DNA from: a phage
Length of the DNA: 64,000 nucleotides
Assembly (NCBI GenBank): GCA_025823825.1
Contig: GCA_025823825.1_4720.1
Direction: 5' to 3' (one strand)
Shown: positions 1 through 64,000 of the stretch, one piece after another
How positions within the stretch are numbered: position 1 is the first letter of the stretch
Layout of the letters: each line of letters begins with the position of its first letter
Notes under the pieces: generated by a model
What the model was told of the DNA's origin: nothing
Database searches by the model: none
The model's input: only the letters and a program-made list of their open reading frames with translations
Translations under genes and position numbers: made by a program

Positions 1-480
1 AGGAAAGCCATGCGGGTATGGTAGTCCAGCGGCATGTTATCGATACCGCGATACAGATAACGGTTTGCGTTAAATGCCCCTTCGCTGTTATCTTTCCAGA
101 TCTTCAGAATATCAGCAAAGGCGGTGCGGAAAACCTCAGGATTATCCACATCCAGTAACGCACGGAAAGCAGACATTAAAGACCGCTGATGACGGATCAA
201 CGACTGCGGCGTTTGCGGCATGGTCGGACCCATTTCTTCCGCATATTTCTGGAACGGAGCAACCAGGGTTGCGGCACGAGAAGCCACGATAGAAACAGCA
301 GGCGATTCTTTCACCGCCGGTTTCGCAGGCTTTTCTTCAACAACGGTTTCCTTCTTCTCAACAGCGACCGTTTCCGGCTGTGCTACAACATCACTAACCG
401 GAGCATCTGCAACGGTGGTTTCTACCGCAGTAATCTCCTCGTCCATTTTTGCAGAACGTTGGTCTTTATTCTTGCTCATG
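1..480 (-). CDS. hypothetical protein, partial (3' end beyond window start)
   Basis: ATG at 478-480 on minus strand opens a frame (MSKNKDQRSAKMDEEITAVE...) that runs off position 1 without a stop; absent from ORF track because no stop lies in the window. Confidence 0.4.
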
Positions 481-504
481 TTTATTTCCTTTCATTTAAC
501 AAGG

Positions 505-1806
505 TTAACTAATATAAAGTTCAGGATCGTAAGGCGCTAACGATACACTGGCGTTATGCATTGCTTTCATCATAGTGTTCATGAAAACGTTGTTTACACC
601 GGTGATCTCTGCCCCGATCGCGTCTGGGGTTGGAGCCATCGCGTTACCGCAACAGGTAGCACAGTATTCCAATGGGCCTGCTTTACAACGTTGAGGATCA
701 CGTAACTTGATGGTCTGTCCTTCCAAGGAAGCAAGTAATTCAGCATCAATAAGTTTAAGCGCTGCGCCGTCGATCATGTAACGGCCGACAAGCAGCTTAT
801 CTTTGATATGATCGCGGTTTACCGTGAACAGAATATGTTCGTGGGTACCACAGTCGTCCATCGTGATTTTAAGGTTCTGTGTCGCACGTTGTGATTCTTT
901 CGCCGTCTGTCCCGCTAAAGCGGTCAGTGCGCCACGTGAGAACGAACCTGCACGTGCACTGTTGTTGTACTCCGCCCAATGGTCGACACGCATCCCTTCA
1001 GCCAGGCTGTGTGTGATAACGTTACGTTTACCAGGGTCAACGAAGTCGGCTTCAACCCCCATCATGATGTGTGTTTTCTTTCGAGTATTACCGAAACTCT
1101 TGCCTGGGTTAATATAGAACCCTTCCGATTCATCACCCTTAAAGGATTCCTTATCCATTTTGGTTAGCGTAGCTTCGAGTTTGATCAGTTCTTCAGGCGT
1201 GAACTTACCTTCCTCTTGTAAGCGTGCTAACTCTTTATCGCGATAGGCAATAATATCATCATCGACCGTTAACGCTTTATCGCTCATCGATGGGACAATT
1301 AAACGGTTGATAGCGGTTAACGCACTAATATTGTTGGTGAATTTCTTCACTTCGCTTGCGTACAGCGGGCCAATAGGACGTTCGTTAGGATCGGGTATCC
1401 CCTCTTCGGGATCGTCCGCTACGCGTGGCGCAATCAGTGATTCCAGTGTACCGCTGGTCAACCGTCCTGCCTGATATTCAATCTGAATACCGAAAGCATC
1501 ATAAAGGACGTACATATTGAACAACGCTTCACCGAAGGTTGTGGTGGTCGTATTCTTAACCGACGGTAGATCACCAGGTGCGAGCTCCAATGGCTCCCAG
1601 AAACTCAACAAGGGTTTTGTTGGCTCGGTTTCCCATTGATGTTCTTCACCGTCGATGGTAACCGTAACGACGTTACCTTGACGATGTAATTTGGGCTGAT
1701 ACTTCTCAGCACCACCTTCCGTAAAAGCAAACGCGTCGTTAATCCATTCAAGATAACGGTAGTGCCCTTCACGCATCGCGTAAAGGAAATATTCACGAGG
1801 TGTCAT
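505..1806 (-). CDS. hypothetical protein (433 aa)
   Basis: Long minus-strand ORF, co-directional with neighbours; no motif recognised. Confidence 0.65.
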   Translation of the reverse strand: MTPREYFLYAMREGHYRYLEWINDAFAFTEGGAEKYQPKLHRQGNVVTVTIDGEEHQWETEPTKPLLSFWEPLELAPGDLPSVKNTTTTTFGEALFNMYVLYDAFGIQIEYQAGRLTSGTLESLIAPRVADDPEEGIPDPNERPIGPLYASEVKKFTNNISALTAINRLIVPSMSDKALTVDDDIIAYRDKELARLQEEGKFTPEELIKLEATLTKMDKESFKGDESEGFYINPGKSFGNTRKKTHIMMGVEADFVDPGKRNVITHSLAEGMRVDHWAEYNNSARAGSFSRGALTALAGQTAKESQRATQNLKITMDDCGTHEHILFTVNRDHIKDKLLVGRYMIDGAALKLIDAELLASLEGQTIKLRDPQRCKAGPLEYCATCCGNAMAPTPDAIGAEITGVNNVFMNTMMKAMHNASVSLAPYDPELYIS

Positions 1807-1819
1807 GTAACAACTCCTT

Positions 1820-2698
1820 TTAAACCTGGGTCAGGTCGCCGCGACGTGAAACGAACTCTGATAACGCTCGGGTTGCTTCTTTGGATTCTTCAGCCATCGG
1901 GAAGTTTGCGGTAATAAGTTCTCGTAAGACGGGAATAATTTCATTATCTTCGAGATCAGAAGCTAAAGCGAATGCAATCAGTTCTTGGGTGTATGCATAC
2001 GGTTGCTGGCGTAATGTAGCCAACTGATTCCGACACTGCGCCATCAGCAAGTCTAGTGGAACCGCTATTGTACCCCCTTCATCAATATATTGGCTGAACA
2101 CCGGTGGGAACGCATCGCCGATTACACGAATTCGTCGACGAATATGATCCGGAATCAGGACGTTTTCTTCATCGACGACGTTTTCGCTATCTTTCTCCAG
2201 CTTCTTGGTCAGTACCTCTTGAATACGTGGAAGTAAGCTTGAATGTACGAAACTGATTAACGGTGTTACGTTAACAGCATCAACGCCGTAAATATGATGC
2301 GCGCATTCCGCCAGCGCTTCAGCTGTGGTGTAGTCTTCATCTTCAACGATAGCGAGTAGAAAAGCGGTATCGTCGTGTGTTTCCAGGTCTAATAACGTAG
2401 ACGCCAGTGCATGAAGATATTTCAGGCTATCCAGAGTTAGCTGTCCTTCGTTAATTCGGATCCCGAAGGCAAGCAATTGTTGTTTATAAAGTTCGATACA
2501 TCCGTTTGTTAAAATGATATCTAATTCGTTTAAATCGTATTGTTCCCCAGCACCTGATAACATCGTACTGCAGAACGTTTCCAGTTGTTCGCATTTAAAA
2601 TCTTGGTATAAACGATGCATGCAGTGCTGTAACAGCGTACGCCTTGTTTCAGGGATCTTACCTTCTAACAAAGCCAAGACGGAATCAATCATATCCAC
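1820..2698 (-). CDS. hypothetical protein (292 aa)
   Basis: Minus-strand ORF 14 nt upstream of 505..1806; no motif recognised. Confidence 0.6.
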   Translation of the reverse strand: MDMIDSVLALLEGKIPETRRTLLQHCMHRLYQDFKCEQLETFCSTMLSGAGEQYDLNELDIILTNGCIELYKQQLLAFGIRINEGQLTLDSLKYLHALASTLLDLETHDDTAFLLAIVEDEDYTTAEALAECAHHIYGVDAVNVTPLISFVHSSLLPRIQEVLTKKLEKDSENVVDEENVLIPDHIRRRIRVIGDAFPPVFSQYIDEGGTIAVPLDLLMAQCRNQLATLRQQPYAYTQELIAFALASDLEDNEIIPVLRELITANFPMAEESKEATRALSEFVSRRGDLTQV

Positions 2699-2788
2699 TC
2701 CGATGCGGTAAATGTCTACTAGCTCTCATAATCTATTGAAGAAACTACCGGCTTACGCCAACTTAGATTAATCAGGAGTAACCATCCC

Positions 2789-3262
2789 ATGCCAGTTTCA
2801 TCCAAACCAAGAAAAAAATCAGTAGGAAAACCGAAAGCTCAGGAAACAACAGCAATTCGTTGGGACGAGTTACGTGAACCTATCGAAAACTGCGAATTGT
2901 TATTGGGCACCCTGGGTGCGGCTATTTACCAAGCGACGCAGCCCTGTCGTTTACGATTAACCCAAAACAAACGTGATGAGTTCGTTGCGTTATCAACAAG
3001 CACGAATAAAGATCTGACCGAACTTCAAACCGAGTTGACGACGATCAAGAACTCCATTACGCCGATGTACGGTAAAGAAGTCGATGAACAAAGTATTCTG
3101 TTACAGTACAACTACGGGATGTCGTTAATGAACATCCTGGAACGCGCATCCGATATTCTGCGTCCTGACGTTGCACGCCTGAGCCAACTGCGTGTTGAAG
3201 GGATGGAGAACCAGATCCGATTCGCTAACAGTGTTAAATCTCAAGGAGCCACCGAAGCATGA
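2789..3262 (+). CDS. hypothetical protein (157 aa), basic N-terminus
   Basis: ATG preceded by AGGAGT; stop TGA overlaps the ATG of the next gene (ATGA). Confidence 0.6.
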   Translation: MPVSSKPRKKSVGKPKAQETTAIRWDELREPIENCELLLGTLGAAIYQATQPCRLRLTQNKRDEFVALSTSTNKDLTELQTELTTIKNSITPMYGKEVDEQSILLQYNYGMSLMNILERASDILRPDVARLSQLRVEGMENQIRFANSVKSQGATEA

Positions 3263-4944
3263 GCGAACAAGAAAAAGAAGTCGTGACGAATCAGGAAGCC
3301 ACCGAACGTTCAGAGTCGTCCGTTGAAACTACGATTCCGGCAAGTTCCGAGCCGGTTGGTTCCGCACAGCAGGAAAGTAAAGACGAAGTCAGCACGACTA
3401 AAGAAGATGTAGTGGCTCCAGAAGCAACCCGTGAAGAAGAACCATCACATCCACCGCTAATCGATTTCTCGAAGGCGACGATACGTTTCCAATGCGAAGA
3501 CATTCGTCCTAAGAGCCCGAAGAAAACAAAACGCCAGCCGTTGGTGTTACCGTTATATTCTCCGCGTGTACAGACAACGTATTACCGGGAATACATCAAC
3601 GAAGCAATGGATACCGTACAAGCCATTGTCGCTCAACGCGGTAAACCGACAGACGAACAGTTTGATAAATTCAGTAAAGCGGTGGTGCAATCGGTTGCTG
3701 ATGGACAATATCATCCGCGTGGTCCAGCTCACGATCGTGCGTTGGAACGTAAGGGCAGTCAGTGGACTAACGTGCCCGTAGACTCATCGGGTGTTGGTCG
3801 CGTTATTCCTGGCATCCCGCAACCGAACCATATTCCTGATGATGTCGAAGCGCCGCTGACAGGAACCGATGCGATCTATTTTGCCATCCGTAATACGAAA
3901 TCAGGTGCGCCTGCGGTAATGCCGTTATGGCATAGCGGTATTAAGCTGCAGTTTAATCCGCCGTCAAATGAACGTGTTGCAATTATGCACGAACGTATTG
4001 CTCGCGATAAAATCCTGGGTGGACGTGATAGTACCGGCTTCCTGTTTTCGGCAACCTCGATTATCACCATGAAGCACGCAATCGAATTAGCATTAGAATG
4101 CTGCTACATGGCCAACGTACCTAACCTGGATATACAGCGTTTGAAAGACATTATTCCGGTTACCGATGTTCCAGCGTTATTGTTGAACGTGTTGGTAACC
4201 ATGTATCCGTACGGATATCCTTACGTACAGACCTGCTATCAGAATCCAGAAACCTGCGACTATCGTGTCGAAGATACCGTAAGCTTTGCGAAACTCTATC
4301 AAGTTGACAACAGCGCAATAACCAAACGTATGCGACAGATCATGACCGAAGGTCCGGTCATGACAGATGAACTTTTGCGTGAGTATGCAAACGAACTGGG
4401 TGAAACAAACTCCCGTACGCTGGATCTGTCCGACAACGGTTCTGTTATCATTGAGCTTGAAGTACCGAAGATCTCACGACAAATCGCCATGGGCGAACGC
4501 TGGTTAAGCGATACCCTGGAAGATCTGCGTGATATTCTATCGCGTCCGTCAATGACCGAAGAAGAGCGTGATCGTGTTATTCGTGAACGTCAGTTCTATA
4601 GCTGGATGCGTCAGTATGATGCGTGGATCAAATCGATGCACGTGTCAGTAAACGGTACCATGCGTCGTGTAAGCGATGCGGATACAGCAACGGTATTAGC
4701 GCAGCTGTCTCGTGATAGCGATCTTCGTGAACGCTATATCGATGGGTTGATGCAATTCATCGGTGATTCGACGATTGCGCTTGCAGCAATGCCTGCCTGG
4801 AAATGTCCGAAATGTAATGCCGATATTGCTGACAATCTGCGTGACCAGAAATACTACGATCTGATTGCTTTGGATGTACCCCAGCTTTTTTTTACCCTAA
4901 ACTCCGTCCAATCTCTTCAGGAGGGGATGGACGCGGTATTCTAA
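3259..4944 (+). CDS. hypothetical protein (561 aa) with acidic, Ser/Thr/Glu-rich N-terminal ~70 aa
   Basis: ATG 3259 preceded by AAGGAG and coupled to upstream stop; T8 run near the 3' end, see findings. Confidence 0.7.
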   Translation: MSEQEKEVVTNQEATERSESSVETTIPASSEPVGSAQQESKDEVSTTKEDVVAPEATREEEPSHPPLIDFSKATIRFQCEDIRPKSPKKTKRQPLVLPLYSPRVQTTYYREYINEAMDTVQAIVAQRGKPTDEQFDKFSKAVVQSVADGQYHPRGPAHDRALERKGSQWTNVPVDSSGVGRVIPGIPQPNHIPDDVEAPLTGTDAIYFAIRNTKSGAPAVMPLWHSGIKLQFNPPSNERVAIMHERIARDKILGGRDSTGFLFSATSIITMKHAIELALECCYMANVPNLDIQRLKDIIPVTDVPALLLNVLVTMYPYGYPYVQTCYQNPETCDYRVEDTVSFAKLYQVDNSAITKRMRQIMTEGPVMTDELLREYANELGETNSRTLDLSDNGSVIIELEVPKISRQIAMGERWLSDTLEDLRDILSRPSMTEEERDRVIRERQFYSWMRQYDAWIKSMHVSVNGTMRRVSDADTATVLAQLSRDSDLRERYIDGLMQFIGDSTIALAAMPAWKCPKCNADIADNLRDQKYYDLIALDVPQLFFTLNSVQSLQEGMDAVF

Positions 4945-5366
4945 TCGATCCGCGATACGGGTTACATGACGGACAACTTGTTCGTAATGATGAAAAAATC
5001 TGGGAATTGCTGTTAGCGCGTAAAGGCGATGGTGGCATGAAACTGAACATCGAAATGGGTATTGCGTACGATACCATGTTTGGCTTGTACGATCGTGTTA
5101 ACGACTGGACGCCGTTGAAATGGGTTGCTCAGCACCCCGCTGAAGATCCCTGGGACAGATTAGGGATTAAGCCCTTAATCGAGGATTATGTTCGATTCGG
5201 TATTAAAGAGTTCATGACGTTGGATGCGTTTTTACAAGCACCGTATCCTTACGCGCAAACGGTACTCAAAATCGCACAAGACGAACTGCGGAAACGTAGT
5301 GCGGTACTGGACGACGATGAGGACAAGTTACGACGAGAAGAAGAACGTTTACGAAACGGAAAATAA
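4845..5366 (+). CDS. downstream frame reachable by -1 frameshift from 3259..4944 (or an independent ~110-aa ORF from ATG 5037)
   Basis: Frame is stop-free from 4845; ORF track starts it at a TTG (5007); first ATG is 5037. Confidence 0.35.
   Translation, partial: PEILRSDCFGCTPAFFYPKLRPISSGGDGRGILIDPRYGLHDGQLVRNDEKIWELLLARKGDGGMKLNIEMGIAYDTMFGLYDRVNDWTPLKWVAQHPAEDPWDRLGIKPLIEDYVRFGIKEFMTLDAFLQAPYPYAQTVLKIAQDELRKRSAVLDDDEDKLRREEERLRNGK
4886..4893 (+). other. T8 homopolymer / candidate -1 slippery site (T_TTT_TTT in the zero frame)
   Basis: Eight T at 4886-4893 inside the overlap between the 3259..4944 frame and the -1 frame open from 4845 to 5366. Confidence 0.5.
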
Positions 5367-5367
5367 A

Positions 5368-5877
5368 ATGGCGAGATTTACCAGTTTGATTGGGTTGGAT
5401 ATTTGGGAAACACCGGCTGACGTTCGGGTTATTCCTGTCAACACCGTCGGTGTGATGGGACGCGGTCTTGCCAAACAGGCAGCCGATCGCGTCCCCGGTC
5501 TTCTTGAAGCGTACCGTAAGCAATGTCAAGATGGGTTTAAGGTGGGCGAAGTCGTATCGTATCAACACGGCGATAACGATCAACTCACCTACGTGTTGTT
5601 TCCATCAAAATCGGATTGGCGTGAAAGAACACGACGCGAGTATATCGTTAACGGATTACTGGCGTTAAAAGCGTGGTTATTGGAGCTTCAGTTCGAAAGA
5701 GACGGCTTCTCATACCAGCGTCCGGCTGAACCGCTGATTGTCGCAATTCCTCCGGTTGGTTCTGGTTGCGGTAATATCGGTTATGGACAATCTGAAACAA
5801 TCCAGCCTCAATGGGTACGCGCACAAATCAAACAGTATCTTGCCACCGTACCGAACGTTCATTTCTACTTGTTCTAA
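5368..5877 (+). CDS. macro-like domain protein (putative ADP-ribose binding/processing)
   Basis: Real start ATG 5368 (MARFTSLIGLDIW...); motifs VIPVNTVGVMGRGLA and IVAIPPVGSGCGNIGY resemble macro-domain Gly-rich loops. Confidence 0.5.
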   Translation: MARFTSLIGLDIWETPADVRVIPVNTVGVMGRGLAKQAADRVPGLLEAYRKQCQDGFKVGEVVSYQHGDNDQLTYVLFPSKSDWRERTRREYIVNGLLALKAWLLELQFERDGFSYQRPAEPLIVAIPPVGSGCGNIGYGQSETIQPQWVRAQIKQYLATVPNVHFYLF

Positions 5878-5942
5878 CGCAAAGGTAACATAACCCTCCT
5901 CCTTCCCTCACGGGTTGGAGGAGGGCTTATGCTGTTATGCTA

Positions 5943-6317
5943 TTAATGTTCGTTCCAGATGGCATCTTCCGGTGGAACAATAGGATCTTTCTTCGGCATT
6001 GATGGCACTTCATGACGATGCTTACGGAACTGCCTATCAATAACCTCACGAAGCCGGTACGCGTCAACCCAGGTTGATTTATTGAACAGCTCCAACGTCA
6101 CAGTTAATCGTGTTCTTGACATTGAATAGCTTTTCTTCGCAATCAAATTGGGATAATTCAGTTGAGCGAACCACGCACGTATTTGTGCTTCGGTAAAAGC
6201 GATGCTGTAATAACTAAGTTTACCGTCATTAAAATCGTGCGCGTGGGTGTAACGTCCAGCGTAACGCCAGACAAGATGCACATTCAGATCGATCCATGGT
6301 GGGGTGGTATCAGCCAT
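5943..6317 (-). CDS. hypothetical protein (124 aa)
   Basis: Minus-strand ORF convergent with 5368..5877; no motif recognised. Confidence 0.5.
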   Translation of the reverse strand: MADTTPPWIDLNVHLVWRYAGRYTHAHDFNDGKLSYYSIAFTEAQIRAWFAQLNYPNLIAKKSYSMSRTRLTVTLELFNKSTWVDAYRLREVIDRQFRKHRHEVPSMPKKDPIVPPEDAIWNEH

Positions 6318-6326
6318 GTGTTACCC

Positions 6327-6896
6327 TCAACGATTCTTCATCACTTTACCCAGGCTTTCGATATTATCCCAAAAGCGATTTTTACTTGGCGCATCGCCGA
6401 CGATAACCGACATCAAATCGCGACGTTCACGACTGATGATGCCCTGTGATTTCCAGATCACCATCGTCCAGCAAGCAGCCAGAACGAACAGATGATTAAT
6501 ACTCGGTTTGGTTTGCGCGATGAACGCGAGCCATGCCCAGATACCGGTATATACTATCGTCACTAAAAAGAGCGAGATTGTTGCAACGACAACAACGAAG
6601 TTTTGGACAGCGGGTTGATTCGCGTTATCATGAATAGCGGTAAGATCAGGAAGGTTACCTTCAACTGAACTCGTTTCATCGATTTCCAATTCTTCGATTT
6701 CTTTTCGTGTGTCGGGAGCTAATCCGGCATCATCAAGATGCTTTTTTAACCGCTGTATACTTAATCGTTGACCGATAGGAATGTTGATGTTGTCGTAACT
6801 ATTAAGCGCATCAACCAGGGAGCGCCCGTCAACGAGAACCAAGCTCGCAGTACCCATTGTCTGCGGTTTTATTTTGTAAAGGTCTTTTACTTTCAT
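6327..6896 (-). CDS. membrane protein (C-terminal hydrophobic segments)
   Basis: Hydrophobic stretches VVVVATISLFLVTIVYTGIWAWLAFI and LFVLAACWTMVIW. Confidence 0.5.
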   Translation of the reverse strand: MKVKDLYKIKPQTMGTASLVLVDGRSLVDALNSYDNINIPIGQRLSIQRLKKHLDDAGLAPDTRKEIEELEIDETSSVEGNLPDLTAIHDNANQPAVQNFVVVVATISLFLVTIVYTGIWAWLAFIAQTKPSINHLFVLAACWTMVIWKSQGIISRERRDLMSVIVGDAPSKNRFWDNIESLGKVMKNR

Positions 6897-6917
6897 GTAG
6901 ACACCACCTCCAACGTG

Positions 6918-9530
6918 TTAAGCGTCTGGTGTAAAATCAAAAGGAATGTCCGTACGAATGATATCATAACGTTTTCCTAGGAAATAAAACTCTTCGGGAA
7001 CCTGGCCGGGAATAATGCTATCGCCGATGAACTGCGGATACGCCCAGATGTACTGAGTGAGTCCTTCGAACTTATCCAGGTTATTTGCGTGGTTACCCAT
7101 GATACGTTTCCAGAGTTCGCGTTTATACGGTGTTTTAACATCGAATCCATAAAGCGGTGCAAGATCTTCACCAGGAACAAATCCCAGGTAATAATGGATC
7201 TGACTAACCGGGAAACCAAGCGTATCTCGCGGAATGGTGATCGCTTGCTCAGCCTTGGTGACATGCGTTTCAATAATCCAGTCGTAGCACTCCGAATAGA
7301 ACCGATCGAATTTCTCTGGGTTATACCACGCTTTGGGAAGATTCAGTTTCTCCGTGAACGCGTTCGACATGATCGTCGGCAAGAACGGAAGAACGCCGGT
7401 TTTGATCTGCGTGTATTTCGATTTTACCCGGTTAACCAAATTCCAGCAACTGTATCCTAATTGGTCGTTACAAAACTCAACGTAGAGATCGTAGTCACCA
7501 CCGGATAACGGGTTGTTAATATCACCGATGTCTGCGGCGTATTTGTTGGGATATCGGTTATTGAAAGCCAGTTTGGTTTGGTAATCGTAGATACACGGTT
7601 TGTTGTTCGCTGTATTGATCCACCACCAGGGTTCACCTATTTGCACACAAATGTCCTGGACATGGGGGTAGATGATATCAGCAAACGCGGTTAACACGTC
7701 CCCTAACCACGCCATCGCCTGTTGGTTACATGGAGACAGCAACCAGGACGGTGGTGTATATCCGGTTGCGGCGATGTTTCCTTCCCAATCCTGCTGCGCC
7801 CACTCGAACGGGCATGCTGTACTCATCAATTCGTAACTTAAACTGATGGTGACAGAGAAATGGTGTTTTGCAGCATATGCGGCGAAAGCTTCATGCCACG
7901 CGATACAGGGTGGATTTAATACATCCGTGGTGTTCACCAGTAACTTACCCGCACTTGGCGTCCAGACAGTATCGTAGAAATGCGACATTCCAACATAATG
8001 CACTAATTCATCTTGATACCCCGCATAAACCAGGTTTTCAAATACGCGCTCCGGCGTGATGTTGTAATGGTCATCGTAAGCGGTTATCGCACGAAGTTCG
8101 TGTGGTGTACAATGATGGCGATTAACCGTCATTTCTTGATACACCCCATCGATAGGAAGAATCTCGAGGGTTAAACCGAGGTCGATTGGCGTTTCCAGAT
8201 AGGTCGTTTCAGTCGCATCTTCCTTATAATGTCGAGAACTCATGCTGAACATCAACGACGTTACCGATTCGAGTTCGATAGGCTCGTCAGCATAGAACCC
8301 CGCCATTGCGTCATTGAAATCGATCGTTACGATTGCGCTTCTACCGTCTTCAGAGACATCGGTGGCGTATCGGGTTAATGAGATATACTGACGGCTATCG
8401 TCTTTGTGTACGATGGTTAGAACCGGCGGGTTTTCGGTATCTGCAAAGTTACGCTGATCGCCAGTAAACGTGATCTTCGCTTTAAAGATCAAACCGAATA
8501 ACGACGTCATGGGATCATACGCAATACAACCGTGATCCAGCGTATCCGTTGTCCGCCATTCTATCCCGACCAACCCGTTAGCGGTATGGCATCGCATATA
8601 CGCATTAAGGACCATGTCTTCACTGACAACCGCGAAGTTCTCTGTTGACTGACCGTTGATAATCCAATACATCGGTTGCCAGAGGTTACGCGTACCTTTT
8701 GCGTAGCGGTAGGTTGGTGCGCCTTTAGGGTTGCCATTATTGAGATGGAATACGGCAGTACCTTGATAATGGTCGTTCGTATTAATCGGAACACTGTAAG
8801 CATCACCGAGATCCGTACGTTCGACCTTCGTGACTGTTGCGTTTTCAAATAACCCACGTAGCGCCGGTAAACCGATATCTTCAGGCGCGTTTTCTCGACG
8901 AATCGCATCCGCGATGCGGTGGGCTAAGGCAGGGTAAATGACCTCACCCTGCTGTAGGTTTGCAAGACCTACAAAGCGATCGGGGTCGATGCTAGCAATC
9001 AATAACTCGACATCACCCTTCGTTCTATCGTCGTTAAGATATTTCAGTCCGGTAAGGTCAAGATGCTGAATAAGCGACAACAGGTTGTATTTACGGTTTT
9101 CAACAGTTAGTACAAGATCGCCTGCCCAAACCAAACTTCCCTCATCCGCTGTTACTTTAACGGATTGTCGGCCTGTGGTAGACGTTGTTGTCGTTTTATT
9201 TAATTGTCCTTGTAGGAAGTCGGTTGCGAGGTCAAAGGCAATGCCGTAACGGTCAGCGACCGCTTGCATGATTTCACGTAACTGGGTATCTTCTTCAATG
9301 ATAATCTTGACAGGTATTCCCAAGAACGCTTTAGCGAGGTCTCGTTTAACCAACGAGACGAATACGGATTTGTAGTATCGACTTCCATCTTTCCCTTTAA
9401 AAAGAATGGAGGTTGTTTCGGGTGCCGATAGAACACGTGCAAATTCAACATCGTCGAAAGTAAGAGAAAGTCCGTTTTTCTCGTTGGTTAATCTTAGTAT
9501 TTCATTTTGCGCGGTTTCATGTAACTTCAT
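6918..9530 (-). CDS. tail fibre/tailspike-like protein (870 aa) with shared N-terminal module
   Basis: N-terminal ~170 aa paralogous to 15425..15952, 16108..17862 and 55648..57102; GAGG 8 nt upstream of ATG. Confidence 0.6.
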   Translation of the reverse strand: MKLHETAQNEILRLTNEKNGLSLTFDDVEFARVLSAPETTSILFKGKDGSRYYKSVFVSLVKRDLAKAFLGIPVKIIIEEDTQLREIMQAVADRYGIAFDLATDFLQGQLNKTTTTSTTGRQSVKVTADEGSLVWAGDLVLTVENRKYNLLSLIQHLDLTGLKYLNDDRTKGDVELLIASIDPDRFVGLANLQQGEVIYPALAHRIADAIRRENAPEDIGLPALRGLFENATVTKVERTDLGDAYSVPINTNDHYQGTAVFHLNNGNPKGAPTYRYAKGTRNLWQPMYWIINGQSTENFAVVSEDMVLNAYMRCHTANGLVGIEWRTTDTLDHGCIAYDPMTSLFGLIFKAKITFTGDQRNFADTENPPVLTIVHKDDSRQYISLTRYATDVSEDGRSAIVTIDFNDAMAGFYADEPIELESVTSLMFSMSSRHYKEDATETTYLETPIDLGLTLEILPIDGVYQEMTVNRHHCTPHELRAITAYDDHYNITPERVFENLVYAGYQDELVHYVGMSHFYDTVWTPSAGKLLVNTTDVLNPPCIAWHEAFAAYAAKHHFSVTISLSYELMSTACPFEWAQQDWEGNIAATGYTPPSWLLSPCNQQAMAWLGDVLTAFADIIYPHVQDICVQIGEPWWWINTANNKPCIYDYQTKLAFNNRYPNKYAADIGDINNPLSGGDYDLYVEFCNDQLGYSCWNLVNRVKSKYTQIKTGVLPFLPTIMSNAFTEKLNLPKAWYNPEKFDRFYSECYDWIIETHVTKAEQAITIPRDTLGFPVSQIHYYLGFVPGEDLAPLYGFDVKTPYKRELWKRIMGNHANNLDKFEGLTQYIWAYPQFIGDSIIPGQVPEEFYFLGKRYDIIRTDIPFDFTPDA

Positions 9531-9552
9531 TAAAAACCTCAGCCCTTTAGAA

Positions 9553-10194
9553 TTAGATGTACTGCTTACCGCCCACGAAGGAAGTTAACCAGTTCCCGCT
9601 GACGAGTTGTGATACCCAACCTGGAACGGCTCTACCATTCTGGCTCATGATGTTACCACACCAACCAGGGAATCCGGGACGGATGTAATAGAAAGTTAAA
9701 TTGTAGAGATGGCAATTCCATACCGCAACGTTATGTTTACCAGAAACCGCTTTAAAGATAAACGCGACAGGTAACGGAGACGATAACAATTCGGTCACAG
9801 GGACGGCTGACCAGTTCGCATTCGCGTTCCATGGTTGCCAGGTATGGCTACGCGAGTCACCGTTAACGTTACCGTTGCTACCGCGTCCGCCCGCGTTCCA
9901 CCAAAGCGATGGACTCATGTTCTTAAGTGAGGTAAATTGCTGTGGTGGAATATTCGGAATGATAACAGGGTTGGTACCTTGTCCGTGTTTCTTTTCTTTT
10001 GCGTTCACATAGCCGTTTATCGATTCCAGGTATTTGGTACCAGGATAATTGTTCTGGACTTGTGTCGCAATATCACGAACATCGAACGTCCAGCAGATCA
10101 TGGTGTTGTAGTAAGCATCGGTGTTGTCGTACCATGCGTTACCATCTTGTAAACGTGCGCCACTATTCGGTGTTTTATCTGTGTTTATAGCCAT
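9553..10194 (-). CDS. hypothetical protein, paralogue of 10306..10971 (possible fibre-associated adhesin)
   Basis: C-terminus RPGFPGWCGNIMSQNGRAVPGWVSQLVSGNWLTSFVGGKQYI nearly identical to that of 10306..10971. Confidence 0.55.
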   Translation of the reverse strand: MAINTDKTPNSGARLQDGNAWYDNTDAYYNTMICWTFDVRDIATQVQNNYPGTKYLESINGYVNAKEKKHGQGTNPVIIPNIPPQQFTSLKNMSPSLWWNAGGRGSNGNVNGDSRSHTWQPWNANANWSAVPVTELLSSPLPVAFIFKAVSGKHNVAVWNCHLYNLTFYYIRPGFPGWCGNIMSQNGRAVPGWVSQLVSGNWLTSFVGGKQYI

Positions 10195-10305
10195 AGTGTT
10201 GTCCTATACTGCGATGATTGAGATATCGGATGCCGGATGTGTGTTGCCATCAGGTGGTACGTACAGAAACACCCACAGATAAAACAGTAGCTTCTCTAAC
10301 TTCAA

Positions 10306-10971
10306 TTAAATTGAAGTTAGATATTGTTTACCTCCAACAAACGACGTTAACCAATTACCTGAAACAAGTTGCGATGCCCAGCCAGGCACTGCCCTACCGT
10401 TCTGGCTCATCACGTTACCTGCCCATCCCGGAAAACCCGGTCGGAAAATATATACTTGAATATGTGTTAAAGCGTTATCATTACCACTGCCAACAGCAAC
10501 GTTACGACTCCCAGATGACGGGAAATATTCTTTTAAGAACAGAGGATCGGTTGCTAATAAAGATGCGGGCCAAGGGTTCGCGGATGCATCAACATCGAAT
10601 TCGGTCCATCGCCATTTACGTCCCGTGTCGAACCATGTCGATGTACCACCACCCCTCACGGCAAGATTGCGCGCATCACGGACATTATAAATTGATTCGA
10701 TGTTACGCCATCCACCTTTTGCAGCGTTTGCTGCATAGCAAACCGCATTACCACCATTCTTCTTCTCGTAAACGGTTCGTTTGATATGAACACGGTCGAT
10801 GAACGCTTCACCGTATTTGTTGACGAGCGTTTGTGCGATATCACGAAGATCGTGCATGTGAAAAGCGATGTCTTCGTTATGGAACCATGTTGTCTGGTTC
10901 CAGACGGTACCGTTTGGTTCGGCACACATCGATCGGATATTGTTGCGTTGATTAATCGCGATAAAACCCAT
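10306..10971 (-). CDS. hypothetical protein, paralogue of 9553..10194
   Basis: Shared C-terminal block; start set at ATG 10971 (MGFIAINQ...) just after a terminator hairpin and T-rich tract. Confidence 0.55.
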   Translation of the reverse strand: MGFIAINQRNNIRSMCAEPNGTVWNQTTWFHNEDIAFHMHDLRDIAQTLVNKYGEAFIDRVHIKRTVYEKKNGGNAVCYAANAAKGGWRNIESIYNVRDARNLAVRGGGTSTWFDTGRKWRWTEFDVDASANPWPASLLATDPLFLKEYFPSSGSRNVAVGSGNDNALTHIQVYIFRPGFPGWAGNVMSQNGRAVPGWASQLVSGNWLTSFVGGKQYLTSI

Positions 10972-11026
10972 TGTATACCTCGTTCCTATTCTCAAAAAGG
11001 AAATTTCATACGATGACGCCATAGCA

Positions 11027-11056
11027 GCTCCTCCTTCCCTTACGGGTTGGAGGAGC
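11027..11056 (-). terminator. intrinsic terminator-like stem-loop (GCTCCTCC...GGAGGAGC)
   Basis: 8-bp GC-rich stem followed on the minus strand by a T-rich tract, downstream of 11065..11571. Confidence 0.5.
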
Positions 11057-11064
11057 ATACTTAA

Positions 11065-11571
11065 TTACTCGCTGATAACCTCAACGGAATTGGGATCAGC
11101 GATCATCGCACGGTCAGTAGAACAATTGAAGAAGACCATGCCGACACCATCGCCGTTCGAGTTCAGGGTTGAACTTACGTAAGACAGGGTTGGTTTATTC
11201 ATGCGGTAGAAGCGTTCGCTGGTAGCGGTATTGAACCCCAGATCAACGTAGTCTTTCACCGTGGTATACAACTGTGTGGATTCGAAAACGGTTACCGGAG
11301 AGTCGACGGTAAACTGACTACCTTCATCCACAACCAGAACTTTATCGTTCCAGATTTCAGTGGTTGAAAACTTCGGTTTCCAATGTTCGAATTCCTGGGT
11401 TGCTCCCCAGCAGGAATACACAGCGAGATTGCTGTTCTTCTCAACCGGTTTCAATCCCACCAGTTGTGTCAGGTCTTTATCCAGGTTCGGTAAGCCTTCC
11501 AGCGTAGCGCACCCACCCAGAGAAAGTACCATCAACATACCAAGAATAATCGCGCAGAGTTTCTTCATCAT
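11065..11571 (-). CDS. putative lipoprotein
   Basis: N-terminus MMKKLCAIILGMLMVLSLGGC has a signal peptide with lipobox-like LGGC. Confidence 0.6.
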   Translation of the reverse strand: MMKKLCAIILGMLMVLSLGGCATLEGLPNLDKDLTQLVGLKPVEKNSNLAVYSCWGATQEFEHWKPKFSTTEIWNDKVLVVDEGSQFTVDSPVTVFESTQLYTTVKDYVDLGFNTATSERFYRMNKPTLSYVSSTLNSNGDGVGMVFFNCSTDRAMIADPNSVEVISE

Positions 11572-11619
11572 TAGATTTCCTTATGTGTTAACGGAAGTGA
11601 CTTCCATAAGGATTGATGA

Positions 11620-12009
11620 TTACTTTTTGAGCGCTTTAAGTTCTTCTTCCAACGCTTCCACTTTTGCCGTAAGCTTCTGTACTTGTTTGATTAATGGAAC
11701 CACCAAACGTTCGTACATAACACCTTCAGCGACGAGTCCGTTAGAAGAAACGATAGCGGGGTCATCTTCTTCGGTTGCATCACGCCAGTGCACGTACTGC
11801 GGTGCGATCTCACCAACCTCTTCAGCAATCAACCCATACCAACCCCAATCCTTGTTGTCTGCTTCACATGTGGAACGATACCAAACAGGACGCATCTCCA
11901 ATACTTTATCCGCTTGTTCATCCGTGATATTCTCGATATCTTTCTTATAGCGACGCGACGACGTTGAACGAAACACATTGTTGATCCCAGAAACAGGACT
12001 GATATACAT
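11620..12009 (-). CDS. S74-type intramolecular chaperone domain protein (free-standing)
   Basis: SRRYKKDIENI...WYGLIAEEVGEIAPQYV...VMYERLVVPLIKQVQKLTAKVEALEEELKALKK matches the layout of the C-terminal chaperone domain of endosialidase-type fibres. Confidence 0.6.
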   Translation of the reverse strand: MYISPVSGINNVFRSTSSRRYKKDIENITDEQADKVLEMRPVWYRSTCEADNKDWGWYGLIAEEVGEIAPQYVHWRDATEEDDPAIVSSNGLVAEGVMYERLVVPLIKQVQKLTAKVEALEEELKALKK

Positions 12010-12058
12010 GTTAGCCCCGCTGGTTGTAGTGCTAATGTCCCATACCGCAAATCCGCCG

Positions 12059-15000
12059 TTACTCCCATTTTTTTACGATCAATGTGTTGGCAATAATGTC
12101 CAGGTTATTGTCGTAACCGGTTAATTGTCTTTCCGTTACATAACTGGATAGATTGACCGAGTAGTTCTTACTGTTATAACAACGACGCCATCCTGGGCTG
12201 TTGGTACTGCCATTATAGTTGTCGTAGCTATAAATGAACTCGGAGTTGGTTTTCGCACCACTGACGGAAGACGTGGTTGCGGTCGTAACACGGATGGTAT
12301 AGTTTGTCATCCCGAAGCTAACGACCTCGATAACAGCACCAGCCAGAGGGATAATACCGCACTTGGTTTCACTGTCTGGGATGTATGCGCTGTCGGCAGC
12401 TGCGAAGGAGCAACGTGCGACCCAGGCGCGGGTATTGAATGCACCTTGGTTTTGCAACAACGTGATAAACGATGAGGTCGTAATCGAGCTGTTATTATCA
12501 CCGGTGATCAACCAGCCGGTCGGGCATGCGGTTGCGCCAACGTTTTTCGCTGTTAACGTGATGTTCTGCGATCCGTCGAAGGCTACGCCACTGATAGTGC
12601 GCGCAGTCTGCAGTTTCGTCGCCGTTGCTGCGTTCCCTGATGTGTTCTGGTTCCCTGCGGCGTTAACACCCGGCAGATTGATATTCGCACTACCGTCGAA
12701 AGACACCCCACCAATGGTGCGGGCGGTTTTCAGTTTTGTCGCCGTGGCGGCATTACCGGTCGTGTCTTGGTTACCGGTGGTGTTTACCCCAGGTAGGTTG
12801 ATATTGGCCGTTCCGTTAAATGAAACACCACCAATCGTCCGTGCCGTTTGCAACTTCGTTGCGGATGCCGCATTCCCCGTGGTGTTTTGGTTACCTGTTG
12901 TATTCACACCTGGGATACTATCCTTAGATGTGTAGATCTGTGCCCATTCCGACCAGTTCGCATCTGATGCATCACGACGCGAACGTAGGTAAGCTGGAGC
13001 GTGTGCGCCTGAAGTACCTGACCATCCAATAAGGATCTCACCTTCACCTACTGCGGTTGCTCCTTTAAGATGAACAACGTTACCGTAGGCTGTAGGGTAT
13101 CCGTTATTGTACGCTTCATACATCTGGATGCCCGTATTGCTGCCCTGGGTCGCATTAGCTAAAGCGGTGACTCGTCCCATGGAAGCGAGCACGTTAATGC
13201 TAAAGCTAATATCAGTTGTACCATCAAAGGCGACCCCATTAATCTTCCGTGCTGTTTGGAGTTTCGTGGCAGTAGCCGCATTACCAGAGGTACTCTGATT
13301 ACCTGCTTTGTTCACGCCTGGTAAATCAATGTTGGCGGTTCCATCAAAGGACACACCCCCTATGGTTCTCGCCGTCTGAAGTTTTGTTGCTGAACCGGCG
13401 TTTCCGGAAGTGCTTTGATTACCCGCCGCGTTAACACCCGGTAGGTTAATGCTAGCAGAACCATCAAAAGAAACACCACCGATTGTGACAGCCGTTTTCA
13501 ATTTCGTGGCTGTCGCAGCGTTACCCGTTGTATTCTGATTGCCAGCTGCATTGACGCCAGGTAATGCGATATCAGCTGTGCCATCGAACGCGACACCGCC
13601 TATTTTACGGGCGGTTTGTAGCTTGGTTGCTGTAGCGGCATTACCGCTGGTATTTTGCGTACCGGCTTTATTTACACCGGGAAGATCGATGTTAGCAGAA
13701 CCGTCGAAGCTGACGCCACCTATTGTTCTTGCGGTAGCGAGTTTAGTTGCTGTGGTTGCAGCATTACCAGCCTTTAACCATTCGCCCCATGGGCCATCCA
13801 CGCCGTTCCATGAAGCTGTTAAACTACGTACGTAAATATTTCCTGTACGTACGGTGTAACGCTGTGTTCCACCGAATTGCCCAGCTGGGAGCACTTCGAT
13901 GTAACCTACTGCGTTTGCTTCAGGGAAATTGTGGGCAGCATCAGCATTCGTTGACGTTTGTTTGGACCAAATACCCACAGACGCTTCAACCGGACCGTAG
14001 GTATTTAGATTCGCATCGGTGGGAAGCTGTCCTCGGAAACGTCGGAATAATGAAGCTGTTAACCCCAACGTTGTTTGCATCCCTTCAATGCTTGACTGCG
14101 ATAAAAGCGCCCGAGCTGTCGACGTGATAGCCGCTAAAGCAACCTTATCCGTACCGGTAAAATACGGGAATTTGTTTGCTGAAGTTGCTAAACCTGAAAG
14201 GGCGGTCAGTAATGCGTTAAGGGGTTGTTTCCCAGCCAGCGCGTTAGTTACTGTTGTTGCGAAATTAGGGTCGTTGCCTAAAGCTTGAGCCAGCTCATTA
14301 AGCGTATTTAGCGCTTCTGGCGACGAGTCGATCAGTGATGCGATAGCACGCATCACAAATTCCGTGTTGGCGATCTGTTGACTGCTATCGTTATCTGCAG
14401 CCGTAGGTGCTGCTGGGATACCGGTGAACACAGGGTTATTAAGATCTGCCTTGAGAGCGATGAGACGTCTAAGCGCTTCGACATCGACTTTCAGGTTTTC
14501 CCATCCGACGAGATAACCATCACCGGTTGTATGATAACGGTTGTACCAAAAATCACCATTGACACCGAAATAGAATATTCCTTTCTCTTCGTATTGTGGG
14601 CCGGAACTGTTCCGTGATGAGCTAATGTATTTTATTTCGATAAGGCCGTCGAATACCACTCCTGGGATGATTTTATTATTTCCAGCTGGCTGTGATACTT
14701 GGTACATCCCCGGGGTTGCGGCTTTAACCCACGTTAAGAATTCTGTTACTCCGGCGCTACCACTGAAATTCTTAACGTCGGTAAGTATCGCCCCATAACC
14801 GAACATACCGGGTAGAGCAACTCGTCCGCTGGTACGGTCACGAATATTTGATGCGACGACAGGCAGCTGTTTACGAACATTGTTAACCGCCTTAGGTGTG
14901 GCCGATTTTGTCTCGTCATCGCTATCGATGGCGTTGCTCAGGATGGTCAGTCCTCGAGTATTTGTGGTCGCATCAGGAAGAAACGCGTTATCCAACACCT

Positions 15001-15418
15001 TAAGTTGTACAGCGCTCGTGTTACTAACAACGAGATACATCTGACAGTTAAGAACGCTGGATGCACCTTCAGTAGGCACCGGCTTATATCTTTCCGGTGC
15101 GCTGCAAACAGCGATCAGAACACCCTGATCGTCATACAGACCGATTTCACGTACCCAGAATCCACCTTGGTTTACAGGAATAATACCCTCAACAATAATC
15201 CTGGTTGTGTCATCCGTATCGACACGGATATTAGCAACTTCCCCACGATAAACTTCGTGTACGAGCGCTGTTTGACCAACAGCCGGTGTCGGTATCGACC
15301 CGTTACCATCGCCAACAGCAAAATGTGTGATTTTTAGTTTCTCGCCACCAGGAAGTAGTGCGGCGGCGATACGTTCAGCGCCTTTATCGGTAATGACCGT
15401 TTTATATGTTGTACTCAT
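12059..15418 (-). CDS. long tail fibre protein, P2 gpH-like N-terminus with tandem fibre repeats
   Basis: N-terminus TVITDKGAERIAAALLPGGEKLKITHFAVGDGNGSIPTPAVGQTALVHEVYRGEV and block IANTEFVMRAIASLIDSSPEALNTLNELAQALGNDPNFATT resemble P2 gpH; about ten repeats of ...GNAATATKLQTARTIGGVSFDGSANIDLPGVN... Confidence 0.85.
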   Translation of the reverse strand: MSTTYKTVITDKGAERIAAALLPGGEKLKITHFAVGDGNGSIPTPAVGQTALVHEVYRGEVANIRVDTDDTTRIIVEGIIPVNQGGFWVREIGLYDDQGVLIAVCSAPERYKPVPTEGASSVLNCQMYLVVSNTSAVQLKVLDNAFLPDATTNTRGLTILSNAIDSDDETKSATPKAVNNVRKQLPVVASNIRDRTSGRVALPGMFGYGAILTDVKNFSGSAGVTEFLTWVKAATPGMYQVSQPAGNNKIIPGVVFDGLIEIKYISSSRNSSGPQYEEKGIFYFGVNGDFWYNRYHTTGDGYLVGWENLKVDVEALRRLIALKADLNNPVFTGIPAAPTAADNDSSQQIANTEFVMRAIASLIDSSPEALNTLNELAQALGNDPNFATTVTNALAGKQPLNALLTALSGLATSANKFPYFTGTDKVALAAITSTARALLSQSSIEGMQTTLGLTASLFRRFRGQLPTDANLNTYGPVEASVGIWSKQTSTNADAAHNFPEANAVGYIEVLPAGQFGGTQRYTVRTGNIYVRSLTASWNGVDGPWGEWLKAGNAATTATKLATARTIGGVSFDGSANIDLPGVNKAGTQNTSGNAATATKLQTARKIGGVAFDGTADIALPGVNAAGNQNTTGNAATATKLKTAVTIGGVSFDGSASINLPGVNAAGNQSTSGNAGSATKLQTARTIGGVSFDGTANIDLPGVNKAGNQSTSGNAATATKLQTARKINGVAFDGTTDISFSINVLASMGRVTALANATQGSNTGIQMYEAYNNGYPTAYGNVVHLKGATAVGEGEILIGWSGTSGAHAPAYLRSRRDASDANWSEWAQIYTSKDSIPGVNTTGNQNTTGNAASATKLQTARTIGGVSFNGTANINLPGVNTTGNQDTTGNAATATKLKTARTIGGVSFDGSANINLPGVNAAGNQNTSGNAATATKLQTARTISGVAFDGSQNITLTAKNVGATACPTGWLITGDNNSSITTSSFITLLQNQGAFNTRAWVARCSFAAADSAYIPDSETKCGIIPLAGAVIEVVSFGMTNYTIRVTTATTSSVSGAKTNSEFIYSYDNYNGSTNSPGWRRCYNSKNYSVNLSSYVTERQLTGYDNNLDIIANTLIVKKWE
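12580..13790 (-). repeat. in-frame tandem repeats (~28-40 aa units) within the tail fibre gene, two blocks
   Basis: Repeated ATKLQTAR(T/K)IGGVxFDG motif in the translation; antisense shadow ORFs also repetitive; coordinates approximate. Confidence 0.6.
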
Positions 15419-15424
15419 GGCGTT

Positions 15425-15952
15425 TTATCCCGGGTAAATAGTGATGGTGTCACCAACGATAGTTGTAGCACCGGCGTAAAGATACGCTGGTGATGCCTCA
15501 CGTTGGTTTGTCACGATAAGATCCAGTCTCCCACGCCAAACCACGGAGGTATTCGCGATGGGAATCGAGATCTTCTTGGAAGTATCGTCACGAAAATTAA
15601 TGGCGGTAGCAAGGGTAACTGAATCAAAATCAACGTCGGGTTCAAAGTTGAATCCGTATTGATCTGAAATAGCTTGAATAACCGCTCTTATGGTTGTTGT
15701 TTCAACCGACTCCAAAACGATTTTTATCGGTATTCCTAGAAATGCTTTCGCGATATCACGTCGTGTGTAAGTGATAAAACTTTCACCACACCACCTTGTT
15801 CCTTCATTTGCTGTGACGATCACTTTTGCCCTGTTAGCACCAGAACTCCCATCCAGGGTTAAAGTGAGATCGGAGTTGCTGAATACACTACCGTTACGTT
15901 GGTTTATCAACGTAATAAGTTCGTCTTTCCATGGTGGGTAAAGTGAACGCAT
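15425..15952 (-). CDS. fibre adaptor module protein (shared N-terminal module only, ~175 aa)
   Basis: Start ATG 15952 (MRSLYPPWKDELITLINQRN) with GGAGGAGG 8 nt upstream; TAA is in frame with and 6 nt upstream of the fibre ATG. Confidence 0.55.
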   Translation of the reverse strand: MRSLYPPWKDELITLINQRNGSVFSNSDLTLTLDGSSGANRAKVIVTANEGTRWCGESFITYTRRDIAKAFLGIPIKIVLESVETTTIRAVIQAISDQYGFNFEPDVDFDSVTLATAINFRDDTSKKISIPIANTSVVWRGRLDLIVTNQREASPAYLYAGATTIVGDTITIYPG

Positions 15953-15992
15953 ATGCGCACCCTCCTCCAATAATCAAATTAAAATGCAAAAC

Positions 15993-16020
15993 GCCTCGAA
16001 ACCAGGGTGCGATTCGAGGC
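15993..16020 (-). terminator. intrinsic terminator (GCCTCGAA...TTCGAGGC plus T-rich tail)
   Basis: 8-bp stem, 12-nt loop, followed on the minus strand by GTTTTGCATTTTAATTT. Confidence 0.55.
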
Positions 16021-16063
16021 AAACGTAAACAGTCTTAACGACCGCATAAAATTCCGCGCATAT

Positions 16064-16084
16064 TACCCCCCCCCCTCGACGAAG
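16064..16084 (-). repeat. C10 homopolymer with flank TA-C10-TCGACGAAG (copy 1)
   Basis: Ten C at 16066-16075; same flanks as the C11 tract at 34212-34222. Confidence 0.7.
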
Positions 16085-16107
16085 CGAGGTAGAGGAGGAT
16101 AACACGA

Positions 16108-17862
16108 TTATGCTGCTACATACCCAGGCCAACGTTCTCTTGGCCAGTTTGTTGCGCCCTGTCCAACGTTGTCCTTACCAGAAGTTACATTACTTACATC
16201 CCAACCACTAAGATCCTGGTTAAATGCGGTGTTGTTACGCATCATGAGGTCGATATTACGTAATGATTGGGTATTCCAGCCGGAAATGTCTTGGTTGAAT
16301 GCCGTGTTGTAAGCAAACATGTTAACAACGTTTTGTAATTTTGAAGTGTTCCAGCCGCTAATATCGCCATTGAACTGCATGTTCGAGAACATACTGCTAG
16401 CATCGATAAGACTATCTGTTTTCCAGTTAACCAGCTTGTTCTCATCAAGTGCGTTGCAACTACTGAACATGTAACTCATGTTGTTAACTTTGGATACATC
16501 CCATTTATCTAACCCGTTACCAACGAACTCGTAACAAGCTTGGAACATCCAGCTCATGTCGGTAACCTGGCACACATTCCATTTGCTAAAGTCGAGGTTG
16601 AGTTTTGCGCATCCGGAGAAAGTTTTATACATACTGGTGATACGACTAACATCCCATTCTTGAATGTTAGGATCATTAAGTATAGATAAGAATTGGAACA
16701 ATCCGTCTAACGACGTCCATTTCTCTGGAATACGGTTTGGTACTGTACGGAGCGATGAAAGGTTATTGGTTGACGGAGAGCGGAACATACCGTTATCCCA
16801 ATTTACGATTTCCGTAATGTTGTACCCACGGATCGTTTGGCGTCCATTACCATTATACACAGACCCTGTTGCAGTTATTGTATATTCGTTTGTATCAGCA
16901 TACGTATATTCAGCCTGTGTAGGCCACTCACCTATTACATCCCTATTCCCATCACCCCAGTCAATGGAAATATCTATCCAACCATCAAGATCTAGGGTAA
17001 CGGTCCCGCCATTGGTCTTCAGGATGTATTTACCTGCATTGTCGGTATAATAACAAACAATCATCGCACCGTACAGGTTACCAATTTGCCAATCATCCTT
17101 TTGAGTTACCGCGATTTGTGCTGTACCACGCTGTAAGAAAAGTACCGTACGGTTCTCGTCAGTCTGTAGTGCGGTTAGTGCTTGAGTCTTATCATCGTCG
17201 GTAATTTCACCGGCTTCCATTAAAGCACTTAACATTCTTTCGAAGTACTCGATAGGCAACTGAGGTCCTACCGACATATCAACTGATGGAACAGTGAGAT
17301 CATCCAATGCTGCTGCCGTTGCGAGGACTAATGATCCCTTGGCGGTGTCTGTTTCTTGGAGGTAACGCAGTCCCGTAATCTGGTACGCTTGAATGATTGT
17401 AATCAGATCCAGTGTATCGTTAATGACCTGTACTTGTAAATGTCCAGACCAAACATAGCTGCTTTCAGCAATCGGTAATTCGACCGACTGAATACCCGAC
17501 GTTTCAAAACTGATCTTCTTATTAAGATCGGCTTCCAGGAAATCAACAGCTAGGTCGAAATTTATACCGTACTTCTCAGCGATGGAATCTACAATGTTCC
17601 TGAAAGCAACATCGGTACTTACGATGAAACGTAACGGGATCCCGGTGAACGCGTTGGCAATATCTCGACGAACATACGTGAGCGACTGCTCGAAGAAATA
17701 AGGACTGTTATCTCCAGGTTTGATGGTTACCTGGCATACTTCAGGATGTTCAGCTGGAATGAAAGATTCGAATTTAACGTCGGTTTCCTTCAACGATAGC
17801 ATGTTCTTCCGGTTTACCAACGCCAGAAGATCAGCTTTCCACCCAGGATAAACTGTAGACAT
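16108..17862 (-). CDS. tail fibre-like protein with shared N-terminal module and C-terminal BspA-like (DUF285-type) repeats
   Basis: Start ATG 17862 (MSTVYPGWKADLLALVNRKN) with GGAG upstream; C-terminal repeats WDVSxVxxMxxMFxxxxxFNQDISGWN. Confidence 0.65.
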   Translation of the reverse strand: MSTVYPGWKADLLALVNRKNMLSLKETDVKFESFIPAEHPEVCQVTIKPGDNSPYFFEQSLTYVRRDIANAFTGIPLRFIVSTDVAFRNIVDSIAEKYGINFDLAVDFLEADLNKKISFETSGIQSVELPIAESSYVWSGHLQVQVINDTLDLITIIQAYQITGLRYLQETDTAKGSLVLATAAALDDLTVPSVDMSVGPQLPIEYFERMLSALMEAGEITDDDKTQALTALQTDENRTVLFLQRGTAQIAVTQKDDWQIGNLYGAMIVCYYTDNAGKYILKTNGGTVTLDLDGWIDISIDWGDGNRDVIGEWPTQAEYTYADTNEYTITATGSVYNGNGRQTIRGYNITEIVNWDNGMFRSPSTNNLSSLRTVPNRIPEKWTSLDGLFQFLSILNDPNIQEWDVSRITSMYKTFSGCAKLNLDFSKWNVCQVTDMSWMFQACYEFVGNGLDKWDVSKVNNMSYMFSSCNALDENKLVNWKTDSLIDASSMFSNMQFNGDISGWNTSKLQNVVNMFAYNTAFNQDISGWNTQSLRNIDLMMRNNTAFNQDLSGWDVSNVTSGKDNVGQGATNWPRERWPGYVAA

Positions 17863-18088
17863 AAGCACTCCAATCATGGGGGCGAACGCCCCCCATCAGT
17901 TAAATGATCGTTTACGTCGCGTAAGGGTAATATAATTGCTGTGAGCCATATCAGAAGTTCACAACATTCTGAATCATAAGGTTACGTCGTTGGAAACAAA
18001 CCGATACAGATTCTTCATAGAACATTGAGATGATGGAAACCTAATTCGTACCATGAAAGCCGCAATAAAAAAAAGAAAAATAGGAAAA

Positions 18089-18118
18089 CGGTGTTCATCC
18101 TTTTAGGGATGAACACCG
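18089..18118 (-). terminator. intrinsic terminator (12-bp stem CGGTGTTCATCC / GGATGAACACCG)
   Basis: Perfect hairpin followed on the minus strand by a T-rich run (plus-strand A8 at 18067-18074), downstream of 18139..18717. Confidence 0.6.
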
Positions 18119-18138
18119 CGTACCGTTATGTTGAATGC

Positions 18139-18717
18139 TTAGTAAGGAATCAGATCGTTAAGCTTCTCTTCTTCGATAACAAAGAAGTTGTTCTGGTCGT
18201 CTAAATCTGTTAACAAGACTTGCCCGACAGTAAAGCATGTACCACCTTTCTTAGGTGTCCATACCGGCTCGTTCGTTACCTTATCAGGATACCATTTGAA
18301 ACGATTGGTATCCAAGAAGAACGCCGCTTTGTTCTCTTTATCGGTTGAACGATAACTAACCAATGCGGGCCACTCAATCCAGGTATTCGTACACGGTACA
18401 TGTAAAGGGTACCACGCACGCCAACATTTACCTGGTCTGTTAGGATCTATCCAATATTTAGCAAACAATACAGCATCTTTATACTGTTTCTGCATCAGCA
18501 TTTCGAGGACAAGTTCGTTAATTGGTAAACCCGCCTTTTCTTTCGTCACACTAGGAAAACCGACGTACACGTTATTCTTCGACACGGATGATGTAACAAC
18601 ACCGGTAACTAACGGTCTGCTCGGTTTACGTTTCTGTTCTTTCCGACGTGTGTAAAAGAATAGTCCGACAGATACAGCAACAAGTATAATAAACAACACT
18701 ACCTTAATCCAGCTCAT
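18139..18717 (-). CDS. membrane-anchored protein (N-terminal TM segment)
   Basis: MSWIKVVLFIILVAVSVGLFFYTRRKEQKRK signal-anchor-like N-terminus. Confidence 0.5.
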   Translation of the reverse strand: MSWIKVVLFIILVAVSVGLFFYTRRKEQKRKPSRPLVTGVVTSSVSKNNVYVGFPSVTKEKAGLPINELVLEMLMQKQYKDAVLFAKYWIDPNRPGKCWRAWYPLHVPCTNTWIEWPALVSYRSTDKENKAAFFLDTNRFKWYPDKVTNEPVWTPKKGGTCFTVGQVLLTDLDDQNNFFVIEEEKLNDLIPY

Positions 18718-19481
18718 TCGTCAATTTCTCCTTCTACAAACAGAGTCAATTTGATTTCAGGGTCATAGAACATGGTAATCACACCATCTTGCTCTACTGA
18801 ACGCTGCGCTGTCCATATTAACTGTTCATCCCGAATATCAAATTTATGCCGCTCATCACTCACCACAGCTTCTGCGTCGACGTAATGGTAAACATCGCCG
18901 AGAGGATTCTCAATCCAGCCGCGTACCATCAAACGTTCTTTTTGTTTACGTGTAAAGAAGCGATAAGGATCTTCGCACGTGCGCCACACATCCCCGTTCT
19001 CGTTAACCAGTTCATCATAAACTTTAGAGAGTTCGTCAGGTACCGGAATCAAAATGTTATCCTGATAGTTCGACCAGAAACGACGTACATCTTGGATCAA
19101 CTCATCGTCCTGCAGTTTAATTACCGCGTCACTATAATCGATTTCAACAGTATCGATATCAAGACGGGTAAACGGAAGAGCGTCTAGGTTTATCACAGCG
19201 ACATCGATCCGATCATGATGAATATAAACCCACCCATCAAACCACCTGTAACCATCAGCTTGATATAGCGTTGTGTGGTATCTGACGACGTTGATGTCTT
19301 CGAACGATTCTAATAAGGCTTTAGCTGCTAAAAGCGGCGAAAAGTTCTTTGATTGTCCTGGTTTACGTATTTCTTCTTTGATGAACAATTTACCAAGAGC
19401 TGGATGTTCGATAACAAAACCGCAGGAGAGCATGATGCTTCCTTGATAACGTGCTTCTTGCATTTTCCATTCCTCAAACAA
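18714..19481 (-). CDS. hypothetical protein (255 aa)
   Basis: Minus-strand ORF overlapping the next gene start by 4 nt; no motif recognised. Confidence 0.5.
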   Translation of the reverse strand: MFEEWKMQEARYQGSIMLSCGFVIEHPALGKLFIKEEIRKPGQSKNFSPLLAAKALLESFEDINVVRYHTTLYQADGYRWFDGWVYIHHDRIDVAVINLDALPFTRLDIDTVEIDYSDAVIKLQDDELIQDVRRFWSNYQDNILIPVPDELSKVYDELVNENGDVWRTCEDPYRFFTRKQKERLMVRGWIENPLGDVYHYVDAEAVVSDERHKFDIRDEQLIWTAQRSVEQDGVITMFYDPEIKLTLFVEGEIDE

Positions 19482-19638
19482 ATGTGTGTCTTTTACGCGA
19501 CATGATTACTAGTACACAGGTTACTGGATTTCTGTAAAAGTTAATTTTCGTAAACTAAAAGAAAATGTATCCGTGTTTCCTGGTTCTTCCCCTCCACAGC
19601 CTCAGGAAGAGAAGAACCGTTTACTAAGTTGTTATGTA

Positions 19639-19896
19639 TTAAAATGCATTGATTGGATTGTTCAGCGCTTTATCGCGAATTTGAATCGCTGCCAGCATTG
19701 CTTTCTGATACGAATCGTAAGCATCAACAGAAACCGTCATATCAACCAATTTCTCTAATACGGATTCAGCCGCTTTTACGCGGATGCGGAACTTGGTGAT
19801 GACGTTATCTTTGTTACGGTAAACCGTGATGTGGTGCAGCGGCTGGACATTGGTTTTATTCGTTTTAACGGATTTAGTTGCTTTGATCGTTTTCAT
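19639..19896 (-). CDS. hypothetical protein (85 aa)
   Basis: Small minus-strand ORF; no motif recognised. Confidence 0.4.
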   Translation of the reverse strand: MKTIKATKSVKTNKTNVQPLHHITVYRNKDNVITKFRIRVKAAESVLEKLVDMTVSVDAYDSYQKAMLAAIQIRDKALNNPINAF

Positions 19897-19989
19897 GATG
19901 ATTTCCTTCTTTATTAGGATGATTACGTTTAGTCAGTTTAACGGCATAAACCCTTCCTGCCTTACGCAGGAAGGGCATACGGATTTGTT

Positions 19990-20487
19990 TTACGTGTGTC
20001 GTCGTTTACCAAAGAAAATGTGGCTGTCTACCACGGTGATATTGGTAGCATGTTTTCTGAAATGCTTAGGGCGAAGATGTTTCGCGTTAAAGAATACGGC
20101 TCCTCGTGTTGGGTCGGCTTTATGGTAAGCCGCAATGTCAGTATAACGTAATGTTGCGACCTCTCGTGCTATTGCTCTTGCTCGCTCAAAAGCAGCATGA
20201 TCGCGTATGACAATACGCCTTTGTTTTGTCCAGGGGAATTGACCTCTCTGCAGTACGACGTCTTTGACGTTCGTAGGGAATCGGTAGTCCATAGATCGAT
20301 TATGTATTAAAAACGCAACGGAGTATTGCCCTTTTACAGATTCGCCTCTGGCTTCCATATACACAGCGCATGCGACGATCTCTTTCCGGCAATCGATTCT
20401 AGGTCCTGCGTTCACCGATGCTTGACTGAACGGTGTGATAAGCAACATAACAAGCCCTAAAATCAACGTGTGTAAAATACCTTGCAT
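19990..20487 (-). CDS. SleB/CwlJ-like cell-wall hydrolase with N-terminal signal sequence (candidate endolysin)
   Basis: Hydrophobic N-terminus MQGILHTLILGLVMLLITPFSQA and motif CAVYMEARGES typical of the SleB-like hydrolase family. Confidence 0.6.
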   Translation of the reverse strand: MQGILHTLILGLVMLLITPFSQASVNAGPRIDCRKEIVACAVYMEARGESVKGQYSVAFLIHNRSMDYRFPTNVKDVVLQRGQFPWTKQRRIVIRDHAAFERARAIAREVATLRYTDIAAYHKADPTRGAVFFNAKHLRPKHFRKHATNITVVDSHIFFGKRRHT

Positions 20488-21029
20488 CTTAATAACCTCA
20501 CGATAAGGTGCTGTCCACTGGCGTCTTGATAACGCATCCCGTCTATCGGGTTGTTCTATTCAGCGGGCAGCAGGTTAGCGTCAGATGTTTGCCCGACATC
20601 CACGACAGAAATAAACGGTACTGAAAATACGGTCTCCTCTGGTTTGGCAATAAACATAACGTTGGATAACAGAACCCATTTCCCGCATCCAACGCGGTAA
20701 AGGTGTACATCGTTTGAATTCATATAGTTTCTCAAAGATGTTAACCTCTACCGTCAAGCCATAGGTTGTATTTATCCCGAAGGTATGGATCACGATAAAT
20801 ACGTCGATAGACTTGATACGGTATAAACTTGCAATGTACGAGTTCGTCGCTTAATTTATGACGTCGCTCCATACCGTTGTGAATACGACGTATCTCCCGG
20901 ATATTAAAGGTTGTTTTATTCAAGAGAATAGACATAATGACGGATCGATGATCCAGATTAAAGATCGCCATTACGCCTCGTATCTCGCGTAAAACAACTT
21001 CTCTATCGACAAGGATGCGATTATTTAAC

Positions 21030-21401
21030 TTAAGATTCTCCGTGATACCCATAACCTTCATCCTCGACACGTCGACACATCGGTAAAAATAAACACCAGC
21101 TTGTTGCACTGAGGATCGCCGTTACGATGATATTTGCGATATCACTCAATCGAGCATCGGCTTGCCACATAACAAGCATAAAAAGAACGTACGCGAACCC
21201 ATACACGACAAACCGTCTGATGTTACGCGTCGACCACGTACAAATATACAAAAGGGGAAGTTGTCCTATAACACAAACGATGGTTCGGATAACGTAATAA
21301 ACGCGTTCCGTCGTTGTTTCAAAATCGATATTCGCTGCAGAAATCCCGATCATTATAAAAGTGAAAATGAAATAGATTTTTGCGTATGTCTTTAAACTCA
21401 T
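21030..21401 (-). CDS. membrane protein (multiple TM segments), holin-like candidate
   Basis: Several hydrophobic stretches (IYFIFTFIMIGISAA, FAYVLFMLVMW, IIVTAILSATSWCLFL). Confidence 0.4.
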   Translation of the reverse strand: MSLKTYAKIYFIFTFIMIGISAANIDFETTTERVYYVIRTIVCVIGQLPLLYICTWSTRNIRRFVVYGFAYVLFMLVMWQADARLSDIANIIVTAILSATSWCLFLPMCRRVEDEGYGYHGES

Positions 21402-21417
21402 GGCTTTTCTCGTTCGT

Positions 21418-21651
21418 TTATTTGCGTTTTCCTACATTCCTCAACAAGGTAACGATAACGAATACCGCTATCATCAAGAAGACGAACCATAACCCTACGT
21501 TAATTCGGGCGGCTGGTACATCCACCATAAGGAACATCGTCCCACAAAAACCAATTACCATCCATGCTAAGACCATCCCTGTTAATCCCCGTAGTAGCAT
21601 ATGTCCCATCATGAACTCCTTCTTACTTTTTCTGATAGAGCGATGATTCAA
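21418..21651 (-). CDS. small membrane protein (2 TM), holin-like candidate
   Basis: LTGMVLAWMVIGFCGTMFLMV and LWFVFLMIAVFVIVTLL followed by basic tail. Confidence 0.4.
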   Translation of the reverse strand: MNHRSIRKSKKEFMMGHMLLRGLTGMVLAWMVIGFCGTMFLMVDVPAARINVGLWFVFLMIAVFVIVTLLRNVGKRK

Positions 21652-22013
21652 ATTTTAGAAACACCGCTAACGCGAGTGCGATTAATAACGCACGTACCCA
21701 CATACCTCCTTGACAACTGTTGTACAACATAAAGACCAGAGCGATGCCGCCCATATGCAGGCGGCACTTATCGAACAGTGTTGGTTTATACATAAGAGAT
21801 CAATCGTTGAGTGATTTTTACTTTGCCTTTACCTGGGCCTTTCTTACAGCGATTCAACAGACGGATACGAGTTCGGGTTACGACGTCGCCATCATAATCA
21901 GCCTGGAACTGTGATAAGAAAGCAGGTTGTATCGGATCGACACCAGGATTGCTATAGAAAGGATTGAGACTTAAAAGAGGGTTAGCTGGAATCATCGTAT
22001 TGTCCTTACTCAG

Positions 22014-22364
22014 TTATTTACCCAGATAGAGGTATTCACCACCCTGAACAACACCGGTTGCTGGATCAACAAGTATACGAACCCGCGCGTAGGTCTTGAA
22101 AGAGGGGTTGAAAACTTCGAAGTCCGCCACTTTCAATTTCACGCTGGGGTTGATTGGGTTCTTAACACCAGGAAGTTCTTTCGGGGTACCGAAGTCAACA
22201 CCGCATTCTTCAAGGTCTGCTGGCGTCATGCTCTCCATGGCCATGTAGATTGTTTTTGCTTTATCGTAAACTTCCGGGCTATCCAGCAATCCCGCCTGCG
22301 CCGAACCGATAACACTACCGAACAGAATAGCAACAGCAACAAACAATTTAGTTAACGTTTTCAT
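22014..22364 (-). CDS. secreted protein (signal peptide)
   Basis: MKTLTKLFVAVAILFGSVIGSAQA signal-peptide-like N-terminus. Confidence 0.5.
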   Translation of the reverse strand: MKTLTKLFVAVAILFGSVIGSAQAGLLDSPEVYDKAKTIYMAMESMTPADLEECGVDFGTPKELPGVKNPINPSVKLKVADFEVFNPSFKTYARVRILVDPATGVVQGGEYLYLGK

Positions 22365-22402
22365 GATCGTTTCCTTAATAACTTAAATAAACCAATTTAG
22401 TA

Positions 22403-22825
22403 TTAACGTACAGCCGCTACGCTGCGAGCGCATGCCTGAATATCATCGGTGTTTACGATGATGGTTTCGTTAAACGCACGAATACGTGCGCGACGTGCTT
22501 CTTTAAGGCTGGCGATTGCGCTAGCAGCTTGATCTGTATTCGCAAGGCTAATAACCGGGATCAAACGCATGTCAGGACTGCAGATATTCAATGCTTGGTA
22601 CACACGTCCATTGATTCCCACGGTATCAGACATCGGATAGTGCGCACGGCATTGAAATTGACCCATGACAACAAGCGAACGATCGGAGATACCAATCTGA
22701 TAACGGCCGTCTTCGCTGTAGGCGTAGCAGTTATTCCCACGAGCCATCCAGTTAGCCTGTGCTTGTGTGCTAACAAAAGCCAGGGTGGTGACGATAGCGA
22801 ATACGATATTTTTGAACAGTTTCAT
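22403..22825 (-). CDS. secreted protein (signal peptide)
   Basis: Start set at internal ATG 22825: MKLFKNIVFAIVTTLAFVSTQAQA. Confidence 0.5.
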   Translation of the reverse strand: MKLFKNIVFAIVTTLAFVSTQAQANWMARGNNCYAYSEDGRYQIGISDRSLVVMGQFQCRAHYPMSDTVGINGRVYQALNICSPDMRLIPVISLANTDQAASAIASLKEARRARIRAFNETIIVNTDDIQACARSVAAVR

Positions 22826-22883
22826 GATAAAGATCCTTATTGAAATAAAATCGGTATAAAGGCCCCCATTTAGGGGGACCTGA

Positions 22884-23201
22884 TTAGTTTGCACGTAAGA
22901 AATGACCCAGAACCGTTACGATTGGAAACAGCCCTGTAACAGTATTATCACCCGAAAACATCATCATTGTTCCGTTAACGGTGATGAAACGGATGTCGGT
23001 TGCGGACCCATCGATAGCGACAAAACGCATCGAGTTCGGTGGAAGGTCCTCAACCACTTCCACGAGGTACTCGCGATTATCAAAGGCTTCTTTAACACGA
23101 CGCATGAAACGAATCAAGGTTCCTTCCGCGTCAGCTTCCAAATGACCTAAGATATCGCGATTATTACGAATAGCAAATACAGCCATTTTAAACATACTCA
23201 T
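22884..23201 (-). CDS. hypothetical protein (105 aa)
   Basis: Minus-strand ORF; no motif recognised. Confidence 0.4.
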   Translation of the reverse strand: MSMFKMAVFAIRNNRDILGHLEADAEGTLIRFMRRVKEAFDNREYLVEVVEDLPPNSMRFVAIDGSATDIRFITVNGTMMMFSGDNTVTGLFPIVTVLGHFLRAN

Positions 23202-23309
23202 CTTGACATCCTTTTATATTGGATTGGTTGCTAATAATTCAAGGTGAAGCTGATTACTGCATTGCTTCACCTAAGTAATATAGCCGTGAAAATTAATGTA
23301 TTAACCCAT

Positions 23310-24320
23310 TCACGCTTTTGCTAAGTAGGGTTGGATCTCATTAATCCGTTTAACCACAACCTCAGGGAAAAGTTTGAGTATTTCATCAGGTGGTATCGTA
23401 CCTTCTGTCCAACGATAGCGTTCGACCATCTCGATGCGTGGACTCCCTCCGACATCAGCGATACGAAAGATACAGGCGATGCCTAAATCGAAGCATACGC
23501 TGTAAATATCTTCCGTACCTCCTTTATCAGCAAGTATTTTCGCAAAATGCTCGTTGTCAGGAAGAATGGCTAAATTACGGATACACCAAACATTACTACC
23601 CATTTCTTCAAGTTTTGGGTAAGTTAAAGTGTGTCCGTATTGTGTTAACCATCGATGACTTTCGAGGTAGAAGTCCTTATCCCCTGGTCGATAACCCAAT
23701 ATCACTCCCGTGTAGAAGAGATTGGGCATATCGAGCAGTTCTCGAATCGTTGGGCCGGTATGCTCCCAGAGACAGATTTGTTTACGGTCTATATCGTAAT
23801 CTGTGACGTTACTCACCTCCCAACTTATCGTAAGTTCATCGGCAACACGCCAACCTAAAGCATGTTCGCCACCAAGCAGATTAACAATGGCCGATATTTC
23901 ATACTTGTCAAATACACCCAAATTACACGGCGGCTGCATCGTACGTAATGGCTCCCACAGCACATTGTAATCATAGAGCAAATGGCGACATAAACTTTTT
24001 GTTAGGGGTGTCTGTTCAGTGAAAAGTGGAAGAATCACCGTATCCAATAACGGGCGTAACGGATGATCGTTCGGTGGTAACGGGGCAGCCAGCCGACCTC
24101 CTTCTTTGGGGTAATCGAGACCAAACCCGTAGCGCTCCGAAATAAGCGCAACCAGCACTTTTGCTACGCGGTTACGTAGCATGCGATGGATATCATCACT
24201 GTAACTGAATTTCGGTTTATTTCCGCAAACGAAGGTGAAGTATCTAGGCGATAGCTTAACCATAGTCTTTTCCTTAATCCAGATAGTACGTGATGGATAG
24301 GTCTTTTCCATCGAATACAA
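23310..24320 (-). CDS. hypothetical protein (336 aa)
   Basis: Minus-strand ORF; no motif recognised. Confidence 0.5.
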   Translation of the reverse strand: MYSMEKTYPSRTIWIKEKTMVKLSPRYFTFVCGNKPKFSYSDDIHRMLRNRVAKVLVALISERYGFGLDYPKEGGRLAAPLPPNDHPLRPLLDTVILPLFTEQTPLTKSLCRHLLYDYNVLWEPLRTMQPPCNLGVFDKYEISAIVNLLGGEHALGWRVADELTISWEVSNVTDYDIDRKQICLWEHTGPTIRELLDMPNLFYTGVILGYRPGDKDFYLESHRWLTQYGHTLTYPKLEEMGSNVWCIRNLAILPDNEHFAKILADKGGTEDIYSVCFDLGIACIFRIADVGGSPRIEMVERYRWTEGTIPPDEILKLFPEVVVKRINEIQPYLAKA

Positions 24321-24720
24321 TATCCGTGCAGTCGTGGATGGTCGGTAATACCATTTTTGCTGCTATTGGGACGTATGCTTGCAACTCCATGAAGTTATTC
24401 ATACGGAACGCACGACGTACCATCAGCGGCGTTAGCGTAAACGTTACGCTGACGTTACCGCTTGGGAGCAGGTGCATTATCGCATGTCCATGATCGCACC
24501 AGCAATGGTTTTCGATCCATCCGGTGTAAATCAGAATGTCTTTATCTTCGTCGTAATAAGCAATGCCGGGCTGCTTTAGATGACTAGTGAATCGAGAGGC
24601 TTGCTCGTAGCCTGCACGCAACATTCGAGCAACCAGTCGAGTATTGTTAGCGATTCGATTCTGTTCGTTGGTTTTTGTGGTTTTGAAAATTTCGATACGT
24701 TCTGCTTTTGTAATTTGCAT
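24274..24720 (-). CDS. hypothetical protein (148 aa)
   Basis: Minus-strand ORF; no motif recognised. Confidence 0.45.
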   Translation of the reverse strand: MQITKAERIEIFKTTKTNEQNRIANNTRLVARMLRAGYEQASRFTSHLKQPGIAYYDEDKDILIYTGWIENHCWCDHGHAIMHLLPSGNVSVTFTLTPLMVRRAFRMNNFMELQAYVPIAAKMVLPTIHDCTDIVFDGKDLSITYYLD

Positions 24721-24798
24721 GATTACTGTCCTTTTGAAATATGTTTAGATAAGGAGGATTTACCGGGTATTAAAAAGTTATTTGGTGTGTAATGTTTT

Positions 24799-25398
24799 TT
24801 ACTTAGGTTCCAGTATTGGTCCGAACAACCAGAATGTCAGACGCTGGTAAACCTGTTCGATGACTGCAGCTTCTGTTTGCTCTTCTAGTGCTTTCCCTTT
24901 CTTATGTTGTATTTCTGGCGGGATGTCGCCGTTGTAAACATACTCTGTTGAGAAGTCCCACGCCAGCCGTTTACCGAAAGTGGGTAAGAACACCTCTTCG
25001 AATCGGAACGCTTTCGAATTCCAATGCAACAGCTGATCGGATTCAACACGTAAAGCTTTATTACGTTTGCTTGGCATGTTTCCGAAGTACTGAACGATAG
25101 CTGATTTCATAACCCGATCTGCGAAGTCTTTGGCTTCGGCCTCATCGAGGGGAGGCAGACGATGTGATAGATTCAGCTTGCGTTGTTCAACATCGATCTT
25201 ACGCATCGCTTTAATCAAATCACTAGGAACGATTTTACCCTTATGGCCTTCCTGTCGGTGTATGAAACACCCCTGGAATAACACGCAAAGTTCTTGAGGC
25301 GCGCTACTTTCCATTCGTCCGTAAGCAACGATCACCGAACGACGACGATCAATAACTTCGCGGATAAACCGCGGCTCAGTAATACTCACCACTGTCAT
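24799..25398 (-). CDS. hypothetical protein (199 aa)
   Basis: Minus-strand ORF; no motif recognised. Confidence 0.5.
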   Translation of the reverse strand: MTVVSITEPRFIREVIDRRRSVIVAYGRMESSAPQELCVLFQGCFIHRQEGHKGKIVPSDLIKAMRKIDVEQRKLNLSHRLPPLDEAEAKDFADRVMKSAIVQYFGNMPSKRNKALRVESDQLLHWNSKAFRFEEVFLPTFGKRLAWDFSTEYVYNGDIPPEIQHKKGKALEEQTEAAVIEQVYQRLTFWLFGPILEPK

Positions 25399-25442
25399 TT
25401 AAAGCCCTCTTTATCTTTTTCCATTTCTCTTTACATAACCAC

Positions 25443-26168
25443 TTAAGACGTTGCCATCTTATCTTCCAGAGACTTCTTCGGTAAACCATGGATAACTCCT
25501 TCCGGGGTTAAGAACACACAGTCTGGATTCTGCGTTCGTGAACGGTCGTCTGGACTGTTCAACGAAAACAGCAATGCAGAAATACCTTTTGTCCGATTTA
25601 ACGTTGCGACGATCACATCAAGCTGTCGTAGCGCATCCGATACCGTTCGATGAGGAACGATTCGCGACTGTTTGAAGCTGGCTAACCGCCAAGTCTCGAA
25701 CAAACAACGCAGTTTAAACACGTCGGACGGAATAGCTGTAGATCCCTGTTCGATAACCTCAACCCGATCAGCTTCAGGATAACCTACAGCAACCGCACTA
25801 AAGTGTCTTACCCCATTATGAAAATCATCGATAGACGCTTCAGCGTATTTACATACCGTACCAGAAACGACCATCACTTTTGCTAAACCGCGATAATTGA
25901 TCGTTAACGGAATACGAAATACGCGTAAAGCATGTTCCGGATTTAATGAGACGTCATTCACTTTCGCAGATACCAGCGCACCTCGTTCATATCGAGCTTT
26001 GAACGGCAGCCCATTATAAACGGGATTGATCACAACGCCCCCTGGGGAGGCGTTAGCGTTAAGATGAGTGTTAAGCCAATCGGATACTTCCTGTCTGCTG
26101 GTTACGATTAACATAAAACGGTCCTCCATTTCTTTTCCTTCATTCATGACGCATATCTTCCAAATCAT
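25443..26168 (-). CDS. hypothetical protein (241 aa)
   Basis: Minus-strand ORF; no motif recognised. Confidence 0.5.
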   Translation of the reverse strand: MIWKICVMNEGKEMEDRFMLIVTSRQEVSDWLNTHLNANASPGGVVINPVYNGLPFKARYERGALVSAKVNDVSLNPEHALRVFRIPLTINYRGLAKVMVVSGTVCKYAEASIDDFHNGVRHFSAVAVGYPEADRVEVIEQGSTAIPSDVFKLRCLFETWRLASFKQSRIVPHRTVSDALRQLDVIVATLNRTKGISALLFSLNSPDDRSRTQNPDCVFLTPEGVIHGLPKKSLEDKMATS

Positions 26169-26790
26169 CCTTTTGTTTTGTAAATTCTGATTGCTTGCGA
26201 TAAACCGCCCATGCGTCGTATATACCGTTAAAAGTCAAATGACGCGCATTTAAGTTCACGGTGAATTCTTCCACAGAGGCAAAATCCGAACGAAGCATCG
26301 AATGGAAGGTGTCATCTCCAGTGCAGCCTCCGTACCCTTCGCCCTGATAAACCAAAAGCTGGTGGGGTTGGATACGTGCGGCAACCAACGCCGCTTGTGA
26401 TTCGTGGTAAGGTGGCCACGACAGTAGAATAACGTCGTACTGTGAAAGATCGATGTTTGTGTAGTCCGCTTGCTGGATATCATCAATAAACGGATGGGGG
26501 TGTATTGCGATGTCGTACGCGGTAATATCCTCAACACCAAGTTTACGTAACACGTAAGTCAGGTAACCTGTCCCACAACCCAAGTCAGCGATGCGTCGCC
26601 CGTAACAGATGTTCGCTAACTGGAGCGCGGTATCCATGGTTAACAACGACCATCCAACATGCTGGGTATATTCTTCACGGACAATCCATTGTTGATGGTG
26701 CGTCATCGGTTCTAAGATAGCAGCAAGCTGCTGGTACGGCAACGGCATTTTGGTTTCGCCTTGCGTGAGTAATGCAATAACATCGTTCAT
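26140..26790 (-). CDS. class I SAM-dependent methyltransferase (substrate unknown, possibly DNA)
   Basis: Motif I ADLGCGTGYLT and downstream LLSWPPY; start set at ATG 26790 with AAGGA upstream. Confidence 0.5.
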   Translation of the reverse strand: MNDVIALLTQGETKMPLPYQQLAAILEPMTHHQQWIVREEYTQHVGWSLLTMDTALQLANICYGRRIADLGCGTGYLTYVLRKLGVEDITAYDIAIHPHPFIDDIQQADYTNIDLSQYDVILLSWPPYHESQAALVAARIQPHQLLVYQGEGYGGCTGDDTFHSMLRSDFASVEEFTVNLNARHLTFNGIYDAWAVYRKQSEFTKQKDDLEDMRHE

Positions 26791-26838
26791 TCTGTTTCCT
26801 TTTATCGGCATAAGCCCTCCCATGCCGGGAGGGTACAA

Positions 26839-27267
26839 TTATTCATTTTCAATAACTTTAAGATTCGGTGTACCAAGCGTTTTCTTCACCAACGCTTCGG
26901 CAACACGTTTCTCGATGAAATCGGTCGCATTGCTTCCGTCTATCGTACGCATGTCGCCACGGAAGTTATTGAAGACCATAAACAAGTCACAACCGTCGAT
27001 AGGTATCGCAAGATCATAACTGACTTGTGATGCCGTGAAATGGACACCCACGACAACGGCGGGAACGAATTTAACCGCTGTGTTATCTCCTTCTTCTCCG
27101 GTTCCGAACGGAAGCTCAACACGATCACCGATAGAGAACTGTGAGACATCATTAATCGCGTGAGTTAGTGCGATTCGTTGCATGTCGGCGATCTTTTCCT
27201 TATTCGCGTCGCAAGGTAGGTCCAAGACTTCTTCCAACGTGAAGAATTTACGATCGAACCAGCTCAT
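26839..27267 (-). CDS. hypothetical protein (142 aa)
   Basis: Minus-strand ORF; no motif recognised. Confidence 0.45.
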   Translation of the reverse strand: MSWFDRKFFTLEEVLDLPCDANKEKIADMQRIALTHAINDVSQFSIGDRVELPFGTGEEGDNTAVKFVPAVVVGVHFTASQVSYDLAIPIDGCDLFMVFNNFRGDMRTIDGSNATDFIEKRVAEALVKKTLGTPNLKVIENE

Positions 27268-27268
27268 G

Positions 27269-27802
27269 TTAAGCTCCTTTGTGTTTTACGGACGATGTTA
27301 ACCAGGACGATCTTACCGTGAAACCCTCAGACTCGTAGAACGCCTGGGCTTCATCATTGTCGGCGCGAACATCCAGACCGATAGAATGGCCACCGCACTG
27401 GTAAGCGATGTTGCGCGCCTCATTCATCAAGGCATGGCCGATCCCGCGTCCGCGATATTCGGGTTTTACAATAATCGATGTAACGTCATGAATGCCCATA
27501 TGGCTCTCTGTATTCACTTCCAAGAGGCCTACCGGCATCGAAGCGATAGCATCGATCATAACGACCAACATTGCAGTATCTGGTAAACGCTTTTCTAATT
27601 CTAAAGCATCGTACTCGCGTTTTAAATCGGGGATATTCTCAAACATAAACGTGGTAGCCCATGCCTCTGATTCTACATCGTCGAGAATACGGTACAGCTC
27701 ACGAATCTGTCGTTTATGTGGGTAAAGGTGTGGATCGGCAGCCGTTGAGGCGATAACGCAATAGAACGGTCGTTCATTAATAACTACTGTTTTGATGCTC
27801 AT
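27269..27802 (-). CDS. GNAT family N-acetyltransferase
   Basis: Acetyl-CoA binding motif IVKPEYRGRGIGHALMNEA and C-terminal AQAFYESEGF. Confidence 0.7.
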   Translation of the reverse strand: MSIKTVVINERPFYCVIASTAADPHLYPHKRQIRELYRILDDVESEAWATTFMFENIPDLKREYDALELEKRLPDTAMLVVMIDAIASMPVGLLEVNTESHMGIHDVTSIIVKPEYRGRGIGHALMNEARNIAYQCGGHSIGLDVRADNDEAQAFYESEGFTVRSSWLTSSVKHKGA

Positions 27803-28305
27803 GCTAAAATTCCCTCATTACCTAACAGTCGATTACGATGACGTCGGTACATTTGACAAAGTGTTGTGATTTGATAATGTTTGTTATAACGTAATTCGAT
27901 ACGTTTTTGCACCTCTTTCCATGAAAGTTTATCGTATTGCCGATAACGATGGATTTCATTTAACATACGAAGACGAGTAGGATCGGTGTTCTTTATCGTC
28001 GTGAGCTTCACACGTTGATATCCACGCTGTAGTCCCGATTCGGAATACGTGACGTCAAACTCATCTTGAATGATGGTAATGATCTCCCGCCACCGACGGT
28101 TCTCGCCGTCACGTAAATGGACAACCCGCGATAAGATATCGTTCCGATTACGATGACTCAGTTTAATGTTAAGCATTGAAGCAATCGCGCTAATTGCTCT
28201 CTGACTCCGTCCTAACGCTTCACCTATTTCTTTCGATGTCATGACGCCCGCGTTTCGGCGTATGAATGCGATTTCGGTTGTTGTGTATTCTTTACCTGCT
28301 GCCAT
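27799..28305 (-). CDS. double Myb/SANT-like HTH protein, array member 1
   Basis: Two repeats of ...EIGEALGRSQRAISAIASMLNIK... type; overlaps neighbour starts. Confidence 0.6.
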   Translation of the reverse strand: MAAGKEYTTTEIAFIRRNAGVMTSKEIGEALGRSQRAISAIASMLNIKLSHRNRNDILSRVVHLRDGENRRWREIITIIQDEFDVTYSESGLQRGYQRVKLTTIKNTDPTRLRMLNEIHRYRQYDKLSWKEVQKRIELRYNKHYQITTLCQMYRRHRNRLLGNEGILA

Positions 28306-28769
28306 TTCTTACCACGTGTGTTATAATAGTAACGCTGACAAAGATGTGTGTGATGATACTCCCGTTTGAACTCGACGCTGATAATGCGAGCAACTTCTCT
28401 CCAGTTAACTCCTTCATGCCGAAGTGCTGTAATACGGTCTGAAATTTTGCACCATTCATCTGGATCGTATCGTCGTAGTTTGAGTCGTCGTATTACGGAG
28501 GCGACACTCGCTCTCGATCGACCAAGATGATTTGACAGTTGTTTAACCGAGTATCTGTGGATATTGTCACGAATATAGGAAATCTCGTTGTCCGTATATG
28601 CCTCATTGGTTCTCGACGAAGGGAACAGCATATACAACTTATTCTTAATCGCGCTTTCTGTGCGTTGAAATACAGAAGCCAGCTCACTAACCGGTGGTCT
28701 GGGTATCTGGTCCGCGTAATACTCGAGGCGCGAGAGTTCCTCATCTGTCCAGCGACGACACTTGCGCAT
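28239..28769 (-). CDS. double Myb/SANT-like HTH protein, array member 2
   Basis: WTDEELSRLEYY... and QLSNHLGRSRASVASVIRRLKLRRY; start set at ATG 28769. Confidence 0.6.
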   Translation of the reverse strand: MRKCRRWTDEELSRLEYYADQIPRPPVSELASVFQRTESAIKNKLYMLFPSSRTNEAYTDNEISYIRDNIHRYSVKQLSNHLGRSRASVASVIRRLKLRRYDPDEWCKISDRITALRHEGVNWREVARIISVEFKREYHHTHLCQRYYYNTRGKKWQQVKNTQQPKSHSYAETRAS

Positions 28770-29244
28770 GGGCAACTCCTTTGTTTTTCGTGTAGTAACA
28801 CCAACGTTGATACAACGCATGTTTATTCGTTGTAATCCCAAATTTAACAACAACGTCGTATGTGATAACATTCCAATTTTGGGTAACGTTAAGTCGTTCC
28901 GCGATAAACGCGATAATCGCTTCCCGTTCTTGCTTGGTTAGCGCACGACGAATTCTATTAAGCCGTATAAACTGACGAACCGAGTCATACGAACGGTTTA
29001 AATCGTACGCAATCTCCCTCAGCGATTTTTGTTTGATTACCGACTTGATGTACGCGCGTTCTTCTTCCGTATACGGTCGATGCTTTTGACGTTGACGTAT
29101 TCCCAAACGTCCCAGACGCGCGTCGATGCTGGCGCGTGTTCGTCCTGTCCGTTGTGCGATTTCATCAATCGTCAGCGACGTGTTCAAATACAGGTGTGTA
29201 ACATCTTTTAACTCATCGTCACACCACGGCCGAGGTCGTCCCAT
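28741..29244 (-). CDS. double Myb/SANT-like HTH protein, array member 3
   Basis: WCDDELKDV...EIAQRTGRTRASIDARLGRLGIRQR and SLREIAYDLNRSYDSVRQFIRLNRIRR. Confidence 0.6.
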   Translation of the reverse strand: MGRPRPWCDDELKDVTHLYLNTSLTIDEIAQRTGRTRASIDARLGRLGIRQRQKHRPYTEEERAYIKSVIKQKSLREIAYDLNRSYDSVRQFIRLNRIRRALTKQEREAIIAFIAERLNVTQNWNVITYDVVVKFGITTNKHALYQRWCYYTKNKGVAHAQVSSLDR

Positions 29245-29722
29245 CTTGTATCCCTCTTTTCTTTCTATGATGCCACCAACGCTGATAGACAGCTTGCTTC
29301 GTACGTGTTATGCCAAAATGCGCATTAACCCGTTCAGCAATGTGGTGCCAATCCTGTGTTTCTTCCAACAATGTATCAACGAAGGCTATGAAGATCTTAG
29401 TATCATCCTCACTTAACCGCTTGAAACCATGACGGTGTGCTATCGTTCTAATACTGTTTGGATCTCTGTTTAAATCGCGTGCGAGTTGTTTGTAACTTTT
29501 GTGTTTGCAGTGCACTCTGATGTATTCCAACTCATCGACACTGAAACGTTTATGCGGTTTACGACGTTCAACATTTAAGTACCTCAACCTAGATTCGATT
29601 GCCCCATACGTCGTTTCCATGATTTCCGCGATTTCACGGATTTTTAATTTCGGATGGCGGTGGTACAATTTCAGCAACTGTTCATCGTCCTTACGATTCC
29701 ATCGTCGTACTGGAGGTTTCAC
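29219..29722 (-). CDS. double Myb/SANT-like HTH protein, array member 4
   Basis: WNRKDDEQLLKLY...IREIAEIMETTYGAIESRLRYL and YKQLARDLNRDPNSIRTIAHRHGFKR. Confidence 0.6.
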   Translation of the reverse strand: MKPPVRRWNRKDDEQLLKLYHRHPKLKIREIAEIMETTYGAIESRLRYLNVERRKPHKRFSVDELEYIRVHCKHKSYKQLARDLNRDPNSIRTIAHRHGFKRLSEDDTKIFIAFVDTLLEETQDWHHIAERVNAHFGITRTKQAVYQRWWHHRKKRGIQDGTTSAVV

Positions 29723-29735
29723 AACGAGATTTCTC

Positions 29736-30203
29736 CTATTCTACGCGTTTTAATGCTTGAGTGTAGTAGAGGGCATGAACACCGCTTAACGTGTAATGGG
29801 TGTTAAATTCGTTATTGATGATATTCTGTATTCTCTCCCAGGTTTTCTTCTCTTTTCTAAGAGTATGTATTCGGTGATAGATCATCTCTCGACGTTGCGC
29901 TTTGCACGCGATAATACCGTAGCGGTAGCAGAGTTTAGCGATCGCATCCACGCTACGATTGAACATTACCGCGGCTTCTTTCACGCTGTGCGTCTTGAGA
30001 TAATCGGCTAACATCACGCGTTCTTCGAAACAACAATAGCGGTGACGCGACGTGAGTTTCCAGCGCTTGCGATTACGGTTAATTCGACCTTGAACCGAAC
30101 CTTCCGTTCGGCCAAGTCGTACCGCAATCTCTTGCATCGGTATACCGTTTCGGTACAGGGTAATCAACATCGCATCTTCTTCGGGTGTCCAGTCCTTGAC
30201 CAT
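29736..30203 (-). CDS. double Myb/SANT-like HTH protein, array member 5
   Basis: WTPEEDAMLITLYRNGIPMQEIAVRLGRTEGSVQGRINRNRKRW and VKEAAVMFNRSVDAIAKL. Confidence 0.6.
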   Translation of the reverse strand: MVKDWTPEEDAMLITLYRNGIPMQEIAVRLGRTEGSVQGRINRNRKRWKLTSRHRYCCFEERVMLADYLKTHSVKEAAVMFNRSVDAIAKLCYRYGIIACKAQRREMIYHRIHTLRKEKKTWERIQNIINNEFNTHYTLSGVHALYYTQALKRVE

Positions 30204-30215
30204 AATGCCACCCCA

Positions 30216-32906
<2,691 letters not shown>

Positions 32907-32986
32907 AAAATTGTCAAAATGTACATCGGCATAACGCCCGTGCCCGCCCGTGATGGGAGGGACACAGGCAATACGCTTTTATTTCA

Positions 32987-33619
32987 TCAAGACTTCACAA
33001 CGCATTCGACTTCGTCGTTCATATAGGCTTCGTATAAAGACAGTACTTCCTTCATTTTAATTTCAGGTAACGCAACAGAACGAATCGCTTTCAGGATATT
33101 CCGTGTCTGATGATGTTTAACCTTCGCTTCACGTAGTTTACAGAATTGACGGATGCAGGTATTAACTTTACCACCTTCCGCACGTTCGAGGGCGACGTGC
33201 AGTTTCAGATCCAGTAATACTTCCGTGAGTTCCTGGGTGGCAGGATCGTTACGAATAAGTCGCACCGTCCGTTCATCCGGATTCAACATCGTGAGGAACT
33301 GAAGCTTGATCTGTTCAGGTACGGGTTTCGTGTTCATCATGATGGCGTCAAACTGTTCCTTAACATCCAACTCATTGAACACATAACGTTCGATGTGTAC
33401 GACGTGTGCTTTTCCCGACTCACCGTAAATCGCCATCGCACGATAGTCATCGAACAACACAGCATACAACAAATCCTGTTCCGGTCCGATGGTACCATCG
33501 ATGAGCTTCGGGGCGTGTTTCCTAAAGAAGCCGTAGCGAACCGCTTCATCCGGCATGAGCGTCCACGCATTAACGGGCTGTTTTACGAGTTCCATGTAAC
33601 ACCTCATCAAGATTATCAC
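32987..33619 (-). CDS. hypothetical protein (210 aa)
   Basis: Minus-strand ORF; no motif recognised. Confidence 0.5.
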   Translation of the reverse strand: MIILMRCYMELVKQPVNAWTLMPDEAVRYGFFRKHAPKLIDGTIGPEQDLLYAVLFDDYRAMAIYGESGKAHVVHIERYVFNELDVKEQFDAIMMNTKPVPEQIKLQFLTMLNPDERTVRLIRNDPATQELTEVLLDLKLHVALERAEGGKVNTCIRQFCKLREAKVKHHQTRNILKAIRSVALPEIKMKEVLSLYEAYMNDEVECVVKS

Positions 33620-33878
33620 TTACGCCAGGCGGTACCACAATACCGGTACGAATCACAGCAGCAACTTCCTGCATGCCCTTACCCTTCAACGCATAGGTTT
33701 CATGTACCACATTACGTCGAGTCGTTAATCCAACAAATTTACATACAACCATGTTGTTTTCTGAAAGATAAGCGGTGTCGAGTTCACCGTGCAACAATTC
33801 TTTTTCTTTGGTATCAATACCTAATAACGCAATTTGATAAGCAGAAAGTTTCCAATAACGCATAATCGTCCTATTCAT
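33570..33878 (-). CDS. hypothetical protein (102 aa)
   Basis: Minus-strand ORF overlapping both neighbours; start uncertain. Confidence 0.35.
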   Translation of the reverse strand: MNRTIMRYWKLSAYQIALLGIDTKEKELLHGELDTAYLSENNMVVCKFVGLTTRRNVVHETYALKGKGMQEVAAVIRTGIVVPPGVSDNLDEVLHGTRKTAR

Positions 33879-34698
33879 AAACTATCAAATATTCTGAAAC
33901 CAAGTTTCTTGTTTCTACTTTTGCCGAAATCGTTCTTCGTACAGTTACAGGGTACAATTTTGTCGCCGAACTATAAATCTCTTCAGTCAACGCACAAGCA
34001 CTGTTGCTAATGATTGTAGGAATTCCCCGCGAGCGCAAGTTGTCAGCCTTTTCTGCAAGATAACGATGATCGTCTAATGTAAACCCCTCTTGAGTATAGC
34101 CCGTAAACGATGCGGTGGGGGAAATGGGAATATAAGGAGGGTCGCAATAAACGACGTCACCCGGAACCACCTTTTCAAGATGCTTCTGGAACCCACCACT
34201 TACAATTTCTACCCCCCCCCCCTCGACGAAGGCAGCCTGAAGATGGTTCGCTGCCAGACGCAATTCCTGTTTCGGGAAATAGACGGTCTTATACCGCCCA
34301 TGCGCAACATTAAATAAACCATCACGATTATAACGACATAAGCCATTGAAACCGTAACGGTTTAAATACATGAAGCAAACTGCGCGTTCCCACGGATCTT
34401 CAGCGCGGTTAAAACGTTCACGTATCTCGTAGTAGCTTCTGACGTCGGTAGGATCCGTTTGAAAAAGACGTTCCACTTCTTCGATGAAAGATTCTGGACG
34501 CGCTAGCAACGCAGACCATACTGAGAGAATATCCTCATTCGCATCACCTATCGAATACGCTGGGTACTTAAGAGCAAGCGTAACAGCGCCGGAACCAACG
34601 AATGGTTCAACAAGACGCTTTCCTTTAGGTAACACTTTTTCAATCTCAGGGATAAGCCTGGTTTTGTTCCCAAGCCATTTAAGAAATGTTCTGCTCAT
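33871..34698 (-). CDS. dam: Dam-type DNA N6-adenine methyltransferase
   Basis: N-terminal FLKWLGNKTRL and EPFVGSGAV, catalytic motif VVYCDPPY, NRYGFNGLCRYN block; contains a G11 run encoding EGGGV. Confidence 0.85.
   Translation of the reverse strand: MSRTFLKWLGNKTRLIPEIEKVLPKGKRLVEPFVGSGAVTLALKYPAYSIGDANEDILSVWSALLARPESFIEEVERLFQTDPTDVRSYYEIRERFNRAEDPWERAVCFMYLNRYGFNGLCRYNRDGLFNVAHGRYKTVYFPKQELRLAANHLQAAFVEGGGVEIVSGGFQKHLEKVVPGDVVYCDPPYIPISPTASFTGYTQEGFTLDDHRYLAEKADNLRSRGIPTIISNSACALTEEIYSSATKLYPVTVRRTISAKVETRNLVSEYLIVYE
34210..34231 (-). repeat. C11 homopolymer with flank TA-C11-TCGACGAAG (copy 2), inside dam
   Basis: Eleven C at 34212-34222 on plus strand, G11 on the dam coding strand. 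Confidence 0.7.
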
Positions 34699-35113
34699 CG
34701 ATTGGCGTTCCGATAATGTTGATGACTATTTCCGTTCGAACCGGATTGGTCAGTACGGCCTGCATGCGTTCAAGCATTGTTGGGTTATCCGTAACCACCA
34801 CATCGGCGTAACACAACGGATGACTTTCGAATGCTTCGGTGTCACTTACTAACAGAACACCCATCACATTTACGTATTGCGGTATGCGTCCACGGATGCG
34901 TTGCCACATGTCTTGAGTAAGGTCTTCGTTTTCTAATGCCACCACGATGACAGGGCTGATATTTACCGGGAAACGCGGATGCACCGTGCGGCGAAAGGTC
35001 ACCCAGCTTTCGACGTGGGATAATGCAAGTTCGAGAGAACAGCACTTTGGAGAAATCTGTATGTTTATTTGCTGAATCAATGAAAGGGGGTTTTGTACAG
35101 TCGCTTCAGCCAT
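34679..35113 (-). CDS. hypothetical protein (144 aa)
   Basis: Minus-strand ORF; no motif recognised. Confidence 0.45.
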   Translation of the reverse strand: MAEATVQNPLSLIQQINIQISPKCCSLELALSHVESWVTFRRTVHPRFPVNISPVIVVALENEDLTQDMWQRIRGRIPQYVNVMGVLLVSDTEAFESHPLCYADVVVTDNPTMLERMQAVLTNPVRTEIVINIIGTPIDEQNIS

Positions 35114-36091
35114 TTACTTTTTCCTGAAAATTAATGTTGGTAAGCCGTTTCTTACAGCATAATACAACACTAAGAGGTTAATCTTACCTGCGGATACCGT
35201 AAGCATTTTACGACGACGTGGTAAACTAACCGGTACGGTAGACGCCATCGTTGCGCTGTTCTTGAACGTTTGGGAATAACGTCGCAGCGATGCTTCACCT
35301 AACAATGGAAGGAACAGATCCTCGGTAAGAATATCATCGCAGATATACGTAATCGCAAGTAACGGCGGATTCCACTCGTTCAGGAACTCGAAAATCTCGT
35401 TTGTGATACCCAACGCATTATTAGGAAGCGGAACCTCACGAACGTATTTCTGATTGCCTTTATCCAGCAGGATTCTTGACATACAGTAATCGTGGATTAT
35501 ACCCGCAACATCATCCGCTGTTTCTGCGTTCTGCATCAACGCCTGTGCTTCTTCCCAGGTCAGCTGACGTTTTGTTTCGTAGTAGGTTGGTTTCAAAACC
35601 GCGTAAAAATCGTGGATTAAGCGACCAACATCCCCACGGGTTTTTGTTGCTAACGCGATCGCGTACGCTTTCTTCTCCGCATCCGTTAAGATCTGATTAC
35701 GCCACAGTTCGTATTCGTCTAACAGCTCGGTGTATTTGGCTGTCCATTCAGAGGAAAGATAATAACCAATACTATCAATCATTGCACGTGTTAAAACACC
35801 CAGACGTTCGCGTCTTGGATCGACCGACGGCTCATAAACGAAAGGTAGCTTCGGTTTTTCAAAACCACCGGCTACGACGGTATCTGAAAAAGCGTTAGCA
35901 AAAACACCCATTGGTTTCCATGACGTAAGAAGATCCTGATATAGCATTGGATGAATGTTATTAATCGCAGTGAGTTTGTCATCGAAAAGACTAATGCTTG
36001 GATGTTCAGCATTCGCAAGCTCAAAATAAATTCTTTCGAGCAACGCCTTTACGACATCGCGTGTCTTATCAATTGGGCCAACAGAAGCCAT
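35114..36091 (-). CDS. hypothetical protein (325 aa)
   Basis: Minus-strand ORF; no motif recognised. Confidence 0.55.
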   Translation of the reverse strand: MASVGPIDKTRDVVKALLERIYFELANAEHPSISLFDDKLTAINNIHPMLYQDLLTSWKPMGVFANAFSDTVVAGGFEKPKLPFVYEPSVDPRRERLGVLTRAMIDSIGYYLSSEWTAKYTELLDEYELWRNQILTDAEKKAYAIALATKTRGDVGRLIHDFYAVLKPTYYETKRQLTWEEAQALMQNAETADDVAGIIHDYCMSRILLDKGNQKYVREVPLPNNALGITNEIFEFLNEWNPPLLAITYICDDILTEDLFLPLLGEASLRRYSQTFKNSATMASTVPVSLPRRRKMLTVSAGKINLLVLYYAVRNGLPTLIFRKK

Positions 36092-36105
36092 GTAGATTAT
36101 CCTCG

Positions 36106-36372
36106 TTAAAAAGTACCCATGATAGATAGGGCGATATGGTCTTTGTTCGCACGCGCTTGTAACGACATATCGAGACCGCTTTTCTTAATATGCCAACGCG
36201 CCACCAGTTCTGGTTGGTCAACGGAATACAGCCCTTCTCGATGTTGATTCAACCATTTAGCAATCGGATGCAATTTATCAGGATTGACCACACCCAATTC
36301 CAAGCCGCCGGATGTTAGTGGTTTAGAATAAAAGTCAAGTGCGTTCCGTAAAAAGTCATCCTCGATACTCAT
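36106..36372 (-). CDS. hypothetical protein (88 aa)
   Basis: Small minus-strand ORF. Confidence 0.4.
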   Translation of the reverse strand: MSIEDDFLRNALDFYSKPLTSGGLELGVVNPDKLHPIAKWLNQHREGLYSVDQPELVARWHIKKSGLDMSLQARANKDHIALSIMGTF

Positions 36373-36561
36373 CGCAGCATACCAGCCATGCCAATTACGG
36401 CAAACAGTATACCAACAGCGCTATATGCGAGCAACGCCTTAGCAACCCAAGATTTTATTTCCGTATACTCTTCATTATTCACCACGTTTCACCTCGTTCG
36501 GTTGTTGTCCGATCTCATACCTTTACCTAAGCGTATCCCCGTCGTTAAGACGGGGTGCTTA

Positions 36562-36936
36562 TCACCAGAGACGATTACCTTCCTCGTCCCACCACGCAAT
36601 CGCTTGTGTCGACTCAAATGAGTTAGGACGTAATACCATGCCCTTGCGATCAACGATTAATCGCAATTCCGTACCGAACCATTCAATCGAGATAAACAAA
36701 CCCTTCCGAATGATTGCTTGATAACCTGATAGCCGCTCAAAGAGTCGTTGAAAGATCTCATCATGCGAGCATGATGTTAACGCTTCTGAATAACGCTGCA
36801 TCGATCTTGTATCAACGGGTAAACGTGTTTTACAGTTCCACCACAACACAGCGTACATCAGTGCAGCACTACGCAATCGTAACGATTGAACAGGCGTTAG
36901 TTGTCGTCCTTCAACATCATCGATAATAACATACAT
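36562..36936 (-). CDS. hypothetical protein (124 aa)
   Basis: Minus-strand ORF. Confidence 0.4.
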   Translation of the reverse strand: MYVIIDDVEGRQLTPVQSLRLRSAALMYAVLWWNCKTRLPVDTRSMQRYSEALTSCSHDEIFQRLFERLSGYQAIIRKGLFISIEWFGTELRLIVDRKGMVLRPNSFESTQAIAWWDEEGNRLW

Positions 36937-37171
36937 TGCGTCTTATTCCGCGTCTGTTTTCTTAACATGGACACATTCCGCATCGATAGTCACGCCAGTA
37001 GAACGATTGGTCTCGTTGGTAGAATCAAATCCGCTGTTGAACAACATTGCGAACGTATTATTATCCATACGAGCAAAGGTCTCCGCAATACGATCGGGAT
37101 GAAAATCGGTGCGGTTGATGGTCGATTTCACAAAAACTCCTATAAACAAAAATTAATTATTGATGTTAAAA

Positions 37172-37651
37172 TTAAAGCAGAATCTGCGGACAGCAGCACG
37201 ATTCGTATCCACCTTCGTGCGGTAGTGTATTGCTGGTGTCAGGCCAGACAAGCTGGATACCAGCGACATTACCATATCGAATAACGGCCAACGTCGCGTA
37301 TTCTTTATTAAAGGCTTCGATATCTTCGATTTCGCGCACATCGAGTCGCAAGGTTTCGCCTGTACCTTTCAGGATCATGTTACCATCGAATGCGCCCAAT
37401 GGGATGGTCTTTGTTTTCACCATGAAGTTACCCAGTTTGTTGATTGCTGAACCGAGCGCCGGACAGCAACCAGATACAAAGATTTCCGGCATTCCATGGG
37501 CGGTTAGGCCAACAGTATACATAAAGCCGGGCTCGTCGCTTCCCTCATCAGGAGCGACACTGATAATAGCCCATTGCTTTTTCTCGATATAATCTTCAAC
37601 AAAATCGTCCAGTTTTGAAAAATTGTTATTAAGTTTAACCACGTTACTCAT
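37172..37651 (-). CDS. hypothetical protein (159 aa), possibly DUF4262-like
   Basis: EPGFMYTVGLTAHGMPEIFVSG motif; weak recollection of a domain of unknown function. Confidence 0.4.
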   Translation of the reverse strand: MSNVVKLNNNFSKLDDFVEDYIEKKQWAIISVAPDEGSDEPGFMYTVGLTAHGMPEIFVSGCCPALGSAINKLGNFMVKTKTIPLGAFDGNMILKGTGETLRLDVREIEDIEAFNKEYATLAVIRYGNVAGIQLVWPDTSNTLPHEGGYESCCCPQILL

Positions 37652-37937
37652 GTTCTTTATCCTTTAATGCGTTTTCTAACCAATGGACATAACTTTCGCG
37701 ATAGACATGTATATGTCCTTTGCCGTCGCGGGAATTAGGGTCGATAAGATGAACTGCAACACACGTTGATGCTGCTGCATGTTGCAGGTGTTTCTGCGTT
37801 AGCCGTCCGAGTTTTGCCCAACGTTTGATAAAGCGCGCATCAGCCGCTAGACACGTTCTATCGTCAACAAAGGGTACCAGCACCTGAACGATACTACCGT
37901 AATACACCATCGAACTGTTGAACATCTGCGTCTCCAT
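37644..37937 (-). CDS. hypothetical protein (97 aa)
   Basis: Minus-strand ORF. Confidence 0.4.
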   Translation of the reverse strand: METQMFNSSMVYYGSIVQVLVPFVDDRTCLAADARFIKRWAKLGRLTQKHLQHAAASTCVAVHLIDPNSRDGKGHIHVYRESYVHWLENALKDKEHE

Positions 37938-37955
37938 GCAAATGGATGGGGCGGA

Positions 37956-38264
37956 TTAGTGAAGAATTACCGTTTGCGATCCGTTCTCGTATTCGGTAAG
38001 TAACTCGTCATACCGACGATCGACTACCTTGATTGCATTATCGATCTCTGTCGTGTCTGATACAACAGATCGTTTCGCTTCCAGTCGATATACTAACGCA
38101 TCACGCATACCCTCGGCTGCAGCGAGTTCACAGGTTGCTTGATGTTTATTATCCGAAAAGACGAAGAATGGTTTGTTCTCTTCATCGGCCAGGAAGTAGT
38201 TACGAATCTCAACCAACCTTTCATCTGGAACCAGTTCACATTTGTTTTCGTTCATTTTCATCAT
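37956..38264 (-). CDS. hypothetical protein (102 aa)
   Basis: Minus-strand ORF. Confidence 0.4.
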   Translation of the reverse strand: MMKMNENKCELVPDERLVEIRNYFLADEENKPFFVFSDNKHQATCELAAAEGMRDALVYRLEAKRSVVSDTTEIDNAIKVVDRRYDELLTEYENGSQTVILH

Positions 38265-38269
38265 CTCTC

Positions 38270-38602
38270 TTAAAGTTTTAACGTATTGACGCCGCTTATA
38301 AAGGCGTTGATTTCATTGTCAATATTACCAGTTTGCTCGATAATCTTCTCCACGGTCAATCTTGGTTTGTTGTAAGCGATACATACAGCATCGGGACCAT
38401 TTCCATACATGCTCGCGACGTAAATTCGAAGTTCTTTTAAACGATCAAGTAACAACTGTGTGATATCCAGAACTTCTTCTGTGGCGGTCTGTGTGTTGCA
38501 TTCGCGTAACTTGTGTTCTAACAGCGAAGTCGCAGCATCGAGCATGGATGTGTATTTACGGTAGTTATAAATATCAATTATAGCTGTCTGATTCATATAC
38601 AC
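38270..38602 (-). CDS. hypothetical protein (110 aa)
   Basis: Minus-strand ORF. Confidence 0.4.
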   Translation of the reverse strand: MYMNQTAIIDIYNYRKYTSMLDAATSLLEHKLRECNTQTATEEVLDITQLLLDRLKELRIYVASMYGNGPDAVCIAYNKPRLTVEKIIEQTGNIDNEINAFISGVNTLKL

Positions 38603-38607
38603 GTTAT

Positions 38608-38976
38608 TTATTTATCGGGGTCTGGAAAATAGTAAAATCGCCAATACAACATAGAAATCGCATTTCTTATTCGATTCGCACGAACACGGCGTCCGAGAAA
38701 GGACTTGTAGCAAGAATCGCAATCCATAAACAACTCATGGCTCGATTTCATCAGAACCACGATATCTCTTATATACGAATTGCAGTACTCGATAAACGGG
38801 TCTGTATCGTACGTATATTTCCTCGCACTACCTATCCCCAACTCTCTATTTAACTCACGACAATTTATCATGAGCTTCACATAACGGATAAGCCGAACGA
38901 AGTCACGTAAATTACGATTAAACCAATATCGATACCAAAATGACTGTATACTCCGAACAGTTCTATTTAACTTCAT
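38608..38976 (-). CDS. hypothetical protein (122 aa)
   Basis: Minus-strand ORF in AT-rich block. Confidence 0.4.
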   Translation of the reverse strand: MKLNRTVRSIQSFWYRYWFNRNLRDFVRLIRYVKLMINCRELNRELGIGSARKYTYDTDPFIEYCNSYIRDIVVLMKSSHELFMDCDSCYKSFLGRRVRANRIRNAISMLYWRFYYFPDPDK

Positions 38977-39604
38977 TGATACCTTCTATTAGTTGTACAG
39001 CAACTTCTTTTTCGGTGCTATAAAAGAACTTGCGGTGGAACTGAACAAGAAGCTTTTCGAATTTACATTGAACGATCTTTTTGCGTTCGATATGACCCAG
39101 GGAGAGCAAAGCACCCATGCAACGTACCGCTTGTTCGAGAACTTGTTTCGCGGTATCGTGATCGTCCGGTAACGGTAAATCTTCCTCATCGTCTTTAGCG
39201 ATAAGGCGTCTGATGATGTTATCGATACGTATCTCATCACCGTTAATAAAAGCCCCCTTCTCCCAGTCATCGAATCGTTGATGGATTCGACGTTGTAAGT
39301 TGGCTCTGTCTTCCATTAACTCTTTCAACTGGCTTTCTAAGTGGGATACGGTACGGCGGTCGGTTTCAGTGAAGTTTTCCGATTCTTTGTACCACCAATC
39401 ATTACGCGATAGTAAATCGTTAACGCGCGAAATCGTCCGACGACACTCACTAACAAGCCCATCACCATTCGGTAGCTCCGTGCCGAAATAGCATTTGTAT
39501 TTATAACGCATAACACGGATTAAACGTTTCGCTAGAAAACCTTGCCTTTCCAGTTTCTTCTTCAGTTGTGTGTATTTCTCTTCTTTTGTTTCCATTAATT
39601 CCAT
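38963..39604 (-). CDS. hypothetical protein (213 aa)
   Basis: Minus-strand ORF in AT-rich block. Confidence 0.45.
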   Translation of the reverse strand: MELMETKEEKYTQLKKKLERQGFLAKRLIRVMRYKYKCYFGTELPNGDGLVSECRRTISRVNDLLSRNDWWYKESENFTETDRRTVSHLESQLKELMEDRANLQRRIHQRFDDWEKGAFINGDEIRIDNIIRRLIAKDDEEDLPLPDDHDTAKQVLEQAVRCMGALLSLGHIERKKIVQCKFEKLLVQFHRKFFYSTEKEVAVQLIEGINEVK

Positions 39605-39993
39605 GATGTTGTACCTCGTTCAGCAATCAGGAGAGTCGTGGTTGTGCTTTTCACTAATCTATTAAAGTCTTGATATATCCGCCTGAGGGATGGTTTCAAA
39701 TCACAATAACGGCTGAAATAAACCTTCAAGTCATCTTTTGTCACAGTCTCCGTATTTATTTTCGTAGAAACACCGAGATCGATAAACTCTTTTCTTAATT
39801 GGGATAATTCATCAAGAAGTCGATGGTGGCTTAGATAAATAACAGATTTATCGGATAACAACTCGCCGGTTATCCGGCTCTGGCGTTCATCGAAATATTG
39901 GAGCCGCCATTCAATTCGCTTACGTAATTTATCAAGTAAATCAACAAAAGCGGTATAGCTGTTAACGGCTAGGTTAACTTGACTCGTTATCAT
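39595..39993 (-). CDS. hypothetical protein (132 aa)
   Basis: Minus-strand ORF in AT-rich block. Confidence 0.4.
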   Translation of the reverse strand: MITSQVNLAVNSYTAFVDLLDKLRKRIEWRLQYFDERQSRITGELLSDKSVIYLSHHRLLDELSQLRKEFIDLGVSTKINTETVTKDDLKVYFSRYCDLKPSLRRIYQDFNRLVKSTTTTLLIAERGTTSWN

Positions 39994-40340
39994 TCCACTT
40001 TCTCCGTTATATGCTTTAAACTGTTACGTATACTTTTCAATCGATGGTTAAATCCGGAACGATAACATTTCCGTACATCCCGTGCTGCTCGCGCTTTATT
40101 CGCCTGATGAAGCTGCTCATTCACCTGCGACGCTATACGTAAACGCTCTAATAAAGACCTCAACCGAACGACAACCAACGGCTGTTCTTTTACCTTCTCT
40201 AGTTTGAGTAAAGAGTCAATATGAAACTTTATTTCGATAATCTGATTCCTGTTTTTGCGGTACTGATGAATATACCAACATCGACGAAAATAGGCGATGT
40301 TTAGCATCGGGTAGATCCTTTTCAACGCTACCTCCAACAA
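39990..40340 (-). CDS. hypothetical protein (116 aa), basic
   Basis: Minus-strand ORF in AT-rich block. Confidence 0.4.
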   Translation of the reverse strand: MLEVALKRIYPMLNIAYFRRCWYIHQYRKNRNQIIEIKFHIDSLLKLEKVKEQPLVVVRLRSLLERLRIASQVNEQLHQANKARAARDVRKCYRSGFNHRLKSIRNSLKHITEKVE

Positions 40341-40525
40341 TACATCGGATTAGGCGCTTTATGGTATTTATAGATACCTACTTTCTTCTGTCTGCCTTTA
40401 CCCGGGCCTCGTTTAATACGTTTGTTATAAACACGATCCAAATATCGAGTGGTGATACATCGGGATAAATACACCGGATCGATATATTCTAGCGTACCTG
40501 CTTCTGTCACTTCGAGGCATTGCAT
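40328..40525 (-). CDS. small basic protein (65 aa) with KRGPGKGRQKK motif
   Basis: One of three tandem mini-ORFs sharing a Lys/Gly-rich motif. Confidence 0.3.
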   Translation of the reverse strand: MQCLEVTEAGTLEYIDPVYLSRCITTRYLDRVYNKRIKRGPGKGRQKKVGIYKYHKAPNPMYCWR

Positions 40526-40551
40526 GCGTAACCTCTCTTTTCTCTAAAAAG

Positions 40552-40755
40552 TCAGTCCAACATAAGCCACGGCATCGCTTTCGCGATAGAATCCACCGCA
40601 GCATTTGCGATCCTTCGTTCAGTCGTCGGTACCACATGTGCAACGAACCGTTTCCCTTTATTGCAACCTTTCTTGTGTTTTCCTTTGACTAAACGAACAC
40701 CGATCATGTCATTGATAACATGATTTAGTATGTAGCGCTGTAGAGAATTAATCAT
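40552..40755 (-). CDS. small basic protein (67 aa) with KGKHKKGCNKGKR motif
   Basis: Tandem mini-ORF, shared Lys/Gly-rich motif. Confidence 0.3.
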   Translation of the reverse strand: MINSLQRYILNHVINDMIGVRLVKGKHKKGCNKGKRFVAHVVPTTERRIANAAVDSIAKAMPWLMLD

Positions 40756-40894
40756 CGCTTTTACTCCAGGCAGAGAAGATTCTCGGTTTTAGTTCTATCT
40801 GTCCGCATATCCAGGTGTATCTCCATTTACCTTTACGAGGACCTTTCTTATTTTTAACACCTATCAGAATACGATAGGGGTATGACCAAGCCAT
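40748..40894 (-). CDS. small basic protein (~48 aa) with KNKKGPRKGKW motif
   Basis: Hand-translated from ATG 40894 (MAWSYPYRILIGVKNKKGPRKGKWRYTWICG...); below ORF-track size cut-off, stop position approximate. Confidence 0.25.
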   Translation of the reverse strand: MAWSYPYRILIGVKNKKGPRKGKWRYTWICGQIELKPRIFSAWSKSDD

Positions 40895-40924
40895 TCTAAA
40901 CTCCTAAAATAAATCTCAATGTTC

Positions 40925-41251
40925 TTAATGCAACCGCTTCTCGAAGTCGGTTTTAAGAAGCATCATTCTTTCATCGATAGTATCCAACGCTTTCAGTAAT
41001 GATTTACGTTGTTCTTTCGTAAGCATTTCAGCTCGAAGACGTTCGTTAATTCCCGCTTTAAGCTGTATAGGAAGGGCTTGTGTAAGCACGCTATCAGCTT
41101 CTATCTCGTAACTATTTTTCGGTGGGGGTAATGCTGCAATAACACCAACGAGATAACAACCGACAATAGTTATCCGTTTATCCATTGCTTCTAACAGTTC
41201 AGAACTTACTTCATCCACGATAGTCCTCCGTATTAGGGTGGGCGTACCCAC
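40925..41251 (-). CDS. hypothetical protein (108 aa)
   Basis: Minus-strand ORF. Confidence 0.45.
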   Translation of the reverse strand: MGTPTLIRRTIVDEVSSELLEAMDKRITIVGCYLVGVIAALPPPKNSYEIEADSVLTQALPIQLKAGINERLRAEMLTKEQRKSLLKALDTIDERMMLLKTDFEKRLH

Positions 41252-41265
41252 CCTCAGTTGTTACT

Positions 41266-42285
41266 TTACACCGCCACCTTGGCCTTGATAGCGGGGTGTG
41301 ATTGATATCCGACGAACACAAAGTCTTCGTAACGGTAATCCGTAATACTTTCTGGTTTACGTACGATTGTTAGCTTCGGTAATGGATACGGCTCACGACT
41401 AAGTTGTTCTTTAACCTGTTCGAAATGGTTGTGATAGATATGACAATCTCCACCTGTCCACACGAACTCACCAACGTCCATATTCAACTGCTGGGCAAGC
41501 ATGTGTGTTAACAACGAATATGAGGCGATGTTGAATGGTGTTCCAAGCAGTACGTCCTGCGATCTTGCTAGCAGCATACACGACAAGGCACGTGTTGGTA
41601 CGTTATGCGCATTCAACCAAAGTTCCGTTTCACTGTGTCGTACATCATCCGTAACCCACTGGGTTCTTAATACGTCGTTGCGTTGAACATAATCAACACG
41701 TTCATCGATCGTGAGCTCGTGGGTATAGAACTGATAGAAACTGTGGCATGCGGGAAGCGCCATATCGTCTAAATCACCTACGTTCCATGCGCTAACGATG
41801 ATTCGTCGAGAATCAGGATCTTCTTTAAGCTGGCGCATCACGTTTGCAATCTGATCGTGATGTTTAACATACACGAGGTGTTTTAGCGTACCGTCATTAA
41901 GAATGCCGCAATACTCGTAACCACGCTGCATCAACTCACGAGTACGCTCTGTATCGTGCGGAACAACCACTTTGTAGTCTATCCATTCCCGCCACTGTCT
42001 ACCGTAAATCGGTCCTAGATTCCCTTCTTCGTCAGCCCACTCATTCCAGATACGAACACCGTTATCTTGAAGATACGCAACATTTGTGTCGCCGTTAAGA
42101 AACCAGAGCAGTTCGTGGATAACGCTCTTAAGGTGAATCTTCTTGGTGGTTACCAGAGGGAATCCTTTCTTCAGGTCAAAACGCATTTGACGTCCAAATA
42201 CGGAACGGGTACCGGTACCTGTACGATCGGCTTTATCGCGACCGTTATCCATGATGTCTTGCAAAAGGTCCAAATACTGTTTCAT
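41266..42285 (-). CDS. thyA: thymidylate synthase
   Basis: Motifs [65 protein letters not shown]. Confidence 0.9.
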
Positions 42286-42485
42286 TTTAATCCTCTAAGT
42301 GTTTCAAGTAGTTCCTGAAATTTGTAACGATATTTAGGATCGCTTAACGTGCAGCAGCAACCATGTAACACGTTATACGCGTAATCGGCTTGTAAACCAC
42401 GAACCTTAGGATCCAATGATAGATTCAATGACGCGCCATCAAAAATCCACGCTTCAATGTTCTTCTTGGATTCCTTCGTTAACAT
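42282..42485 (-). CDS. hypothetical protein (67 aa)
   Basis: Small ORF whose stop overlaps the thyA start. Confidence 0.4.
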
Positions 42486-42558
42486 CGTTTCTCACCTCGT
42501 CGTAAAAGTAAATAGAGTTTTGTCGAGACGCCCTAATTACATACAACGTCGGTTATCC

Positions 42559-43539
42559 TCAGTAACAGTTATAATGGGTTCCAAGCCGCTCCGGTTTTCT
42601 CAGAAGACTATCTTTAAGCGGTACGACGTCGATATCAACGTTTTCTGAATAATAACCATTAGAACTACCATACCAACGAATAACAACACATCCTTTTGCT
42701 GTACGAATATGGTAAAATGTCCATCGCGTACGTTTGCAAAAGTCGTCATCCTCGTCTCTTTCCTCGGTTCTTTCTTCAGCGCTAAGTATCTTCTCACCAA
42801 TAATGTCGTTAAGATCGCCATCGATGTCTTCAAGGTACACTTTTTCACAGCAATCTTGCTTATGGCAGAATTCAACAACGTTCCCATCGCCCCGATAGAA
42901 AAGAAGGGCAATGCTGTATTGTAGCTGTTCGGCCGTTAAGTCTGTCGCGCAATACAAACTTTGATCTTCGGTTATCACCAAGACATTGTTGATTACGTGT
43001 CCGGCAAGCGCTCCGATCTTATTTACCGTGATAATCGGACGAACGGGTTCAGGTTGAACGATCGGAATACGAACACAACCAATTAAGGCCATCCGTCCTT
43101 TCTTTGGTCTAACCGCAAGGTAAGGTGATTTTCTTGGGTGGTTATGCAGACGTATTTCTAATTCGTCAAATTTAATCCCGTATATACCTAAGAAACGATC
43201 GAACAACCGATGAAACTCATCTGTTGCTTCTTTCAACGTTATGGTGTCTACCGTGAGTTTATGTCCCCTGAACACCCGGGTTATATCGATAACGTCGAGT
43301 GTTTTAAAATGTATTTCCGTAAGGGGGTGATTTGTATTTTCCAGGTATGTAATGGTTCTTTGAACCGCGATTTTAGGTGACGCACCTTTAAAACGTTTCA
43401 GGTATTTAACACGATAGCGTGTATGATCTGATGTTAACATTTTAATCTCCTCTCCCGACTTCAGAGAATTCTTAAAATCCGTTAGTTTTGATAGATGAGG
43501 TAAGACGGCATAAAAGCCTCCCGTAATGGGAGGCTTCAT
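42559..43539 (-). CDS. hypothetical protein (326 aa)
   Basis: Minus-strand ORF. Confidence 0.5.
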   Translation of the reverse strand: MKPPITGGFYAVLPHLSKLTDFKNSLKSGEEIKMLTSDHTRYRVKYLKRFKGASPKIAVQRTITYLENTNHPLTEIHFKTLDVIDITRVFRGHKLTVDTITLKEATDEFHRLFDRFLGIYGIKFDELEIRLHNHPRKSPYLAVRPKKGRMALIGCVRIPIVQPEPVRPIITVNKIGALAGHVINNVLVITEDQSLYCATDLTAEQLQYSIALLFYRGDGNVVEFCHKQDCCEKVYLEDIDGDLNDIIGEKILSAEERTEERDEDDDFCKRTRWTFYHIRTAKGCVVIRWYGSSNGYYSENVDIDVVPLKDSLLRKPERLGTHYNCY

Positions 43540-43547
43540 TAATCAGC

Positions 43548-44096
43548 TTATTTCACAAGAACAGCGAATTCGAGAACATGAATAGCTTCATCGTCCATCG
43601 GATTTGTCGTGGTATAACCAACGAAGCAATAGCCCATATCCGCGATAAACTCGCTAAGTTTATCGATGACTGATGCCCCGATACGATCGTTAACAGACAG
43701 GCGACATTTACGGGTTATGTTTTGCCCGCGAGGAACGCCAGCTAACACGGATAGGAAATGTACGATCCGGTTATTGGTTGCGAACTGCTTGAAATCATCG
43801 TAGTGCTTAAGGTCTTTCATCGCAGACTCTACCGTCATACGACGACCAGGCGACACATACTCAGAATAAGAATAAGCTGCAATCGTGCGGCGGTCTTCAG
43901 TGAGGTAAGTATTCCCTTCGGGATGATAACTCTCGACTGTTCCGTCTTCATAGGTGACGGTCACAACAGGTGCACCGTACTCGTCGCGACCGAAATCAAT
44001 TTTACATTTATCCGAAAGCGGTAGAACCGTGCAAGGTTTTGCGTTGTTCTCATCAGGGAGATCGTAACCACTCATCATTTTCAAGAACATAGACAT
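43548..44096 (-). CDS. hypothetical protein, paralogue family member A (NNAKP N-terminus)
   Basis: Shares DxNNAKPxT N-terminal block and C-terminal ...EFAVLVK-type block with 44183..44716 and 44793..45125. Confidence 0.5.
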   Translation of the reverse strand: MSMFLKMMSGYDLPDENNAKPCTVLPLSDKCKIDFGRDEYGAPVVTVTYEDGTVESYHPEGNTYLTEDRRTIAAYSYSEYVSPGRRMTVESAMKDLKHYDDFKQFATNNRIVHFLSVLAGVPRGQNITRKCRLSVNDRIGASVIDKLSEFIADMGYCFVGYTTTNPMDDEAIHVLEFAVLVK

Positions 44097-44182
44097 AATA
44101 GAACCTCATGATAATAGATAATAGAAATGATAGATAGTACAACAAATTGAGGGGGTATTATCCCACCCCCTCGCAGGGATTA

Positions 44183-44716
44183 CTACTTAACGACCACGAT
44201 GATTTTGCCACCCGCACCGGCGTAATATGCCGTTAATTCACCAGTAAACAACTCTTGTAAAAGACGATTTACGTTACTAACAAAGTTAGGATTGTCTGAT
44301 TTTACAAACTCGATATTGCGCGTTTGTTTTATATCACGATCGATTAAGCGTATTTCCAACAACGCACAAATAAGGCGATCGTCAAGTTTACCACTTGCAT
44401 CCAGCACTTCTCCATACTTCGTAGCACGGACGTCTGCATACATACGGTCAACATCATCCTTCCCAAAACCACAGGAATAGGCGTACGTTGCGATGGTATT
44501 ACCATTGTCCATCACATAAACGTTACCGCCTGGGTAATCGATGAATCGTTGATCCTTATCACCATGAGCGACGAACTCCAGTGTCGGTCTACCTAGTGAA
44601 TCGCGATTGAATTCGATTGTGGTCAAACGGTCAGGCACCACATGCAATGTAAACGGTTTCGCATTGTTACGATCGCTAGTATCGCAGTTAGCCATTACTT
44701 TTACAATAACACTCAT
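44183..44716 (-). CDS. hypothetical protein, paralogue family member B
   Basis: MSVIVKVMANCDTSDRNNAKPFTL... ending ...GKIIVVVK. Confidence 0.5.
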   Translation of the reverse strand: MSVIVKVMANCDTSDRNNAKPFTLHVVPDRLTTIEFNRDSLGRPTLEFVAHGDKDQRFIDYPGGNVYVMDNGNTIATYAYSCGFGKDDVDRMYADVRATKYGEVLDASGKLDDRLICALLEIRLIDRDIKQTRNIEFVKSDNPNFVSNVNRLLQELFTGELTAYYAGAGGKIIVVVK

Positions 44717-44792
44717 GTTTATTCCTTAGTAGTCCTAGTAGTAGTAGTATTGAGGAATTTCACCTCATTAGATAATCAACTTTGGTAATGTT

Positions 44793-45125
44793 TTACTGAA
44801 ACAAGACATTAAATTCGACGAGATACCCATCGGATCTATCACCACGATATCTGTTGCAGAAAACACCGAATTTCATCAAGAACTCACATAACTCTTCGGC
44901 TTTGTATAGCGGAATACGATTTTCGTCGAGCAGGGGGCACTTATGGCTAACCCGCTCCGACGAATCAACGCAACACAAATAAAGAAGGAATCGAACAATA
45001 GCTCGGTTCTTAGTGAAGCTCTCGAATTCACCTGCAGTTCTGAACTCATCGAGGAGCTTTGTCGTTTTCTTCAATCGTTCACGATCGAGCATGTTAACCC
45101 CAATACGAGCATAACCCTCCTCCAA
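44793..45125 (-). CDS. hypothetical protein, paralogue family member C (C-terminal module only)
   Basis: NRAIVRFLLYLCCVDSSERVSHKCPLLDENRI...GYLVEFNVLFQ aligns with the C-terminus of 43548..44096; start uncertain. Confidence 0.45.
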   Translation of the reverse strand: MEEGYARIGVNMLDRERLKKTTKLLDEFRTAGEFESFTKNRAIVRFLLYLCCVDSSERVSHKCPLLDENRIPLYKAEELCEFLMKFGVFCNRYRGDRSDGYLVEFNVLFQ

Positions 45126-45155
45126 CCCATCAGGGAAGGAGGAGGGAATATGCTG

Positions 45156-45470
45156 TTATTCTGTTTTCGGTGTTGAACCGTTCTTCTTGAAGTCGGATTC
45201 GTATTTCACGTTAGAATCGAGAACCTCACGAACGGTTTTATCCGTACAACCACGAGCGATGTATGCATTAAGATCATCACGTAATTTACGCATCGTTGTT
45301 TTATCCGCATCAGAAACATCTGACTTGGTAAGACGGAATGCGATTGCATCGCGAATTTTATTCAACGTTGCTGGGTTATTACGCTGTTCTGCAAATACCG
45401 CTTTGATGAATGTACCGCTATCTTTCGAAGCGACAGCTGCATCAAGAATCTCAATATGCTTTTCAGACAT
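45156..45470 (-). CDS. hypothetical protein (104 aa)
   Basis: Minus-strand ORF. Confidence 0.45.
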   Translation of the reverse strand: MSEKHIEILDAAVASKDSGTFIKAVFAEQRNNPATLNKIRDAIAFRLTKSDVSDADKTTMRKLRDDLNAYIARGCTDKTVREVLDSNVKYESDFKKNGSTPKTE

Positions 45471-45521
45471 CTTCTTTCCTTTAATAAACGATCATCGTCA
45501 TATTCATTGCGCAGGATGCTA

Positions 45522-46775
45522 TCACTTCAGAAGCTTAGACACCGCCATGCTTCGCGCCATCGCAACGTCATACGCATCCATGATCGCGTCACCGATAGCG
45601 GTATGACGGATCAACGGAATACCCATGTCTGGATACTCTTTGGTGCCTAAGATGGATACCGGTTTGTCTTGATACGCGGCAATCATCGAACGAATATCCT
45701 GAATCTGGTTATAACGGCAGATTGGTTTGAAGCCTGCCTTACGGAACCAATGTTCTAATTGAGGCCAATCTGTTTCACCACGAGCAAGATAATAGAAGGT
45801 ATCCTTACCGTAGTATTCGGTCATCTCATCACGGATATTGTTAACAAATGCATTTACTGTAGCAATGGCTTCTTTATAGTCCATCACTCCGTCATGCTGA
45901 AAACAATAGTCACGCGCTTCCTTCGGTGCTTTGGTTTGCCACCATTCTACCGTGGACTTACTAATATCACCGCCATCAGCGATTTGACCATAAACGTCGG
46001 GGAAGATATCAATACGTGGGCCGTTAATAACAGATTCTGGATTGACTAGATCGAAGAACAAGATACCGATTTCCAGCAGTACCCCGTTCTTTTCCAGACT
46101 GAGATTCTCCACATCCAGGCAAAACGCAGGTTTCTCTACCGTTGAAAAATCAAAATATTCTTCGAGACGCGGCGTTGGTTCAGCAGCGAGAAACGTCTCA
46201 TGAATGAACTGGGCGAATGTCTTATTCATTGCTACTAAGTCAATACCCAATTTACTTAGCAGAGGTATAATTGCGGGGTCATTCTGCTGTATTACCACAC
46301 ACTCTTGGTTTTTGATACAACGACCAAGTGAGTAAAAAAGATGAACGATGTCTAACGGTTTGTACGGGGCCTCAAATGTTGTTCCCTGGAACGACTGAGC
46401 TAGCACTTTATGTGTTTCTTCACGATGATCTATCAGTTGGAAAATAGCACAGCGCAGATAATGCCGTAATGTTATCTCGTGAAGGTGTGATGTATCTTCC
46501 TGAAATAACGTCATGAAACCGTGATACGTATAATACGCACCTCTTCGAATTTCTTCGAGGAGTTCTTTGTCCCCATTTGTTTCCTCCGATGTTATCGGTT
46601 CCATTTGATCGAGGATAGTGCTGAGAAGGTCACTGCCGTGTACCTTAAACAGTTTTTCAACGTCAAGATTAGGTAATGTCGCGATTGCTGCGTACATTAA
46701 TGTTTCTGCGGGATTAAGTTCTTTATTGTCAATTGTGATGGTTAAAGCCATTTTATTATACCTCATCGAAATCAA
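45522..46775 (-). CDS. protein with C-terminal DnaQ-like 3'-5' exonuclease domain
   Basis: Candidate exo motif I CLDVENLSL and motif III RHTAIGDAIMDAYDV; N-terminal ~200 aa unknown. Confidence 0.45.
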   Translation of the reverse strand: MISMRYNKMALTITIDNKELNPAETLMYAAIATLPNLDVEKLFKVHGSDLLSTILDQMEPITSEETNGDKELLEEIRRGAYYTYHGFMTLFQEDTSHLHEITLRHYLRCAIFQLIDHREETHKVLAQSFQGTTFEAPYKPLDIVHLFYSLGRCIKNQECVVIQQNDPAIIPLLSKLGIDLVAMNKTFAQFIHETFLAAEPTPRLEEYFDFSTVEKPAFCLDVENLSLEKNGVLLEIGILFFDLVNPESVINGPRIDIFPDVYGQIADGGDISKSTVEWWQTKAPKEARDYCFQHDGVMDYKEAIATVNAFVNNIRDEMTEYYGKDTFYYLARGETDWPQLEHWFRKAGFKPICRYNQIQDIRSMIAAYQDKPVSILGTKEYPDMGIPLIRHTAIGDAIMDAYDVAMARSMAVSKLLK

Positions 46776-46776
46776 A

Positions 46777-47118
46777 TTAGTTCAGTTCTGGTTTATCAGC
46801 AACCAGACCAAGTCCAGTCAATATCACGTAGTCGTACCAAGCTTTTACTTTTGCTTTCGCTTCACCTAAACTATCTGCGTTGATGTGCGAAAACTCATCG
46901 TTGACTGGGAAAGGTAAATCGCAGTCATAGCTGGTATAATCCTTCCAACCTTTCCATTCGATAGTTAGAGAACCAAAAACGGTCTCAGCGACAACATGGT
47001 TATAGCGACAGTTTTCACATGGCGCGCGCTCTTCCGACCAAACAAGCTCGTGTTGCGCTAAAAGTTGTTGTACGACCGATAACGGCTGCTCTTCATTAAG
47101 TTCGATACTGTCTATCAT
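46777..47118 (-). CDS. hypothetical protein (113 aa)
   Basis: Minus-strand ORF. Confidence 0.45.
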   Translation of the reverse strand: MIDSIELNEEQPLSVVQQLLAQHELVWSEERAPCENCRYNHVVAETVFGSLTIEWKGWKDYTSYDCDLPFPVNDEFSHINADSLGEAKAKVKAWYDYVILTGLGLVADKPELN

Positions 47119-47711
47119 CGAATACTCTCCTTTTCCTTATCGTAATCGCTGCAAATATTGACAAACGCCGTATTATCAGACAGCCTGCTGACCATCTGAC
47201 GGATTGCGTCCAACGGTTCAAGTTTAGGATTGATTGATTCACCGGTCAACGCGCTTATTGCTCGTGTGATCTCAACCAAATCAACGTTCGGGTCGTTGTC
47301 ATCAATAATGAGCAGACTCTTCGCCGGTTTCTGACGACGTTTGATAATTAACAAATACGTGATGAGGTTCTCACGCCAAGCATCAGAATCCAGATTGCGT
47401 ATCAGGGTTAACGCACGACGCTCTTCCGCCCATGATGGTTTCTCACGGATAACAGGCATGTAAGATAATTGCTCAGCAAGCCCTTTCAAGCTGACACGGT
47501 TGGTGCCGCCAGGATGCTCGCTAATCCGCAACATCTCGGTTAACAGACGGACATAGGCGGCTGTTGTAGAAACACCCCTCAGCGGCAGGAACACATTATG
47601 TCCTGGAACCCCATCGTGACTCAGCGGTGCGATATACGCCATGAATTGCCGAATATCATCGTCGCTCTGTTCTCCAGCAACGAACTTAAACGCTTCACGT
47701 AAAACGCTCAC
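47115..47711 (-). CDS. hypothetical protein (198 aa)
   Basis: Minus-strand ORF. Confidence 0.5.
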   Translation of the reverse strand: MSVLREAFKFVAGEQSDDDIRQFMAYIAPLSHDGVPGHNVFLPLRGVSTTAAYVRLLTEMLRISEHPGGTNRVSLKGLAEQLSYMPVIREKPSWAEERRALTLIRNLDSDAWRENLITYLLIIKRRQKPAKSLLIIDDNDPNVDLVEITRAISALTGESINPKLEPLDAIRQMVSRLSDNTAFVNICSDYDKEKESIR

Positions 47712-47997
47712 TATGACGTCTCCTTAATGTTTCTTGCATACGTAGTCTCTCCGGCAGGTACAGACGTTTGTATAGATCAATTAACAGATAACGCATAACG
47801 GAAGCAACCACCAGGTATTCACCTTCAGCTTCCGAATAACGTATCATGTTAATTGGGTAGTTCAAATAAGAATAAGAAAAGAGATCATCGTTGGTAAGGT
47901 GATGATCTTCAAGATACTGACGAAACAATTTTGCTAAGGCATCGTACTCCATTCCGTAGTAACACAACGACACCTGTCTTGCAGATAGTCGTTTCAT
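47695..47997 (-). CDS. hypothetical protein (100 aa)
   Basis: Minus-strand ORF. Confidence 0.4.
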   Translation of the reverse strand: MKRLSARQVSLCYYGMEYDALAKLFRQYLEDHHLTNDDLFSYSYLNYPINMIRYSEAEGEYLVVASVMRYLLIDLYKRLYLPERLRMQETLRRRHSERFT

Positions 47998-48836
47998 GCT
48001 GGGTTACCTTTTAGTTTTCCACGTATCATGTCGACAACGCGTGAGGGATCAGAAATAACATTGGCGATAAGATGATCGATAGGTAGGTCGAGAATGATAT
48101 TCTTCAGCTGGAAAGCCGTATCTTTACGACGCACGCCGTAGAACACGCCATCTTTAAACACAACCTCGTACGAAATGGGGAGCTGGCTAATAACCGTGTT
48201 AGCGTAATCACCCAACCACATCGACCCCGCCATCAGATGCGCACAAACCGCATGACTAATACGCACATCTTTGTTCTTCCGGCTAACGTCTTTGGTTTTC
48301 GACATGGTAACCAGAAGCTCACCGATCTTACTCAGCATATCGTCGTATACCCCAAAGAACTTAATCAGTTGTCGGGCACCTAACGATATATATGTTTCTC
48401 GTGGTAAGACACAACACACCTGCGGTAACGTTCCAACCCCATAGACACAACTGTGTGGTGATAATGGAAGCAAATCAGCAACCGCGTTCTTGATGTTGTT
48501 ATACTCAACGATATCGTTGAACGGTGAAAGACCTTTCGTAATCGGTTTATCAATCGCCACATCGAACTCCGCGAACGTCCATGCTGCTTTACGTGGTTCC
48601 CCTTTCTGGTACGGTGGAGCCAGTACCGCGACAACACGAAGTCGATGTTCATGGGTATCACGTAGCTTAAGTTGGATACCCTCACCATCACCCTCACGCA
48701 CAAGTGAGTAGCGGCTTGCGCAGTCATCACATACCACCGTTGGTTCGTGTTGACCGTATGCTGCAAGCATCGGTTTACTAAGATCTTTATCACAGTGTTT
48801 ACAGCGATGATCCTGTTCCTGATAACTGATTTTCAC
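47994..48836 (-). CDS. hypothetical protein with N-terminal Cys4 zinc-ribbon-like motif
   Basis: CKHCDK...(17 aa)...CDDC near N-terminus. Confidence 0.5.
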   Translation of the reverse strand: MKISYQEQDHRCKHCDKDLSKPMLAAYGQHEPTVVCDDCASRYSLVREGDGEGIQLKLRDTHEHRLRVVAVLAPPYQKGEPRKAAWTFAEFDVAIDKPITKGLSPFNDIVEYNNIKNAVADLLPLSPHSCVYGVGTLPQVCCVLPRETYISLGARQLIKFFGVYDDMLSKIGELLVTMSKTKDVSRKNKDVRISHAVCAHLMAGSMWLGDYANTVISQLPISYEVVFKDGVFYGVRRKDTAFQLKNIILDLPIDHLIANVISDPSRVVDMIRGKLKGNPA

Positions 48837-48851
48837 ACCGAGACCCCTTTG

Positions 48852-49808
48852 TTAATGCAAGACACGATCTGCTGGAATTATCGAGGCATTGCTGTCGGAC
48901 AGATCCGTCGCTTTACGATCAGGACTGAATCGACGCGCGTTCTCTTCATGGTGGTTGACGGGATTATCCTGTTTTAGCAGTTCCATTGCCTCATCAAACG
49001 TTAGTTCCCGAAATCCTCTTGGGTAGAGGAACAAGGGTTCATCAACATCCAACCCTTTAACAAACCCGTGCGACAACCAGACGCTGCCATCAGCACTGTA
49101 AAGAACCGGCTCAACGTCATAATCCAAGACGTATTGATACCAATAATTAAACAGTTGAGCAATCCACCGATTACGTAATAAGTAATCGATCATAACCGCA
49201 CTACGCACGCTGTGGCACCAGCCGATCTTACCATCAACTTTCTGCAACAACGTACCCTCATTTGCTTGATGAATAACCGCATTAAATAACCACGCAAGAT
49301 CGGTTGCGAAAAGTGCTGCTTCTTGAATATCGCTAATGTAACGCACGGGTATCGTCAGATGCGTGCGGTAATGCGACATCGCCTCTTCGTAGTTGTCTCC
49401 TTCGATACAGAGAGTCCCGTTTGGTGACAGATGCCCCTGATTCAACGACTGACCAATATAAAGATCAGCGATCGCGTTAATATGTTCGACGGTACCCAAG
49501 GTTAACTCAGACATAAAACAATCGACATCAACAGCCATCGATGTACTGGAAACAAACGGATTGGCTGGGCGAGTTGTATTAGAGAAAATAATCGACCAAA
49601 TCGCTTCGTGTTTTTCATCCGATGGCAAAAACGAAATATGGCGTTCTGCGCTATTATCGACAACAAATACCTTTACGGTTTTCAAACAGCTAGTACAAAC
49701 ATAGCAGGTGTTCGGCAGCGGCATATCCGAAAACATATCGTAACGAATCGATGCCAGCGAAATGTCATGTCCGCAATGAGGGCATGTCGTATCAATAAGC
49801 GTTTTCAT
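48852..49808 (-). CDS. hypothetical protein with N-terminal Cys4 zinc-ribbon-like motif
   Basis: CPHCGH...(24 aa)...CYVCTSC near N-terminus. Confidence 0.5.
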   Translation of the reverse strand: MKTLIDTTCPHCGHDISLASIRYDMFSDMPLPNTCYVCTSCLKTVKVFVVDNSAERHISFLPSDEKHEAIWSIIFSNTTRPANPFVSSTSMAVDVDCFMSELTLGTVEHINAIADLYIGQSLNQGHLSPNGTLCIEGDNYEEAMSHYRTHLTIPVRYISDIQEAALFATDLAWLFNAVIHQANEGTLLQKVDGKIGWCHSVRSAVMIDYLLRNRWIAQLFNYWYQYVLDYDVEPVLYSADGSVWLSHGFVKGLDVDEPLFLYPRGFRELTFDEAMELLKQDNPVNHHEENARRFSPDRKATDLSDSNASIIPADRVLH

Positions 49809-50071
49809 TATTGAATTCCTTTTGATAAGAATAACTGAATATCGGTAAACTGTTCTTCAGGAACATCGTCAGCGGCCGTTAGAACCTTAGGACCGTGTTC
49901 ATTGAGGTAAGCTTCCCGTAGACAATGATGACGTCGATTGGCTTCCTGGAACTCAGTGTCCGTCATGTAAACCAGCGTAAACTTCGAACGTTTATTCGGA
50001 TTATATCTCTTATTACGTTTCTTTGGTTTCTTCGCCATAATAGCCTCGTGAAGGTGGATGGATACACCCAT
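49808..50071 (-). CDS. hypothetical protein (87 aa), basic
   Basis: Minus-strand ORF. Confidence 0.4.
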   Translation of the reverse strand: MGVSIHLHEAIMAKKPKKRNKRYNPNKRSKFTLVYMTDTEFQEANRRHHCLREAYLNEHGPKVLTAADDVPEEQFTDIQLFLSKGIQ

Positions 50072-50086
50072 CCACCTTCCTCCATG

Positions 50087-50608
50087 TTAAAGTGTGTTCA
50101 ATTCTTCAGGCGTACGTACAGTACGCGTGTTGGGATCAACCATTGCTGGCACGCCCGCTGGGCATTTACGGACATCAATCCGCATCTCCGGTTCGATCGG
50201 ACGAACGCGATACGTTTTGCCATCGTCGGTTAACACCGAAATGGTCAACGCCTGATTCAATTCACTAACGAAGTTCACCAAACGCTGTTGTCCACCCTTC
50301 GACCAGAAGTTAAGATCGGTTTCTCCATTGAAATAACTGATTCCATCAGCGGTTCCAATCGTGATTTTAACGATACCCGGATAGTCACGAAGAAGAGGTG
50401 CCTGATAACCTTCATCTTCCGTATCCAGTTTTACCCACGCGCCTCCCGTAGACAAACAGTTAACTTCCAAGGCGGTTGGTGCGCTGACTTCCGCCGATGA
50501 CCAGGTATACATCGTGCCTAGTTTAGCGTGTCCGGTTTCCAGCTCGCTGTAATCCCAAGCATGTGCTGATGCCGTAATAAATAAAGCCGCAAGAAACAAC
50601 TTTTTCAT
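50087..50608 (-). CDS. secreted protein (signal peptide)
   Basis: MKKLFLAALFITASAHA signal-peptide-like N-terminus. Confidence 0.5.
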   Translation of the reverse strand: MKKLFLAALFITASAHAWDYSELETGHAKLGTMYTWSSAEVSAPTALEVNCLSTGGAWVKLDTEDEGYQAPLLRDYPGIVKITIGTADGISYFNGETDLNFWSKGGQQRLVNFVSELNQALTISVLTDDGKTYRVRPIEPEMRIDVRKCPAGVPAMVDPNTRTVRTPEELNTL

Positions 50609-50663
50609 TCTTTTCGATTCCTATTAAAAGTGACCGATTTCTGTGGTCGAGATTGCTAATAAA

Positions 50664-51125
50664 TTAATTCCGGTTTTGTTTCCGTATTGCACGGTTACGT
50701 TTACGTTCTTGGTCTTTGACTGCACCAAGAAACTTCTTTAATTCCGACGGTTCGAGCGTACCCTCACGTACCACACCGTTTTGTTCGATATGGTACGACC
50801 AATAACCAACTTCAGCCGTTAAGGATAACGTTGTCGGTTGCTCATCAGGTAACGATCGGGGTGAGAAAATAAAGAGTAATTCAAAAGGCGTTTCTCGGCT
50901 GATGGTGGGACGGATACTCACGTCAAGCCCCTCCCATCGCTGAGGTTTAAATATTCCTCCAGCGGCGACGATTGTCTCCGAGCGCTGGTCTACAAGCTCG
51001 GCTAATTCACGATCGTCATTGAAATAAATATCGTGAAGGATATCCGTATCGATAAAAAACCCGCGATCCGAATCGTGACGAACAATGGAATTCTTCATTC
51101 TAACGCCTTTGTTGTTTGTTTTCAT
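50664..51125 (-). CDS. hypothetical protein (153 aa)
   Basis: Minus-strand ORF. Confidence 0.45.
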   Translation of the reverse strand: MKTNNKGVRMKNSIVRHDSDRGFFIDTDILHDIYFNDDRELAELVDQRSETIVAAGGIFKPQRWEGLDVSIRPTISRETPFELLFIFSPRSLPDEQPTTLSLTAEVGYWSYHIEQNGVVREGTLEPSELKKFLGAVKDQERKRNRAIRKQNRN

Positions 51126-51174
51126 GTCCTATACGAACATGAAAAACCGTTAATTTTTACCATAGCCGCGTGCG

Positions 51175-51450
51175 TTAAAATTCCACACCGCGACCTGTCA
51201 TCGACGAAGGAACCGCGCGATAATAGAAGTAGATGTAATGGTCACGATGGCTAAAATAGTTTTTGCAAGCATAGAACTCTCCAGATCCAATGAATGATTT
51301 AATACGTGTAACTTGAGGGTGTCGTGCGATTAACGCCTGTATAACGATTTCCATTTGGTGTGCGCTCAAGCCTGGTCGAGCTGCAACATGATAATGAAGC
51401 TCCTTAAGAAATCGTTTCCAGGGGTCGTGGTGTGTCGATGATCGAGACAT
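51175..51450 (-). CDS. hypothetical protein (91 aa)
   Basis: Minus-strand ORF. Confidence 0.4.
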   Translation of the reverse strand: MSRSSTHHDPWKRFLKELHYHVAARPGLSAHQMEIVIQALIARHPQVTRIKSFIGSGEFYACKNYFSHRDHYIYFYYRAVPSSMTGRGVEF

Positions 51451-51516
51451 CTTTATCTCCTTAACGGGTGCTGGTAACGCAGCATAAACCCTCCCCGAAG
51501 GGAGGGCGGTTAACGT

Positions 51517-52074
51517 TCACTCCATCCATACTTCTTCGTCGTAATGATTTTCTATCGCATTACGCCAAAAACGTACGGTGTCCAAACTAATCGGTGCATA
51601 AAAATGCTGATCAACGCCTACATTAAGTCCGTTGGCTTTCGCTAACATACAGCGATGAATATGACCGAATAAATTAAAGTAGCCTGGGTTTCTTTCGCTG
51701 GGCTTATGGCATAGCCAGTAGGATTCGTCATTGCTAATCGGCAACACCAACGGATGTTCATAAACCGCAGCAAACCCCATACCGAGCAATTTATCACGCC
51801 ACGCTTCAAAGCTTAATCCTGTCGCTTTGTATGCGTCCTCGTCCCAATTCCCCAATACCAATTGAACCTGGATATCAGAACGAATGGCTTCCACGAACTC
51901 GAACTTACCCCAATCACCTAAATGCCACAACACACTGTTCTTTGGAAGCTTGTTGATGGCTTTCAGCATATGCTGGTTCATATCGGCGACGCTTGCGAAC
52001 GGACGGCGTGAATACGTCCACGTACGCTCGCTATCAAAATGGGTATCCGACATAAAGAAGATGGGTGGGGTCAT
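51517..52074 (-). CDS. calcineurin-like metallophosphoesterase
   Basis: Motifs MSDTHFD, HLGDWG, GNWD, GHIHR in canonical order. Confidence 0.7.
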   Translation of the reverse strand: MTPPIFFMSDTHFDSERTWTYSRRPFASVADMNQHMLKAINKLPKNSVLWHLGDWGKFEFVEAIRSDIQVQLVLGNWDEDAYKATGLSFEAWRDKLLGMGFAAVYEHPLVLPISNDESYWLCHKPSERNPGYFNLFGHIHRCMLAKANGLNVGVDQHFYAPISLDTVRFWRNAIENHYDEEVWME

Positions 52075-52553
52075 TGATTTAATTGCTCCAGAAATGCACG
52101 ACCTGATTTACTTGCTTTTAAATGCTGTTCTGCGGAAGTAAGCAGAAGATCGGTTGGTGTGAACGCAGCGCTACCTTTCCACTCTGTTTTCAGTTTACCC
52201 TCTTCGATACTGAACTGAATCAGTTGTTGGGTGCCGAAGTTAAGCGTGTTCGTCGCGGCGCTAAATACACCACCCATCATGCTGTAACCAAAGACTTTCA
52301 CGTTTTCCGTGTAGAAGTCATTGTCGATCAATTTGTTCTGGAGCTCGAGTTGGTCGGACGGTAGCAATCCCCCATCAAAGACGCTTAAAATACCAGCCAG
52401 GCGATACATACTCACCTTTCCTGAAACACCCACCACGTAATTGCCGTACAGGGTTTCTTCCAGTTTAGCAACAACGGTGCGATCGTCGGAGGTTTTCATC
52501 GAAACCTCAATACCATCACCAATTTCTGTTAACGTTAAATCAACGATGCTCAT
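52071..52553 (-). CDS. hypothetical protein (160 aa)
   Basis: Minus-strand ORF whose stop overlaps the phosphoesterase start. Confidence 0.45.
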   Translation of the reverse strand: MSIVDLTLTEIGDGIEVSMKTSDDRTVVAKLEETLYGNYVVGVSGKVSMYRLAGILSVFDGGLLPSDQLELQNKLIDNDFYTENVKVFGYSMMGGVFSAATNTLNFGTQQLIQFSIEEGKLKTEWKGSAAFTPTDLLLTSAEQHLKASKSGRAFLEQLNQ

Positions 52554-52575
52554 TCATTATTCTCCGCTTTCATGT

Positions 52576-53262
52576 TTAACACATGATTTCACCATGTTTC
52601 TTTTCGACATACGTATAAACATCATCCAAATAAGCAATGAGTTTATCACGATCCGCACAAAGCGATTTAATCGCCGCAATCTCTTTCATATAAAGCTGCT
52701 GACCTAACGCTGGATACGTAATCCAAGCGTAGCCGTCAGGCGCAAATTTAGAAATAAGATAATCGGCGGTTTCCTGTAATGCGAACTCTTTGCTCATCTG
52801 ACCGTAACGATGTTCGATTGCGCGGATACCAAAACGTTCGCTATCAAGACGACCCATATCCGCCAAACGAAGCACCTGAGAAGCAACCGAACTACGTGGA
52901 CCAGAGTACGAGGCACGATGTTCGGCAATAAGTACGCGTATCTCTTCGATGTCTTCCGGTGTGAAAATATGCTGCTCGTTACGAAGCAGGATAACCGACG
53001 CACGAATACCCCCGATAAGGTGGTGGTAGGTTCTGTTTTCATGGCAAGCGATATCATGCATAAAAGCAGCTGTTAATAGACGGCGGCGTTCGGTAGGTCT
53101 AATAATCCCGACCACATCAGCAAGTTCATTTGCCAGTTCAACAACAGCAAGCACATGTTCTTCTTGATGTGCAAGATCGTTCTTCCGAATATTTTCAATT
53201 ACTTCAGCGCGTGTTTCCTGAGATAAGAAATTTAAACAATCCAACGAATATAAAGATTTCAT
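52576..53262 (-). CDS. HD-domain phosphohydrolase
   Basis: HQEEHVLAV ... AAFMHDIACHE consistent with an HD motif. Confidence 0.6.
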   Translation of the reverse strand: MKSLYSLDCLNFLSQETRAEVIENIRKNDLAHQEEHVLAVVELANELADVVGIIRPTERRRLLTAAFMHDIACHENRTYHHLIGGIRASVILLRNEQHIFTPEDIEEIRVLIAEHRASYSGPRSSVASQVLRLADMGRLDSERFGIRAIEHRYGQMSKEFALQETADYLISKFAPDGYAWITYPALGQQLYMKEIAAIKSLCADRDKLIAYLDDVYTYVEKKHGEIMC

Positions 53263-53405
53263 CGCACGTACCTCTTTGAATCTATTAATAAATTTTCTTT
53301 ACTCACGTAAGTAATATAGCCGTGAAAGGATTTGTGTTGGCCCGTTTCGATGCCCATCGTATTTTATGGATTGTCGAATGACGTCATTTTAAGGGACATC
53401 CCCGG

Positions 53406-53442
53406 CCTCCTCCCCAGGAAAGGTGTGGGGAGGAGTTTTTAT
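53406..53442 (+). promoter_or_regulatory. GC-rich stem-loop plus T5 upstream of the helicase gene (terminator/attenuator-like)
   Basis: CCTCCTCCCC...GGGGAGGAG followed by TTTTTAT on the plus strand, at the divergent switch region. Confidence 0.4.
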
Positions 53443-53470
53443 CATACATTCTATTAAATCGAGCGCGATT

Positions 53471-55552
53471 ATGTTGGATAGAATCAATCGTCTAATGAAC
53501 CGAATAACGGTTAAAAATCAGAGTAACAATACCGTGCATATCGGGGGTATCGATGCCTGGCGTCTTTCAGATGACATTCAGCGAATATGGGGTACCTCCC
53601 GATTTATGAAACATATGTTTCGTAATTTCTCTTCTAGTGGACTCAGCCTCCACAACTTTTACCTCCCCGATTTCGTTTATATTCTCGAGACGATCATCGA
53701 AGCAAAGAATACCCGCAGTAACAAACGCATGCTGAAACACCTTATTGAGGTACTGCTACAGGAAACCTGGTTGCAAAATACCACAATCGAGCAACCTGCA
53801 ATCCTCGATAAAGCACGCATGAACAAAATGCTAACGCTCTCTTTGTTCGATTATCAAGATGAGTTTATCGACATCTATAACCGTAACGTACCTAAATACC
53901 GACTGAAAGGATACGTGTGTGCGATGGGTGCTGGTGCGGGTAAAACAATCACCGCACTGGCATTAAGCTCCGCAATGAACGTCGATGTATTTGTGGTCTG
54001 CTGTCCTAAGAACACCATGCGTTCAGCATGGCAATCCGATGTAAACAAAGCCATCGTTGACCCTGCAACAGAAACCGCGTTCTGGTCAGATACGATGCCA
54101 CCATCACAGCTGCAGAAAAGCGATAAGTACTATTTTCTGCATTATGAATCGATGGGTTTATTAAACGATGTAATGATCAAGCATAAACGCACAGCGAAGC
54201 GCGTGTTGATCGTGGTTGATGAAAGCCATAACTTCAACGACAAGAACAGTCAACGTTCCCAACGACTGGTTGATCTCGTACAGACGATGCGTCAGACCAT
54301 GAATGCGGATGTGCACGTCTTGTTTATGTCAGGTACACCTGTTAAACAAATGGGTTCTGAGATGATCCCATGTTTAGGTTGTATCGACCCGATGTTCCAA
54401 GGACAGGTGGTCGATAGCTTCAAAGCGATTTACGGTTTAACCAGCAGTCGCGCTAACGATATCCTCAGACATCGTCTTGGGTTCATGATGCATGTCGTAC
54501 CTAAAGAGGCTTACCGTAAAACCCGTCCGGAAGTTCAGGATGTTTACGTGAAGCTCCCTAACGGTAGCGATTATACCATCTCAAGTATCCGCGACGACAT
54601 GGCGATATTTGTACGCGATCGGGCGAAGTATTACAAGGATAACTGGGGACACTACAGAAAGATTTTTGATGACGCCTTGGACTACTATCGTAAGACTATT
54701 CGTACCGACGGAGAACGTAAAGAGCTATCTCGATACGAATCGATTGTTGCTCGTTTCCAGAAAGGTTACGACCCCGTCAGAGACAAAGAAGATGCGATGT
54801 TCTGCAACGCGTTTGAAAAACGTTCCATCATGCCGGTTCTTCCTTCTGATTTAAGGATTGCTTTCAAAGACGCTAAGAGTGTCATCAAGTACGTTGGGTT
54901 GAAAATTCAGGGTGAGGCGTTGGCCCGTGTTCTCGGTGCAGCCCGCATTCGGTGTCATGTCGATATGGTGGAGTACATCGACTTCGAAGGGTATATCAAC
55001 AACGCTGAAGCCAAGGTGTTGATCTTCACGTCGTACGTTCAGGTGGTTGAGCGTGTCGACAACATGCTTCGTGATGCGGGTTTCTTACCGGAACCCATTT
55101 ACGGGAAGACCAACAAAAACATCAACCAAATACTTGCTCGTTTACGCGACGATCCCGACAGCGGCCCCGCTATCGCAACATTTGATAGCTTAGCTGAAGG
55201 GGTTCCGATGTTGATGTGTAACGTGGGTCTCTTCTTGAACAACCCATGGCGTTCATCCGATGAAATCCAAGCCATCAGCCGTCTCGATCGTGTAGGGCAA
55301 ACGCAACCGGTTCGGATTTATCGTTTCATGTTAGATACGGGAAGCGAGGGTAACGTTTCTACACGTAGCCACGAAATCATGGAGTTAAGTCGGCAGCTTG
55401 TTGAAGAAATCACGGGTGTCAAATACGTGGTGAACAAGCAAGACGATGTTAACTTGCAAGAAACGTTGGCGATGGAAGGATACGATCAATACGTTACCGT
55501 AAACACCACGGAATACGATATTAAACCACGACCTGCGTTCTTGGAATGGTGA
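53471..55552 (+). CDS. SNF2-like (SF2) helicase
   Basis: Walker A-like GAGAGKT, DExH-like VVDESHNF, SGTP motif III, C-terminal QAISRLDRVGQ signature; start set at first ATG. Confidence 0.75.
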   Translation: MLDRINRLMNRITVKNQSNNTVHIGGIDAWRLSDDIQRIWGTSRFMKHMFRNFSSSGLSLHNFYLPDFVYILETIIEAKNTRSNKRMLKHLIEVLLQETWLQNTTIEQPAILDKARMNKMLTLSLFDYQDEFIDIYNRNVPKYRLKGYVCAMGAGAGKTITALALSSAMNVDVFVVCCPKNTMRSAWQSDVNKAIVDPATETAFWSDTMPPSQLQKSDKYYFLHYESMGLLNDVMIKHKRTAKRVLIVVDESHNFNDKNSQRSQRLVDLVQTMRQTMNADVHVLFMSGTPVKQMGSEMIPCLGCIDPMFQGQVVDSFKAIYGLTSSRANDILRHRLGFMMHVVPKEAYRKTRPEVQDVYVKLPNGSDYTISSIRDDMAIFVRDRAKYYKDNWGHYRKIFDDALDYYRKTIRTDGERKELSRYESIVARFQKGYDPVRDKEDAMFCNAFEKRSIMPVLPSDLRIAFKDAKSVIKYVGLKIQGEALARVLGAARIRCHVDMVEYIDFEGYINNAEAKVLIFTSYVQVVERVDNMLRDAGFLPEPIYGKTNKNINQILARLRDDPDSGPAIATFDSLAEGVPMLMCNVGLFLNNPWRSSDEIQAISRLDRVGQTQPVRIYRFMLDTGSEGNVSTRSHEIMELSRQLVEEITGVKYVVNKQDDVNLQETLAMEGYDQYVTVNTTEYDIKPRPAFLEW

Positions 55553-55647
55553 TTAAGAAGCCCTGCCGTCAAGCAGGGCTTTATGCTGCGTTTGTTGCAA
55601 GATCGTATGACGTATATGCGTTGTACTTATTTAAAAAGGCAGAATAA

Positions 55648-57102
55648 ATGAAACTCAAACAAAGCTGGAAAGACGAACTTCTCGCGTTAGTAAACAACAA
55701 AAACAGTTTACAGCTGACATTAGACGACGTAAAATTTGAACTAACTGAACCGGTAAGCGAAGTGCCCGGAACAGTCGTCGTTACGATCAAACCGAACGAT
55801 GATAGCCGTTACTTTAACGAGCAGTCTCTGACCTACATCCGTCGAGACATCGCTAAAAACTTCACCGGGATCCCGTTACGTGTTATCGTTAAAAATGATA
55901 CCGTCGTAAGGGATATCATCAATACGATTGCTGAACGTTACGGATTGGTATTTGACACAACCGTTGACTTCCTCGAATCAGAGCTGAATAAGCAGATTAC
56001 GTTCGAAGACACCGGTATTAAAGACATTACGGTTCCGGTTGCAAACACGTCTTATGTTTGGGCTGGTAATCTTCAGTTCAATATCGCTAACGATACGTTA
56101 AGCTTGATTACGATCATCAAGGAAACCAATCTTACGAATCTGGTTTATCTGGATGGCGTTGAAGCTGACACAACCGGATCGTTATTATTAGCAACGGCCT
56201 CGATTATCGACGATAACGGAAATACCGAAACAACTGAAGGTGTCCTTGATGCCGAGTACTTCCAGAATGTCCTGAATGTCATGGTTCGTTATGGTGATAT
56301 TACCAGCGAACAAATGCAACAAGCAATGCAGACAATTAACCAAAACGAAGACGTTCGTGAAGTGGAGGTTAAGTCATACGGCGACTCTGAGCTGTTGGTA
56401 ACCACAAAGAAAGATTGGGCTATCGGTAACCTTAAGGGCGCTATGGCAGTTGTTCGCAACGCTCAACCGAAACCAATTCAGTACATTCTCAAAACGAATG
56501 GCGGCTCCGTTACACTAGCATTGGACGGTTGGACAAATATTTCCATCGATTGGGGTGATGGGAATAAAGCAACATTACCAGGCGGACAAACTCGCGGATT
56601 CCACGAATACAGTGACGGTACAGAACGTACGATTGTAGCTACTGGTGTCCTCTCAAACCCTGAAGCACCAACACAGACACAAACCATCAGCGGCGATAAC
56701 ATCACTGAAATCGTTGACTGGAACAACGGATTACCGCAGGCTGTACAATTAACGGGATTAACCAGTTTGATTAAGGTTCCCGATTATATCCCGTCATACT
56801 GGACAACGTTGGAAAGTTTGTTCGAGAGCTGCTCATCGATAAACGACGTAAACATCACGAAATGGAATACCGGTAACGTCACATCAATGAAGAATTTGTT
56901 CTTTGGCTGTAACGTCTTCAACCAACCGATCATCGTATGGGATGTTACCCATGTAACAAATATCGACAATATGTTCTCGGGATGTTCGGCGTTCAACCAG
57001 GATCTAAGGATGTGGTCATTCCCAGCGGATACTTCCCGCAACAACTACGATAACGGTGCTACAGCCTGGCGGTCAGAGTATCGTCCAAGCTTCGATTTGT
57101 AA
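55648..57102 (+). CDS. tail fibre-like protein with shared N-terminal module and C-terminal BspA-like repeats (remote, opposite-strand paralogue)
   Basis: N-terminus MKLKQSWKDELLALVNNKNSLQLTLDDVKF... paralogous to 16108..17862; C-terminal ...VFNQPIIVWDVTHVTNIDNMFSGCSAFNQDL. Confidence 0.65.
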   Translation: MKLKQSWKDELLALVNNKNSLQLTLDDVKFELTEPVSEVPGTVVVTIKPNDDSRYFNEQSLTYIRRDIAKNFTGIPLRVIVKNDTVVRDIINTIAERYGLVFDTTVDFLESELNKQITFEDTGIKDITVPVANTSYVWAGNLQFNIANDTLSLITIIKETNLTNLVYLDGVEADTTGSLLLATASIIDDNGNTETTEGVLDAEYFQNVLNVMVRYGDITSEQMQQAMQTINQNEDVREVEVKSYGDSELLVTTKKDWAIGNLKGAMAVVRNAQPKPIQYILKTNGGSVTLALDGWTNISIDWGDGNKATLPGGQTRGFHEYSDGTERTIVATGVLSNPEAPTQTQTISGDNITEIVDWNNGLPQAVQLTGLTSLIKVPDYIPSYWTTLESLFESCSSINDVNITKWNTGNVTSMKNLFFGCNVFNQPIIVWDVTHVTNIDNMFSGCSAFNQDLRMWSFPADTSRNNYDNGATAWRSEYRPSFDL

Positions 57103-57117
57103 AAAAAAAAAAAAAAA
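57101..57117 (+). repeat. A17 homopolymer starting within the stop codon of 55648..57102
   Basis: Seventeen consecutive A; reads as T17 on the minus strand directly after the stem-loop. Confidence 0.8.
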
Positions 57118-57129
57118 TAGTTAGCATAT

Positions 57130-57162
57130 CTTCCTCCCTACCCATAACGGGCGGGGAGGAAG
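57130..57162. terminator. bidirectional intrinsic terminator between convergent genes
   Basis: Stem CTTCCTCCC / GGGAGGAAG flanked by A17 upstream and GTTTTAT downstream. Confidence 0.6.
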
Positions 57163-57180
57163 GTTTTATGGCGTTATAGC

Positions 57181-57519
57181 TTAGAACCAGAGTTCTTTCA
57201 TGAGGTAGGCTTCCATATCGTAGATAAGCCACGCATCGGGGATTTCTAAAGGATCGTCTTCGGTTAAGGTCAGCATGTGCAGGGCGAACGCACGCTTGAT
57301 ATCTTCCAACAGCTTATCATCACCGTAATCCTCGGGTAGTTTACGGTCAACCAGCTGGGTTTGTTTATAGACGTCGCGGAACGCTTCAGGGCTGTGTTTG
57401 TCCATCGGGAATTGTTCAGCAGCCTGAACCATCGTCAACGTCCAGCTTACAACATTGTAACGCTCACCGTTAATTTCACTGAACTGATCATCGATTAAAC
57501 AGATTTGTTGTACGTTCAT
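57181..57519 (-). CDS. hypothetical protein (112 aa)
   Basis: Last gene of a minus-strand operon, overlaps upstream gene by 4 nt. Confidence 0.45.
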   Translation of the reverse strand: MNVQQICLIDDQFSEINGERYNVVSWTLTMVQAAEQFPMDKHSPEAFRDVYKQTQLVDRKLPEDYGDDKLLEDIKRAFALHMLTLTEDDPLEIPDAWLIYDMEAYLMKELWF

Positions 57520-58409
57520 TCATTTTCTCCATTCTTATCTTGGTCGCAATCACACTCTTCGACGTCTTTCTTACTTAAACGTAAGACACCTAGTGCAGCA
57601 TGCTTGAGTTCTTGCAAAGCGCTTTTCAGCTGACCTTCTTCATCGAAATCAAAATACTTCTCGTTGTAGCTTAATGCCGGAATCATATTTACGAGAGGTT
57701 CGATGGCGGGCATCAGCATTTCAATGACGACCTTAGGATCGACAAAACGTTCAAACCCTTCAGGAAGTTTGCTCGCTACAACCTTATCGTTCTTGATGTA
57801 GAATTTGTTCTTGAATAGATCGTCAAGAATAGCATTCTCTTCATCCGTACGTTTTGCGTGAGGACGATCGATCATCTGCACAAACACACCACTCAACGCT
57901 TCAGGCAAAGTCGGATTTTCGCGAAGATAAGTTCCGGCCGGAATTTCAATGTCGATCTTCGTCCACTCAACAACCTGATGGTCTCGCGTATAGATGACGT
58001 CAACTTCCCATGCCAGACCATCAGCGCTTTCTACGGTGTAACGTGTTTTCGCCTGGCCTTCAGGAGCCATACGTTCGATCGCATCAAACATCTCGACTGG
58101 GATTTCGACTTCGCTTTCCGTTGCATCGCCTGGACCGCGATACACCTTCGTGGTCATGATGTATTTCGGTTCTTCGTTATCGATCTGTATAGCTCGTGCT
58201 CGTACTTGACCTTTCACACCACCAACGGCCGTGTTATCAAACAACCATTGATGTTGCACCATATGTTCGATTTTTGATGCGACTTGACGAAGACGTTCAA
58301 CACCGTCTTCGGCCAGTTTACCAAAGAAGACCAGCTCACGTTCCTGCTGTGTCTCACCACTTAACATCATTAAATTGGCGATTTGTTTCACGCCTCTTAC
58401 TTTTGACAT
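57516..58409 (-). CDS. hypothetical protein (297 aa)
   Basis: Minus-strand ORF. Confidence 0.5.
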   Translation of the reverse strand: MSKVRGVKQIANLMMLSGETQQERELVFFGKLAEDGVERLRQVASKIEHMVQHQWLFDNTAVGGVKGQVRARAIQIDNEEPKYIMTTKVYRGPGDATESEVEIPVEMFDAIERMAPEGQAKTRYTVESADGLAWEVDVIYTRDHQVVEWTKIDIEIPAGTYLRENPTLPEALSGVFVQMIDRPHAKRTDEENAILDDLFKNKFYIKNDKVVASKLPEGFERFVDPKVVIEMLMPAIEPLVNMIPALSYNEKYFDFDEEGQLKSALQELKHAALGVLRLSKKDVEECDCDQDKNGENE

Positions 58410-58477
58410 ACATGCTCCGGTTATAAGGGCCTGCTTCGAGGCCCTTCATTGATTTTTGATTCCACCAAACGCTATCG

Positions 58478-60052
58478 TTACAATTCAAAATCTTCATCGA
58501 TAACACGCTGGGTAAGCACTTTGTCGCTGAAGAACTCCACCTTGCGCTGATGGTATTTACGGTGCGCTTCGATAGAAGTACATACCAGATACCAGAACGT
58601 TGGCGTCATTCCTTCAAACTTTCCTTTCAGCTGACGCAGTCGTCCCAACACCTGAATGTTACCGGTTCGTGACCCCATCGCTAATGTCATGAACGTCATC
58701 ACCAAGTCAGGAAGGTCGATACCTGTACCTGCCGATTTCACCGTTGTAACGCTAATATCGTTATCCAGCAAGACCATGAAGTCTTCTTCAGCAGTATAAG
58801 GACCGATTTCTAACTCAGGGATACGTTCACTGAGATAATGCGACAACGACTTACACATATCGACGGTTGCACAATACACCAGCATCTTCATACCTTCCTG
58901 ATACTGGTTCATGAAACCCTTGATAATAACGGTATAGATGAAGTTAAAATACGCGAGTTTGAGTTGCTTGTTCTTCATGATAGACTGTTCGAATATCGTG
59001 TGCGAATAAGCTCCACCAAACCCTTTGTATCTGACTTTATCTGTACTGCGTAGTCGGTACGTTACCGCATTTACCGCAATGTATTTCTTGTATTCGCCTT
59101 TCGCATAACGGGCTTCTTTCGGATACATCAAATACAGCATCTGTTCGATAAACGGATCATCGGATACCGCTGTTGCCGACAGATAAATGATTTCCGGAAT
59201 ATTGGCGTAACACTTGACCTTAAACAAGAAATGCAATGCTTCGTGACACTCGTCATGAATCAGCAAACCTATGCCGGTCTTTTCCCAAAACTCAGCGGGA
59301 TGAAAGGCATATGGCGCAACGCAGTTATTCTTCTCGTAGTCCGCAATATAACGTTGGAACATGTTCAAGGAGAACAATGCGATTTTGAAGTCGAGTTCAC
59401 CTTGTTCAACCAAGGTTTGAAACTCCAACATACTGTAACGAGGAATGTCGGGATGCGGTGGATCCTCCTTAGCGTTCCCGCGTATCTCGATAACGTCCCC
59501 TGGTTCCATCCCGAAGAAGTTCAGCAGTGAGCTTCGCCAACCTGGCATGTATCTCGGCGACAGAATGATACCCGTCCGTACACCGCGTCGGAAGGTGATC
59601 TCCTGCGACATGGCCGTTTTTCCTGACCCCGTTTGAGCGGTGTTTAGGCTCATTCTGAAGGGGGTATCCTTACCCCCGTCCATGTACTCCAACCATTCTT
59701 GCTGATCTTGACGCCATGGAAACTTCCATTTCTTTACGAACTCCACTTCTTTACCTGGTACCGGATCGTGATAGACGATTTCCAACCACTCTTTTCGTAT
59801 CCCTCGGGAAAAGATAAAATCCAAAAACGATTTCAACTGTTCACGGAGTAAGTATACCTCGCTATAATCGCTTCTTGCCGCGGCATACGTGTTTATGGTA
59901 TCGGTAACCATTCTCCGTGTACGAGGGTCACGCCGTTTCCTCAGATGCAAACAACGGTCTCGAAGGTAATGGCCGATAAGATGGGCAAATCGAAGTCCGT
60001 ATCCGCTCAGCCTCATGCCGTGCGAGAAGACGTCGATACGAGCTAACTTCAT
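58478..60052 (-). CDS. SF2 (DEAD/DEAH-type) helicase
   Basis: Walker A AQTGSGKT, DExH box IHDECHE, motif VI-like QVLGRLRQ. Confidence 0.7.
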   Translation of the reverse strand: MKLARIDVFSHGMRLSGYGLRFAHLIGHYLRDRCLHLRKRRDPRTRRMVTDTINTYAAARSDYSEVYLLREQLKSFLDFIFSRGIRKEWLEIVYHDPVPGKEVEFVKKWKFPWRQDQQEWLEYMDGGKDTPFRMSLNTAQTGSGKTAMSQEITFRRGVRTGIILSPRYMPGWRSSLLNFFGMEPGDVIEIRGNAKEDPPHPDIPRYSMLEFQTLVEQGELDFKIALFSLNMFQRYIADYEKNNCVAPYAFHPAEFWEKTGIGLLIHDECHEALHFLFKVKCYANIPEIIYLSATAVSDDPFIEQMLYLMYPKEARYAKGEYKKYIAVNAVTYRLRSTDKVRYKGFGGAYSHTIFEQSIMKNKQLKLAYFNFIYTVIIKGFMNQYQEGMKMLVYCATVDMCKSLSHYLSERIPELEIGPYTAEEDFMVLLDNDISVTTVKSAGTGIDLPDLVMTFMTLAMGSRTGNIQVLGRLRQLKGKFEGMTPTFWYLVCTSIEAHRKYHQRKVEFFSDKVLTQRVIDEDFEL

Positions 60053-62055
60053 AACGTGATTACATCCTCCGGTTTAGGTTCTTTACGCGGTAACAGCATG
60101 TAGTCGATCGGATGATCCGGCTTCATGGTTGGGATATAACTGTTCGGGTTTTGGAACGCATCCAGCTGCTCTTGGTGAGCGAACTTCATACTCAAGGAGC
60201 GCATGTTCATGTTCTTCTTGAAGGTACTGAAGTATCGTGTTGTTCCCTGTTTCGGCATGCGATAATCTTTCGTGTGCGGTGAACGAATCATGCTGGCGTA
60301 GAGAATAACATCGAGATGCGAAAGGTTCATTCGCAGACGCTGGGCACACAGACGATGCCAATAGTACAGCACGTTTGCAACTTCTTCCGGTGTTGCTTCG
60401 TCTTCCGAAAGGAATCCGGCACTGAAAGAACCTTTCCCGAATTTGAATTCACGTTCGATTTCTTTTGCGTATTCCATCATGTTTTTGTGGATTAACGGCA
60501 TCTGGAATAACGTACGTGAATTGTCCCAATGTTTCAAGTCGAAAATCACAATCCCGTCAGACGTCACTTCCCAGCTATGGCGTTTAAGATAACGGATAAA
60601 CGCTTTACTCGGTACAACAGGACGTCCACAGAAATCGAAATTGACTTTGAGCTTACGATAGCTTTCATCTTTCCTGTCGTAAATCTCCATATCGCAAAGC
60701 GTCATGTTAAACAAGCGTTGCGGTATCAGCGAACTGATTTCTTCCGCTTCGGCTACGTCGTACAACATGTTCGCAAGACCTAACTTCATCTTAATCAGCA
60801 CGTGTTTACCTTTCAGCTCACGTGCGAGTTTGATGTCGTTCATGTTCTGGCTATAGCGAAGGATATGTTGATATTCCGGTGGGATTGGTGCTGTGGATAC
60901 CGTTGACGAACCATCGTGGTGTTTGGTAGAAAGAATGTTCTGCGTCACCTGTTGCGAACAGGTACGCGCTGCGCCATCGCCGACATTATCAGTCAATGCG
61001 AAGTTATGACTTAATTCACCGTAACACGTTGTACATACCCCAGCAGGATCGGGATGATGACAATAGTTAACGGAGCGCATGCGTACCGTCGTGCCGATCA
61101 ATTCTTTCATGTGTGGTTGTATCGCTACCAACGAACCGTCATCACGAATAATGAATCGACCATGGAAGCCACGCAGGTCGGTCTCGTCGCGGATTGGCAT
61201 CGGGATGGTCTCTTTACTACCACAATCACCAGGATGGAGTCGTTGTACAACCGCTGTCGCTATCTGAAGTTCACGACCGAAATATTCAGACTTTTTAATC
61301 TGCTCTTTGTTGAACAGCAACGATTTTGCCGCAGAACGACTTTCTTTCAAGCTGTCGGGAAGAGAGATCAAACCGGCTGCGTATGACCGCATTACTGGAT
61401 CACGGAATATCTCGGAGTTAATATCGGTCAAGAATCCACGCATCCCAATACACTGCAGCACCTGTCCAATCGAAACGTGTTCGGTTCTTACCGCACGTGC
61501 GATAGGGTTTGCATGTAACGTTTTATCGGTGCTCAGTACCTTTGTCAGTTTCTTGTATGCGCTTTCGATACCTTCACGGGTGGGTTCCGCTTCGGCGATG
61601 ATTTTCTTAACTTCGGGATGTACGGTAATCTGATAAAAATCGTCCGCGCAAATCGTTGTTACGTATTCCTCCAACGCATACGTAAAGAAGTTATATACGT
61701 TGTTGAACATATCGAACAGTGCTTTCCAGAGAACCTCACGATTCTCTTGTGGGTAAGCATACATGCATTGACGATACGCTGCGCTTTGCAACGCAACCGA
61801 CGAACCAGCAGTAAACTTGCGTTTATCGACCAGGTTCTCTTTTGTCAATGGTGTCTCAGGATACATGCGATGCACAGACCAGTGCATGTAACTAAAGAAA
61901 ATGCGTCGCGCACGCAATTCATGAACGCCATCGTCCATCTCGATATATACACGGTCATTAGGCTGTGCCCACTCGAACACCTCATCAACCGGCCAATGCA
62001 TAAGCTCGCGTGCCCTCACACGACGTTTCGTGGTGGTCGTCTGTGTTATAGTCAT
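60049..62055 (-). CDS. hypothetical protein (668 aa), translationally coupled to the helicase
   Basis: Stop overlaps helicase start (ATGA); Cys/His cluster CHHPDPAGVCTTCYG; no catalytic motif recognised. Confidence 0.6.
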   Translation of the reverse strand: MTITQTTTTKRRVRARELMHWPVDEVFEWAQPNDRVYIEMDDGVHELRARRIFFSYMHWSVHRMYPETPLTKENLVDKRKFTAGSSVALQSAAYRQCMYAYPQENREVLWKALFDMFNNVYNFFTYALEEYVTTICADDFYQITVHPEVKKIIAEAEPTREGIESAYKKLTKVLSTDKTLHANPIARAVRTEHVSIGQVLQCIGMRGFLTDINSEIFRDPVMRSYAAGLISLPDSLKESRSAAKSLLFNKEQIKKSEYFGRELQIATAVVQRLHPGDCGSKETIPMPIRDETDLRGFHGRFIIRDDGSLVAIQPHMKELIGTTVRMRSVNYCHHPDPAGVCTTCYGELSHNFALTDNVGDGAARTCSQQVTQNILSTKHHDGSSTVSTAPIPPEYQHILRYSQNMNDIKLARELKGKHVLIKMKLGLANMLYDVAEAEEISSLIPQRLFNMTLCDMEIYDRKDESYRKLKVNFDFCGRPVVPSKAFIRYLKRHSWEVTSDGIVIFDLKHWDNSRTLFQMPLIHKNMMEYAKEIEREFKFGKGSFSAGFLSEDEATPEEVANVLYYWHRLCAQRLRMNLSHLDVILYASMIRSPHTKDYRMPKQGTTRYFSTFKKNMNMRSLSMKFAHQEQLDAFQNPNSYIPTMKPDHPIDYMLLPRKEPKPEDVITL

Positions 62056-62200
62056 TATTGCTTTCCGATTTAAATGGTTTTATCATACGGTTTACCAAAT
62101 CCGTTGGACTTTACTATCGTTGTGATAGCATCGGGAATCCCTTCCCTTAGGTTATGTAGGTGTTAATATATCTCCACTGCTGACCTTTATGTCGGCAGCA

Positions 62201-62686
62201 TTATCCAGCTTTCTGTTGTAAAGCGTATGGATCCATAGCGTCTGACATATCCGCAAAAACGGTGAGAATAAACCCCTTTATCTGTCTCACCTCGGTTACA
62301 CGAAGCCCTTTATCATTGCGATATACGTTTTCTTCACCGACTAACTTTGGTCGAATAACATAAACTCCATCAACAAGCGGGAATGTCGGATACGGATAAA
62401 TACCAATACGAATGATGTTTGGGTGATCGCCTAGAAGGTCACGTCCAAACTTATCGACTCGACCATAAATCGCCCCATCCGCACCTTCCACTTCAATGAG
62501 ATCATTTCGAATATCCTGAAATAGTTGCTCTAACGTGTCGGCGGGATACGCATATGCGACGCCTAACGCCGGATCCTCGACGGTTTTGACACTGAATCCG
62601 TTAAGCCAAACAATCCGTTCATCCGCCCATGTTTCTTCATATACCGTTAATCCATCGCCGTATATGTTGGCGTGTGCTATCTCCAT
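62201..62686 (-). CDS. hypothetical protein (161 aa)
   Basis: ATG preceded by AAGAGGA. Confidence 0.45.
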   Translation of the reverse strand: MEIAHANIYGDGLTVYEETWADERIVWLNGFSVKTVEDPALGVAYAYPADTLEQLFQDIRNDLIEVEGADGAIYGRVDKFGRDLLGDHPNIIRIGIYPYPTFPLVDGVYVIRPKLVGEENVYRNDKGLRVTEVRQIKGFILTVFADMSDAMDPYALQQKAG

Positions 62687-62800
62687 AATCTCATTTCCTC
62701 TTATACGTTAGGATAGATGACATGTTGGATATACGTTGCCTTTGCATATATTGCTTTATTTCCGTCAGAAATAACGGAAAATAAAAACAACGACATAGTT

Positions 62801-62830
62801 CCCTCCCACCTCCACATGGGAGAGGGAGGG
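62801..62830 (-). terminator. intrinsic terminator-like stem-loop (CCCTCCC...GGGAGGG)
   Basis: GC-rich hairpin followed on the minus strand by a T-rich tract, downstream of 62844..63206. Confidence 0.5.
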
Positions 62831-62843
62831 CTATTCGTGTTTA

Positions 62844-63206
62844 TTACTCTATGCTGTCTTCTTCAGCACAATCCTCTTCTGAACCGTCGAACGTTTTCTG
62901 CACTGCAGTGGTATCCCAGTTGGCAGCGTAATCAGCCATCGCTTCGCGCAGTGCTTCTTCACCAGCATCACCGGCCAGGTCAAGCACAACCAAACCTTGC
63001 GCGACGTTTTGAGCGACAGTATCAATAACGGTCGCATCTTCTTCAAAACTACGTACCGGTTCAATGGTGCCTACATCAACAGCATAGTTCGTGGTCGCTG
63101 TAAGCACGGCGACTTGTAGCGCGTCGCTATCTTCATCATGCAATGCTGCTTCAATACCGATTGGACGGGCCAGTTCTTGCAGTGTTAATTTGCGAATTAA
63201 GTTCAT
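62844..63206 (-). CDS. small highly acidic protein (120 aa)
   Basis: Asp/Glu-rich throughout (...DEDSDALQ...GDAGEEALREAMAD...GSEEDCAEEDSIE); paralogue of 63697..63975. Confidence 0.45.
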   Translation of the reverse strand: MNLIRKLTLQELARPIGIEAALHDEDSDALQVAVLTATTNYAVDVGTIEPVRSFEEDATVIDTVAQNVAQGLVVLDLAGDAGEEALREAMADYAANWDTTAVQKTFDGSEEDCAEEDSIE

Positions 63207-63227
63207 TATATTTTCCTCAGGTGAATG

Positions 63228-63578
63228 TTAGCAATCGTTTAAAACTTTTTCGATACGATGGTTGACGAATTCATTGAACGACTCTTCGGCTTGTTCGATA
63301 ATTTCATCAACGTCGATATCTAATTGTTGGGGTTGGATAACATGCTCTTTCATGGTTTCTAGCCAGTATTCGGCTTTAACCATAACGTTAGCGACATGTT
63401 CGACCTGACTGCGTATGTCGACGATCTGGCAGTCAGGATTGTTAATATCGATGATGTGTCCGTGGTGGTTGATAAAACCTAGCTTATTTGATGCCCTTAC
63501 CGCATCGCGGGTAAGTTCTTGCAAGATTAAATTATTGACGTAGTTCACTGCTACGGAACGATTTTCGTTATCACTCAT
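63228..63578 (-). CDS. small acidic protein (~117 aa)
   Basis: Start set at ATG 63578 (MSDNENRSV...). Confidence 0.4.
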   Translation of the reverse strand: MSDNENRSVAVNYVNNLILQELTRDAVRASNKLGFINHHGHIIDINNPDCQIVDIRSQVEHVANVMVKAEYWLETMKEHVIQPQQLDIDVDEIIEQAEESFNEFVNHRIEKVLNDC

Positions 63579-63696
63579 ACCAGGGATCCTCTTTAAGTCT
63601 TCACATTCTAGTGTTAAGCAGTTAAAATAAACCGTTCCTTTAATCAGCATAAACATCCTCCTCCCACCACATGGGCAGGAGGAGGCGTAATATGCA

Positions 63697-63975
63697 TCAG
63701 AAAGGAGGACGATCTTTAAATTCTAACAACGTGTCTTCGAAGCAAGCGATGAGTTCAGACTGCAATTCGGTACGGCCTTGTTCACCGAAGAGTTCCAGCA
63801 ACATTAACCCCCGAGCGGTCTTCGTAGCAACCTCTTCGCAGATGCGGAGATCGTGAACTTCATCATCGTTGACATCTTTACGCAACTGTGCCGCAATGGG
63901 CTTAAGATTGCCGTTTTCATCGTGTTCGTCACGAAATGCATCATAAGCCGCATCGATGTTCGCGATCCGTGTCAA
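63697..63975 (-). CDS. small acidic protein (92 aa), paralogue of 62844..63206
   Basis: TARGLMLLELFGEQGRTELQSELIA aligns with VAQGLVVLDLAGDAGEEALREAMAD. Confidence 0.45.
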   Translation of the reverse strand: MTRIANIDAAYDAFRDEHDENGNLKPIAAQLRKDVNDDEVHDLRICEEVATKTARGLMLLELFGEQGRTELQSELIACFEDTLLEFKDRPPF

Positions 63976-64000
63976 TCCTTCAGAATCCCGCCAGTCTCGA

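What the first reader, a model, noticed from the sequence alone, without database searches (positions are those of the whole stretch)
62844..63975. Paralogous, extremely acidic small proteins in monocistronic units: DNA-mimic candidates
62844..63206 and 63697..63975 are homologous (VAQGLVVLDLAGDAGEEALREAMAD versus TARGLMLLELFGEQGRTELQSELIA) and Asp/Glu-rich; 63228..63578 between them is also acidic. Small, very acidic early proteins are the hallmark of DNA-mimic inhibitors such as Ocr or ArdA-like proteins. The nearby GC-rich stem-loops at 62801-62830 and 63657-63685 suggest separate regulation.
Basis: inference. Interest (0 to 1): 0.45.

Follow-up and report, generated by a model that had tools for sequence, protein, structure and literature searches.

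The report
Acidic orphan proteins in Goslar-like phage
Three small orphan genes sit between two RNA-polymerase genes of a Goslar-like, nucleus-forming E. coli jumbo phage; one product (gp168) is as small and as acidic as the T7 DNA mimic Ocr, but nothing yet shows what it binds.

Summary
The window is a Goslar-like chimallivirus (98% nucleotide identity). The three ORFs are Goslar gp168, gp169 and gp170. All are real genes: they evolve under purifying selection, are transcribed, and yield peptides in published mass spectrometry.

- **Acidity:** only gp168 is extreme (120 aa, pI 4.05, net -21; rank 1 of 86 neighbouring proteins; T7 Ocr is -28). gp169 ranks 7th. gp170 is cut by the window end; the full 136-aa protein ranks 16th.
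- **Paralogy:** gp168 and gp170 share one 38-residue helix-Gly-helix segment. BLASTP finds nothing, but profile comparison gives E 8e-5, no column shuffle out of 300 reaches the score, and the two are reciprocal best hits. This is not full-length paralogy.
- **Stem-loops:** both are real and belong to a window-wide hairpin+TTATGC element. The genes are not monocistronic: gaps are 11 and 21 nt, and read density is flat from gp171 to gp168.
- **Context:** the cassette is a lineage-specific insertion between two non-virion RNA polymerase genes that are adjacent in phiKZ and Erwinia phages.
- **Published data:** transcripts are early-class. gp168 and gp169 co-purify with virions at about 220 and 90 copies.
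- **Family and fold:** no family, fold or homologue outside the lineage was found.

A polyanionic-decoy role for gp168 is plausible but untested. Interest is modest.

The parts
62844..63206 (-). gp168 homologue CDS (120 aa): all-helical polyanion, pI 4.05, net charge -21
   Evidence: ORF; 100% amino-acid identity to Goslar gp168; charge; dN/dS 0.07; peptides in virion MS
62928..63041 (-). gp168 residues 56-93: helix-Gly-helix segment shared with gp170
   Evidence: hhalign E 8e-5; no column shuffle out of 300 reaches the score; reciprocal best hit. AF2 secondary structure gives H58-77 and H79-95 (low confidence)
62847..62897 (-). gp168 residues 104-120: C-terminal tail that varies in sequence but is always acidic (net -7)
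   Evidence: Alignment A1; all but one of the Goslar/L003 differences fall here; charge
63228..63578 (-). gp169 homologue CDS (116 aa, net -12); RBS AAGAGGA lies 9 nt upstream of the ATG at 63578
   Evidence: Absent from the more distant relative L004. About 92 copies per virion-equivalent in MS
63697..64000 (-). gp170 homologue: the C-terminal 100 codons plus stop. The gene runs off the window end; full length is 136 aa
   Evidence: family alignment A2
63742..63855 (-). gp170 residues 85-122: the segment shared with gp168
   Evidence: AF2 gives H83-107 and H109-131 (low confidence)
62801..62831 (-). Hairpin 1, just 3' of gp168 (GCCCUCCCUCUCC-CAUGU-GGAGGUGGGAGGG)
   Evidence: Fold -29.7 kcal/mol, z -5.1; conserved in L003
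63657..63685 (-). Hairpin 2, just 3' of gp170 (12 bp, loop CAUGU)
   Evidence: Conserved in L003 with one loop change. L004 has a different hairpin plus a U-run at the same position
62791..62797 (-). TATGTCG motif 3 nt after hairpin 1
63645..63651 (-). TATGCTG motif 5 nt after hairpin 2
62201..62686 (-). gp166 homologue (161 aa, net -11): the remainder of the inserted cassette
60049..62055 (-). gp165, a non-virion RNA polymerase subunit (phiKZ gp74-like) that flanks the insertion
   Evidence: The virion RNA polymerase subunits are listed separately in the preprint

Best explanation
**What it is (shown).** This is an accessory cassette specific to the Goslarvirus lineage. Its order is gp170 | hairpin | gp169-gp168 | hairpin | gp166. 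It is inserted between two non-virion RNA polymerase (nvRNAP) subunit genes that are directly adjacent in other chimalliviruses. It is transcribed with those genes from the earliest, nucleus-independent phase of infection.
- gp168 and gp170 form the conserved core of the cassette and share one 38-residue helix-Gly-helix segment.
- gp169 is a later addition.
- gp168 is a strongly conserved, abundant protein with a net charge of -21.

**How it most likely works (inferred).** gp168 acts as a stoichiometric electrostatic decoy, that is, a nucleic-acid mimic in the broad sense. Its carboxylate-rich helical body and acidic tail would occupy the nucleic-acid-binding surface of a basic partner protein.
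- The partner is unknown.
- In a phage whose DNA is enclosed, a cytoplasmic host protein is at least as likely a target as type I restriction. Examples are RNA-handling enzymes, nucleoid proteins or RNA polymerase, as with phiKZ Dip. A component that travels with the virion is another possibility.
- gp170 evolves fast and may be a diverged relative with a different partner.
For: **Anatomy.**
- Identity to Goslar gp168-170.
- The two nvRNAP genes are adjacent in phiKZ (gp71/73-gp74-gp75) and in Erwinia phage Simmy50 (gp253-254-255), so gp166-170 is an insertion.
- The same order occurs in L003. L004 has gp171-gp170-terminator-gp168 with no gp169.

**Real, constrained genes.**
- dN/dS is 0.07 for gp168 and 0.09-0.15 for gp169 at dS 0.4-0.9.
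- gp168 residues 1-103 differ at one position between Goslar and L003.

**Charge.**
- gp168 ranks 1 of 86.
- Net -21 is kept exactly in the 53%-identical homologue P0030.
- Size, pI, basic-residue count and acidic tail match T7 Ocr.

**Expression and abundance.**
- log2FC in the ChmA knock-down is +0.6 to +1.1, like gp171 and ChmA; virion genes show -3 to -6.
- gp168 is present at about 219 copies per virion-equivalent, with 8 peptides and 50% coverage.

**Shared module.**

**Precedent.** phiKZ Dip is a lineage-restricted chimallivirus protein that occupies RNA-binding sites of RNase E (PMC4980113). It has no homologue outside Pseudomonas phages.
Against: - No usable structure: AF2 pLDDT was 38.5 and 49.8, and Foldseek found nothing below E=2. 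No DNA-like charge array has therefore been shown.
- No homology to any known mimic.
- Acidity alone is not specific.
- Near-invariance of the gp168 core is not what an arms-race effector typically shows.
- High copy number in purified virions fits a structural or packaged role at least as well.
- The gene context suggests a link to RNA polymerase.
Confidence: 0.3

Rival explanations
1. gp168, and perhaps gp169, are virion-internal or virion-attached proteins. They would be packaged cargo or a polyanionic packing component, possibly delivered with the genome. They would not be inhibitors.
For: - MS of PEG/CsCl-purified virions gives gp168 about 219 copies, gp169 about 92, but gp170 about 3 and gp166 about 1.
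- The preprint lists gp168 among the 12 most abundant unmodelled virion-associated proteins.
- Other modelled structural proteins (gp126 collar, gp146 capsid latch, gp172 baseplate) are also early-class in the RNA-seq, so early transcription does not exclude this role.
Against: - The same preparation contained non-virion assemblies at similar levels: PhuZ about 171 copies and chimallin about 126.
- The gp168 quantity rests largely on one peptide, 228,000 of 301,000 area units.
- No GFP-fusion, localisation or injection test was done for gp168.
- There is no PF12699 or DUF7941 domain.
Confidence: 0.25
2. The small proteins are accessory factors of the non-virion RNA polymerase, acting in its assembly, nuclear import or regulation. 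They would be encoded inside the polymerase operon for co-expression.
For: - The genes lie between two nvRNAP subunit genes and have the same transcript density and class.
- The gp171-gp170-gp168 linkage is kept in the 53%-identity lineage L004.
- phiKZ Imp7 shows that small, lineage-restricted proteins with low-confidence models can be nvRNAP import factors.
Against: - The cassette is absent from phiKZ and Erwinia relatives, whose polymerase works without it.
- There is no similarity to Imp7.
- Insertions into operons are often functionally unrelated to them.
- gp168 co-purifies with virions, where the non-virion polymerase is not expected.
Confidence: 0.15
3. One reading: Ocr/ArdA-type DNA mimics that block type I restriction or BREX.
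For: gp168 matches Ocr in length, pI, number of basic residues and acidic tail. It is early-class.
Against: - No homology.
- gp169 and gp170 are not extreme in charge.
- Chimallivirus DNA is enclosed first in a vesicle and then in the phage nucleus, as stated in the papers read, so there is less need for such a function.
- Virion co-purification is unlike Ocr.
Confidence: 0.1
4. These are spurious or decaying ORFs with no function.
For: They are orphans. Only two 50%-identity clusters match gp168 among 1.84 billion representatives.
Against: - Strong purifying selection.
- Conserved synteny across lineages.
- Peptides detected by MS.
- Good ribosome-binding sites.
Confidence: 0.02

Closest known systems
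T7 Ocr (gene 0.3), DNA-mimic inhibitor of type I R-M and BREX
   Same: 117 versus 120 aa; pI 4.05 for both; 6 basic residues each; acidic C-terminal tail; made early; helical (gp168 by low-confidence prediction only)
   Different: No sequence similarity (hhalign P 0.27; no Pfam hit). Net charge is -28 versus -21. Ocr is not a virion protein, whereas gp168 co-purifies with virions. The target and fold of gp168 are unknown.
phiKZ gp37/Dip, inhibitor of the RNA degradosome (PMC4980113)
   Same: A chimallivirus protein restricted to one narrow phage lineage. It binds host RNA-binding sites, giving a precedent for nucleic-acid-site occupation in a phage whose mRNA, unlike its DNA, is exposed.
   Different: 273 aa and only mildly acidic overall (net -14, pI 5.05). 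No similarity.
phiKZ Imp7 (gp166), import factor for the non-virion RNA polymerase (bioRxiv 10.64898/2026.09.21.753271)
   Same: A small (15 kDa), lineage-restricted protein with a low-confidence predicted structure, functionally tied to the nvRNAP. The Goslar genes sit inside the nvRNAP operon.
   Different: No similarity. Imp7 is not encoded next to the polymerase genes. Imp7 has net charge -7.
Other abundant, unmodelled Goslar virion-associated proteins of unknown function (gp158, gp214)
   Same: Small proteins with early-class transcripts and hundreds of copies in virion MS, with no predicted function
   Different: Not compared at sequence level here. They lie outside or elsewhere in the window.

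Membership tests
Ocr (T7 gp0.3) family | Sequence homology to Ocr (Pfam Ocr model, or a direct profile match) | tested here: not met
   No Pfam family at E<=1. hhalign of the gp168 and gp170 profiles against T7 Ocr gives P 0.27 and 0.59.
Ocr (T7 gp0.3) family | Small size with extreme net negative charge | tested here: met
   Met for gp168 only: 120 aa, pI 4.05, net -21, against Ocr at 117 aa, pI 4.05, net -28. gp169 (-12) and gp170 (-8) do not meet it.
Ocr (T7 gp0.3) family | Helical dimer whose surface carboxylates copy the phosphate pattern of bent B-DNA | tested here: inconclusive
   AF2 models are all-helical but have pLDDT 38.5 and 49.8. Foldseek against the PDB finds nothing below E=2.
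Ocr (T7 gp0.3) family | Inhibits type I restriction or BREX | not testable with these tools
   This needs plating assays.
ArdA anti-restriction family | Sequence homology to the ArdA domain | tested here: not met
   No Pfam, NCBIfam or PDB sequence match.
gp168/gp170 as paralogues of one family | Significant similarity over most of the length | tested here: not met
   BLASTP finds no alignment at E<=100. phmmer with gp168 against 1.84 billion representatives does not recover gp170.
gp168/gp170 as paralogues of one family | A shared conserved module above chance | tested here: met
   hhalign E 8e-5 over 38 columns. No column shuffle out of 300 reaches the score. The two are reciprocal best hits among 87 proteins. 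The Gly positions are invariant in both families.
Chimallivirus packaged or injected virion proteins | Detected in purified virions | tested here: met
   From the literature, not from my own data: gp168 about 219 and gp169 about 92 copies per virion-equivalent, gp170 about 3. The preparation also contained PhuZ and chimallin.
Chimallivirus packaged or injected virion proteins | PF12699 (inner body) or DUF7941 domain | tested here: not met
   No Pfam hit.
Chimallivirus packaged or injected virion proteins | A tagged protein is incorporated into virions and/or injected | not testable with these tools
   The preprint did this for gp60, gp61, gp208 and gp209 only.
Intrinsic (hairpin + U-run) terminators | G+C-rich stem directly followed by a U-run, with a fall in transcript level | tested here: inconclusive
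   - Hairpin 2 passes the consensus scan, with 5 T in 8.
- Hairpin 1 has no adjacent U-run.
- Read density does not fall across hairpin 2 (1.54 to 1.47 reads/nt).
- It falls about 2-fold after hairpin 1 in the knock-down only.
- The counts are not strand- or end-resolved.

The most novel reading that the evidence does not exclude
gp168 is a new-fold, Ocr-like polyanionic mimic that is loaded into virions at about 200 copies. It would be delivered with the genome and neutralise a host nucleic-acid-binding defence or housekeeping protein at the first moment of infection by a nucleus-forming phage. That would make it a packaged mimic. gp170 would be a fast-evolving relative aimed at a second target.
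Probability: 0.08. Interest if true: 0.7.

Novelty: new member of a known kind. Interest (0 to 1): 0.33.

Why it matters
Nucleus-forming phages hide their DNA, so the soluble effectors they still need show where they remain vulnerable. If gp168 is a decoy, identifying its partner would reveal such a weak point in E. coli, a tractable host. It would also add a new fold to the mimic class. If gp168 is instead virion cargo, it belongs to the largely uncharacterised set of proteins that these phages package. In either case the finding yields one concrete, testable candidate (gp168) rather than three.

Tried and rejected
- **Pairwise BLASTP** among the three proteins gave nothing significant.
- **Family libraries** (Pfam, PHROGs, NCBIfam) gave only chance-level hits far below the curated cut-offs. 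An example is RraA at 14 bits against a cut-off of 124.
- **PDB sequence search** gave nothing.
- **tblastn against 50,697 phage records** found only Goslar.
- **Word-indexed protein searches** found only relatives at 85% identity or more, plus a 53% allele of gp170.
- **Exhaustive phmmer with gp168** found two clusters only.
- **IMG/VR scans** found two Goslar-like genomes.
- **AF2 with shallow alignments** gave unusable models, so the Foldseek results are meaningless.
- **Direct comparisons** with T7 Ocr, phiKZ Imp7 and phiKZ Dip showed no similarity.
- **Sigma-70 promoter and terminator scan** showed no enrichment over shuffles.
- **TATG after each hairpin as a phiKZ-type late promoter driving gp169-gp168:** doubtful. 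Their transcripts do not drop when nucleus-dependent transcription is lost, and the element precedes both early- and late-class genes.
- **The longer 142-aa start for gp169 (ATG at 63656):** rejected, because it abuts the hairpin with no spacing for a ribosome-binding site. The ATG at 63578 has AAGAGGA 9 nt upstream.

Full report
**Identity of the region.** The last 2 kb of the window is 98.1% identical to Escherichia phage vB_EcoM_Goslar, a nucleus-forming jumbo phage (Chimalliviridae), at 151476-153478. The three ORFs of the finding lie on the minus strand. They correspond to Goslar gp168 (62844-63206; 120 aa; 100% amino-acid identity), gp169 (63228-63578; 116 aa; 94.8%) and gp170. The third ORF is not complete. 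Its frame stays open to base 64000, and the Goslar gene encodes 136 aa.

**Are they genes?** Yes.
- Between Goslar and a diverged relative (L003, from a Logan assembly), gp168 has dN/dS 0.07 at dS 0.9, and gp169 has 0.09-0.15.
- Synteny is conserved in L003 and partly in a more distant contig, L004.
- Ribosome-binding sites are well placed.
- Peptides of gp168 and gp169 are present in published mass spectrometry.

**Acidity.** I ranked 86 annotated Goslar proteins covering this window by net charge per residue.
- gp168 ranks first (-0.175; the 1st percentile is -0.126).
- gp169 ranks 7th, gp166 13th and full-length gp170 16th. The N-terminal third of gp170 is basic.
- gp168 matches T7 Ocr closely: 120 versus 117 aa, pI 4.05 for both, 6 basic residues each, net -21 versus -28, and both end in an acidic tail.
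- The net charge of -21 is kept exactly in the 53%-identical homologue P0030, so charge itself appears to be selected.
- Between Goslar and L003, residues 1-103 of gp168 differ at a single position. The last 17 residues are rewritten but remain acidic.

**Paralogy.** BLASTP finds nothing between gp168 and gp170, and an exhaustive phmmer search with gp168 does not retrieve gp170. Profiles built from each family do align over 38 columns (gp168 residues 56-93, gp170 residues 85-122), with hhalign probability 61% and E 8e-5.
- I calibrated this score. Column-shuffled gp170 alignments score 11.7 +/- 2.4 with a maximum of 20.2, so none of 300 reaches the real score of 31.2. The reversed alignment scores 21.2.
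- Among 87 proteins of the window, each family's best non-self hit is the other.
- The segment has the pattern VAxxxxxG-hhhLxhxGxxG. Its three glycines are invariant in both families. In the low-confidence models it falls on a helix-break-helix.
- I read this as a shared module, probably from an old duplication, with roughly 0.6-0.7 probability. It is not full-length paralogy.
- gp169 shows no significant similarity to either protein.

**Context.** gp165 and gp171 are subunits of the non-virion RNA polymerase (nvRNAP). The virion enzyme's subunits are gp78, gp196, gp205, gp207 and gp210.
- gp171 matches phiKZ gp71/73.
- In phiKZ (gp71/73-gp74-gp75 helicase) and Erwinia phage Simmy50 (gp253-254-255), the two polymerase genes are immediately adjacent.
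- gp166-gp170 is therefore an insertion specific to the Goslar lineage within a conserved core block.
- In L004 the order is gp171 homologue, gp170 homologue, terminator hairpin, gp168 homologue, with no gp169. gp170 plus gp168 is thus the conserved pair, and gp169 is a later addition.
- gp170 is a divergence hot spot: 53% identity between Goslar and L003, next to a 99.6%-identical gp171.

**Distribution.** These are orphans. gp168 has two 50%-identity clusters among 1.84 billion representatives. All other hits are Goslar-like contigs of about 240 kb found in E. coli, Shigella and Salmonella assemblies or in metagenomes.

**Stem-loops and 'separate regulation'.** Both hairpins are real: 12-13 bp, -30 to -35 kcal/mol with flanks, z about -5, and a shared CCCAUGUGG loop context. 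They are conserved in L003, and a different hairpin plus U-run sits at the same place in L004.
- They belong to a window-wide family: a G+C-rich hairpin followed within 0-5 nt by TTATGCYG, present in at least 12 intergenic regions.
- 13 of 110 TATG-type sites are preceded by a hairpin of -15 kcal/mol or stronger, against 1.2% of random positions.
- The genes are nevertheless not monocistronic. gp170 starts 11 nt after gp171. gp168 starts 21 nt after gp169 with no hairpin between them.
- Published read counts give a flat 1.57, 1.54, 1.47 and 1.63 reads/nt for gp171, gp170, gp169 and gp168. A fall occurs only after hairpin 1 (my arithmetic).

**Published experimental data.** In the ChmA knock-down, which arrests infection at the early vesicle stage, gp168, gp169 and gp170 transcripts are unchanged or slightly up (log2FC +0.6 to +1.1). 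gp171 and chmA behave the same way, whereas capsid, tail and virion-polymerase genes fall by 3-6 log2 units.
- A 2026 preprint on the Goslar virion lists gp168 among the 12 most abundant unmodelled proteins of CsCl-purified virions, at about 219 copies. gp169 is at about 92, gp170 about 3 and gp166 about 1.
- Two caveats apply. The same preparation held PhuZ (about 171 copies) and chimallin (about 126). One peptide also dominates the gp168 signal.
- Early-class transcription does not exclude virion membership. The modelled collar (gp126), capsid latch (gp146) and baseplate (gp172) proteins are early-class too.

**Function.** No family, fold or solved relative was found. AF2 models are all-helical but unusable, with pLDDT 38.5 and 49.8. 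There is no similarity to Ocr, phiKZ Imp7 or phiKZ Dip.
- **Best reading (confidence about 0.3).** gp168 is a stoichiometric polyanionic decoy for a nucleic-acid-binding surface; the target is unknown. Because this phage family encloses its DNA, a cytoplasmic host target or a virion-borne partner is at least as likely as type I restriction. phiKZ Dip gives a precedent for a host target (PMC4980113).
- **Rivals.** A purely virion-internal role (0.25), an nvRNAP accessory role suggested by the operon position and by the Imp7 precedent (0.15), and the specific Ocr-like anti-restriction role (0.1).
- **Shown versus inferred.** The anatomy, selection, expression class and abundance are shown. The mechanism is inference.

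**Verdict.** These are lineage-restricted hypothetical proteins in an already sequenced and studied phage. Interest is modest.

Noticed in passing
window 5895-5934, 19942-19976, 32927-32965, 43506-43537, 45093-45155, 51480-51505, 55557-55588, 57120-57175, 62791-62831, 63645-63685: A recurrent intergenic element: a G+C-rich hairpin, often with CCCTCC/GGAGGG arms, followed within 0-5 nt by TTATGCYG. The TATG recalls the phiKZ nvRNAP late-promoter consensus (PMC4666361). However, the element precedes both early- and late-class genes, so its role (terminator, promoter or both) is unresolved.
   Followed up: partly
window 63697-64000 and L003:10001-10414: gp170 is a sharp divergence hot spot. It is 53% identical between Goslar and L003 (dN 0.41, dS saturated), while the adjacent gp171 is 99.6% identical. 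This suggests allele replacement or diversifying selection.
   Followed up: partly
window 63700-63711 (C-terminus of gp170): All gp170 family members end in an invariant Pro-Phe-COOH (RPPF, RTPF, TPPF). From my own knowledge this resembles the SSB C-terminal tip (DDDIPF) that docks onto many DNA-metabolism proteins. I did not test this.
   Followed up: no
window 62701-62796: The annotated 32-aa gp167 is probably not a gene. Its frame is shifted by a 1-nt indel in L003. It overlaps the hairpin/TATG region and has only about 0.4 reads/nt.
   Followed up: partly
window 57181-57519: gp162 (112 aa) is the third most acidic of 86 proteins (net -13). It also appears at about 127 copies per virion-equivalent in the published MS. 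It is a second small acidic, early-class, virion-co-purifying protein nearby.
   Followed up: no
window 63579-63656: Many metagenome gene calls start gp169 at the upstream ATG directly after hairpin 2, giving 139-142 aa. Goslar's annotation uses the ATG at 63578, which has a proper ribosome-binding site. The 78-nt leader is highly conserved in L003.
   Followed up: partly
Goslar gp126, gp146, gp172 (gp126 and gp146 within the window; gp172 just beyond its end): Three proteins modelled in the virion structure (collar, capsid latch, inner baseplate) have early-class, nucleus-independent transcripts in the ChmA knock-down data. Transcript class is therefore a poor predictor of virion membership in this phage.
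   Followed up: partly
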